The notes below the pieces were generated by a model. The model had not been told where the DNA came from and made no database searches. It saw only the letters and a program-made list of their open reading frames with translations. Source: Eledone cirrhosa (lineage: Eukaryota). From it: a stretch of 64,000 nt of DNA. The position numbers were made by a program, and so were the translations under genes. Below are positions 1 to 64,000 of this stretch, piece after piece (position 1 is the stretch's first letter; each line of letters begins with the position of its first letter). The DNA is taken from the NCBI GenBank assembly GCA_964016885.1, contig OZ024746.1, forward strand, positions 66,526,001 through 66,590,000, written 5' to 3'.

Positions 1-14
1 TGCTGCTGCTGCTG

Positions 15-83
<69 letters not shown>

Positions 84-160
84 ATGCTGCTGCTGCTCTT
101 GCTGCTGCTGCTCTTGCTGCTGCTGTATTGCTGCTGCTTCTAATACTAATAATAATATAA
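1..160. repeat. Compound trinucleotide microsatellite (CTG)n/(CTA)n/(AAT)n flanking the 3' end of the Tx1 element
   Basis: Read directly from the sequence. Confidence 0.95.
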
Positions 161-429
161 TTATAAAAATAATAATAATGATTTCTTTATTAACCACAAG
201 GGTTTACATAAAGTAGACATTAAGGACAGAGCAGGACAATGCAGGACGGTACAAATGGGCATTTCTGCGTGTAAAAAACAAAAACAGAGGATGTAACAAA
301 AAATAACAATGAAAAATTCCCCAATAGGGGGGAGACTTCGGAGGGACATTTGTGGAGAAAGCTCAGTAAGAAGCCACAATGACCCTGACCACCAAGGCAA
401 GTGCCCTCTCCCAGTTTTCCACCTTTAAT

Positions 430-3400
430 TTACAGATATATACTCAGAGTAGGCCCATTCACTCGGGCCATTCTTGCTTCTCTCACCCATCTTTCAACAA
501 AAAGCTGGGAAGAGAGCACTTCCCTCTCTACTCTGATTTTCCTTTTCAAATGATATTTGAAAAAGTCAATCAGAGGATCACCGAAGAGGTAAGTGCTCGT
601 CTTCAGCCCTTTCAAACGTGTCCACCATACTATCTCTTTCGCCATGGCCACCAGACAGATAAAAACTGCCTGCCCTTCCCGGCTAAAGGAGGAATGCGGG
701 GCAATCCTCACGATGGACTCAGATGATAGCCGGATCCGTCCTAAACGCGACAGCAGGTGTTCGACATAAACCCACAAGTCAGCAATTTTCGGACACTGGA
801 CGAGTGCGTGCAGGACGGTTTCGTCGCCCTGCGCGCATCTCGGACATGCCCGGCTGACGGCACCTCCATGCCTGTAGAGTTTATCCCGAACTGGCAAGGC
901 TCCTCGGTAGCACTGCCAGGCCAGAGATTTCTGGAAGTTGTCCATAGGCCCTCGCCCGAAAGTTCTTCCGAAGAGATTGGCTAGTTGATTTTCGTCGACG
1001 CCTAGAGTTTCCCCAAGTACGTCGTCGCTCTTCCCCTCCACTAATCCTCTATAGAACGCCGAAGTGGAGTTTCCACCGATCACATTGCCCGATTGGTCGA
1101 GGGCTGTGAGCGCCTGAAGACATTCCAGTCTCCAGGCGCTCCCTCTCGGTCTTCGCTTGACCCAGGACTGCAGCTCCGTCAAGGAAACGAGCTGGGGAAA
1201 TACGTGTCTAGCAAACGGCGACCACACCTGATCACCGTCGAGGAAGAGGTGGAGATGTCGTAGCCTGAGCGCGTGCCTGCGCATCATCAGCCACGGCATG
1301 CCCAGCCCTCCACGTAGCGGGTGTTGACAACAGATGGACCGCCTGACCATCGGAGCGCGTCCCTTCCACAAAAAGCGAAAGAGCAAACGCTCCATCGCAG
1401 TCAGGCGAGGCTTAGGACAAGGTACGACGGTCAGGCGGTAGCAGATGACAGACGCGATGTACGCCTTAGCCACCTCCGCTCGACCTTTGAGGGATAGCTT
1501 CCTCTCCGCCCATTTCTGGGTGAGAGAAGCCACCCTGCTCGTCACCTCGTCCCAGTTTTTGTCCATCTGGAGGTCCGGACCGAGCCAGACCCCTAGCAAT
1601 TTAACCGGTCCGTCCGTCCAGCGTCCGACGACGCTGTTGTACGGCATGGACCTGCCTCTCCAGGTGCCGAGCTGCAGGCCCACTGACTTTTCCTGGTTGA
1701 TCATTGCTCCTGTCACCGCTTCGTATTCTCTTAGTGTAGTGCCAATCGCCTCGATGTGTTTGGCGTTCGACACCACTACGGTGACATCGTCCGCATATGC
1801 TGACACGGATCATCCGCATCCTAGTTCGCGCGGGACTCCCCTCAACGTCTCCAGTTTGTGCAGTAATGGCTCGAGAGTCAATACGTACAAGAGGGACGAG
1901 AGGGGACATCCTTGGCGGACCGAGCGCATGATGTTGAACGGTTCCGACAGGTGACCGTTCACTCTCACCACAGAGCAGATGTCGCTGTGCATGGCAGCGA
2001 TCCAGCCTCTGAAGACGGGCCCAAAGCCAGCCGCCCTCAGGACTGCCGCTAGGTAACGATGGTCGACCCTATCGAAAGCTTTCGACTGATCTAAATTGAT
2101 CAAGGACCCACCCGTGCCAGGTTCCCTAGCTACCCTCTCTACGATGTATCGCATGAGGTGGAGGTTGTCGTGGATGGATCTGTCGGGAATGGCGCATGTC
2201 TGCGCCTCTCCCACCAGACCACCAACGACAAGCGCCAACCTCTTTGCTAGCACCTTGGCCAAAATCTTAAACTCTGTGTTTAGCAGAGTTATGGGCCGGA
2301 AATTTTCTATGTTATCCCCCTTGTTCGGATCCTTTCTCAGCAGTGCCACCGCTCCTCGGCTCACAGAACTGGGAATTCTCCCGTTGTGTTGCCAGTTGCA
2401 GTAGACGTCCGCCAAGAGGCCTCCGAACAAGTCTGGCATCTGTACGTAAAGTTCATAGGGCAGACCATCCAAACCAGGCGATTTACCCCTTGTGCAGCCA
2501 GTCATTGCCTCCCTTACTTCAGCGGCTGTTATCGGCTTTTCGCAACACTTCGCCTCAGTGGCCGAGAGCCGCGGCAGTCCGTCGAGGTAGACACTAAAGT
2601 CCATCCCTCTACCCGGCCCACCGCTGCCCCCGAACAGCTGAGCGAAGTGTCGCTGAAAAGCTTCACACATTTGCCCGGGATCGAGTAGCATGCGCCCGTC
2701 GTGGTCCACCAAAGACCGGATCGTGGCTTTGTTGCCACGACGCGCCTCCGCCACTCGGGCCCATTGAACGGCTTTCGTCCCCTCGTGTCTGAGAGCACGC
2801 ACCCTTGCTCTGACAACGCAGCCTTCGTGCTTTGCATTGAAGAATTGGTCAAGCTCCTCGTCTAATTTTCTAACTAGTTCTCCCTCTGCTCTATTTTTCT
2901 CTATTGCTAAAGCCTTACTAAACCTAATCGATTTTATTCTAATCGCTCTTTTCAGAGCAGACCACCACTTGTTGTTGACGATGTCCCCCGTCAACGCCCG
3001 CTTAACTAGTTCGCTAATCCGGTCTCTGTAGGCCTTGCGCGCAGGTAAGGACGCGTTTAGCTTCCATTAGCCGGGTCCTCGTCTATGAAGCCTATCTAAG
3101 TCAAGCACATAGATCACGAATTTGTGGTCCGTGTAGCTGACTATCTTCAATTGTGGACAGCCTATGCTAGACCTATATATTTCCCTACAAAATACTCTAT
3201 CTAGATATGATCTGGATGACCCTATGCGATTTGTCCAAGTCCACATTAGCACATTCGTGAAATCCAATCGGTACCTGTCAGACAGTTCAAAACGCCTGAG
3301 CAGGTTGGTGAGGCTCTTGCACCCTCCACCCCTATCCGCTAATCCCACACAGTCCCAGCGTGCATCTAAGATCCCGTTCCAGTCTCCCATTAACACTAAA

Positions 3401-3804
3401 GAGCGGGACGTTCCAAGAAAGGTCTCCAGACGCCGGAAGAAATCAGGCCGCCCTGCTCCTGTCGGGGCATAGACGGCCACTAGCCTGAAAGCTTTCCCGT
3501 CACCGCTGGCCACGTCCAGCACCACCAGTTTACCCTCTGGGTCTAGGAAGATGGCCCGTATGGCGAGATCCAAACCTCTCCGAAAAAGCACAGCAACTCC
3601 TCCACCCGATCCAGGACGGCTGGGAGATGCGTACACATCGTAGCCGCCGAAGATCGGTGCGAAGGCCCGTGCTTCGGAGATTCTGGTCTCGCTGATGGCC
3701 ACTACATCTATGTTTAGTGACCTGAGGTCGTTGAGCAGGTGACCCTGCTTCCATGACAACCCCAAGCCACGCGCATTTATGCTGCCTATTCTGAGTGAGG
3801 TCAT
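430..3804 (-). pseudogene. Tx1-like ORF2 (APE endonuclease + reverse transcriptase + zf-RVT/CCHC), one frame broken by two nonsense codons
   Basis: ORFs 3067-3804, 1810-2994 and 430-1806 share one frame. Motifs: SINARGL, ISETR, VYAP, GDWN, YLDR, TDH; KSPGLDG, FRPITLLN, LDQSKAFDRVDH, RQGCPLS, YADD; CPRC..ETVLHALVQC. TAA at 3067-3069 corresponds to TAC (Tyr) and TGA at 1810-1812 to an Arg codon in the copy at 45-48 kb. Confidence 0.92.
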
Positions 3805-3839
3805 GTTTAAAATAGAGTGGAAAAGATGGGAAAGACCAC

Positions 3840-5985
3840 TTACCGTACTTTTGGTAGAGGAGGGATGGTTTCTACATCCCTTTTCACTTGATCGTCTGGT
3901 GAAGGGACCTTTGAATCGTCCCTTCGGCTGGTCGTCGGCTCTTCTAAGAGAATGTCTGAATATACTCTTCGATTGATGGTTCCTCCTAGGTCTCTGAAAT
4001 CACCAACTGCGTTGGGGAATTTCGTTTTAATGTTTGTGTATTGTTTCTGTACTATTTTTAGCAGTCTTATGTTAGTTGGCGCTTTGATTGGTGCTGGTAT
4101 TATGTAGTCCTGTTGTGAAATGTCTGTGTGTTCAATTATGTAAGTCATTAGTTTCTTGTTGTGTGTATTTATTGCCGTGCATTTGTTTTTTCTGGGGGTG
4201 GGGTGTGGTTCTGCTATTTTCTTGTCGTTGTTGCTGGGTGTGTGTGTTTTGTTGTTGTGTTTGCGATGTTGGTGCTTGTGGTGGTGGTGTTGAAGGTGTT
4301 GTTGGCGGTAGGGTTGTCGCCGGTGGTGATGGTGGTGCTAGTGTGGGTGGTGATGGTGTTCGTGGTGTTGCTGCTGTGGGTCTCTTTGCAGTAGACTTTA
4401 CCCTTTTCTCATTTCTTTCCTCCCTTTTCATAGGCGACGATGCGCTGCTTCTGCGTTTGTGCCTTCTTACGACCTTTTGCCATCCCTCTCCCACCTCACA
4501 CTCCATGTCTGATTCTGTGAGGTCGGGGAGGGGTACCAGCTCCACTCTTTCACTTGTTGTTGTTGGTGATGTTTGCACTGGAGTCTCTGTTGCAGCTGCA
4601 TTTGGTATTGCTGTTGTTGTTGTTAATATTTCCACTGCTGCTGCTGTTTTTGATTTCCGTGACGTGGGTATGGGTGCCACGGACCTATCGTTCCTGGTTG
4701 CCGCTTGTCCTGTTGCTGGTAGCCGTGGAGCCGGATTCGGAAGGAGGGGGGTTTTCTCCTTTCTCAGGGTCTTCTCGTTGCAGAAGGCCCTGAGGTGAGT
4801 CTTCGATCCACAGCGAAAGCATTTCGGGCGTTTGCCCTCAACACTTATGGGCAGTTGAGTGCCGTTATCGAAGTCTATCACATACAGGATAGCTTCGATG
4901 CACTCCTGGTTGGTTTGGATTAGCATCTCAATGGAGGTGCCGACCCAATCTTCTCTTACTTTTTTCTGTACTTGCAGTACAGTTGTTTTGTCCTCGATTC
5001 CGACGAGGACAGACGCGGCCAGCCAAGAAGGGGCCATTCCGGGGGGGGGAGGGACGTGGGTCAGTTTGACCCTCACAATTTTTTGCCCGCAGTAGGAGGG
5101 CACCAACACCATTTCCTCGCTCCTTAGGGTCACTACGGATTGGGCCTTTGCCTCCTGGGGTGTGGCAAAAAGTACGTCTACGGTGGCATATTTTTTGCCT
5201 CGGGTGATGTGCGTTTTCCGCTGCCACGCAGACCCCAAGGCTTTTTGTATTTGGGCCTCTGTGGCTCTTTCCACCCTACGGGATTTTGTACTTACTGTAC
5301 GGTACGTGACCGTACAGTGCTGTTGGGTTTCGAAAAAATTTTCCGCTGCCTTGCAGATTGCTCGGTGTCCATTCTTTGTCACCATCTTCTTCGCTTCCTC
5401 TAATTCCTCATTTGTTATGAGGATTGTTTCCAAGTTTTTCGCAATACCTGCAAATGAGATTGGTTTTTCTTTGCTGCTGTTGTTGTTGTTGTCGTCAGAG
5501 CTGCTGTTACTTTTGTTGTTGCTGCAGGTACTACGACTACTGCCTTCGCCGCTGTTGCTGTGGTTGTTGTTGGTGTTGCTGCTGCTAATGCTGTTGTTGT
5601 TTATGCTGCTGGTGATGCTGTTGCGGCTGCTACTGTTGTTTTCATTGTCACTGTTGCTGTTGTTATTACGGCTGCTACTGCTATTATTCCTGACGTCAGA
5701 CGAATGAACTGGGTTTTCGTATTTCCCGCACACCTGTTTCGTCGCTGTCGTCGTCGTCGTGGAGAAACCTTGCATGCTTTGCACGAGACTTTTCTTTTCT
5801 TTCGTCACTTGCGAAAGAGAAGGGAGGGAGAGAGACACATTTAAAGAAGGGAGGGAAAGAGACAATCTTCTCTCTGCTGTAGTGACGATTGAGGAAGAAG
5901 AAGACGGAATGAGTGGGAGTGACCTATGCAAATTCTTTTTCGTAGCCAGGTTGTTTTTTTTGTTTAAAATAAATATTGGGTACAA
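3840..5985 (-). pseudogene. Tx1-like ORF1 (gag-like nucleic-acid-binding protein), probably frameshifted near 4140
   Basis: 617-aa ORF with CX2CX4HX4C knuckle (CFRCGSKTHLRAFC), S/N-rich N-terminus and P/T/Q-rich tail. The overlapping ORF 3840-4148 ends 35 nt before the ORF2 ATG. The true start may be the ATG near 5776. Confidence 0.8.
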
Positions 5986-6155
5986 ACCCCCAATAAGCAG
6001 TTATTTAACCCCGAAGGGCCAAATAACGGGCAGAAAGACCCCTCTCACGAGGAGGAGGGTGTTTTTGTCTGCAAGTTGGTCTAAGTTTTAAACAATTTAC
6101 AATTGTTAAAGCGTTCACAATTTACAGTACCTTACAGAGCCGAGCCTCCGTCAAC

Positions 6156-6165
6156 CATAGCATTC

Positions 6166-6193
<28 letters not shown>
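6156..6193 (+). repeat. (AAT)n tract between the head-to-head Tx1 and Dong-like elements
   Basis: Read directly from the sequence. Confidence 0.95.
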
Positions 6194-6196
<3 letters not shown>

Positions 6197-9100
6197 GAAA
6201 ATAATGAGATCGTAAATGATAAAGAAATGAATGAGAATGAACTTGCCAACTTGAAGGATGAAATTATGATCGAATGGATGAAAATGAAAGAATCTGACAT
6301 GGGGCAACGAGACACCCTCCCTAAGATCCAGAACTCCAAACAGAACCAAAAGATAATACACAAGACTAACATAATTCTCAAAAACATTATCATCACAAAC
6401 AAACTAAACATTACTGACTTAAATCATCTCTATTATGCATCGGCTAAAGTCACCACTCACTTATGTGAAGATGAAAAAACAAAGGAATTCCCACAAGAAA
6501 TCTACTTGGCAAGATAACATCAATCGCCAAATAAACCTTCTCCGATCTGACATAGAAATGTTAACAAACTATAAAGTAGGTGAACATGTTAAACAAACTA
6601 AACTTAGAAAATTGAAAAAAAAGTACAGTATAAGATCAACATGTGACATAGACATGCTGATAGAAACAATCAAGCAAAAAGTGTCGGCCAAGGCTGCTCG
6701 TATAAGGCGCTTTAAAAAACGATCTAGATTCTATAAGGACAATAATATGTTCAAAAACAACCAAAGAAACTTCTACAGAAAAATTGGTAAGTCAACAATA
6801 ACTGCGAAATCAATACCACCCAAGGAGGAAGTGCAAGAATTCTGGGAAAAGATCTAGGCCGAAGAAAAAGTTCATAACATACATGCCCCATGGACAGACA
6901 GACAAATGAAAGAAACAGCTCACCTTGAAGAACAAACATGGGAAAATATAACAGTTGAACAGCTGCGCTTGGCTCTAAGAAAAACCAGCAAATGGAAATC
7001 CCCAGGAAAAGACAAAATACAAAACTTTTGGATAAATGCCTTCACAGAGTCTCATGAGCTGTTAGCCCAACTTTACAATGAAATAGTTAAGGAGCTAGAA
7101 AAGATACCATCATGGCTAGTTAACGGCATTACATTCCTGCTACCGAAGAATGATGAGACAAACAATCCCAAAAATTACAGACCGATAACCTGCTTGACCA
7201 CAATGTATAAAATTTTAACATCAGTCCTAACTGAATACACATATGACCACCTGATAACAAATGACCTATTTCCCATTGAGCAGAAAGGGTGTAAACGAGG
7301 CTCATATGGCTGTAAGGATCAGCTTCTGGTTAACAAAATGATACTGGAAGATTGTCATAATAGACACAAACATCTATCGATTGCTTGGATAGATTATAAA
7401 AAAGCATTCGATAGTTTGCCACACAGTTGGATTGAAAAATGTTTAGAGATTTTCAAAATATCCCCCGTTGTCAGGAGGTTTTTGTCATTCAGTATGAGGA
7501 CATGGAGAACGACACTCCTTTTGAATAGTGAAACAAAATCACTGGAAGTTAACATTAATTGTGGAATTTTTCAGGGTGACTCTTTATCACCGCTTTTATT
7601 CTGCATCGCACTTATACCATTAGGTAAAATGATCAATGAAACAAAACATGGATATAGAGTCTATGACAAAACCATTAATCACCTGTTCTACATGGATGAC
7701 CTGAAACTATTTGCAAAAAATGTGAAGCAGTTCAGTGATGACATTAAAATGGAGTTTGGACTGGATAAATGCGCCAAAGCAACTTTCACCAGAAGAAAGC
7801 TGCTGAAGAGTTCAGACATTAATCTTGATCGGGGGAACGTGATAAGAGAGCTTGATCAAGAAAAAACTTACAAATATCTAGGTGTTTGTGAAGGAGACGG
7901 AATCAAGCACTCGACAATGAGGGAAAGGATAAGGAAGGAATGTTACCGCAGAGTCAGAGCAAGCTTAAGAACGGAATTGAATGCAAGGAATAGGATTGAT
8001 GCCATAAACACGCTTGCCATACCAGTAGTAACCTACAGTTACAATGTCAGCAACTGGTCAAGCCCAGAGATCCGTAGGCTCGATACAAAAATCCGAAAAT
8101 TCTTAACCATGCACAGAATGCATCACCCTAAGGCAGACATAGATAGAATATATCTCCCTAGGAAAGAAGGAGGACGTGGGTTAATCCAGTTAGACATTGC
8201 GTTGAAAACTGCAACAATTGGATTATCCACATATCTCAGGGAATCACATGATTGGATCATCAAACTCGTTTTGAAACATGATAGCACCAAAAGATCATAT
8301 TGCATTACAAAAGATGCACAAAGATACAGTAATGGACTACAAATTTCAGAAGTCCCATTTACTTCTGAAATGGAAAACACAGAAAAAGCAAAGCAGTTAA
8401 AAGTAACTGCAAAGAAAGAACTGCTACAGAAACTGGCTAAGAAATGGCAAGAAAAGCCTCTGTATGGAAAATACGCAGAGCGAGCTAACAATCCTGATGT
8501 TGACAAAACTTTAACCCATCAGTGGTTGGCATCCTCTGGACTGAAATCGGAGACTGAAGGACTGATTATATCGGCACAAGATCAGTGTCTGCCAACAAAA
8601 AATTACCAAGCCAACATAATAAAAAATGGGTGCAGCCCATTATGCCGTGTATGCAAAAAACAACCAGAGACCATTGACCATATAATTTCAATGTGCAGTC
8701 CTATAGCTCCAACCGAATACCTAAACAGGCATGACAGAGCTGCACAATACATACATTGGATAATGTGTAAGCATTTTGACCTGCCCCATCAAAAGAATTG
8801 TTGGGAGCATCAACCACCTCCCATACTTGAAAAAGATCACATCTCAATCTTGTGGAACTTTAGCATCCAAACAGACCGAAAAATAGATGCAAATAGACCT
8901 GATATAATATTGAAGGACTTTCAAAGGAGGGTATGCCTGCTAATTGATATGTCTGTTCCAATAGACAAGAATGTATCTATAAAAACATTTGAAAAATTAA
9001 GCAAGTATAAGGACCTGGAGATAGAAATTGGAAAAATGTGGAAATTGAGAACTAAAACAATACCAGTGGTTGTAGGCGCTCTGGGAATGATACCTAAGGG

Positions 9101-9365
9101 GTCTAACGACTACTTATCGCAAATCCCAGGAAACCCGCGTATAGGAGAAATACAAAAGATAGTACTAATGGGAACTGCCCATATACTAAGGAAGATCCTG
9201 TCAATATAAGTACATCACAAGTCTAAACACTAAGGATGCATGTGTGAATATGTATGTTCTTTCTTGAACATGGCGGACCTTGTTGTCTCTTGAGGTCACT
9301 GGTTGTGACTTGGTGATAACTCGTATAAACATAAAGCAAGATAAATGCAAATAATAATAATAATA
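6194..9365 (+). mobile_element. 5'-truncated R4/Dong-like non-LTR retrotransposon (RT + restriction-like endonuclease) in a (TAA)n tract
   Basis: RT-CCHC-RLE domain order, about 140-nt 3'UTR, (AAT)n on both sides; Dong-type elements are known TAA-repeat targeters. Confidence 0.88.
6227..9209 (+). pseudogene. R4/Dong-like ORF: RT, CCHC finger, PD-(D/E)xK endonuclease; disabled
   Basis: WKSPGKDKIQNFW, NYRPITCL, IDYKKAFDS, GIFQGDSLSP, YMDD, GGRGL, CRVC..ETIDHIISMC, RHD, RPDII..LIDMSVP, KYKDL. Frameshift near 6480, in-frame TAG at 6855-6857, apparent short in-frame deletion after DDLKLFAKN. Confidence 0.88.
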
Positions 9366-9371
9366 AAAATA

Positions 9372-9728
9372 AGTATTATTATTATTGTTCTTTTAGTCTC
9401 AGTCATTGATGTTAGTTAACTGGAAAGTTTATTAAAATGAATATCAAGCCACTACCTGCAGCCTCATATATTCAGGACGTATCGGAGGGTTCTTGCTGTT
9501 CCCAGCAAGCATGCCTTTTGAAGCGTTCCAAAAAGCGTGGCGGGGCCAATTCTATTTAACCATCCCTGGAAACTTTTTGAGATAGTACCTAGTGCGCCTA
9601 TGACAATCGGGACCACTTTGACTTCATGGCAGTTCCAAATCCTATTTACCTCCCACTTTAAGTCCTGGTATCGGTTAATTTTCTCCCTCTCCTTCTCTTG
9701 CACTCTCGTGTCGAATGAGCAAGGCCAC
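9372..9728 (-). mobile_element. Short 3' fragment of a second R4/Dong-like family, tail-to-tail with the first
   Basis: ORF 9464-9703 (EKINRYQDLK..VVPIVIGALG..LQKACLLGTARTLR) is homologous to, but diverged from, the C-terminus of 6906-9209; (TAA)n on both flanks on its own strand. Confidence 0.85.

Positions 9729-9782
<54 letters not shown>
9729..9782. repeat. (TTA)n microsatellite
   Basis: Read directly from the sequence. Confidence 0.95.
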
Positions 9783-9783
<1 letters not shown>

Positions 9784-10912
9784 AAGTTAGAAAAAAATAA
9801 TGAAATATTAAATAATTAGGGGGTTTTCTTTGATTTCCAAATCTGGCTAACGTATTAGTGTATTTCACGTTAGAATATTTTAATCATTCGCATCAGTAGC
9901 CATCAACCAATCATATTATCACTTACAAAGTCTTGAATACGGCCAGACATAATCAGATTAACGATATCTATTTGAACTCAATTCAATTTCAACATCATAA
10001 GAAGGTGAAAACAATTTCAGCTATTTTTAAAATACGTCACTGAGACTGAAATATCGAAAACTATTGATTTTGAAAGAATATTTTTCTTGAGTACCATTAC
10101 CGTAATAACAGAAATTTCTATGAGCAAATCTGGAGTACGTTATAATATATCACGCTGGCAATATACACAATCGTACACACTATCGCTTAACAATATACAC
10201 ACATACAGGCTCATGCATATATACACATGCACACAAATATACATACATGCACACAAATACCTGCACATGTTATAGACATTGTAACATTTTCATGATGAGC
10301 GAGACATAGTAATTAACAAATATGTAAGTAATGCTTCATACTGGACTAATACTATATTTATTAGCCTGGGAAATATGTAAAATGTAATTGATATAGGTGG
10401 TACTTCAACTTAGAACGCAGTGAGCCGGAAAAATCCCGAAGCATTTAATCCGGGATCATAACCACAATATTTTGGCATAAATTAATATATATATTTATAT
10501 CCACTGTGTTTTCACAGGATTATCAGACATGCGCTGTGGGAATATGAGAGTACGCAGGTGAAATTTCAGAGTTAGAAAACCTCTCACTCCGGCATAAGAA
10601 CATTATTAAGTTCTATTTCGATACTGATGATTCACGTTTGTCATTATCATCCGGCTGATTAAACAGAGACGCGCTTGCCCTCCCCCCAAAACTTTCCGCT
10701 TCCTCATCTTATCACTCTCGTCTTTCTTTCTTTTTTTTTGTCTGATATCTTTCTTTCTATCTTCAGATGAATGACTATTGTCCGAAATATTAAGATTGTT
10801 TTCCTAGAATATCAAGTATCATTGAAATATCGTTTACCTGTGTTTGTACACATTTCGCATATATATATATATATATGTGTGTGTGTGTATGTGTGTGTGT
10901 GTGTGTGTCTTT

Positions 10913-10944
<32 letters not shown>

Positions 10945-11513
10945 CAATACATAAATAGATAGATGTATATATATTGTATTTCACTATAGCAAAACTTATC
11001 ACCTAGGCACAATAGAAACAATTTGCGCTTCATCTTAGTTTTTTTATGTATGAAGTTATATTGTGCGAAACGAACCAACAAAGTATAGCCTCTTTTATTC
11101 TCTTTAACATAAAGATGTAACAAAATATATGTAAACTGTATATTCACACACGTTGAAAATATATGTTAATGTCTAAAATGAACCGGTGAAAGTGGTTAGC
11201 TGTTTTGTTTTCTACATCTCTTTAAGATGTGTTGCGTACAAACCATGTTTATGTTTGTGTTTGGCAAAATGCTCCGTTAGATAACATATATATGTTATTT
11301 GTGTGTTTGCCAAAGTCAGCTTTGCGCAGCTTATTCAAATATTAGCGTAGAATATCATACTAATGAAAGGGGTGTATATTGTACGTGCCAAAATCTGAAA
11401 TGTTCTCATAAAATATTTGTATATAGAAAAACTTACACATACAAATTCACACACAAAATACGCATATATATTCATATGCATGTGTTCCTGTGCCTATAAA
11501 AAAATCAATCAAT

Positions 11514-11515
<2 letters not shown>

Positions 11516-11592
<77 letters not shown>

Positions 11593-11608
11593 AATATATA
11601 TATATATT

Positions 11609-11690
<82 letters not shown>

Positions 11691-11820
11691 AATATATACA
11701 TATATATATATTCTTATGTACATATATATGTATATTATATATAAATGTATATATGTATATATATATATAAGTATATATATATATATATATACATGTGTGT
11801 GTGTGTATGTGTGTGTGTAA
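11516..11820. repeat. (TA)n/(TG)n microsatellite
   Basis: Read directly from the sequence. Confidence 0.95.
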
Positions 11821-13269
11821 TATAATTCAATCCTTATGACATTTAAAGAGAGCAATTTACAATTCATCAAAGAAACAGTGCTAATATGAATATGCTATTA
11901 CTTTCTTCGTACGCGATTATTAACAATTAATATTCTGGGCACTGTCCAATTTATTATATAAACATGTCAGTTTATTAAGTTTCATCTTAGGTCATATCAG
12001 ACATGTGAAATAGTACCTTGTAGAGTATTCCAGGTATGATTACCATCCCAAGTGACAGTAGATCGAATGCATGCTATCTTTAATTCTGCATCGCAAATTT
12101 TCAAATTTTCTTTATAATATTCGTTTTCCATTCCTCTTTGTTTATCTGTCTCTCTAACGCAATCAAAATCTACCATTCCTTTTATATATGTCTACTTAAA
12201 ATTTGCGTATGTTTATGTATATGTAAACATGGGCGTGGCAGAATCACTAACATACATATGACCACTGGTGAAATATATTTTTTTTTATCAATAGAGAATT
12301 AAAGTAAAAAAAAAGCTGAGAAAATTATACGTTATTTCAAAGCTGTTATATGTTATAATCTCAGGTTATTTAACTTTTTCACCGCAACCAGCTCTCTCTT
12401 TTAGCCTCTGCTTCAAAAGGCAGATCCCCCTTGATAATGAGACGTAAGCAATACGGAGTGATTTCTGCTCCGGAAAGTGTTACGATTTCTGCGGCAATTA
12501 ATTTTTGTTTTCAAAGAGATCTCATATTGCAGTCAATTATTTGACATCATTATATGATTTTGTACTGAGTAATTGCTGGCTTTGTGCCAAAAGAAGAAAG
12601 AATTATATGATTTTGCTTTCATTCATCTGAATTATATTTGTCCTTAAATATTGCTATCACCCCCTGATAAATTGGCTGAAAATATATTGCCTTCTCTGGT
12701 AAATATACAACCATAACCTCGTTAAATGTGATAAGAAGTAAAACTTGAGATTTGTATAGAAAGAAATTTGGAACAATTTTAAAATTAAGATTTTGTAATC
12801 GAACATTTTTATATTGAATGCACACACCAACCTTTTTAATGCGGGTAGAATTTAAACTTGATGAATCGATCTTGAGCTTAGTATTACGTTACCAGAGGCA
12901 TCTCAAAGAAATAGAAGTATTTGAAATTAACTCACCGATTTTAAGCTGTAATTGTACATACTTTGACAAATACATATTTTCTTTCTAAAACTACTTCGTT
13001 TCGTCAAGATTTATATTTTCTCTACCAATATAAACATAGGTTTCAATGAGTATTTTATGAACACTATTTAGCAACTGCAATATAATCGATTTCAAGTATT
13101 CATACATTTTTCTTTACCCTATAATCGTATGTTTATAGTGTCCAGAGATCATTCAGCGTCAGTTTCGTTTTCTTTCCTAATTATTTGGAATGCTGAAAAC
13201 AGGTTGATTATCATATCTTCGTTTCGGACATAATTGACGAGGATAATTCGCTTTTGAAGGCAAGCCTCA

Positions 13270-13530
13270 GCCTACATTTTCAAAGAGTTTTCCATTTCAG
13301 TGCAATGACCGACAGGCAGTGACTTCTATATCGGAAATTCATTATGAAAGAAAACTTTGATGATGTTCATTATAAAGCTTTGTGTTCTGAATATTATTAT
13401 GCAAGGATAATTACCTGGTAGAGTTATTTCGTCTATTTCTCTTGAACCAAGATTTGGATGTAAGCTAATCGTTGTTACATGTTTGTCGAAAGCTCTAAAT
13501 TCCAACTTCTTCGTTGATTTTCGAATCATA
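13270..13530 (-). pseudogene. Possible very old Penelope-like RT remnant
   Basis: Translation FDKHVTTISLHPNLGSREID..SFIMNIIKVFFHNEF..CTEMEN loosely resembles the FDVxSLYTNIPHxLGxEAI..GTAMG pattern of PLE RTs; heavily decayed. Confidence 0.25.
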
Positions 13531-13593
13531 ACCGAGGTCTACTGATTCGTTACAGTAAACCACTATTTATCATAACTTCAAATAACTCATGAT

Positions 13594-13663
<70 letters not shown>

Positions 13664-14370
13664 TGTGTACGACTGTGTGTATGTATGTGTGTACACGCGT
13701 GTTTGCGTATGTGCAAATGTGCACGCGTGTGTTCTCGAATCACTTTTGCCTTTTTATTAGGTTTTTGGGAACTGACACTGACTTCTATAATGTGAACTAT
13801 TTTCAAAGGTTGAGAGAAAGTCCATTAAGTTCTAAGCTTCTTAACATATTATATTCTATTCTAAAGTATTCTGAATTATTGACAATTGAAAGAAATGAAT
13901 ATACAAATAAGAAGATCTCAGAAAAGCACTAAACAATATCTTTTAATTTACATCATCTTCGAAAATCTACATAAACTTAAGGATTACTTAAACTTACCGC
14001 AGACGGACATGTCCTAATAGAAAGGATGTACGTCGGATTAATGAAGATGAAGAAAAGTGTATTCTTAAACTGGCACGATATTAAGATAAATTTGCATAAC
14101 TGTTCTAATATGGAGTTGTATAGAAATATCTTGAGATGGATTTACCAAAGATGCTGGTTGTATGCGATATTTCATGGAATGCGCGCTTTTGTGAAAAGAA
14201 TGTCAGCTCTTATAACTTAAGACAAATATTTTACTAATGTTTCAACTTTTATCATAAATATTTTCTATAAAAAGAGAGAGAGAAGCGGTTTCGGCCTGCT
14301 TATTCGCCAATACTATAGTGTAATCCTCGGTCTCAGCACTGCATACTCTCTCTCTCTCTCGCTCGCGCGC

Positions 14371-14456
<86 letters not shown>

Positions 14457-14459
<3 letters not shown>

Positions 14460-15340
14460 GAAAAATATAGTGCTGCGTTGTTGCGAACATGAACATATGA
14501 ATTTAAATAGACCAATAGATGAAATGTCCCTCATCAGTAGTCTGCTGATTATCGTTGGTATTGAAGACTAGATACCTAAAATAAGTGGGAGCGATAACTA
14601 AATTTAGTTATCGGGACAGAGAAAAATAGAGGGAAGGAAACAAACAATATGGTAGTGATGTGGGGTTAAGAGAGGAAAAGAGAGACAAGTCAATGAATCT
14701 TGTGGGCTTAAGTCCGACAAATCAAATTGACGAGAAGAAACAGACACGTCCGAGCCACGAGAAGATTGAGAGGGGAAAGAAATTCAAGCAGGTCAGACGG
14801 CAACATACACACATATATATATGTGACTCGGCTGACACGTTCATAGACTGATCAAGATATTCTCCTGGAATAACTGAATGACGTTTATTTTTTCAAGATA
14901 CTCCTTGGAAAGAAACAATATCAGCTATTAATACTAAGAGTTGAAATTAATGCTTCCAATATGTCTAACCAGTCGCACATCAGACATATATATATATGTG
15001 TGTATGTTGCCGTCTGACCTGCTTGAATTTCTTTCCCCTCTCAATCTTCTCGTGACTCGGACGTCTCTATTTCTTCTCGTCAATTTGATTTGTCTGACTT
15101 AAGCCCACAAGATTCATTGACTTGTCTCTCTTTTCCTCTCTTAACCATATTGTTTGTTTCCTTCCCTCTATTTTTCTCTGTCCCGATAACTAAATTTAGT
15201 TATCGCTCGCACTTATTTTAGGTATCTAGTCTTCAATACCAACGATAATCAGCAGACTACTGATGAGGGACATTTAATCTCTTGGTCTATTTTTATTCAT
15301 ATGTTCATGTTCGCAACAACGCAGCACGCCATTTTTTATT
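14457..15340. repeat. Inverted repeat of about 360-bp arms (14457-14822 / 14986-15340) flanked by (TA)n, with a CTGATGA motif
   Basis: Arms are reverse complements with scattered mismatches and a 13-bp indel; CTGATGA at 15260-15266 and its complement at 14531-14537. Confidence 0.9.
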
Positions 15341-15575
<235 letters not shown>

Positions 15576-16019
15576 CAATGAAGTAAGAACGCACGTAATT
15601 GTTATTAGAAATAGAAAGTATACTGAAAAGAATATCTCCTATTCTCTGAAATTATTTCAGACTTTAACGTGTTATCTTCATATAACATTATATGCAATGT
15701 TTAATGTTCGCTTTTGTTTTCAGACAAAAATGTGTATATGTGTATGTGCGTGTGTAAATGTGGGTGGACGTGTATTTTTTCTTTGTAAACCTCTCAAAGT
15801 TTTCCGGTGTTTATTTGGAAGATAAACTCGAAATGAAAACAGATAACCCGTTGCACAGTTTTTCGTATATTGTGATAGTGTTTTTCATTCTCTTTCAAGT
15901 GTTTGTTTTCCACTTTCAAATTTTGGAAAGGAAATAAGTGGTACGGTTTAGATATTGGTTATTTTTCCTTATTCATAATTCTGTGACGTACACACGCAGG
16001 CACGCACACACACACATAC

Positions 16020-16323
<304 letters not shown>

Positions 16324-16814
16324 AAGTATGCAATTATATCTATGTGAAAGATTGATATAATAGATTGATATAAAGTTGATTGATTTACGAAATCGAATGT
16401 GAAAAATGATAGATTGTTATTTCATTTGATTATTTATATTGGACTGCGTAGTATTCGGCACTGTGCTGATATGAAACAAAATTGCCAACGAAAAATTACT
16501 TCAAAGAAGACTAAATTCTTTTGTTATCTTGCCTTTTGTAAACATGCATTAAAAATGAGGGTGACCAGAATTACTATGATAACACCATACAAATATGTAT
16601 ATTTTTATGCTCATATATATACATAATATTAGAATACTTGTGGGTTATATCCGTAGAAGTAGAACACTCAGTCCATGCCATGGGACAAGTTCGCTCCGTC
16701 TAAAACCGATTTTAGACCGAGCTGAGTATCCGAATAAGGTAAGATATTTGTTCTCGGTATGGTGAGCTATGTGTTGCGGTGCTACTTCTCTCTCTCTCTC
16801 TATATATATATATA

Positions 16815-17812
16815 CTACCATTTCACTTCCACATCGCTATACTACACTACCCGAACCTGGAATTTACCTCACGTTGATATCCACCTGATATACCTTCGGA
16901 TCTTTATCATCCCACACACCAACATTCATTTAGAAACTTAGACAGACACAGACCACAGACACTTGCACCATTTTCGCACACACGCAACTACGCACCTTAC
17001 ACGCACCCGCATCCCCTTCTTTTAACCACACAAACACACACACACATTTACATCTACAGATACACACACGGTTCCACAACACCGACTCCGGATTTGACAC
17101 GATCTCATCTCATTCCATTCGTCCCCCTCCATCCACAGACACACACATACACAGCTATACCCATACATGGTCTATACACGCACAGACATACACTCCACCC
17201 CAACACACACACACAATGGTTTTTCAAAAACCACATTAATATACAATAGCTTCCTTCCAGATTCTACACATACAAACACACACTTACATCTACACATACA
17301 CACACATAATTACATCTACACATAAACGCACACATTTACATCTACACATACACACATACCTTACCTTATACCATCCCCTCTTGGACACTAATTTTCTTGC
17401 TAACTCTCACCCCTTCTCTCCCTCTCTCCACCTCCACCCACGCCTTACATACTACCACACCATTGCCTCCCCGGACCCCTAACCCTCCCACCTCATTCAT
17501 TTTCACATTTTTTTTTAATTCGGTTTTTATATTTTCTTTAATACAGTTTTATTTATTCTAATTTTTATGTTTATTTTCATTTCTATTTTTCCCCGTCCTT
17601 TCGTTTTCTTCCTGTTAACTTCCCTTCTAATTACCCTACTCAATCCCTCTCCGAGACCTCCCTACTTTGCTGATGAAGTACGTATGTCCGAACGTCGTAA
17701 CTTCCCCCCACTCCCACCAAGCGTGAAGCTAATAACACTATGTGCCATTGACTCGCGCGTTTGTCTGTTTGGCTTTTGCACTACGCAGCACACCAATTTT
17801 TTTATATTTATA
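16815..17812 (+). mobile_element. Penelope-like 3'/pLTR remnant with decayed minimal hammerhead (17670-17699)
   Basis: CTGATGA-AGTAC-GTAT-GTCC-GAA-CGTC followed by GCGTGAAGCTAATA, the same layout as 26421-26705 and 62410-62755; internal catttacatctacacata repeats; TA flank. Confidence 0.5.
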
Positions 17813-18318
17813 TTTTTTCCTCAGCTGCGATAGTCTGTTTCTTTTTTACTGCTTCCCGTTTCTCTGTATCTCTAACCTTCTTTTTATCGCCTCTGCCAGT
17901 CACATTCTCTCTCAGCTGGCCTCTTCCTCACACTTCCACTCACTCACTCTGTGCTTCATCCCCCTATCTCACTTCCTCCCGTTTGACCTGTGTGAAACCC
18001 TTTTCCCGCTCACATCTCACCCAAGTCGGATGGTCTGTATCTCTCGTCCATGATTTCACAAAGCTTAAGATTACAGATATCTTGTACTTGTCTCTTCCTA
18101 TCTTTCCGTTGCAATACGATCTTTGTTTGTTTACATGTCTCGCTCATTTCACCCTATTTTACTTGTCCCAATAACTTTATTTAGTTATTGCTCACACACC
18201 AACCAGAAGTATATGATTTTTAAAGCGATGAAATAGCAATGAAGGTTGGAAGATCAATGATGAAGGACTAATTGTATTCATATGTAACCCATGTGCAACC
18301 ACGCATCACTCCATTTTT

Positions 18319-18396
<78 letters not shown>

Positions 18397-19097
18397 GGAA
18401 TATGTGTGGATTTCAGAGTATCTGTCTGTCCACCGACATACATGTACACTTATATGTATTTATTGCATTCTAATAGTGATTTTGCTTCTATTGAAATTGA
18501 CAAATTCTCGATCAACGAAGAAACATTCCTGATAGTGAGAAGGTGAATGTTCTAGTAATGTTATTTCGACTGCATTTATTTTGAATAATTTAGTAGTAGT
18601 AGATCTGTTGGTTTGAGTGAAGGTGTCTGTAATGCCGTTATTCACCGATCAGTTATGATAATCACTAATACATATTTTACTTTTAAAAGTTCTATAACAG
18701 TAGCTATGTATAAATGCGCTTTATCTTTTGTTAGGCATTTGAAATAAGTTAAGACAGAAATTGACCGTGCATGAAATAATTCATATGGTGCAATAATGTA
18801 CGTTGTTTATTTGTTGCAGAACTCTGAAAAAAATGTCTTTTACTAATAGTGATATTTATGTATCAAAGAGTAAAATGATAAAGATTCAAAAACTAAAATT
18901 ACGATAAGATGCTTAAGTACATAAACGTAAGTCGAGATCACCAATATGTTTTCAGGTTTTCCTGCCACATATATACAGAATATTGGAAATCTTTTAAAAA
19001 TAAATCAATGAAATACGAGCACTAAACGTGTTTGATTGTTTCGGTGGTTACATACGTCACCATTACTGATACAACTATTCTATCATTATATATACAC

Positions 19098-19289
19098 GCG
19101 CAGTGGATTGGCAGTATTGGTAGCGGGTTTGACACAATGCTTTGAAGCACAGAGTTACGGCCCTTGTCATGCTGAGTTCAAATCCCGCCGAGGTTAACTT
19201 TGCCTTTCATCCTTACGAAGTCGATAAAATAAAGTACCAGTAATGCACTGGGATAATTTCTGGCCTTGTGCCAAAAGTAGAAACAATTA
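19098..19289 (+). mobile_element. tRNA-derived SINE, copy 1 of a tandem pair
   Basis: A-box-like TGGCAGTATTGGTAG, B-box GAGTTCAAATCC, central GCCTTTCATCC..GTCGATAAAATAAAGTACCAG, tail GTAGAAACAATTAT. Confidence 0.88.
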
Positions 19290-19299
19290 TATATACACA

Positions 19300-19490
19300 G
19301 GGCGGTGGATTGGCAGTATCAGTAGAGGGTTCGACGCCATGCTTTACAGCATAGAGTTATGGCTCTTTACGGTCTGAGTTCAAATCCCGCCGGGGTTAGC
19401 TTTGCCTTTCATCATTACGGGGTCGATAAAATAAAGTACCAGTAATGGACTGGGATAATTGCTGGTCTTGTGCCAAAAGTAGAAACAATT
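19300..19490 (+). mobile_element. tRNA-derived SINE, copy 2 of a tandem pair
   Basis: Same A/B boxes, core and tail as copy 1. Confidence 0.88.
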
Positions 19491-19530
19491 AAATCAAATT
19501 GTTTAGAACTTTATATATATATAACAGGAT

Positions 19531-19945
19531 AAGAATGACTTCACTTGTAGTTCTAAACAATTTGATTTAATTTTATAATATTATGATTTGGTAGATCTAG
19601 TAAGTTCTTTAACTTCGGTGAGAAGATTGTTAAAGAATCTTGGTTAACTTTCCTGGAGAACTTTCTCGCATTCGTCGGTGGCGATTGTCAAACCGGATCT
19701 CAGTTTGACAATCGCTACCGACGAATGCGAGAATGTTCTCCAGGAAAATTAACCAGGAAAATTAAAAATTCGTCCCACCAAAGTTAACAAAGAATTTACT
19801 AGACCTACCAAATCATAATATTAATTTTAATGAAATTGTTTAGAACTACAGGCGAAGTAGTTCTAAATAATTGATTTAATTTTATAATATTATAATATTA
19901 TAAAATTAAATCAAATTATTTAGAACTACAAGTGAAGTCATTCTT
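19531..19945. repeat. Complex fold-back element: palindrome centred at 19694-19702 plus nested palindrome 19857-19931
   Basis: Arms 19531-19693 and 19703-about 19855 are imperfect reverse complements; the outer termini also pair (aagaatgacttcact / agtgaagtcattctt); TA-rich flanks. Confidence 0.88.
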
Positions 19946-19995
19946 TTCCATTTAAAAAGAAAAAAATATTAATATACATATATATATGTATATAG

Positions 19996-20036
<41 letters not shown>

Positions 20037-20038
<2 letters not shown>

Positions 20039-20297
20039 CAGAAGGGATATTCAATTTGTTGGTAATTCAACAAATATAAATGTTTATAACTGATTCAGAG
20101 CACTCAACAGATGTTGGAGTATAATATTCAATGATATTAAATAAATTGAAACTATATTTATTAAACCATATATATTCTATTATATATATTTCAAGGGTAC
20201 CAAAACTTTGGTATGCTTTCATCAGATAAAATACGAAGTGTGGTTTATAAATTTTGACATAACCAAGGAAAATACTTTAACGGTTCAAGTTTTCCTT
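20037..20297 (-). mobile_element. Diverged member of the hammerhead-bearing repeat family at 40752-41192 and 43562-43800
   Basis: Shared tttataactgat..agcactcaaca..ggagtata..gatattaaataaat..aaactatattta; (TA)n on both sides. Confidence 0.75.
20173..20233 (-). ncRNA. Minimal type I hammerhead ribozyme motif
   Basis: Minus strand UAUUUUAU-CUGAUGA-AAGCAUACCAAA-GU-UUUGGUACCCUU-GAAA-UAUAUA-UA-AUAGAAUA: 8-bp stem I, intact core, stem II, palindromic stem III. Confidence 0.72.
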
Positions 20298-22924
20298 ATA
20301 TATATATATATATATTATGTATATATACTTAAAAGCACTGTAGCTTTTTTTCTGGCAGAATTCAAATGGATGGGAACATAAATACAAAATGAGATACACG
20401 GTAACTACATAATTACCTATAAGATGTATAATTAAGTTGTCTTGCTCTTGACGATTCATTTGGCATGTGATACAACATATTTTATGGAGGAAGACAATTA
20501 GAAGGAAGAATATGCAAAATAATATTTTGAGAAAGAATTTCTAGGGGAAATCGGGAAATTTAAATTTTCTCCAATGAAGTTAGAAATACGAAGCTAATTC
20601 CACCTAGAGCTGTTCAATAATTTAGATTAATCCAACGGTGGTGGAGAGAATGGTTTGTCAAACACGTTATATTTGAATGTATTCTGTTCGGATTTTAGAC
20701 TCAGGATAGGAACTTTTATTTTTAGATGGAGTCAAGCAAATTTTTTTCACTTTTAGAAACAATTCATTTCATGTAATCATTTATATTGAAAACTGTAATT
20801 ATATATTTTCCTCTATAATATGACAACAAATTCTAATTACGCAGTTGAAATATTTATATATTATATAAATCTGATTCGATATATATATATTTCTGAACAC
20901 ACGCAGACAGACAACAAACACACACATACCAACACAGACACACACACCTGCAAAAGTAAGCAAATTGTGAAGTTGTGGCAGATAAGGATACCAGGACTAG
21001 GTTTAAGGACAGTTGTATTAAAATTCAGAAACGTCCCTGAACAACCTGAGGACGGTGAATCGGAATGGCGACTGGAGAATAATGCTGACGTACGAAATTG
21101 TATTAGTATAATCCGGATTATATCAGCCAATATATTTTGATCTAACCAAGAGATATTGCGTTGGGCCGGATTGCGATAACAATTTAACTTTTATATATTT
21201 GCTAAAGTTTCTGTGAACGAAAGATCCTTCTCTAAAAATGTGGATAATGAACGGAAATCAGATCTTGTATAGCGGAACTTACATGATCTGTGGAGTTCTC
21301 GGAATATTGCTCGCTATAGTTCACAATTTGGGGATATAATCAATGTTTCTGAAAAATACATATTTTATATTTACGGTCATTTTTACGTCCTAGACTCGAC
21401 GTGACACCATCCTAGATATTCTGGTTCTTGAATTCATGTAATATCATATCAGTTCTCCCGGCCATTTCACATTAAAATAATCCTTAATCATTAATATTAT
21501 AAATATACAGGAGTATATTTGCACAGGTTACACCGTTCAATAAAATGTCCTGTCAATTCCATCAAATACTCTATAGGTATTAATTTCAAATGAGGCTGAG
21601 TTGAGTTTTCCATTTCATTCACCCTAAACAAAAACACATCCTTATGCTAGAATCCTACATTTAGCAGCAGAAACTACAACGAGAAAATAATATCTTACAT
21701 TGAGTGCTACAAAAATAGCAATTACTTATTTGGGGCATATTTAATCGTCCGTTACGTTCACCATATTTCCTGACCTCGTAGCCATATATTATTTTTATTG
21801 CAGACTTCCATAAGGTCTAACGATGTTATATGCATTAAAAGTTTCATAATGATTTAACTTTCAGCAATATTAAATGAAATAAAGCAAAACAGAAAAAAAT
21901 TGATAATGACATATTACGGATATTCTGTTGACGCATTTCTGATGGATATGAAAAAATAATATTGTATTAACATTAATTTGTTTAATGTTTTATTTATTAT
22001 TTTCATTGTTACATTCCTATTTTAAAATATCGGTTCACTGTTTCTCAATGTCTGTTTATTATCTGTTAGATTATTCATTAATGCTGCCAAATTTTACCAA
22101 CTTTATTCCACTAGATTAAAACTATGTCGGTGTTGTAGGAAGTTATGAATATGAATGATTCATGGATACCTTTTGAGCTGTTGCGATTACTGACAGAGAT
22201 GGAAATGGATGAGGTATCGTTAAGTGGATTTCGAATTATCGTAGCAGAATGTTAAAAAGTATTCCAACAATAAATCTGAAATAAGATGTTGTGTCATGGC
22301 GGCTTATAGTTTACGTTAGAAAGGTTTTTGATACAGTTGGATCAACGTACACACAATTGAATTCAATTTGCTTGCAAAGGGGATTTGTTCTTTCAGATTT
22401 AGTCATGCTACTGAATATTGAAAATCAATAAAAAATATTTCTCCCTACATATTATACAAACACACACATTCCTACACATACATACACAAACACTCATATA
22501 CATGCATATGTATGTGTGTGTATAAATTAAAATATCCATTCATCGGGGTTATGTATACTTAAGATAACGGTTTTTGCATACAATATAATTAAACAAAATA
22601 TCTTGCTGACGCCATAGAATCCAAAAGGATATTATACCCGTGTTGGGCTACAGACGAAAACATAAGATCGAGTAAACTGGTTTCTATGTCAGAGGGCGAA
22701 GGTTTATATCTCTATCTATCCCTATTTATATATTTCTATCTCTCTATATATAATATATATATATATATGTGTGTATGCTGTCTCTGTATGTGTAAGGAGA
22801 GTTGTGAAGAGTGTGTGTTTGGAGAGATCACTTGATGCGTCAGGTGATGTCAGAGGGCTAGTGTGTAGGATTTGGCATTACTCAGTCATTGTCATTTCTT
22901 TATAACCGTATTACCAAAAAGGAT

Positions 22925-23060
22925 ACTGGGTTCCTGAATACCATGTTAATTGGATATGAAATATAAGTTCATGGATAAGAATCGGAAAACAAACCACAGT
23001 CATCAAAGTGGAAGCCTCCGAATTCCCGAAGTCCTGACCTGAGAAAGCACGTGAGGTGCA
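22925..23060 (+). pseudogene. Mariner transposase fossil fragment
   Basis: Translates FLNTMLIGYEI*VHG*ESENKPQSSKWKPPNS, similar to the mariner FLxxIITGDETWVxxYDPExKxQSxQW motif. Confidence 0.55.
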
Positions 23061-24003
23061 GAACAAAATCCTTCATATATTTCTACCACATTTTACTGAT
23101 TTTTTAAAAACTAGTCGCTCTTTTATTACATATCTCACAATAATTCATATTAACTATAATAACTTATTGTTATTTCAATTTCTCATGCAAGGAAGAAAGA
23201 TGTTTAGAATAACTACCCCAGTAAAATGAAAATTTTAGATATGAAAAGAAAACTATGATGCAGATGCAACATATATAAAAAAGGAGGCAGTATATATATT
23301 TTTTTAATTGAAGAATGTTAACAAAACTGAAATTTTAGTGACTTTGTACTCTTGAAGGGCACATTGGTTCTATTTAACACCTGTCTACATCAAAAGGTAT
23401 TTGTAATAAAGTGATGCAGCAGCTATTTGTTAGATCTCGAACATCACGAACATTTGTACGTTTTCTCTACCTCAATTATGCAAATCCATTAACGTTGTCC
23501 AATATGGCTACACTCTAATAGGATCCAATAAGGAATCACATTCTTGCTAGGAGGAATTCTTAACGATGGGAATCCATATGTAAAAATGCGTTAGTGTGTA
23601 TGCATGTGTATTCGGTTATGTATGTAGTTTCATGAAAGAGTGAACGTTTGTGTGAATGGGGAATTGTGTGCGCATGTCTGATCCCAGAAGTAATTGTATT
23701 GAATTACCTACTACAAAAAAACATTATCATCCAATAATGTTTTAACCTCGGAAATATCAATGATTAAGCTATTTACTGAAACTGCATTATATACCACTGT
23801 GTTGAGTGTAAAATCTCATATTGAATTTAACCTTGATATTCTGAAACCTACTTTCGAATATAGCTGTAAGCGTATGTATATATAAAACGATGAAAATCAT
23901 GATATTGACACATATACACACACACGCACGCACACACACACAGACAGACAGACACACACAGGCACACACTCACACACACACACACACGCACACACACAAA
24001 CAT

Positions 24004-24063
<60 letters not shown>

Positions 24064-24094
24064 GTGTGAGTGTATTTGTGTGTAAATATTTATG

Positions 24095-24145
<51 letters not shown>

Positions 24146-24470
24146 GGTGTGTGTGTAAATGTTTATATATATATCTATACGCATACGCACCACATTTTCC
24201 TGTTTTCGTAGGTTTATTTGACAGAGACACACCATTGCATAAATAAATAATATTATCGCCAATCTATATTGGTGGATTAACGTTGATTCACTTAAGATTA
24301 GAAAACGATTCATCATGCTGCGTTTCGTAACATTACAAAGAACGTGACTTATATCCAGCTTAGATCTGTTGCTGATCGAGTTATTGTAAGGTACATCAGT
24401 TTGAAGTGCTAGAGTGCTAAAACATTATTTAGAGGAATGATGTGATATATGCATAAATGCACACGCACGT

Positions 24471-24501
<31 letters not shown>

Positions 24502-24505
24502 TATA

Positions 24506-24600
<95 letters not shown>

Positions 24601-24706
24601 GTGTGTGTCTATGTATAAATAAAGAGAGTGAGTGAGATATGTATATGTCTATGTCTTCGTGTGTTCGCTTGTTAGCGCATATATAAACACTCATTTATAT
24701 TTATAT

Positions 24707-24826
<120 letters not shown>

Positions 24827-24869
24827 ATATGTATATATATATACATATATAATCAATTCGCTGGACCCC

Positions 24870-25790
24870 AACCAGAATGGCTTCTATGTTAACAGGGACT
24901 GTCTAATAGAGTTTATGTTTCAATTTCACTACATGCTAATAGATGAAGGTGAGGGTTCTAAAACTGATGATATATATACTGTGATATCACCAAGGTCTTT
25001 GGCAGAGGTGATCACAAAATCCTGTTGAAGAAACTATTCAATAACGGAGTCTCTTTAATCATATCAATGAGATTCTTGATGCCACAAAGCTCAGCACGAT
25101 GAAAAATCTCGCAGATGATTCATAGCTCCTGAATCTCATCAACGGTGTGGTAGACCGACCCTACCTTCTATCGGATCAGCCCGCTTTTATCCAAAACAAA
25201 ACTTATACTGCCAAAGGATAAATTTGAAGTAAAAATGAAGATGCACTGCAATAAGCATAATATGTCCCCTACGATGAAATCATTGTGACATCAAACCACA
25301 CTAGGGGACCTTGAAGTAATTGTTGATTGCGATTTAATCTGGAATACAAGCACAAAGAACAAAGTAGATATAGCCCACAGGACATATTCCTGGATACGTA
25401 GCATTTTCCAATCGACAGATATCCGCAGTATCGTCCTTTTCTTACCTATATTTTCCCTATTCCATTTTCAATATTGGTGTCAACAGGGGTCACATTGCAG
25501 GAAACTAATTATTCTGAAAAGTGAAGCCCTCTCGATTTGAATAACAGTAAAGATAGACAGAATGACTGCCCTTGACTATTGGAGTTGATTAGAAAGCTCT
25601 AACTTTATTCTCTCCAACGCCACCTTCAGCGCCACACCATCTGAATGATGTGGGAAACATTCCATCAACATTGACCAGATAATGGTGGCATCAAAATTAA
25701 AATCCACCCAAGGCACAACTACTTCAGTTCAACCGTTGCCGTTCTTTTCAATATCATAACAACTACTTCAAGACAGAAATAGATAACATG
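24870..25790 (+). pseudogene. Decayed CR1/L2-like LINE RT fragment
   Basis: Remnants [16 protein letters not shown] (KAFDRVDH-like), ADDS and DLEVIVDCDLIW (DLGVIVD-like) in the expected order, with many stops. Confidence 0.6.
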
Positions 25791-26172
25791 TTTCATGTTA
25801 TTTCATTTATATATATATATCATATACATTTCTATTATGCTTAAACTTAATGCTACCTCCAATTAAATATAACCAACCAAGTTCGTACTATATCAAATTG
25901 ACCAACTACAGTACGTGATCATCACGCAACATTCTATATAGACTATAATCTATTTCGTACCAGTAAGTTTTGATTGAGTGTTAATATTCTGCAAACCTAC
26001 TGGAAGCTCTTTGATATATTCATAAAAATAGAGAAAATATATTTTCTTCTTTTCGTTATATGGCGTTGCGAAGAAATATTTTTTTCTTCGGCAGTGAGGC
26101 TACCAACATTTCTTCGTCTATACTTGAATATATATATTCCCCCGAATCAGGATGTTGGCTTAAGATTAATAT

Positions 26173-26325
<153 letters not shown>

Positions 26326-26420
26326 TGAACAGTAAGCAAAAAATCAACAACGTGGAAGCGAAGAGGCAGTACAAAATGTTAATATGAGTTTCACGCTTGA
26401 GAGTGGGATATATATATATA

Positions 26421-26705
26421 CCCACCTCGGACACCCTGTTTCCTTCTCCCCTCTCGTCCACCCATCCACCACCACCTCTACACGTCTCACACCCATTCAC
26501 CATTTGTTTTCATTTTAAACTCCTTTTAATTTATTTTCCTTCTCTTTAATTGTTTCCCTTTTAAATGTCTTTCCACCACTCCTCCTCACACCCTCGGAAC
26601 TCTTTTCCTTCCCACTTTTCTCCTGATGAAGGGCTTATGCTCGAAACGTCGTGATCCTAATACCACGCCGTTCGTACTGCACTCTTTGTTATTGTTTTTA
26701 TTTTT
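26421..26705 (+). mobile_element. Penelope-like terminal fragment between microsatellites
   Basis: Pyrimidine-rich run, hammerhead core, then CTAATA..CGTACTGC.CTCT shared with 62410-62755. Confidence 0.6.
26619..26654 (+). ncRNA. Ultra-minimal hammerhead motif
   Basis: UCUC-CUGAUGA-A-GGGC-UUAU-GCUC-GAAAC-GUC-GUGA. Confidence 0.65.
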
Positions 26706-26706
26706 T

Positions 26707-26804
<98 letters not shown>

Positions 26805-27414
26805 AGAGAGAGAGAGAGAGAGAGAGATATGTGTGTGTATTAAAATATATGTTGAAAATAGCTTAGACCCGAATCATTAACTGGTTGAGTACGTAATACT
26901 TGTGGAGTGGGTCAAGTCGTGGATAGAAGTAATTTATTTTCGAAGAGTGGCACCAACTTCCAAGAATAATTGTCGTTAAATTTCACTTCATACGAACAAA
27001 TATATTTTTGTATCGATGTAAATGAATGTGTTTTAATGAATGAAGTGGTATCTCGTTAATGGCTGAACTTTAAGTTTTATCTAATTAATATGAAAATCAT
27101 TTCAATCCTGTAATATACAATTTAATAATGCGTGAGGATTTAAAATATATTTCTGCTCTATTAAACATATTTGGAAATAATTCTGATGGGCTTTCGACAA
27201 TAATCCTCGATATTATACATTACGAAATCTGGCAATTTTTAAAAGCCAATATGAATTGTTGTTACAATATAAAATGTCTTTAAATATATTACTTTACTCA
27301 ACCACAACATCTTTTCATTTGAAGAATCTGTTTTACATACTCTGTTTTCTCTAGGAATAATCTAAGAATTAGAAAACCTTACTTCATTAATATATATAAA
27401 GCCTAAAGTTGGTA

Positions 27415-27600
27415 TCAGTCCCAGGGGCTTATTAAGCAGGTGCTATTCCCAGTTTGCTGCGCTTTAAGAGACTGACAATACACGACTCACCCGCGAATGG
27501 ATGCCAGTCAATCACAGCTACTGCTGGTGCTTATTTTCACCTGATTATAATGGAACAACGTGAAATGCAGAGATGTGCTCAAGAACATTCCGTACACCTC
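27415..27600 (-). mobile_element. Old SINE fragment (V-domain-like)
   Basis: ggatgccagtcaatcacag..ctggtgcttattttcacctga..ggaacaacgtgaaatg..tgtgctcaagaaca resembles the reverse strand of V-type tRNA SINEs; recognised by eye only. Confidence 0.4.
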
Positions 27601-29354
27601 ATAAGATCAACACACTAACAACAAAATTACGCATATTTGTTTTTCTTAATATTTGATTAACATTTATTCATATACCGAAGGAGGATGGGCAGATATAAAA
27701 TATCTCAGGGGTTTTAGTTACACCTCTTGAAGCTCTTAATGTATGAAGTGGGTTGAATTGATTTTCATTACCCCCGTTCTGTAGTCGATAGCGTAAGTTC
27801 AAGGGCTAAGCTGGAATAAGTCGAAATTTATGGTCATTTGCCAAACTTAAAATTTATTATATATTAGAATTATATTTTCAATGTTTTATCGATTGCACGT
27901 ACGATTCTCTCTTTTTCATTCCCGGACATATTCAGATTCATTCTCTTCATGATCAACAACACCATCACCATCCCGTCACCACCTCTATCGCTATTATCAT
28001 CATCATGATGATGATCATCATCATCAACACCATAGTTTTGTACACGGCAACAACAAAAACGGATACTGTTGTTACTACAACTACTACTACCACTATAACT
28101 GTTGCCAACATCACCAACACTATCCTCTCCCCAACATCTACTTCTGCTTCTCATCAAACCCTTGTCTTGGTTTTCTTCCCCTTTTGTTCTTCTTTTTCTA
28201 CTTCATCTCCTTCTCTTTTTCATCTGTCTTCTTCTTACACTCGGCTTTCCTAGTTACTGTCATCATTATAGTTACTTGGTGAAATTCACATTATATATAT
28301 ATATATATCACTGGCTTTAGCACGGAAGATGTTGGGAGATTTTCACTTGTCCCACGTAAAATATATTGAAGGCTACTGAAAGGGCACAATGCTGCAATAC
28401 GTGTTGTTGTAAACGTAAACATTTGTAAGGTTATTTGCACCAACTTAGTGGAGTGTTTTCACATATTTTACTGGTAATTACCAAAAAACATTCTTTATAC
28501 AATCATGAAAAACATATTCATTTGCATATATATTATTATAAGTCTATTTACTATATACACAGATTTAAAATGTTTGGCCATGGTATTGCAGAAGTATGAC
28601 ATCCCTAAAATATCTATTCATGACAAAACCCATCTCATTTGTTGCATTCCTAATTAATTACTAGCATCCGAAAAGTTTGAATACCCTAAATGTTAACGAA
28701 ATAATAGCTTTTCGTATTTTTGTCTGTGTTTGTGTACCAATGTTGACCTGGGTACTAAAATAAATAGTACTTGATATACGCAATAAACTGGTTGGCATTG
28801 AATCATAAATGACAAGGATTCTTCATTGAAGTCAAGAACCTGATACATATTTGTGAGAAAAAGGATGTATTTAGGAAGACCAAGTCTTCCCATGTGTTAT
28901 AATGATCAATTCAACCCATAGTGGCATGAAAAAATAAATATAAAACTATGCTGATGAATATGACGATGAATATGATGGTGATGGTGATGGCATTGGTATT
29001 GATGATGATGATGATGACGTTAGTGAATATGATATGTGTATGTGTGAGTAAATGTTGGTGTAGGATGTATAATAATCACCATGGAAGTTCAAAGAATCTG
29101 TCTACGTTTGTGTGAGAATATCCATATAAACGAAATAGAAATGCAACGCGATACATTAAGAGCTAATTTTTTTTTTTTCAAATTTAAAGGATGCCAACAT
29201 CATAATTTGTATACAGATCGAATATTCGCCCTCATCTTTTTATCTTGGAAACCTGATATGTTCCAAATATCCTTGCCAATTCCTTAAAACTCAAACGATA
29301 TGAATGTAAGGTGAACCTTTCAGATTGAATAAGTATCGCTATATATATATATAC

Positions 29355-29415
<61 letters not shown>

Positions 29416-30128
29416 TATACACATATATATATATATACATATGTTTATATACATATGTGTGTGCGCGTGTGCGTGTATGTATGTCTGTATATGGATGTGT
29501 GTATTTATTTATTTGTTTGTTTACGTGTAAGTATATGTTTATAATGCATATATGAAAATTGTATATGCGTAAAATATTTAAAATCACGCGTTTAGCTCTC
29601 TTGATACAGCTTCTAAAGTCAGGTGCCGATCTTTCTTCAATGTATTTCTATTACGGACTAACACGATCAAAAGGAACTGGAAAATAACGATCAATATTTC
29701 AACGTCATAGGAATAACGTGTTGATGGAAAATAGTAATGAATAGCTCGTGGGTATTAAACATTATGTCAATATCAATCCACACTTTTTTCAGGATGGTAT
29801 CAATAAGAGATTTTTTTCTTGCTGATGAGAAATTCAATTAATACTTAATTAGACACACCACCCGTTTATTCTAGACTTTATCATTATTGATTGCATTTCC
29901 TCAACAAATAAAGTCTTAAAAAAATGCATAAAAATTGTTTATAAATTTTGGTGTTTTCTTCTTTTTAAGACCATATTTATCTTTACAATATTTTACATAT
30001 GTAGAAAATGATGTTAAATATATTAAAATCATTTAAACTTTTCTTAGTACTAACTGGTACAAATCAAACTCAGAAACACAACATAGAGCGTTATATATAA
30101 AGAAGGGTTATCTATATAAGTATGTTTA

Positions 30129-30159
<31 letters not shown>

Positions 30160-30186
30160 TTATCTACCTATATATCTATCTATCTA

Positions 30187-30605
<419 letters not shown>

Positions 30606-30629
30606 GGAAAGAGCGAAAGGGTGAGGAAG

Positions 30630-30735
<106 letters not shown>

Positions 30736-31222
30736 GTGATAACGATTTGAAGATGCACATATTGTTATGTTATAATCTATACACGCAAATGTACAGTATA
30801 TGACGAAAAGTAATATATGTGAAGAAAATGAAAAAAATTAATTATATTAAATAGAATTAGATTTTTGCTTCGAGCATTGCTGTATTGTAATGTATTTCTA
30901 AAGTAAGGAGAGACAGTAATTAATTGGGGAAGAGCCAAGGGAACGATTTATGTGGGTGATGTGGAATGGATATATGGAGGTGGTTTTAGTGGAGATCTGC
31001 AATAATAGAGAACACCTGAAACGGAGACAAATGGAAAAGTCACTGAGAGGCTTCTGTGATCAAAGGGAAAAGAGAGGACTGAGAGAAACCCAACATGTTT
31101 ACGGGTGGAGGGAGACCAGAAGAGCGCGTATTTCCTTTCCGCTACTCTTTACAGGGTAAAGCTTTAACACTATTTTCAATAAGGTACATGTTTAGTAGGA
31201 TCTCTCTCTCTCTTTCTTTCTC

Positions 31223-31266
<44 letters not shown>

Positions 31267-31800
31267 AATTTATCTATCTATCTATCTCCCCATATACAGG
31301 ACTTAAAACTTTGTATGCGAAAACTGCAAAGACCTATATGAAAATTATATTTGGTTCTTTTTTGTCAAGTAATCTAATCCATTTTCCCCTTTATCACTTA
31401 TAGGCTCAATAAAATAATTTACCCGTGAACTACTGCACTGCATTGACTTCCATATAGTCACGCCACTTACTGATTATGTGGTCCACTAAATATATATTTG
31501 ATATAAGTAATATTATCAGTAATAAGAATTTTCCTTATTTATTATTTAACATTTTGTAAAATTGTGTAAAGTTGGATACGTTCGAATAGATAATCAGTTG
31601 TAATAACTAAATTACATATTAAATATGCACAGGTATAGTGTTGCATATATTTATGTACGTAGCTCAGCGGAAATAAATTGGAATTCGACATGGTATATAT
31701 ATATATATATATATATGTTTATTCTTATGTATAAATACACACAGCCGCTGACAAACGCACAAGAACACACGTGCACACGCATACACAGACACACACACAA

Positions 31801-31887
<87 letters not shown>

Positions 31888-32380
31888 TACACATATATTT
31901 GGGTGTGGGTGTATGTCTGTGTAAATGCGTTTGTGCAACTTAAACACCTTTAAAGACAACTTAATTTTGCCATATATATTATTTCTATGATTACGTGATA
32001 AATACACGGGCGCGCGTACGCACACTCAGACACACATACACACTCACAGACACACACGCACACACATATATATATATATATATATACATATTCATAGAAA
32101 AATGTGAAAGGCCATTGCTACAACAGGTTTTAAAACAGCTAAATACTGTGGACCACAGCGATGCTCTAAAAATATGCCCGCGAGGACAGAGACCAGCGGC
32201 CAGTAGTCAGAAGATAGAACTTACATGAACTGGCTCACAAACAGATGAATTGTAGAAAAGATTGAGACAGGAGGAGGACACAGTGAAGTGTGTTGTCGCA
32301 AAGAAGTGACTACAAGGAAATTAAAAAGATCGAAGGAAATACGACCTCTCTTCGCCTCGATCAGTGACAAAAATGTTTAT

Positions 32381-32426
<46 letters not shown>

Positions 32427-32428
<2 letters not shown>

Positions 32429-32835
32429 CAAAATAAAGATCCGAAGGCATGGTATAAATTTCCAATCATTTTAATCACAACACATATTTCAATAAGAGAT
32501 AGATCGAACGTGTAGCCATGATCGATTATCGCTGATCTCGTCCGGTGAAAATGAATTGTTTTCAAATCCTTGATATGACGGAGAAAATTAACGAAGTTCA
32601 CTTACAGAGTATGGCGCCCTCATATGTGAGCGAACATCGTTAATTTAGTCCATCATATGTGAGTGAACATCGTTAATTTTCTCCCTCATATCAAGGATTT
32701 GAAGACAATTCATTTTCAACTGACGAGATTAGTGATAATCGATCATGGCTACACGATCGCGCTATCTCTTATTGAAAGATGTGTCTTGATTAAAATGATT
32801 GGACATTTATGCCATGCCTTCGGATCTTTATTTTG
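32427..32835. repeat. Fold-back element with about 180-bp imperfect arms next to (TA)n
   Basis: 32427-32606 vs 32654-32835 are reverse complements; 26-bp tandem duplication at the centre (32621-32646 / 32654-32679). Confidence 0.9.
32711..32797 (+). ncRNA. Type I hammerhead-like motif with long stem II
   Basis: CAUUUUCAA-CUGACGA-GAUUAGUGAUA...UAUCUCUUAUU-GAAA-GAUGU-GUC-UUGAUUAAAAUG; a decayed mirror copy lies in the left arm. Confidence 0.6.
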
Positions 32836-32964
32836 ATACAAATACTCCGTTTTACATCATCTATCTGCTCCCATAAATGGAATTGGAGATATACAAATGC
32901 GTGGAGAACTTAATATTGCTAACAAAAAATTATTGGACCCTTTGACACAACCAATAATACACCT

Positions 32965-33015
<51 letters not shown>

Positions 33016-33017
<2 letters not shown>

Positions 33018-33152
33018 CAATAGTAATAAATGGAAAATATCAATATAGCATCATATTTATGTTATCATACATATTTCAAGAATATTAAATTACAGTATGC
33101 TTTCATCAGATATATATTGAATATTTATCAACAAAGCATATAACTAATTGTT
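33016..33152 (-). mobile_element. Decayed member of the 20 kb / 41 kb / 43.6 kb hammerhead family
   Basis: Minus strand CTGATGA-AAGCATAC..TATTCTT-GAAA-TATGTATG (about 33058-33117); TA tracts on both sides; cleavage triplet mutated. Confidence 0.55.
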
Positions 33153-35210
33153 TATATATATATATATGTATATAATGTGTACTTGTTTACATTTTCGAAT
33201 TGAAGATATTTGATATCGAAGTGACATATGCCATTATATCTTTTAATGATTGAGACCTTAGGGAACACTCAGCTGTGTTGAGAGAGTTATTCATGATGTA
33301 TATATATATATATGTGTGTGAATATGCGAGTATACGTGTCTAGTTATCTATGATTCAACAAACTTTCGACTTTTTCATATTGCCAAACCTAGATATAAGA
33401 AACGCGTTAAATTATTATCAGAACAGTTCACGTATAGAAGACGTGAATTCAATTGAAAGGCGTTTTATAATCGATACAGGAACATAAATATTACCTTGCT
33501 GTAATCTATTGATTTGAATGCAATTAATTAAAATATGATCAATATTGAATTAAACTATATAAAGATGAGGTTCACTGATGATACATATTTTACATGAAGC
33601 CAGACGTGTGGCTAGGAAATTTGCCAAAGTGCTAAAAGTAATAACATTAGTTTTATTAGATGATATTATCATCAAGACGATAGAATCTTTTTTAATAATT
33701 TAAGTGAACATAAAACATTATTTTACCACACATCGTTTTGGTGAAATATATTTTCGAAATGCTATGCATATTAAAAATAGGCGTTTGATTTGAAATGTGG
33801 GAATTTTATAACATAACAAAGTATACATGAAGGGAATGTATTTGAACAAAGTCGTGCCTATTTAGAACAGATTTTGACATATCGAAAAGCAGCAACAACC
33901 GTAGCCACCACAGCATGTCATTGGACAAGAAGGAAAATGAATATTCTTCTGTACATGTTGTCAAAATGCATATATACTATAGTTTAGGTAATAATCTGAT
34001 AACTGGGATATATTTCTGCTGGCGGCGGAAGATCAGGGATAAAGACTAGCATGAGAAGAAAAGCAAGTGGATAATGTGTCCGGGTTATGATTCGTATCAA
34101 TCCATGTGCAAAATTAATGTTAAAGATATCAAGAAACGAGCCGCCAAAATTCGAATAAAAATATATGTTGTAATTTTGCTTACGCATTTTGAGTTGCAAA
34201 CATGAAACGTGCGTTTCAATATATGTGGAATTAAAATATTTCTTGAATAAGAAAGAGATTATTTCTGATATAAGGAATGCTTTTCTCCTCTCTATAGATT
34301 TGCAATTTTACTGCTTGCTGGTCACATGTGTTCAAAAGCAAAAGGAAGTATAAAAATATCCAAATGCCTTTGGTTTAAATAAAATATATTTCATATAATT
34401 AGTCAAAAAACGCACACAATCCGACAGTTGTTTATAAGCAAAATGTTGCAGCGTATTTTAATCTAAGTAGCGAGGGAGTAAACGTCACAGAGATTGTAAA
34501 CATTCCTGAAATACTAGAGGTTAATGAACTCACACGGCTCCTGAAAAAGTATTTATAGGATCAAAGATTGAAACATGTGTGTCGAGGCTTATGTAGGTTT
34601 CCTATACAAAAGCATACCTTATGCGCATTCATATAAAAACATACACATTTATATTTAAAAAAATGTAATTTTAAACATGTCGTAAAATAATGAAATATTT
34701 CGAACTAAGAAAAGAATTTTCATCAGATTCTATCGATATATACATTCATACTCCAATGCAATTCATCAAATTGTTATCATCTTTGATGCTTTGATTATCA
34801 TTGCATTAGAAACGTCGCATATAACAATTTATATGTGAAACTGGATTTTTCCACTATTAGTAAAAAAGAATCATATATTATCCTAATGTCATGTCGACGT
34901 TTGCTCTTTCAAAATGTTCACATATAAAATTTATTGATTATGACATTTTATATCTATCATCCTGCGGGCAGAGCATATTAACTATAACATATGCTGAAAT
35001 ACTTCGAAATATTCACGTAATAATTCATCTAGCAAGTAGACAATATGTACGCAGGAGAGATTAAGGAAAACTAAATGACTAGAAACATAAAACAACAGCT
35101 GATATGCTTTAGCCATTGTAAATCTATTCAACTTTCTTCTGCTCTCATTGTCTCTGTCTCTCTCATTCTATCTGTATATATATATAAATATACATATATA
35201 TATATATTAT

Positions 35211-35257
<47 letters not shown>

Positions 35258-35727
35258 GAGTGAGTTTCTTGGTCAGTGTCCAAGTCTCAGACCCATACAG
35301 CAGCACAGACGCCACTACAGCAATGAAGAGGCGGACCTTCAGGTCCATACGAAGGTCCGACTTCCAAACCGATCTCAAGCTGTGGCACGCCGCCCAGGCT
35401 TTGCTCTTCCTCTCAACCACATCATCTTACGTATTCCCAATCTTTGCTCCCAAATACAGGAAGTCCTCAACCAATTCCAAGTGACACAGAGGAGGCTGAG
35501 GTTGGCTGGACATACTCACCGACATCCAGAGTTGACATTGCACTCAGTGCTCCTGTGGGAGCCCCTACATGGACACACTAGAAGAGGAAAACCAAGGTTA
35601 ACGTATGTTGATGCCCTAAGGACAGACACTGGTCTGTTGGAGATGCAGGACATGGCAGCGATAATGAGGGACAGAGACCGCTGGAGAGAACTCGTCCATG
35701 GATCTCGGGAATTTTACCCGCCTTAGA
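35258..35727 (+). mobile_element. RTE-like LINE 3' fragment with 5' inversion, inserted in (TA)n
   Basis: 35258-35478 on minus encodes LELVEDFLYLG..LKVRLF..SVLLYGSETWTLT; 35479-35726 on plus encodes RRLRLAGH..LLWEP..RRGKPRLTYVD..DRDRWR. Confidence 0.85.
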
Positions 35728-35750
35728 TATATATATATATATATATATAT

Positions 35751-35905
35751 TAGAAAGTGAGGTTTTTTTAAAAAAATGAAAAATAACCGAGGTGTCCTAC
35801 ACGAGTGGAAGTATAAAGAAAAAGGGATGAAATCGAAAATGCAACTGAAGTCTTATTTTTTAAAAAAATAAGACTTCAGTTGCATTTTCGATTTCATCCC
35901 TTTTT

Positions 35906-35911
<6 letters not shown>
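35751..35911. repeat. (TA)n-anchored fold-back element with a near-perfect 100-bp palindrome (35812-35911)
   Basis: tataaagaaaaagggatg..tcttatttttt | aaaaaaataaga..catccctttttctttata, plus an unpaired 60-bp extension on the left. Confidence 0.92.
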
Positions 35912-35991
<80 letters not shown>

Positions 35992-36424
35992 TACATCTAT
36001 AGTTTACATACATTATAAGAATTTAAATGTGTATATATGTGTACACATTTATATAGAGGGATATATGCAGAGGCTAGAAGCTGAAACTACGCTAAGCATG
36101 CGGCCGGACCATTAAAATATTAATATGTATATATATGAATATATATATATATATATACGTGTGAGTGAGAGTATGAGTGTGTGTGTATGTGTGTAACAGA
36201 AAATTACATATTTTAAGATATTAAAACTAAAAATATATACCATGCATATATATATATATATTCTTCTGGGAAGAAACAATTGAACTTGTTTGTATTGGTT
36301 CATAAGTAAATTGTAATTATATACTCGTTCTGCTTCAACCTATTATATATTTGAGCTAGAATATATCTAGTAATTGAGTAACATTTACTCTCATAAATAA
36401 CGCTATTATATATATATATATATT

Positions 36425-36546
<122 letters not shown>

Positions 36547-38868
36547 CGTCTGTGTGTATAAAAGATTTATTACAATGTGAATCTGTTCGACAAATATAAT
36601 TCAATCCTTTCGGTAATTATTATGGGTATTAGTGAAAGATAGAGATACATTTGATGAAATTTCAGTAACATTGACAATAAAAAAGTATTATCGAAGTTAA
36701 AAGAGACATCAAAAAGCAATTAGATAGTATTTATAAACTATTGAATCAATCTATTATCTTGGTTGTGTTATGTCGAATGTAATATACTTTTTTAACCGTC
36801 TGGACAGATTATTTTTAAGAGGGTTATTTACAAGGTTTATGTCAATTGTCTTTACACATCGTCACTTATAAATACCATTAATACGTTAAATCATTTATAT
36901 AAGACGATAAATATTGAAGGAATAAGTTAGAAATAAACCACATATTTTTAGATTTCATTCTTTTTGTGGAACTACAATCCCCTACCAAAGGGAAATAATA
37001 TCTTATAATAGATGATACTTATTTATATATATTTGCATTGATATATAAAATACATGATACTTATTTATATATATTTCCATTGCTAAATAAACTTGTGACT
37101 TAGATTGCAGGCGTTTAGATAGTTTGTTTTAACGACAGCTCTGTTTTTACTTAGTTATGAAGCACAGTGTGTACTTTCACCTTTCATCGTTATCAACTTT
37201 GAACTCCGTATAACATAATACATAACAACAGGATTTCTTCGCGGCCTATCAAGCAAATGCATATAACCAATAAATTTCTTTTGAATCAAATACTACAGTT
37301 TTAACATATGATGAATACAGAGAAGCTATATGTCCCGATAGAAGAAGTTGATATGGCAAATCCACGTGTCTATCTAGATATTTTCGGTTCAATGATAATA
37401 CTAATTTAATTCATTCTCATGTTTGATTATGCCCGGTATATCTGACGTTGTGATTGTATTAAAAAGTACTTCAGTGTAAAAAGTAATATTTTGAAAACAT
37501 TATATTAGATTCTATCAGTCAAGGTCACAAATAAATGTCAGTGTGCCAGAAATATGCACAGGTCAAAATATACTATTATCATTTCACACATAATACCACT
37601 GTTTCTACAGAATTAGAATTACCATGCATTTTTATGAATAAAAGTAACACGATATCAGTAACATTCAGTGCACCAAATCGAATTTCTCAATATAACAAGA
37701 TATGCAATAGTAAAAGAAATCATAATTATTCTCCAAATTGAATCAATATATATTAATTTACGAGATATTGAGAAACAATTGACTCTCTTTGTCTGGCGGC
37801 CTTCACATGTCGATTATGTACAAGATCAGTATTGTGGTTGACTAATTCGATCCACCTAAAAACGATTGCTCGTCTTGTGACTAAAGTCTGATGGTTTATG
37901 ATTTATATGTATCAATGCTGAATTTTGAATTACACGTATATACCGATCGATTGTATCTGAAATAATTTTTCTGATTTTAATTAAATGCATCCTTATAATT
38001 TGATTACATACTGGTGCCATACTGCTTCAGAACAAGAACCTGGTCGAAAAAAACCCATCATAGGAGCCGAAATATTTATCGAAATGATCCAAACAAAAGT
38101 AACAGATTTAATAAGACCAGGCGAAAATCTCCTGGTTGTTAACAGTGGATGTTAATGCCTCACTACTAACACTAGACGATAAAAACGGCACTCAAGCTAA
38201 ACATTATGTACAATTGTCATGACAGTAACTGTTGAATACGTAGGCAATAGAATGGGGTTGCATTAACAGAAGAAGAAATATTGTTCTTCAAAGTTAAAGC
38301 AAATTCTAAAATTCTGTTGTTTTTTTTTTTGTTGTTTTTTCATGAATAACAAATGTTTCTATATTTGGTTCATCAAGTAGACTGGAATACTAACAAATTC
38401 TTATAACGATTTCGTCTGCTTTCGAGACATTTCGAAAAACATGTTTTATCAAATTATTTCATATATTTTGCGAGTTTATAAACATGCTCCAGTACACACA
38501 CACACAAACATACATACACACACGCACACACACACACACACACTCACACACACTCACATATGCACACACCCTTGCACACACGCACACGCAAAACAAGCTC
38601 ACATATGTTTCTTCCACATACTGTGCCGTTTGATTTGTTATTTTTGCTTTTACATACATATATATATATATGTGTGTGTGTATGTGTATATATATATATA
38701 CATAAATATAAATAAAAAAAAATATGTGTATATGCGTGTGTGTGTGTGTATAAGTATGGACAGCATATCAGTCAATTATATATTTAATGCAGACAGATTA
38801 AATTATCATATTTGCACTAGTTCGGAGGAGAAAATTCGCTAAGAGCAGTTTATGGTTTAGGTCATTAA

Positions 38869-38930
38869 ATAATTGTTTCTACTTTTGGCACAAGGCCAGC
38901 AATTTCAGTGTATTACTGGTACTTTATTTT
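38869..38930 (-). mobile_element. 5'-truncated SINE tail with target-site duplication
   Basis: Reverse complement of the SINE 3' end; direct repeat tttaggtcattaaata at 38856-38871 and 38928-38943. Confidence 0.8.
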
Positions 38931-38980
38931 AGGTCATTAAATATTAACATGAAAAACAATCACAATGACGTTGACGTTGG

Positions 38981-39019
<39 letters not shown>

Positions 39020-39082
39020 CAGCAACACCAGCACTACTACTACTACTACTAGTACTACTACTACTACCACCACCAACGCTGG

Positions 39083-39141
<59 letters not shown>
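38981..39141. repeat. (CTA)n microsatellite
   Basis: Read directly from the sequence. Confidence 0.95.
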
Positions 39142-40540
39142 TTTTGAAGAGGAAGATGCCGATAATTGCAATAAGGTGGTGGATATAATACAAAACTATG
39201 GAATTGGTGGTATTAATAATATTGTTGAAGATAATAATAATATTACTAATAATAATTTCAGATGATAATCGATCAAAGGAATACTCATTGGATAATCAAT
39301 AAATTTCTGTATGGCGTTTTTATTGCATTAGAATTTTAACCTGGTGCCAAAGTTTGCTGTCATCAATCGATAAACCAAAGTGGAATCCTCATGGATAATT
39401 ACGAAATGTCACAATCAGATACAGATTCTAAGACTTCTACTGCTGTAGCTGCTGCAGAAACAACGATAACAACAAATATTTCCTTTAGTATTTCTATTAT
39501 GAAGGATAGTCGAAGTCAACTAGATTTCAGAATGAGTAAGAAAGGTTCAGTGACTCTCAACCCCCAGAGAGCCTCAGTTCTGTCACTCATTCTGTTAAAA
39601 GTAACAGCTCAATCTCTTTCCAATTATAACTGTCTTCCAAAAGCGTAGACTTTATTGGAATATGATTCATTAACTGGAAGCCATGTCCCTCCAAAAATGT
39701 TGAAATGCTCATAGCAATACATTATTTGATTCATTGTCCACTCTATTACGCTATTATGGCTAACCGCTGTTCTTACAAAAATATAAGCAAAACAATAACA
39801 AATATATTAGTAAAGAAACAGCCATTATAACTTAACTAGATCTGCGAAAGTCAGCAGCCGAATGCATCGAAAGTCACACCCTGTCTTACAAATGTAAGAC
39901 GACATTGTTTACACCATTTGTTTCGGATCAATACGCTTCGATCATATGTCTGCTCGAGGAAGATTGATCAAGTTATAAACAACCAGTTCCTCCATCAAAA
40001 TAATATCAGTTTCGTATTCCTTGTCTATAGAATTGTTTGATTTGAGAGCCCTCAATTTCGCATAAAGATAAGTCCCTTTAAGTTTTTAACGAAAAGAACC
40101 TACTTCATAAACGAAACTTTCAAATCGCTAAATCTGCTAGCAAATATTGTCTTAGGATTTTAACTGAAACTTTCTGAGGCGAAAATATCTATTTATTGCT
40201 TATGCGTATGTTGTTTCGTCCATACCCTTTGTACTTATGTCCATTTATAGAACAACCAATTAGGTGTCTCCAAATATTGTTTAAAGCTGTGCTTGAATTA
40301 ACGCACTACAAAAAACAGTAATTCCCTGCGCACACTACCCTCTCACTCACACAATGTAAAAACTGTTCATTCACTCTCTGTCTACCATTTCTCTTGGTCC
40401 ATTATTTCTTATCCTCAAACTTCCATACAACTCAGGTCTATATATACCTGCAATCGTATTCAAACAATTTTCAATATTGTTTGCATAAACCGGAGGATGA
40501 TAAACAGTCTGGAAATTTCAGACAGGTTTGTGTATGTGTG

Positions 40541-40699
<159 letters not shown>

Positions 40700-40881
40700 T
40701 GGATGTATGCATAAATGCATGTATATATGAATATATATATATGAATATATATGGAAAGTTATATTTAAATTGTTGGGTTACAACTAGTAAATATTTATAA
40801 CTGATATAAAAGCACTCAACAAGTATTTGGAGTATATTTACGATATTAAATAAATGGAAACTATATTTATAAAACCATATT

Positions 40882-40947
40882 TATTTCATTATATATATTT
40901 CAGGGATATCATATTAACAATATGTTATGCCTTCTTCAGACAAAATA
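40882..40947 (-). ncRNA. Minimal type I hammerhead motif (left arm)
   Basis: Reverse complement of 41085-41150. Confidence 0.68.
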
Positions 40948-41084
40948 CAATATAGACAGTTTTATAAATAAATAGATTTGACATACCGTTCAACATCGAC
41001 TTGTATTTGAAAATCAACTTTTCAAATACAAGTCGATGTTGAACGGTATGTCAAATCTATTTATTTATAAAACTGTCTATATTG

Positions 41085-41150
41085 TATTTTGTCTGAAGAA
41101 GGCATAACATATTGTTAATATGATATCCCTGAAATATATATAATGAAATA
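41085..41150 (+). ncRNA. Minimal type I hammerhead motif (right arm)
   Basis: UAUUUUGU-CUGAAGA-AGGCAUAACAUAUU-GUU-AAUAUGAUAUCCCU-GAAA-UAUAUA-UA-AUGAAAUA. Confidence 0.68.
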
Positions 41151-41270
41151 AATATGGTTTTATAAATATAGTTTCCATTTATTTAATATCGTATATATAT
41201 ATATATATATATCGTTTCTGAATTTGTTTAGCAAGATTCTTTATCTGAAATCGTGTGTTGAACATGGCAA

Positions 41271-41341
41271 CATGACCCTCCCAAAGTATAACAATATATA
41301 TATATATATATATATATATTGTTATACTTGGGGAGGGTCAT
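41271..41341. repeat. Short inverted repeat enclosing a (TA)n tract
   Basis: atgaccctcccaaagtataacaa-(TA)n-ttgttatacttggggagggtcat; the same motif recurs at 54186-54214. Confidence 0.85.
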
Positions 41342-41630
41342 ATTTGTGTAATAATATTGTCAGAATTAATAACAGAACACACTCATTGTTTGGTTGGTTT
41401 TCGCTTCTGTGTCTTTTATAATTTATTCGGTCCTCAATGTTACCATTGACTGACCAACGGTCAAAATTACAGATACAATATAGACACAAACACATATATA
41501 TAGTCTGACTAAGTTCTTTCGTTGCACATCTGCAACATTGTCAGTGGCGCTATTATGTTTCCTCCCGTTGTATTGTATGCTTGGCGTAAGCATACAATAC
41601 AACGATTTCATATCAATAACCTCGCAAAAC

Positions 41631-41675
<45 letters not shown>

Positions 41676-41701
41676 ATGTATATATATATGTGTGTGTGTA
41701 T

Positions 41702-41738
<37 letters not shown>

Positions 41739-41746
41739 GAGAGAGA

Positions 41747-41816
<70 letters not shown>

Positions 41817-42535
41817 TTTACGTACATACATCTTGGATATATCAGAGGTAATTAATTTTTACACAAGGGATTAAAATAGTAAAATATTGTAAAATCAGAT
41901 ATTGCCTATTTTCCATATTTTAATAACATGTTTCAGTTATTTTTAACGTGGAAACATATATTAGAAAACGTATGGTCGATTAGAATTTGCATACAGCAAT
42001 ACATTATAGTAACGAGTCTAGCAAGATGTGTTTATATAGGTAAAGCGGAGAGCTAGCAACCTCAAATATTTATCTCATTAAACTTATACCCATTTCCATC
42101 TAGTGTTTTTTTTTAAATAATAAGAAACAGTATGCATATGTGAAAGTCTGTTGATTTAAGTTTTGTAACGAAACAGAGGGAGAAAAAAGGTTTGTCTTCA
42201 GACGCAAAAAAAAAAAAGAAAAGATTTACATACTTTAATGTGTTATTTAAATGAAGCAGAGAAGCATTTAAGCATTGCTTCTCTAATGTCATAAAATATA
42301 TTAACAAAGTCGAAGAAAATTTTAATTCTCATGGTTATAGAATATTCAATTATAACATATTGTTTTGCCACTCCCTTCTATGAAAGTGTATGCTATACAT
42401 AGAGATAAAACATGAAAGTGAATATTTCAAAAGATCTTTTGTGAATTATTTTCTGGTCAGTTTACATTAGCTTCAATGTTATATAATTTAACGTGGCATT
42501 ATTAACGCACACATACATGCATAAGAATCAACACA

Positions 42536-42690
42536 AATAATAATTGTTTCTACATTTGGCACAAGGCCAGCAATTATCACAGTGCATTACTGGTACTTTA
42601 TTTTATCGACCCCGTAAGGATGAAAGTTAACCTCGGTGGGATTTGAACTCAGATCATAAAGGGCCGTAACTCAATGCTGCAAACTATGGC
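42536..42690 (-). mobile_element. tRNA-derived SINE (same family as 19098-19490)
   Basis: Reverse-complement B-box ggatttgaactc, core and tail. Confidence 0.85.
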
Positions 42691-43267
42691 AATAATACAA
42701 GGACGAATGATTACGCCTTCCTTACGTTTATTGATTGGGGACGCGGGTTTCGCTACTAATCAGCTCAAGGTTCGATATGTATCGATCTGGCCCGACTCTG
42801 GTATGAAAAGCTTGTCGGACCTCTGTGGTAGTAATGACAGAATGTATTATTATATTACACACACTGTATACTTCACCCCGATACTGACGTGAACCTAAAC
42901 ATCGAGTGCTCACCTGGGTGAACCTACAGTAACTTCGCGATACACTCCCTGTATATATATGTGTGAATTGGGAGTTTGTTTATAATTATGATATAAACAT
43001 ATGAATTTTTAAAAACTAGACATAAGATCATTACTTTTCACACATTATAGATACATGTCTCATTCATCAATACTGGTACTTACATTATAATGCCTGTTTT
43101 ATACGAACTAATATTTTCTACGGATAAAACATAGCGGTTTTAAATTCTGCATCGTTTATGTCTGGTTGTGTTTCATTTTCTCTTTTTCATTTTCTCTTTT
43201 TTCTCTCTATATAACGGCTATTTTCTCTCTTAACTACATACATCTCTCTTTACATTAATACTAGAGC

Positions 43268-43298
<31 letters not shown>

Positions 43299-43561
43299 AT
43301 GTATCAATCGATACTCAACTTCCTAATTTCTCTATCTATCTCTATCTATCTCTTTCTTTTTTCCTCTCTCTATATATATTCCTCTCTGTTTCTTTACATG
43401 AAGTTCTTCTCTTTATCTATCTTTCTATATCCCTCTATTTAGTCACATGCATTTCTTCTTTTTCTTCGTTTCTCTTTCTTTCTCTCTTTATCTCTTTCTT
43501 TTTACAACTGTCCACAATATTTTTTACTGCCAAATCAACCTACCAAATGCAAGGTGATTGA

Positions 43562-43797
43562 AAGGTATGTCGTATCTATTTATTTATAAGACTGTTTATA
43601 TTGTATTTTGTCTGAAGATGGCATAACATATTGTTAATATGATATCCCTGAAATATATATAACGAAATAAATATGGTTTTATAAATATAGTTTCCATTTA
43701 TTTAATATCATAAATATACTCCAAATACTTGTTGAGTGCTTTTATATCAGTTATAAATATTTACTCGTTGTTAACCCAACAATTTAAATATAACTTT

Positions 43798-43800
<3 letters not shown>
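43562..43800 (+). mobile_element. Family D single-arm copy ending in (TA)n
   Basis: Near-identical reverse complement of 40752-40990. Confidence 0.88.
43604..43669 (+). ncRNA. Minimal type I hammerhead motif
   Basis: UAUUUUGU-CUGAAGA-stem II-GAAA-UAUAUA-UA-ACGAAAUA; stem I pairs over 8 bp. Confidence 0.68.
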
Positions 43801-43858
<58 letters not shown>

Positions 43859-44174
43859 TAAGTAGAATTGAAGTCATTTTAACAGCATAAAGATTACTGA
43901 TATTTTACAATAGTTTCATTATCGACCAGCTCAGGGCACAATTATAATGACCGTGGCCCGACACTGCTTCGTCATCTCGTCAGATATGCGAGTTTATATG
44001 TGCGTATAACCATTCAAGCTGTTTGAGATGTAGAGGAAGCGTCGGACCAACAAAAATATATATGAACATTTAAGTAATGGGAAACATTATAAAAAAATAT
44101 GGGACCATATATGCCAGAGTGCAACAGTCAGCAAACGTCCATAAAGAACACATCAAAATTATAAATAAAAGAGA

Positions 44175-44885
44175 TATGACAGCATTCCTCCGGATCTAAT
44201 GTGGAATGCTGTGCTGGAATATGGGATCGATGGTCAGCTTCTTGCTGCCCTGGTGTCTCTATAGCAATGCCCAAATATTTGTGTTTGGGTAAATGGATCT
44301 AAATCGAAAACGTTCAATGCGGGAGTTGAAATCCACCAAGGGAGCGTACTCCGTTGGTGCAAAATCCAAGATCACTATCTTTATATGGGTATTCGTGGCA
44401 ACCCTTACGTATAATTGGGCGAAATGGGGTTCCTCCTAAGGATATTTGGAGTAAGGTTACTGTATAGTGTGCGTAGCTTGGAAATCAGTTCGTCATTCAA
44501 GGTAGAGCCACTATTGAGAGGTCACAGTTTCGATACTATGGGCCTGTGGTTAGGAAAAACCTCTGGACAGGTTTTTACGTGCAAAACCAACCGGCAAGAA
44601 ACCGAGGGATAGACCCCGAGCAAGATAGTTGGATAACATCCATGAGCTTCGCTGGTCATGCTCGGGGATCCAGCCGGTTGATTTGAAGACTGTTGCTTCT
44701 GACAGAACTCGCTGGAAGGAGTTTTTGAGGACTCTGTCTTCATGACCCACTCAAGAAGAAGAAAAAGAAGAAGAAGAAGAAGAAGAAGAAGAAGAAGAAG
44801 AAGAAGAAGAAGAAGAAGAAGAAGAAGAAGAAGAAGAAGAAGAAGAAGAAGAAGAAGAAGAAGAAGAAGAAGAAGAAGAAGAAGA
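44175..44885 (+). mobile_element. Decayed, internally deleted RTE-clade LINE with (AAG)n tail
   Basis: YDSIP.DLMWNAVLEYGIDGQLL..CVWVNGSKSKTF..HQGSVL remnants; 3' end atgacccactc followed by (AAG)n at 44753-44885. Confidence 0.72.
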
Positions 44886-44979
44886 ATTGTAATTGGGTCA
44901 GATTACCCTGTATCATGACCTCATTAATCATCTCATACTTTTGACTCATTTCATTCATCTCTAGGGTACTGATTATTAT

Positions 44980-47900
44980 CTATGCCCCGACAGGAACAGG
45001 GCGGCCTGATTTCTTCCGGAGTCTAGAGTGTCTTTAGTGTTAGTGGGCGACTGGAACGGGATCTTAGATGCACGCTGGGACTGTGTGGGATTAGTGGATA
45101 GGGGAGGAGGGTGTAAAAGCCTCGCAAATCTGCTCAGACGGTTTCAACTGTCTGACAGGTAACGTGTGGATTTCCCGAATGTGCCAATGTTGACATGGAC
45201 AAACCGCATAGGGTCATCCAGGTCATATCTAGTTAGGGTATTTTGTAGGGAAATAGATAGGTCTAGCATAGGTTGTCCACAATTCAAAATAGTCGACTAC
45301 ACCGACTACAAATTCGTGATCTGTGAGTTTCACTTAGATAGGCTTCATAGACAGGGACCCGGCTACTGGAAGCTAAACACGTCATTAACAGCGCGCAAGG
45401 CCTACAGAGACCGGATTAGCAAATTAGTTAAGCGGGCGTTGACGGGGGCCATTGTCAACAACAAATGGTGGTTTGGTCTGAAAAGAGCAATTATAATAGA
45501 GTCCATTAGGTTAGGTAAGGTGTTAGCAACAGAGAAATATAAAGCAGAGGGGCAACTAGTTAGAAAATTAGACGAGGCGCTTAGTAAAGCATCGCAACAG
45601 ACGTGCTCGCGGCGAAATTGGCCCTCGACCAATTCTTCAATGCAAAGCACGAAGGCTGCGTTGTCAGAGCTAGGGTGCGTGCTCTCAGGCACGAGGGGAA
45701 GAAAACCGTACAATGGGCCCGAGTTACGGAGGCGCGTCGTGGCAACAAAGCCATGATCCGGTCTTTGATGGACCACGAAGGGCGCATGCTACTCGATGTC
45801 TGGAAAATGTTTGAAGCTTTTCAGCGACACTTCGCCCAGCTGTTCGGGGGCAGCGGCGGGCCAGATGGCGGGATGGCTTTAGTGCCTATCTAGACGGACT
45901 GTCGCGGCTCTCGGCCACTGAGGCGGAGTGTTGCTAAAAGCCGATAACAGTCGCTGAAGTACGGGAGGCAATGATTGGCTTCACAGGGGGTAAATTATCT
46001 GGTTTGGATGGTCTGCCCTACGAACTTTACGTACACATGCCAGACTTGTTCGGAGACCTCTTGGCGGACGTTTACTGTAACTTGCGACAGAACGGGAGAA
46101 TTCTCAGCTATGTGAGCCGAGCAGCGGTGGCGCTGCTGAGAAAGGATCCGAACAAGAGGGATAGCATAGAAAATTTCAAGCCTATAACTCTGTCAAACGC
46201 AGAGTTCGAGATTTTGGCCAAGGCGATAGCAAAGAGGTTGGCGCTTGTCGTTGGTGGTCTGGTAGGAGAGGCGCAGACATGCGCCATTCCCGACAGATCC
46301 ATCCACAACTACCTCCACCTCATGCGAAACATCGTGGAGAGGGTAGCTTGGGAACCGGGCACGGGTGGGTCCTTAATCAATTTAGAGCAGTCGAAAGCTT
46401 CGATAGGTCGACCCTCGTTATCTGGCGGCAGACCTGACGGCGGCTGGTTTCGTGCCCGTCTTCAGAGGCTGGGTCGCTGCCATCCACAGCGACATTTTCT
46501 CTGTGGTGAGAGTGAACGGTCATCTTTCGGAACCGTTCAACATCATGCGCTCGGTCCTCCAAGGATGTCCCCTCTCGTCCCTCTTGTACCTATTGACTCT
46601 CGAGCCATTACTGCACAAACTGGAGACGTTGAGGGGCGTCCCGCGCGAACTAGGATGCAGAAGAACCGTGTCAGCATATGCGGACGATGTCACCGTAGTG
46701 GTGTCGAACGCCAAACACATCGAGGCGATCGGCACTACACTAAGAGAATACGAAGCGGTGACAGGAGCAATGATCAACCAGTTAAAGTATGTGGGCCTGC
46801 AGCTCAGCACATGGAGAGGCAGGTCCATGTCGTCCAACAGCGTCGTCGGACGCTGGACGGGACGGACCGGTTAAATTGCTAGAGGTCTGGTTCGGTCCGG
46901 ACCTCCAGACGAACACAAACTGGGACGAGGTGACGAGCAGGGTGGCTTCTCTCACCCAGAAATGGGCGGAGAGTAAGCTATCCCTGAAAGGTCGAGCGGA
47001 GGTGGCTAACGCGTACATCGCGTCCGTCATCTGCTACCGCCTTACCGTCTTACCTTGTCCTAAGCCCCGCCTGACTGCGCTGGAGCGTTTACTCTTTCGC
47101 TTTTTGTGGAAGTGACGCGCTCCGATGGTAAGGCGGTCCATCTGCTGTCAACACCTGCATAAACTGGAGACGTTGGGGGATGTCCCGCGCGAACTGGGAT
47201 GCGGAAGGTCCGTGTCAGCATATGCGGACGATGTCACCGTAGTGGTGTCGAACGCGAAACACATCGAGGTGATCGGCACTACACTAAGAGAATACGAAGC
47301 GGTGACAGGAGCAATGATCAACCAGGAAAAGTCAGTGGGCCTGCAGCTCGGCACCTGGAGGGGCAGGTCCAAGCCTTCCAACAGCATCGTCGGGTGCTGG
47401 ACGGACGAACCGGTTAAATTGTTAGGGGTCTGGTTCGGTCCAGACCTCCAGACGGACAAAAACTGGGACGAGGTGGAAGGGACGCTCTCCGATGGTCAGG
47501 TGGTCCATTTGCTGTCAACACCCGTCGCGTGGAGGGCTGGCCATGCCGTGGCTGATGATGCGAAGATACGCGCTTAGGCTACGACATCTCCACCTCTTCC
47601 TCGACGGTGATCAGGTGTGGTCGCCGTTTGCTAGACGCGTGTTTCTCCAGCTCGTCTCCTTGATGGAGCTGCAGTCCTGGGTCATAAGAAGACCGAGAGG
47701 GAGCACTTGGAGACTGGAATGTCTTCAGGCGCTCACAGCCCTCGACCAGTCGGGCAATGTGATCGGTGGAAACTCCACCTTGGCGTTCTATAGAGGATTT
47801 GTGGCAGGGAAGAGTGACAACGTACTTGGGGAAACTCTAGGCGTCGACGAAAATCAACTAGTCAATCTGTTCGGGAGAACTTTCGGGCCGGGGCCTATGA

Positions 47901-48214
47901 ACACTTCCAGAAATCCCTGGCCTGGCAGTGCTACCGAGGAGCTTTGCCAGTTCGGGATAAACTCTACAGGCATGGAAGTGCCGTCAGCGTATGTCTGAGA
48001 TGTGCGCAGGGCGACGAAACCCTCCTGCACGCATTGGTCCAGTGTCCGAGCATTGCTGACTTGTAGGATTATGTCGAACACCTGTTGTCGCGTGTAGGAC
48101 GGATCCAGCTATCAGCAGAGTCCAACGTGAGGATCCCCCCCTCTTCCTTTAACCGGGAAGGGCAGGCAGTTTTTATCTGTCTGGTGGCCATGGAGAAACA
48201 GATAGTATGGTGGT
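44980..48214 (+). mobile_element. Second, decayed copy of the Tx1-like element (ORF2 only, truncated at both ends, internal duplication)
   Basis: High nucleotide similarity to the reverse complement of about 620-3472; multiple frameshifts and stops. Confidence 0.92.
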
Positions 48215-48281
48215 GATGATGGTAGGTGTAGTAGTAGTAGTATTATTATTATTATTATTATTAGTAGTACTAGTAGTAGTT

Positions 48282-48346
<65 letters not shown>
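48215..48346. repeat. (TAG)n/(ATT)n microsatellite
   Basis: Read directly from the sequence. Confidence 0.95.
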
Positions 48347-49024
48347 TATTCGTGTTGTTTATTGCTGATTATGTAACATATTTCCATACACATTTCATGT
48401 TTCAACCCACTCCTGTCATCGCACAAATTAGGGCGTGCATCTAAGAAACTGAAACAAAAAATATAGGTTAAGGGCGTGTTAATTAATTAAAAGCAAATCG
48501 TATATTTTATCAAATCATTTCAATCATAAAACTAGATTATGTATTTCTATATTTATTATACATGCTTGCTAAGAGTTTTCCTAATTAATTATCACACTAT
48601 AAAAAGATTGTTCTGTGTGGATAACGTTCACAGAGTTCGTTAATTAGTAAAATTTTCAATTAGAAATTTTATGAATAAATATTTATTTTTATTTCAATTA
48701 TAATTCAACGATCTTGTTATCTTAGATTTTATGGAAACTATTATTTTATTAAATATATTTCCTAGTAATGATTATAGAAATGAGATCAAGAAAATCGAGA
48801 AAGTATTAGGTACAAATGGGATTATATCCTGTGAATTGTTAATATTCCCTTACAAATAAAGTAACTATTAAAATGTATATTTCCATGTTGATCTATGTTC
48901 AATTGTAACAAGGAAATTATAACTCTAACTGCGTGTTATTCATACATCTCTCCCTCTCCCTCTCCATCTCTCGCACTCTATCTATCTATCCCTCTATCTC
49001 TCTATCTCTCTATCTCTCTATCTT

Positions 49025-49135
<111 letters not shown>

Positions 49136-50849
49136 GTAGTAATAACAAATGTATAGACTAAAATCCGAAGAGGTCTCGATAAGGGTAAGTTTCAGAAGTT
49201 AACGGTAAAAGCAGCGATTCTTTGCTTAAACTTTAATCTATTTTAATAAATGTATATATATATATATATATGCGTGTGTGTGTGTGTGTGGGCGCGTAAG
49301 TTGAGGTTGCGTCTGCGTAGGTGTGTGGGTGTGTGTGTTGGCACTATCGTGACAGGGTGGTGCATAGCTAAAGACTGCCAACATTTGATTTGGGTCAGGA
49401 GGGTATTTTTAATTGGTACCAATAACATATCCTTCTTTACTTAAATCTAATATAACACTATCTTCCGTATCTATTTTCATGGAAATATTTCGAAATGTTG
49501 CTATGAAATAGATGGATTAAGACACATTATAATATTGTAATATTGTTTTAACGACATGCCCACCTATTATTCCAATGCAGAGTATACAGGTTCCTGGCAT
49601 GAATTCAAAATACTGTGATAGAATGCAGAAAATACACTTTAGCATGGACTCTAAGAGTTAAACACTTTTTCGTAATATATGCGTAGCAGCATACAATAAT
49701 AATCGAAGAGAAGTTTACAAATAACGTGATTGTCAGATAAATTGAAACACATATTTCTTGGAAACTTTGAGAAACGTAACTCTAAACCGAGTCTAAACAT
49801 AAGCATGGTATTACTAATCCCAAGGAAATATTTCTATGGTGACAATATCAAAGTGATAAAAAGTGACCTTGTCAGATAGGTATGATGTAACTCTTGTGCA
49901 ATGAGAGAAAAATGAGCCGGATTAAATAAGCCAGCATACCATAAATCAGTTAATGGAGAAATAGTTTACTGTCATGAAATTGTATTCGGAGACTGGATAT
50001 AGAAATAAACATGAAAGAATTCTGATGAGAACAAAGAGGGATATTTATGAGACTGCAGGGTATTTTCCATTAGGCCGCATAAGTTTGTCGGTAAAATAAA
50101 TGTGTATTGTTAATACATGTGTTTCACTCCTAAAGTTGGCTTTAAATAAATATGAAAACGAAATAGAAAAACAAAATTCAGTAATGGGAAAAAAGGGAAG
50201 GCGTAAACAAGGACAGATATGGTTGTATGGGAAAGTAGAGGAAAAGACAATAAATACAACAAATGAGAGGGAAATGCAAAGGGAAATGGGTCACAGAGGA
50301 AGGGAGATGGGGAGAGGGTGATGGTCTCTGGGCCTAGGACACAGTGGTATTGGGACTGCGCCCCACGGACAAGCTGGCAAAGACATTTCCACGGTCAATG
50401 ACCAGGGGCGTCCACTGAAATAACCACCACACAACGCGGGGCTCCTCCCTCAGACTGGCTGCTGACGTTTCAATTTTGTGGAGGGGTTCAGCAGTACGAG
50501 GCTGAGCTTCCTCGGCGCCCGGTGCAAAGAGGAAACGGCCGGACAAGCCCCGATATTTGTTTTGTCTTCCTATCATCTGCATTGCGATCCACCGTACCGG
50601 GGTTTACCGAAGCGACTAAGCCGGAAGTGGAGAACGCGTCATAACGTGTGGCGTCAAAGTTGAGGGATTTACATCCTTCGATTGTTACCTTTACCGCGGG
50701 CGAGGCCTGCTGGCTCCAGTTCTGATGGGAAGCCAGTTGCCTTAATGTATCCTTTCCCTTTCACAGGAGTAGTTCAACATTAGCTATTCGCACCCATTAT
50801 GTCTCATGCAGGATGCTGCATCTAACCAACTGTGTTAATTCATATAATT

Positions 50850-51472
50850 GTAAAAGACAAACTCACTATCTTCATTTCGGTATTCGTCCCACCTCACATT
50901 TATGGTCATGAATCTTTGGTAATGACCGAAAGAATGCGATCGCTAATATAAGCGGTCGAAAGGGGATTCCTACGAAGGGTATTTGAAGAAACGTTACTCG
51001 ATAGAATGCCTAGCTAGATGAAAGGTTCCCTTTAGGTAGAGCCGCTACTTCTACGAATTGAGAGATCACAGCATCTCTAATATAGGCATGTGCTTATAAT
51101 GTGTCAGGAAAGAATCGTTCGACAGATTTTACGTGCAAAATCAACCGACAGGAGACCCAGGAGCAGACCCCTAGGAAGATGGTTGGATAACATCAAAGAA
51201 CTTTGGTGGTCTCGCTTGGGGATTCATCCAGTTCCGGTGGAGATGACTTCTGACAGGACCAGCCAAAAAAGGAGTGTTTGATGACCCCTCTCCTCCACGA
51301 CCCTTTCAAGAAGAAGAAGAAGAAGAAGAAGAAGAAGAAGAAGAAGAAGAAGAAGAAGAAGAAGAAGAAGAAGAAGAAGAAGAAGAAGAAGAAGAAGAAG
51401 AAAAAGAAGAAGAAGAAGAAGAAGAAGAAGAAGAAGAAGAAGAAGAAGAAGAAGAAGAAGAAGAAGAAGAAG
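50850..51472 (+). mobile_element. Decayed RTE-clade LINE 3' end with (AAG)n tail (the GC-rich 50320-50770 block may belong to it)
   Basis: PHLT..GHESLVMTERMRSLI, QERIVRQILRAK..RRPRSRP..RWLDNI; homologous to 44360-44752; (AAG)n at 51308-51472. Confidence 0.72.
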
Positions 51473-52554
51473 AGTTTTCTAGCATTTTTCATTCGATAAT
51501 CTAAGTCATATAAACAAGTATAACAATACATCGTTCGTTTAATTTCTTCTTCTCAAGTTTTATGTAAAATTTATGTTTACTCTAGGTTGTGTTTCATAAA
51601 GAAATCCGTTACGATAATAATTGCTTTGACGCTGCAAGAGTTGTCTAGTTGACGTATGCCTTCAGTTTTATTGACTGTAGTTTACGAGGTTAAGGGTTTT
51701 CATGTTTATGTAAAAAATATACATGCTTTTCACATAGTGTTGTATTTTAGATTTTATGTTAGATGGATGTGTGTTTGTGTCTATCAAAATTAGGAATTTA
51801 TTTTTGATTTTACATTCATTGAAATGTAGGTGAATCATTTGCTACTACGGTATAACTTTTTAATTTGTGGCTAGTGAGATTTGCTGCGTGTAAATAATGT
51901 TCTCTATGTATATATTGCCAGGTAAAGTATTGATATTTAATGTGCTGCCTTACTGAATAGAATTTTAACGTCCAACTTCCTGATGCTAACGTTTTATATA
52001 GTTTTCAGAAGACGTAAGAGTGAACATGGTTCTTTGCTAACATAAGAAATTTTCTTTGTTTTACTGGAGGAAAACAACAGACGTTACGTGCGAAGAACGT
52101 ATTTCAAAGTCAATGAACCATCTATATATCTTTTAAAATGTCTTTATAATATTATAGTTGCTGCTAAATCTTTAGTTTCACGTACACCGTTTGCAATCAA
52201 TTATGACGCAATATTTAATAATCAATAGCTTTAAATAGGTGACGTTGGAATCGGGTGATGAAATCCGTATAACATTTTATTTTACTTGTTAAAGGCTTCA
52301 ATGGAGTGTTTTAATATATTTCGTTATTCACAGGGTCAAGGATATGGTGTCTCGCATGAAGAACGATGTAAATTAGCCGTGAATTTAATCTGTACGCTAA
52401 GCGGGTTTCGCCTTTCCAATGCAGTGGTTTTAAACAAAGTTTAATGACAAACGCATTTAATTCCAGGTTCTTATGCCTCACTAATTAACATTACCCCAGC
52501 CGGAATATCAGACACGCTTTATGACTTCTGAATTTATTGCTAAGTATATTTATA

Positions 52555-52610
<56 letters not shown>

Positions 52611-52724
52611 CTAATTATACATGAATTTAGTATATTGTGAAAGAATGTAGAAAACATACTTTAGCTTGAACTCTAAGAGTGAACATCTTCTTCGGAATAT
52701 ATGCGTAGCAGCATATATATATAT

Positions 52725-52827
<103 letters not shown>

Positions 52828-53306
52828 GAGAGAGAGATAAACATAATTTTTTTAAATAATAATTAAACGAAGGACACAGAACTACATCTCCCCTGACACA
52901 AGCCCAACGGCGTCCAGTGGAGTAAGAGATGAGGGAATAACACCAATTTATAACAATTAAACTACAAATAAACATAGAATATTGGTGCCTCTTATAAAAC
53001 GAGAGTAATGAATGAGAAAGGAAAAAAGAAAGGAAGAAAAAAAGCAAGAATAAGAAAGTAAAATATTGTGTTCAAAATTGTGTAAGCCATTGCAATAAAT
53101 GTGGGGAGAAAAGATAACACGTTCGTGACATTAGTATTGTTCAACTTTAGAGAGACAAGACAACGAACGAAAACAATTTTATAAGAGAAAACCTTGAGAA
53201 ATTATTAACAAGAATATATATAAATGAAGGACACACATACTGGACTGCATTGTTCCAAACAAAGAAAAAAGAACACATACGGCAATATACCAAAGTCTTC
53301 ATAAAT

Positions 53307-53544
53307 GTATATATCTTACACAGTGATATTTTCTGTACAAAAGAAACATACAACCAGTTAGATTGAAAGATACACGCACTCGAATCGAACACACACACAC
53401 ATACGCATATATGCATCTATAAATTTCTCTCCAAACATATAAATACATATATGTATGTGTGTGTGCGTGTTCGATTCGACTGCGTGTATCTTTCAATCTG
53501 ACTGGTTGTATGTTTCTTTTGTACAGAAAATATCACTGTGTAAG

Positions 53545-53550
<6 letters not shown>
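53307..53550. repeat. Inverted repeat with about 97-bp arms next to (TA)n
   Basis: 53307-53404 vs 53453-53550 are reverse complements with few mismatches. Confidence 0.9.
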
Positions 53551-53617
<67 letters not shown>

Positions 53618-53794
53618 GAGAGAGAGAGAGAGAGAGAGATTCTTATATCGAAACATCACACGATTTTTTAGAATACACTTTATTGTAATAACATGTCTGC
53701 AAACGATTTCTATCTCGTTATTCTTCCATTTCGAGGCCATATATGAATGTTATAAATTTAGTACATCACATCAGCCATTGTCTATCTCAATAGA

Positions 53795-53854
<60 letters not shown>

Positions 53855-53947
53855 ATGTGTGTGTGTGTGTGTGTGTATATGTATATATATATACATACAC
53901 ATATATATATACATACATATATATATATGTGTGTGTGAGTATATATT

Positions 53948-54019
<72 letters not shown>

Positions 54020-54217
54020 CATTTTTGTTGTTGATATACAGAAAGTGGTTGTAGGCCTCTTTTACACTAATAATTAATATATTTTTCTTTATTAGATCAA
54101 TATAAATGTTGAACACCTTCCTCTCACAAACACGTGCATATGCACATACACTCACACCCATATCTCCCTCAATGTATATATATATTGTTATACTTTGGGA
54201 GGGTCATGCTGCCAATA

Positions 54218-54250
<33 letters not shown>

Positions 54251-54251
<1 letters not shown>

Positions 54252-54943
54252 TTTTTCAACCCATTGAAAGATCCAGAAAATGACTACTAGATACAGAATT
54301 GACTACATCAGCGCTGGGATGTTATTTCATTATCCACCGCGAAAGAATAAATAGCAGAGTGGACCCTGGCTGGATTTGAACATAAACCACAGATTCCTAA
54401 ATTGTACTTCCAAAATGTTAATGATTCTGCCAAATCAATCATTCACATAAACACATGAACGCAAACAAACACACACATACACACCCACACACAGAACTAT
54501 CTGTCTATTTCTCTAACATTCTGTCTATCAATCAATCAATCTATCTTACTTACTGTCTATCTATCTAGCTATCTAGCTCCCATTGTATCTATCTATAGCA
54601 ATTACACTGCCTCAATTCGCATTACCCTTCTATTTATTTTATATCTGTATGTCTATATAACTATGTACATATCTATGAATAAATCTATCTCCCTACATTC
54701 TTGTCACCTAAACTTTAGATTTAATAATTATCGAATATGTAAAGATATATTGCAGGAGCTATATATATATCATTAAAAGTTTGGAAGTACGCTCTAGGAA
54801 TCTGCGGTTTATGTTCAAATCCAGCCAGGGTCCACTTTTCTATTTATTCTTTCGTGGTGGATAATGAAATAACATCCTAGCGCTGATGTAGTCAATTCTG
54901 TATCTAGTACTCATTTCCTGGATCTTTCGATGGATTGAAAAAA
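54251..54943. repeat. Inverted duplication (about 170-bp arms) of an old tRNA-SINE-like sequence
   Basis: 54251-54423 vs 54771-54943; B-box-like GTTCAAATCC in each arm. Confidence 0.85.
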
Positions 54944-55349
54944 TGTCTGTCTGTGCTTGTGACTGAGTGGACACCTGTAATTCCGAGCGAATGCCTGGTG
55001 TAGATTATCAAGTCCTACACGATTTCGAAAAGCGTTTTCACATAATATGAAGACTTACTACAACTATAGATATCGCTCTAATATGTAAGATAAAGATAGC
55101 CATACATTAACTACATAACCCCTTCCATTGAATCTAAAACGTCTTCAAAAATATAAAAATGTCAGTTCTGTTTTGATAAATTTGTTTCATAAATTTGGTC
55201 ATAGTAAAGTACCTAGCAGGACTAAGAAGCCAAGTTTGTGATGCTCATGCCTAAGTATCAAGCGATAGCATTACACGAAATCGAGTTGCAGCCATCGTCT
55301 ATGTATGTATATATGTTTGTATGTATATATGTTTGTATGAGAGATGACC

Positions 55350-55700
55350 CCTTAGCCTTTGTCAAGGCAGAATTCTAGGAGAAGGAAAACTCTGATATAA
55401 CACCTGCAACCCTGATGGTATCCAATTATGTTGACTTGTTCTTCTTTTTGGTAAATATCATCTTGGTTAAGAGAGTGGGGCTGGCTATGTGCAGTGGCTT
55501 TGCTCACTATAAAAGCTTCACGGCACAGGCATTGCTTTATATCTGGAGATCTCTCTGCACTTGTCGTAACTTGGTACCATGGGCCCAGCACTATGTGTCA
55601 ATAATTTTCACAAGTGTAGTGTTTGTACCAGAGTTTTCAAATCGCTGGCTGGACTAAAAAGTCACACTCGTTCAGCGCATCGGTAGGGTTTCTCCTACAT
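55350..55700. mobile_element. Decayed LINE remnant, probably RTE-like
   Basis: ctaggagaaggaaaactctga resembles RTE 5'UTR motifs; flanked by an imperfect direct repeat cgaaa(t/a)cgagttgcagcca (about 55276 and 55724). Confidence 0.3.
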
Positions 55701-56483
55701 GGATATAAAGTAGTGGCCGTACTCGAAAACGAGTTGCAGCCAACATATATGTATGTATCTATTAATGTATGTAAGACATATCTATATATCTATGTACATA
55801 TCTATGTATACATGTAAGAATGCATAGGAGTATACGTATATATAGGACTGAACGTACATACATATATATTTTTTCACATGCGCATGGATATATATTTGTA
55901 AGTGTGTGTTAATACACTTATATGCATATAATATAACTTAACTAACAGCGACATGGTCTTACATAGCCGTATTTGTTGAATGGATTTGATAGCAGTGAAT
56001 GAAAAGAATAAGAGAAAAGTTTTATTCGCATTTCATCTGAAAGAAGACAGACAATAATTTAACAAAAGAATACTAAATATATGAAGAATAAAATAAAACG
56101 AAATTACCTCCGTCGTATATTCCAAGTATCAAAATACAAATGTAATTATCTTTATTCTAAGTCTGTCGCTTATATACATCTATACTCTGATTGCTTTAGC
56201 TCAGCTGAAAAAGAATGGAATTGCGGTCATTCTTCTTTTTTTTACTTAATGTGGCTGTTAAAGTCGCTACCAAGTAATACTGAATATATTGTCATTAACA
56301 GAAGTATATAATTTTCTAGAGATAATGGTTACATGTTTATTTAACCTAAGTAATCATATTCAGCATGCATTTGTATCTACACTCCAATTGAAAATGTATG
56401 TCGAGAGAATACAGACGCAAGCTTAGGCCGGCCATCATACTTTCAATACCACAGATAGATGCCCTGAAACACACACACAGACG

Positions 56484-56517
<34 letters not shown>

Positions 56518-56529
56518 CGTGCGCGTGTG

Positions 56530-56602
<73 letters not shown>

Positions 56603-56852
56603 GCACACACACACGCACACACAGATATATATATACATATGTATATATATATATATTATATATATATAAAGAATGAATAATAACAGGTAGACATCATATA
56701 AAGGTCATTTATTCCGAGAGCTTACAAATGTTTCAACAGTAGTTATACAGCCTAGTCATTATATGTGCAACTCTATCTGGTATAGTAATTAACCATTACT
56801 GCATTCAAGATAATCCTAACCATTTCTTGCATAACCCAATAATATATATATA

Positions 56853-57061
56853 TAACGGAAGAAATGTGGTTAGGAACCAGGTGGACCATAACACACCAAA
56901 GTACTCAATACTTAGGGTAGTAGAGTGGGTAATAGGAACGAGTACGAGTAGGACCCCGACGGCTGAGCTCAGGCCGTTTCGACGGCTAATTCTGGACTCA
57001 ATTCTAGTCCAGAATTAGCCGTCGGAACGGCTTGAGCTCTGCCGTCGGGGTCCTACTCGTT

Positions 57062-57065
<4 letters not shown>
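56853..57065 (-). mobile_element. Fold-back element family E, copy 2
   Basis: About 145-bp long arm, 7-nt loop, about 60-bp short inverted arm, (TA)n on both sides. Confidence 0.9.
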
Positions 57066-57121
<56 letters not shown>

Positions 57122-57257
57122 TATTTATATATATATATATACAATGAATAAATAAATAACCAGTCTTTAATTACATTATTTAATAGGTTTCCTTTCGTTT
57201 TTTTTAAAATATAGGAGATAGCATTTTATTCCACTGTACTGAACTCCTTAGGATCAT

Positions 57258-57428
57258 TCGGTAGAGGGTGGGACGCCATGCTTTCCAGCATAGTTACGTC
57301 CCTTTACATCCTGAGTTCAAATCCCGCCGAGGTTGACTTTGCTTTTCCTTCCTTACGGGGTCGATAAAATAAAGTACCAGTAATGAACTGGGTATTTGCT
57401 GGCCTTGTGCCTAATGTAGAAACAATTA
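57258..57428 (+). mobile_element. tRNA-derived SINE (same family as 19098-19490)
   Basis: B-box GAGTTCAAATCC, core GGGGTCGATAAAATAAAGTACCAG, tail GTAGAAACAATT. Confidence 0.87.
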
Positions 57429-57567
57429 AATGATACAAAAAAAAATTGTTCACCAACCGCATGCCCCAATATCTCCAAATTCGAAAACGTAAACATCTTT
57501 ACATAATGTTATAGGTTTAGAGCTTTGAAAAATACTTTTTCCCTATATTATCAACCCATCTAATCTT

Positions 57568-58112
<545 letters not shown>

Positions 58113-58275
58113 ATATATATATATAAAACCATACTCTACTTCCCCAACTATCGACAACTCTTTTCAGTAATAGTCTAACAAATTTAAAACTAAATTCATC
58201 CTGATTTATACACACACACATGCACATATACTCCCCCCCCCATATATATATACTCAAAAGAGTACTCGATACTTG

Positions 58276-58346
<71 letters not shown>

Positions 58347-58363
58347 ATATATATATATATATG

Positions 58364-58464
<101 letters not shown>

Positions 58465-59159
58465 TTATTATTATTTTATTATTATTATTATTGTTGTTGT
58501 TAAATCAAACTTCAACGCAGCTGGAGTTTCACATTTTATTTCTTGTTTTCTCAAGTACTTTCTTGTTTCTTCTGTAATATTATTTGGTGCAATTGGCAGT
58601 TTGCCTTCGTTACAAATAATACATCAGTGGCTTACATGTATTTGAAGTGATACATTCTATTAAACATAATTCTATTTTACATAATTTATGTTTGGTAATG
58701 TTACTTTTACGTTGTAAGTTTATCAAGGAGAGATAACCTATAAAAGGGTATTGGTTAATAAAACTTAGATAATGGATCACCTTAACACAACTTGAATTAA
58801 ATTAAAGTAAATCGAACTAAATCAAATTGAATTAGTGTCAATGTATATTAAGATTTGATTTCAACTTTCGAATAAAACTATTTTCTTTTGAATTAACAAA
58901 CGACATGAAGTTTATAAAATGTACATATTGTTTTAAGTTTGTTTCCAAATATCCATTTAATACCATCACTCATGCATTATAGTCTCTAATCTGTTTATTG
59001 TGTTGTCGCGAGCCTTCTGAAAATGCATTTCCCTTCAGGATAATCCGTATTTAGGTGCAATTCTAGCATTTGAGATTCAGGATGTATGGACTAAAACTCT
59101 GAATTGATGATTATTCATAATATTAGCCTTCTGTGACCACTTCCATTAAATCAATGACA

Positions 59160-59425
59160 TCATATTCTTGCAAGATGGACTCCCTCCTAATTTTGCAAGC
59201 GCTATCCATGACGGACTTGACATCCAAATTGCAGGACGTTGTCCGGGTTGTGGAGATCCCCGTGAATGGCCAACAAGACACCCTGGCGTAACGTCCCGAG
59301 CTTATTTCATGTGGGGGTATATGAAGGAAGAACCTTATAACTCGATACCAAAATATCTGACTAATTTCGAGGAACGCATTCGTCTTATTTTGACACCGCA
59401 TACAATCTGCGTTCATACCTAAGCC
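59160..59425 (+). pseudogene. Tc1/mariner-superfamily transposase fossil
   Basis: QDGLPPNF..GRCPGCGDPREWPTRHPGVTSRAYFMWGYMKEEPY matches the QDGAPPH..GRWIGR..WPPRSPDLTPxDFFLWGYLK pattern. Confidence 0.7.
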
Positions 59426-59612
59426 AGTTGAGTATATACCGAAACAATTGCAAATACGGAGGAGGGAAAAATATTGGTACTTATGTAGAAGTTTAACAAT
59501 GTAGGTAATTCAACCATTATACTATTCAACATAAAATATGCTTTAGAGAAAATCTAATAATAATAATTAAAATTATTAACAATTTTAAATAGACTTTTTC
59601 TTTTCACCTGCA

Positions 59613-59652
<40 letters not shown>

Positions 59653-59653
59653 A

Positions 59654-59707
<54 letters not shown>

Positions 59708-59794
59708 GTGTGTGTGTGTGTGTGTGTGCATGTATGTATATATATAACCATATATATATATATGAAGTTTAATCGTAGATCCCGAAGAATAACA

Positions 59795-59833
59795 TTCATG
59801 AGGTTGGCGTGTCTTGCTTGGGGATCTAGCCGG

Positions 59834-59870
<37 letters not shown>
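59795..59870 (+). mobile_element. Possible tiny RTE-like remnant with (AAG)n
   Basis: tcttgcttggggatctagccgg resembles 51210-51237 and 44660-44677; followed by (AAG)n. Confidence 0.35.
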
Positions 59871-59872
<2 letters not shown>

Positions 59873-60507
59873 GATACAAAACATAACGACGACATTTTGA
59901 AATTGGTTATTTTGGTAGATTTCTCTTAAAATACCAGCATTCTTTCACTCTCAATTTCTAAGGAAATATCTAACAAACCAGCTGAGGAGGGTGTATATTT
60001 ATTCTAATTGCGGCAAATGTTGAAATAGGCAAGATATGTTATAGTATTCATAGTTTTTCTCGATTTTCTGCATATTCTCAACAATACTGTAGGTATTCAA
60101 CAGAAATGTTGATTTAATAAATAGATAAAAGAGAAAATACTGTGATTCATACAATAGAATTTTTTTTTTTCCATATTGGATTATGACCGTTCTGTATTTT
60201 CGTAAACGTTTTGGCTCCTATTCAAATTGCTGTTATCACGAAGCTCAATTGATCTGAATAATATACATATATAAAATGAATACTGTGGTAATTTTACTTG
60301 AATGACTTCGCCATGCCTTTGTAGGTGACAAGAGGTGTTAAATGACATTTATTTCTGGTGTGTCTTCGGAAATGAAATATGGTTTAATAGCTTTATCCAT
60401 CCCATTAAATCTCTTTCGTCTAGCGATACCGATATGAATATTTCAGGAAACAACACGTTTGCTACGTTATATCAATAACATCCTCTCGTATTTCCTATTT
60501 GAAGACA

Positions 60508-60945
<438 letters not shown>

Positions 60946-61365
60946 TTGCGTTTGAATTTTGTGTTAAGTTATAAATGCATATTTTCATACATAGTATATG
61001 GGTATTGCTTTAATCTTTAATAGGTATTTGCGTTGTTATAGTCTTTAATATTATAAGTGTTATAGTGTCATTTTCGTATTAATTGCTTATCTTAAGTTGA
61101 GTTATTCCCACGTTAACTTAATGTGTAAAATACATACATAACACACTCTAAGTTTCTCAAATGTTACTGTTCATATATATACATATATTTAGGGTATTAA
61201 TAAATCTTAAAAGGCGGAAGGGTTATCAGACACACTTCTGGATGATGGTAGCACAGCCGCGTGCTAGACGTCAGTTGAAAGTTTGAGACCCTCGTTTCAT
61301 GTTAGATTTCATAGCCAAAAGATTGTGGTTGATGGTGTCCCCATTATGTTAATTTAATATTCATA

Positions 61366-61421
<56 letters not shown>

Positions 61422-61619
61422 TAGTATATAAATATGCATCCAAACAAACATACATGGAGACACACATACACACTTTATCTGTATATATATATAAATATAT
61501 GTATGTGTGTGTATGTATGTATTATAAAACCAGAGTTAGAAAGTTTAAGCAAAGACTCGCTGCTTTTACCCTAAACGGGATCTTCTCATAATAAATATTT
61601 GCTCTACGGGTTTATATAT

Positions 61620-61819
61620 NNNNNNNNNNNNNNNNNNNNNNNNNNNNNNNNNNNNNNNNNNNNNNNNNNNNNNNNNNNNNNNNNNNNNNNNNNNNNNNNN
61701 NNNNNNNNNNNNNNNNNNNNNNNNNNNNNNNNNNNNNNNNNNNNNNNNNNNNNNNNNNNNNNNNNNNNNNNNNNNNNNNNNNNNNNNNNNNNNNNNNNNN
61801 NNNNNNNNNNNNNNNNNNN
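61620..61819. other. Assembly gap (200 N)
   Basis: Run of N. Confidence 0.99.
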
Positions 61820-61837
61820 CACAACTAGCTAACAGAT

Positions 61838-62020
<183 letters not shown>

Positions 62021-62409
62021 AAGTTGTTCAATATATTATTGATCGCGTGGCACAGTTATGACACAGGAAAGTTGAATATCTGTTCTTTACTATGTTATTT
62101 TCACAGTGAACTATATATTATATAGAATACCATGAGTTCACACACTTTAAATTAAAATGTAAGATACACTATTAAAATGTTTATACATAAAATTACATTA
62201 AAATTCATTGCAATGAAGCATATTGAAAAATTATTGATATAAACGATGATCAAAAAGGTTTTATCGTGGAAGAATTGTATTTCCCAAATTCAACACATTA
62301 TCAAAACAAAAACAAGACCACTTCTTTGATATATTGGTTGAATAATATTTATGAAACTTTATCGTATATGAACTGGTATAATCAAATCAAACATTACATA
62401 TATATATGT

Positions 62410-62752
62410 TTACCCCTCTTTTAATTTCAGTTTATTTTGATCATGCCTTTATTTTTAAATGTTCTCATTCCTTGTATTTTTAAATGTTCTCATTCCTTGT
62501 ATTTTGATCATGCTTTATTTTTATTTATTATTTATTATATTTTTGTCTTTATTTGTAAATTTTTCATTCGCACCGTTTCCTTTCGCTATATGTCTCTCCA
62601 CCACTCCCCTACACACCTTTTGAACTCTTACCTGAAGAAGGGCTTATGCCCGAAACGTCGTCCTCCACCTACCCCCCACTCTCCTGAGCGTGAATCTAAT
62701 AAACATTTATCGTACTGCCTCTCTGTTCTGTCCCTGTTCAATTTTTTATTAT

Positions 62753-62755
<3 letters not shown>
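62410..62755 (+). mobile_element. Penelope-like terminal fragment with minimal hammerhead (62632-62659)
   Basis: CTGAAGA-A-GGGC-TTAT-GCCC-GAAAC-GTC, then CCTGAGCGTGAATCTAATA; homologous to 26421-26705; TA flanks. Confidence 0.62.
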
Positions 62756-62808
<53 letters not shown>

Positions 62809-62824
62809 ATATATTGCTCTCTCC

Positions 62825-62856
<32 letters not shown>

Positions 62857-62859
<3 letters not shown>

Positions 62860-63058
62860 GGAACAAGTAAGACCCCGACGGCTGAGCTCAAGCCGTTTTG
62901 ACGGCTAATTCTGGACTAACTAGTCCAGAATTAGCCGTCGAAACGGCTTGAGCTCAGCCGTCGGGGTTTTACTTGTTCCTATTACCCACTCTACTACCCT
63001 AAGTATAGAGTACTTTGGTGCGTTATGGTCCACCTGGTTCCTTACCACATTTCCTTCG

Positions 63059-63061
<3 letters not shown>
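62857..63061 (+). mobile_element. Fold-back element family E, copy 4 (opposite orientation)
   Basis: Short arm 62857-62917, 4-nt loop aact, long arm 62922-63061, (TA)n on both sides. Confidence 0.9.
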
Positions 63062-63114
<53 letters not shown>

Positions 63115-63708
63115 CCTTGCTTTGCTAGGAGGTAAATGTTCCAACTCGTCATTTAGTATGGAACAAATTTTTGACGGTGGTAACTACATGTTTGTTTTGA
63201 TATTTCTAGACATAGATCAGTATCATTTCTTTAATATGATGTTGGATGAATAGGAGCGAATAAAACGAATGGGGCTTACTTCTTCAGAAACGATCCTATG
63301 AATTGGGAGATATTTCTGAGACATAATCAGCTTAGAATAGTCAGAGAGTTATAGAAACCTAAAGCAATTGCTGTCATAAATAACGAATTCATACATGTTC
63401 AGAATGTGGCAATAATCCAGGTTTCTATCGTTTCGTGTTTGGTAACTGAAATGATGCAAATGTTAAACTAATACACGTGATATTTAAACGTTAAATGGAT
63501 CGAGGTGACGCAAAAATATTGGAGATAGAAGTAGTTTACTTCATGAATGATTTATACAATCAATTTCATAATTCGTATTACGTCATTGAGGCTTTATCTG
63601 CGTACACATTCTGAACAAATATACACTGATCTTTGGCGACACGGCTTTTATTAGCTACAACGTTGTTTTCTTGCTTTCGAACTTGTTCTGATTATCTTTT
63701 CTTTGCAG

Positions 63709-63843
63709 ATAAATGAAGACCTTAATCTGACTCTCCAATTGCAAAGTTTCGCTGTAATTGTTGCCTTGAATGCAGTCCATATTGCTTTAGAGATTGCTTG
63801 CTTTCTGATAGCTGTATGGTTGTCGACTTTCTCAAAAAGCTAG
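63709..63843 (+). CDS. Candidate terminal exon encoding a hydrophobic peptide
   Basis: ctgat branch-like motif, polypyrimidine tract and tgcag acceptor; only phase 0 is open: INEDLNLTLQLQSFAVIVALNAVHIALEIACFLIAVWLSTFSKS*. No homology recognised. Confidence 0.22.
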   Translation: MNEDLNLTLQLQSFAVIVALNAVHIALEIACFLIAVWLSTFSKS

Positions 63844-64000
63844 AGACGTGGACGGAGATTCTACAGCATTACTCAAACTTAAAAGGCCTGCCAGATGTAA
63901 TTAGACTATAAGAATAACTAGATATGTATGAAATGGGCGGTAAGAACCACAGGAAGGATGTCATTGTGGGCTAGTAAAACGTCGCTCAATATCTGAAAGC

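What the first reader, a model, noticed from the sequence alone, without database searches (positions are those of the whole stretch)
62922..62966. Family E turns around inside a half hammerhead
Seen: the sense strand reads ..TAGCCGTC-GAAA-CGGC-TTGAGCTCA-GCCG-TC-GGGG. This is GAAA, a 5-bp stem III with a palindromic loop (TGAGCTCA), a GUC triplet and a GGGG candidate stem I strand, but the upstream CUGANGA is absent in all copies. Inference: the parent reads CCC(C)-CUGANGA-long stem II, and reverse transcription folds back at the stem II apex, so the ribozyme structure itself would set the palindrome centre.
Basis: inference. Interest (0 to 1): 0.72.

Follow-up and report, generated by a model that had tools for sequence, protein, structure and literature searches.

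The report
Mirror-image Penelope retroelement stub, half ribozyme
The palindrome is a stubby mirror-image insertion of the tail end of a very abundant Penelope-like jumping gene in a TA microsatellite, and its "half hammerhead" is the downstream half of a variant self-cutting-RNA motif that is complete only in longer copies; the turn-around point is likely set by where the copied RNA begins, so this is a new member of a known kind of element.

Summary
The sequence is as described. Family E is not a stand-alone palindrome. It is the 3' end of the pseudo-LTR of a Penelope-like retroelement (PLE): 3.54-kb unit, RT plus C-terminal GIY-YIG ORF, over 25,000 tail-bearing copies, inserted in (TA)n.

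Longer copies carry the missing upstream half: ACCCC-UUGA(G/U)AA-helix II (54 nt)-GAAA-helix III-GUC|GGGGU. No copy has CUGANGA. The core is the U3-A8 covariant already reported in PLE hammerheads. Rfam does not detect it. A hammerhead descriptor finds it once per unit and 0 times in 42.5 Mb of random sequence. In one subfamily the hammerhead fold is the minimum-energy fold.

The palindromes fit two inverted 5'-truncated cDNA copies rather than one fold-back. The arms are often unequal and centres differ between copies. One end is always short and the other carries an ~80-nt tail (0 of 69 tail/tail by script, one by eye; 0 of 30 short/short).

Of 161 arm ends, 101 fall in a 12-nt zone in the helix II loop, with a sharp wall beyond it. 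The wall coincides with a TATA-like box and an initiator-like TCATTY. I infer, untested, that the template RNA starts there.

Known kind of element; modest interest.

The parts
62861..62919 (-). Copy 3, inverted arm. The sense strand of the element is the window's minus strand. It ends outward in the 'short' 3' end (..GTTCC) at 62861, next to (TA)n. G12 of the GAAA box is mutated here.
62921..62979 (+). Helix II 3' strand TAGCCGTC 62932-62939; GAAA 62940-62943; helix III 62943-62961; C17 at 62962; predicted cut after 62962; helix I 3' strand GGGGT 62963-62967; short reverse-transcription start site after GTTCC at 62979.
62980..63060 (+). Copy 3, 81-nt 'tail'. This is the stretch between the short and the long cDNA start sites. 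In tandem or full-length copies it continues into the 5'UTR and ORF.
56854..57063 (+). Copy 1, in the opposite orientation to copy 3. Tail 56854-56933, antisense arm from 56934, centre near 57000, sense arm ending at 57063. Both arms end near m146.
57750..58109 (+). Copy 2. Shortened tail 57750-57822; antisense arm 57823-57883 plus an A-run; 144-nt filler 57892-58035; a T-run; sense arm 58053-58109.
58977..59120 (-). Source of the filler in copy 2. It is a unique sequence 0.9 kb away, copied 100% in inverted orientation.

Best explanation
Family E is the last stretch (pseudo-LTR end plus tail) of a very abundant Penelope-like retrotransposon, inserted in (TA)n as two inverted, 5'-truncated copies. 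These were likely made by priming DNA synthesis from both cut target strands at two different sites of one RNA.

Shown:
- The full unit is 3.54 kb, in the order pLTR, hammerhead-like motif, short start site, ~80-nt tail, long start site, ~93-nt 5'UTR, ORF.
- The ORF is over 700 aa. [quoted passage not shown]
- Long copies read ACCCC UUGA(G/U)AA G(A/C/U)U-CGGCUA [37 nt] UAGCCGUC GAAA CGGC UUGAGCUCA GC(C/U)G UC|GGGGU. This is a type I hammerhead layout with U3-A8 in place of C3-G8, a bulge in helix II and a large helix II loop.
- The short copies hold only what lies 3' of the helix II loop, hence the 'half hammerhead'.

Inferred:
- The EN cuts both strands of the TA repeat. One 3' end primes at the long site and the other at the short site. 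Both cDNAs run to the same RNA 5' end and their 3' ends are joined head to head, with 0-7 nt overlap or with filler.
[quoted passage not shown] A TATA-like TATTTAAATA lies 16-25 nt upstream, and an initiator-like TCA(+1)TTY has its A at m146, all inside the helix II loop.
- Transcripts that start there would carry only a dead half ribozyme, while read-through of tandem copies would carry a whole one.

Untested: whether the motif self-cleaves.
For: PLE identity:
- The L008 copy reads (TA)n, tail, inverted 827-nt copy, forward copy with the end of the ORF, 3'UTR, the same 827 nt in sense (99.2% identical), (TA)n.
- The L044 copy is an inverted 1.86-kb piece plus a forward 3.57-kb piece with a 710-aa frame.
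- Tandem arrays have a period of 3,542-3,543 bp and open frames.
- 7 of 12 loci sampled at the ORF start show pLTR end, tail, 5'UTR and ATG in one piece.
- RT and GIY-YIG motifs are at least 90% conserved among 35 homologues. 1 of 35 reaches Pfam RVT_1 (2e-7) and 1 of 35 reaches GIY-YIG (8e-4). Atlas neighbour clusters carry RVT_1 or GIY-YIG.
- The literature describes the same layout: an inverted 5'-truncated copy, a tail at one end and (TA)n targets (Craig 2021, passages). A PLE protein extends both target strands and starts at two internal sites whose spacing is the tail (Frangieh 2024, main text).

Hammerhead:
- 31 of 35 long copies have TTGANAA.
- The descriptor finds 1 hit per unit and 0 in 42.5 Mb of Markov random sequence.
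- For the L147-type RNA the unconstrained minimum-energy fold (-23.2 kcal/mol) is the three-way junction.
- The U3-A8 variant is known in PLEs.
- A sister PLE family in this genome has a canonical CUGAGGA...GAAA hammerhead 227 nt upstream of its ATG, against 191 nt here.

Twin copies:
- 71 of 90 sampled copies are palindromic. Arms are unequal by more than 3 nt in 34 of 71, with the left longer in 15 and the right longer in 19.
- 0 of 69 right arms carry a tail by script.
- Sampled from the short end, 26 of 30 partners are tailed and 0 of 30 are short.
- Genome counts are 7,811 tail junctions against 7,429 short ends.
- Both arms share the subfamily haplotype in 64 of 68 copies, against 0.32 expected if independent.

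Wall:
- 101 of 161 arm ends lie at m136-147 and only 15 of 161 lie beyond m147.
- All 3 window copies turn at about m143-146.
- Contig depth in 4 runs rises 10- to 25-fold between L126:1310-1330 and 1331-1372, and m146 is L126:1330.
- A- or T-runs sit at the ends in L047, L088, L113, L023 and both arms of window copy 2.
Against: - Rfam finds no hammerhead: in the window, in six long loci at E<=10, or in L126:1150-1520 at E<=10. It also misses the sister family's canonical motif at E<=0.1.
- The literal CUGANGA is absent in 0 of 35 long copies.
- 26 of 35 long copies have C or U at 10.2, which leaves a mismatch beside the bulge.
- In the L126-type the hammerhead fold is 2.4 kcal/mol above the minimum, and a rival hairpin AGCCGU-CGAA-ACGGCU competes with it.
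- There is no covariation beyond single-sided changes, and the copies are kin within one genome.
- Arm ends show no clear spike at the predicted cut site: 3 of 161 end at m100 and none at m101.
- The ORF itself gets no Pfam or PDB hit. The fold comparison could not be run.
- The transcription-start reading rests on motif resemblance (consensus recalled) and on the shape of the distribution. No RNA run was available.
- 7 of 12 ORF-bearing copies extend upstream of m146, so templates with a whole ribozyme also exist.
- The tool warns that contig depth cannot rank parts of a gene.
- One tail/tail exception (L046) was seen by eye.
Confidence: 0.75

Rival explanations
1. A single reverse transcript copies the RNA up to the apex of hammerhead stem II, folds back on itself and copies its own strand. 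The ribozyme structure would then set the palindrome centre.
For: 63% of arm ends (101 of 161) lie inside the helix II loop, next to a small distal hairpin. 37 of 71 palindromes have arms equal within 3 nt. Both arms share a haplotype in 64 of 68 copies.
Against: - A fold-back would copy the tail too, yet 0 of 69 right arms carry one.
- Arms are unequal in 34 of 71 copies, with either side the longer.
- Window copy 2 has separate A-runs on both arms and a 144-nt filler between them.
- The antisense cDNA up to m146 has no self-complementary 3' end to snap back on.
- In the sister family the arms pass through a 12-bp helix II and the whole ribozyme in at least 7 of 30 loci. That sample is biased to copies holding the 91-nt query.
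Confidence: 0.08
2. Twin priming as above, but the wall at m136-147 is where the reverse transcriptase stalls or falls off in helix II on long templates. It would not be the 5' end of the RNA.
For: The zone coincides with the 3' strand of a predicted distal hairpin of helix II. About 9% of arms (15 of 161) pass the wall, as would be expected of a leaky stop. Templates with sequence upstream of m146 exist.
Against: - The stronger proximal helix (m125-132) is passed by most arms.
- Stalls are expected before a stem, not spread across it up to the apex.
- The distal hairpin is weak in the L126-type, yet all three subfamilies share the wall.
- The sister family reads through a 12-bp helix II.
- A-runs at the ends suggest run-off.
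Confidence: 0.25
3. The hammerhead-like motif is a dead relic or a look-alike that does not cleave. The resemblance has no present function.
For: No Rfam hit. The core departs from the consensus. There is a mismatch and a bulge in helix II. No run-off spike appears at the cut site. PLE hammerheads are reported as poorly active in vitro, and cleavage as not needed for insertion.
Against: The two core changes are exactly the pair that covaries (3 and 8), and the same variant is reported in about 1,300 Schistosoma motifs. All other core letters, G10.1-C11.1, A15.1-U16.1 and C17 are kept in subfamilies 15% apart. The descriptor finds 0 hits in 42.5 Mb of random sequence. The motif sits where the sister family's canonical one sits.
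Confidence: 0.35
4. A miniature inverted-repeat or foldback DNA transposon with TA target-site duplication.
For: Perfect hairpin, flanked by TA, very many short copies.
Against: The ends are not symmetric, because an ~80-nt tail sits on one side only. The arms are colinear with the 3' end of an RT/GIY-YIG element. Arm length varies from about 6 nt (m89) to over 800 nt. No transposase-bearing parent was found.
Confidence: 0.01
5. Long inverted insertions were made first and later eroded from the centre by hairpin-triggered deletion. That would leave short palindromes with variable centres.
For: Centres show short overlaps and fillers typical of end joining. Long palindromes exist (L018, L008, L044).
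Against: Erosion would not stop at one 12-nt zone in three subfamilies, nor leave so few arms just beyond it (4 of 161 at m148-169). Solo copies end at the same place (L095, L113, L023).
Confidence: 0.04

Closest known systems
C-terminal-EN Penelope-like elements that target (TA)n, especially the Hydra clade (Craig et al. 2021, PMC8557442; passages read)
   Same: Single ORF with RT then GIY-YIG; pseudo-LTR from partial tandems; adjacent inverted 5'-truncated copy; a tail at one end only; insertion in (TA)n; a hammerhead in the pLTR; very high copy number in an aquatic invertebrate genome.
   Different: The unit is 3.54 kb, whereas Hydra elements are 'generally <3 kb'. The tail is ~80 nt rather than 30-40 nt. 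The hammerhead is not canonical. Clade placement was not tested by a tree here. The Hydra label comes from earlier notes of this scan.
PLE minimal hammerheads with U3-A8 core covariation (Cercyon of Schistosoma mansoni; Cervera and de la Pena 2014, PMC4209133; passages read)
   Same: Type I layout; short helix I (4-5 bp); long helix II with an unpaired base; G10.1-C11.1; palindromic loop 3; U3-A8 instead of C3-G8; location in the pLTR.
   Different: Here helix III is a full 5-bp stem with a 9-nt loop, so no dimer is needed on paper. Helix II carries a 37-nt loop, so the core halves are 54 nt apart, and that loop holds promoter-like motifs.
Poseidon PLE of Anolis carolinensis in vitro (Frangieh et al. 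2024, PMC11167929; main text read)
   Same: Both target strands are cut and extended. Reverse transcription starts at two internal sites downstream of the hammerhead cut site, and the stretch between them is the genomic tail. The target is AT-rich.
   Different: In Anolis the hammerhead overlaps the ORF start, and the starts lie 85-92 nt after the cut. Here the starts lie 17 and 98 nt after the predicted cut, and the ATG a further 93 nt on. A strict one-short/one-long pairing was not reported in the passages I read.
Animal non-LTR retrozymes (Li, Clavereau and Pollet 2026 preprint; abstract only)
   Same: Small hammerhead-bearing non-coding repeats related to PLE pLTRs.
   Different: Retrozymes are tandem units with whole ribozymes. 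Family E stubs are dead-on-arrival truncations with half a ribozyme.

Membership tests
Penelope-like element (PLE) | Reverse transcriptase domain | tested here: met
   FD..FYPSI and GLYRDDGL are at least 90% conserved in 35 homologues. 1 of 35 passes Pfam RVT_1 (31.4 bits against a cut-off of 29.6). The element's own ORF gets no Pfam hit. An AF2 model was made (pLDDT 86) but the fold search could not be run.
Penelope-like element (PLE) | GIY-YIG endonuclease fused to the RT (C-terminal here) | tested here: met
   The Y...YIGLT..FK.R...H block lies at residues ~583-615 of the 710-aa frame and is conserved in the family. 1 of 35 hits Pfam GIY-YIG at 8e-4. Atlas neighbour clusters carry GIY-YIG in 26-58% of members. 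The support is weak but consistent.
Penelope-like element (PLE) | Pseudo-LTR from partial or full tandem copies | tested here: met
   Tandem array with a period of 3,542-3,543 bp. L126 has a 5'-truncated upstream pLTR followed by the ORF.
Penelope-like element (PLE) | Adjacent inverted 5'-truncated copy, with a tail at one end only | tested here: met
   L008 and L044. 71 of 90 sampled copies are palindromic. 0 of 69 are tail/tail and 0 of 30 short/short, with one tail/tail exception seen by eye (L046).
Hammerhead ribozyme, type I | Conserved core CUGANGA ... GAAA ... UH | tested here: not met
   GAAA and GUC are present. The first box is UUGANAA in 31 of 35 long copies and CUGANGA in 0 of 35. 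The two departures are positions 3 and 8, which pair with each other. The U3-A8 variant is reported in PLEs.
Hammerhead ribozyme, type I | Three helices around the core in the right order and register | tested here: met
   Helix I is 5 bp. Helix II is 2 bp, a bulge, then 6 bp or more. Helix III is 5 bp. This is the minimum-energy fold for the L147-type and 2.4 kcal/mol above the minimum for the L126-type. The descriptor finds 0 hits in 42.5 Mb of random sequence.
Hammerhead ribozyme, type I | Match to curated covariance models (Rfam) | tested here: not met
   No hammerhead family at E<=10. At E<=0.1 the models also miss the sister family's canonical motif, so the test has low power here.
Hammerhead ribozyme, type I | Site-specific self-cleavage | not testable with these tools
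   No RNA reads were available. Arm-end counts give no clear run-off spike at the predicted site.
Hydra clade of PLEs | Placement in the RT/EN phylogeny; EN without CCHH; canonical hammerhead; usually <3 kb; (TA)n target | tested here: inconclusive
   (TA)n target: met. Length 3.54 kb and a non-canonical hammerhead: not met. No tree was built, because reference sequences could not be brought in. The label is a lead from earlier notes.
MITE / foldback DNA transposon | Symmetric terminal inverted repeats, target-site duplication, transposase-bearing parent | tested here: not met
   The ends are asymmetric and the parent is a retroelement.

The most novel reading that the evidence does not exclude
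The element starts its own transcript inside its ribozyme. A TATA-like box and an initiator sit in the enlarged helix II loop. Unit-length RNAs would therefore begin with a harmless half hammerhead, and only read-through RNAs of tandem copies would carry a whole, cleavable one. The tens of thousands of palindromic stubs would be run-off products of a two-headed enzyme that primes at a short and a long site a few dozen bases from that RNA 5' end. This would give a reason for both the odd helix II and the one-tail rule.
Probability: 0.35. Interest if true: 0.55.

Novelty: new member of a known kind. Interest (0 to 1): 0.3.

Why it matters
The finding explains a whole class of (TA)n-flanked palindromes in this genome as ordinary by-products of Penelope-like retrotransposition. 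It also shows that a hammerhead can be missed by Rfam when it has the U3-A8 core and a long helix II. Two points go beyond routine annotation. First, a near-strict pairing of one short and one tailed end, with both arms from the same subfamily, is what two priming events on one RNA by a paired enzyme would leave, as suggested by cell-free work on an Anolis element. Second, there is a sharp common limit of the arms inside the ribozyme. If that limit is a transcription start, it links promoter, ribozyme and reverse-transcription entry within about 150 bases. That would be a compact model for how these poorly understood elements handle their RNA.

Tried and rejected
- Rfam scans found only sub-threshold miRNA-like hits on microsatellites and hairpins and no hammerhead. 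The scans covered the window at gathering and at E<=10, six long loci, L126:1150-1520, and three loci of sister families.
- Pfam on the element's ORF pieces: 0 families.
- PDB sequence and profile searches: 0 hits.
- Structure comparison of the AF2 model: the machine was busy at every try, so it was not done.
- RNA evidence: no RNA holder was listed among 4 runs of one study, and all are kept as contigs. When laid they gave depth steps and loose ends but cannot show RNA starts.
- My first constrained fold used a mis-registered helix II without the bulge, so its -14.1 kcal/mol is invalid. It is replaced.
- My first descriptor was too strict and missed the real motif; it is replaced.
- The first haplotype comparison was off by one base; it is replaced.
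- Run-off at the predicted cleavage site: 3 left arms end at m100 (L037, L046, L075), one forward copy starts at GGGG (L127), and one arm is ambiguous at m99-105 (L038). This is not above the local background of about 0.7 ends per base.
- A 3' splice-site reading of UUUCAUUYAG|UCC was considered and dropped, because spliced templates would give deletions, not ends.
- An antisense polyadenylated RNA as the source of the A-runs was considered and dropped: there is no signal and it conflicts with the long copies.
- Earlier-findings look-ups by place and by sequence gave nothing.

Full report
**Observation.** It is the right arm of a near-perfect 119-nt palindrome, 62861-62979. The RNA fold is -121.7 kcal/mol, with z = -23.5 against shuffles. 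An 81-nt unique stretch follows, and (TA)n lies on both sides. These are the six arms of three copies, at 56854-57063, 57750-58109 and 62861-63060. In all three the unique stretch sits on one side only. Copy 3 is in the opposite orientation to copies 1 and 2. Rfam finds no hammerhead in the window, and neither does my own descriptor.

**What the family is.** The window lies in a 3.0-Gb genome. The 20-mer across the junction of unique stretch and arm has 12,711 + 12,583 exact matches there, and the reversed control has none.

Long, non-palindromic copies exist:
- One, extended, reads (TA)n, unique stretch, an 827-nt copy in antisense, a forward copy with the end of an ORF and a 3'UTR, the same 827 nt in sense (99.2% identical), then (TA)n.
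- Another is an inverted 1.86-kb piece next to a forward 3.57-kb piece with a 710-aa frame.
- Tandem arrays with a period of 3,542-3,543 bp and open frames also occur.

I sampled 12 loci at the ORF start:
- 7 show, in one piece, the Family E sense strand, the unique stretch, a ~93-nt leader and the ATG.
- 1 is the same with an internal deletion.
- 1 forward copy begins at GGGG.
- 3 are truncated in the leader.

So Family E is the 3' end of a pseudo-LTR. The unique stretch is the 'tail' known from Penelope-like elements (PLEs). It lies between a short end (after GGTTCC) and a long end (after CCTTCGTT) and continues into the leader in full copies.

The ORF has no Pfam or PDB match of its own. 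It does have 438 homologues at E<=1e-5. In an alignment of 35 of them, several motifs are at least 90% conserved:
- the RT motifs FD..FYPSI and GLYRDDGL;
- a CNC..CP linker;
- a C-terminal Y...YIGLT..FK.R...H block.

1 of 35 passes Pfam RVT_1 and 1 of 35 hits GIY-YIG. Atlas neighbours carry the same two families. An AF2 model is confident (pLDDT 86), but the fold search was never available.

The layout matches the literature:
- Pseudo-LTRs, an adjacent inverted 5'-truncated copy, a tail at one end and (TA)n targets (Craig et al. 2021, passages).
- A purified PLE protein that cuts and extends both target strands and starts at two internal RNA sites whose spacing is the tail (Frangieh et al. 2024, main text).

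Earlier notes of this scan on other pieces of this genome reach the same family-level reading. I treated them as leads only.

**The hammerhead.** In sense orientation the long copies read:

ACCCC UUGA(G/U)AA G(A/C/U)U CGGCUA [37 nt] UAGCCGUC GAAA CGGC UUGAGCUCA GC(C/U)G UC|GGGGU.

The box differs from the prediction:
- Among 35 distinct long copies in all loci fetched, 31 have TTGANAA, 3 have CTGANAA, 1 has TTAAAAA and none has CTGANGA.
- Positions 3 and 8, the two that differ, pair with each other in the active fold. Single C3 or G8 changes kill an Anolis PLE hammerhead and the double change partly rescues it.
- The same natural U3-A8 variant is described for Schistosoma PLEs, together with long helix II, an unpaired base in it, short helix I and palindromic loop 3 (Cervera and de la Pena 2014, passages).

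Helix II here is G-C, A-U (or a mismatch in 26 of 35 copies), a bulged U, then 6 bp. For the subfamily found in tandem arrays, the unconstrained minimum-energy fold of the 101-nt RNA is the hammerhead three-way junction (-23.2 kcal/mol). For another subfamily it lies 2.4 kcal/mol above a rival fold.

A standard descriptor that allows C3-G8 or U3-A8 finds the motif once per unit and nowhere in 42.5 Mb of first-order random sequence. The descriptor was written after seeing the motif.

A sister PLE family in the same genome has a canonical CUGAGGA...GAAA hammerhead 227 nt upstream of its ATG. The Family E motif sits 191 nt upstream of its own ATG.

Against a working ribozyme:
- Rfam reports nothing at E<=10, though at E<=0.1 it also misses the sister motif.
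- There is no two-sided covariation among these kin.
- Self-cleavage is untested.

**How the palindromes arise.** I took the first 90 genomic places of the junction 20-mer, unselected for shape. I aligned each arm to a long copy, in coordinates 'm' where:
- the arm starts at m84;
- the predicted cut lies at m101|102;
- GAAA is m121-124;
- the helix II strands are m125-132 and m170-178.

Results:
- 71 copies are palindromic and 19 are solo or long.
- Arms differ by more than 3 nt in 34 of 71, with the left longer in 15 and the right longer in 19.
- Centres differ from copy to copy, with 0-7 nt of overlap in 50 copies and 1-52 nt of filler in 17.
- By script, none of 69 right arms carries a tail. 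One tail/tail case, L046, is visible by eye.
- Sampled from the other side, 26 of 30 short ends have a tailed partner and none has a short partner. 4 have no partner end within 1.45 kb, and one of those has a tail-only partner.
- Genome-wide there are 7,811 tail junctions and 7,429 short ends for one subfamily.
- The two arms share the subfamily haplotype in 64 of 68 copies, where 0.32 would be expected by chance.

Window copy 2 has an A-run on each arm. Between them lies a 144-nt filler copied from 0.9 kb away.

These facts fit two cDNAs, one primed at the long site and one at the short site of the same RNA, joined by their 3' ends. They do not fit one cDNA folding back, which would duplicate the tail.

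**Where they turn.**
- Of 161 arm ends, 101 lie at m136-147, 4 at m148-169, 2 at m170-189 and 9 beyond.
- 45 are scattered at m84-135, with a shoulder of 14 at m125-132.
- The three window copies turn at about m143-146.
- Summed contig depth in four runs of one study rises 10- to 25-fold between L126:1310-1330 and 1331-1372, and m146 is L126:1330. The tool warns that such depth is rough.

- The stronger proximal helix is passed by most arms.
- The limit is shared by subfamilies whose distal hairpin differs.
- A-runs at the ends suggest run-off.
- In the sister family, arms run through a 12-bp helix II and the whole ribozyme in at least 7 of 30 loci, although that sample was biased to copies holding my 91-nt query.

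The sense strand just there reads TATTTAAATA (16-25 nt upstream) and TCA(+1)TTY, with the A at m146. These resemble a TATA box and an arthropod-type initiator. That consensus is recalled and comes from no call. A promoter and start site inside the pLTR, near the hammerhead, is known for Drosophila Penelope (Schostak et al. 2008, passages).

This step is inferred. No RNA data could be had, and stalling of the enzyme in helix II remains a live rival.

**Verdict.**
- The 'half hammerhead' is real in the sense that a complete, variant hammerhead layout exists in the parents.
- The literal CUGANGA prediction fails.
- The fold-back mechanism is not supported.
- The thing itself is a known kind: truncated mirror-image insertions of a PLE in a TA microsatellite.

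The possible start of transcription inside the ribozyme and the strict short/long pairing are the parts worth a bench test.

Noticed in passing
window 57892-58035 and 58977-59120: The centre of Family E copy 2 holds a 144-nt filler that is a 100% inverted copy of unique sequence 0.9 kb downstream. It is flanked by an A-run and a T-run. This looks like a templated insertion made while the two cDNA ends were joined.
   Followed up: partly
L145:1222-1281 (G000:C1, near 319428165-319428224): A sister PLE family (714-aa open frame) has a canonical type I hammerhead: helix I of 7 bp, CUGAGGA, a 12-bp helix II, GAAA, cut after UA. Rfam did not report it at E<=0.1.
   Followed up: partly
L126:1490-1515; L145:1436-1470; L137:1432-1470: The leaders of three PLE families share a short block (GCACYTTCC.GNCCC and GAGCACTYT) some 60-75 nt upstream of the ATG. 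It may be a conserved protein-binding or promoter element.
   Followed up: no
whole genome G000: A protein of this PLE clade gives 92,415 first-look candidates in the genome, many with open frames of 714-795 aa. The clade seems to make up a large share of this genome's repeats.
   Followed up: no
L037, L046, L075 (arm ends at m100); L127 (forward copy starts at GGGG): A few copies end or begin within a base or two of the predicted ribozyme cut site. This is not above background in my sample of 161 ends, but it is worth a genome-wide count.
   Followed up: partly
window 56500-56640, 59600-59770, 60500-60950, 61350-62020: Rfam 'miRNA' matches (mir-5014, mir-297, mir-466 and others, all below gathering scores) fall on (TA)n/(TG)n microsatellites and are artefacts of simple repeats. 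A run of N lies at about 61802-61819.
   Followed up: no
window 56934-56960: Copy 1 has a 6-nt duplication (GAGTAC GAGTAG) in its tail-side arm that the other arm lacks. This is a post-insertion or synthesis slip.
   Followed up: no
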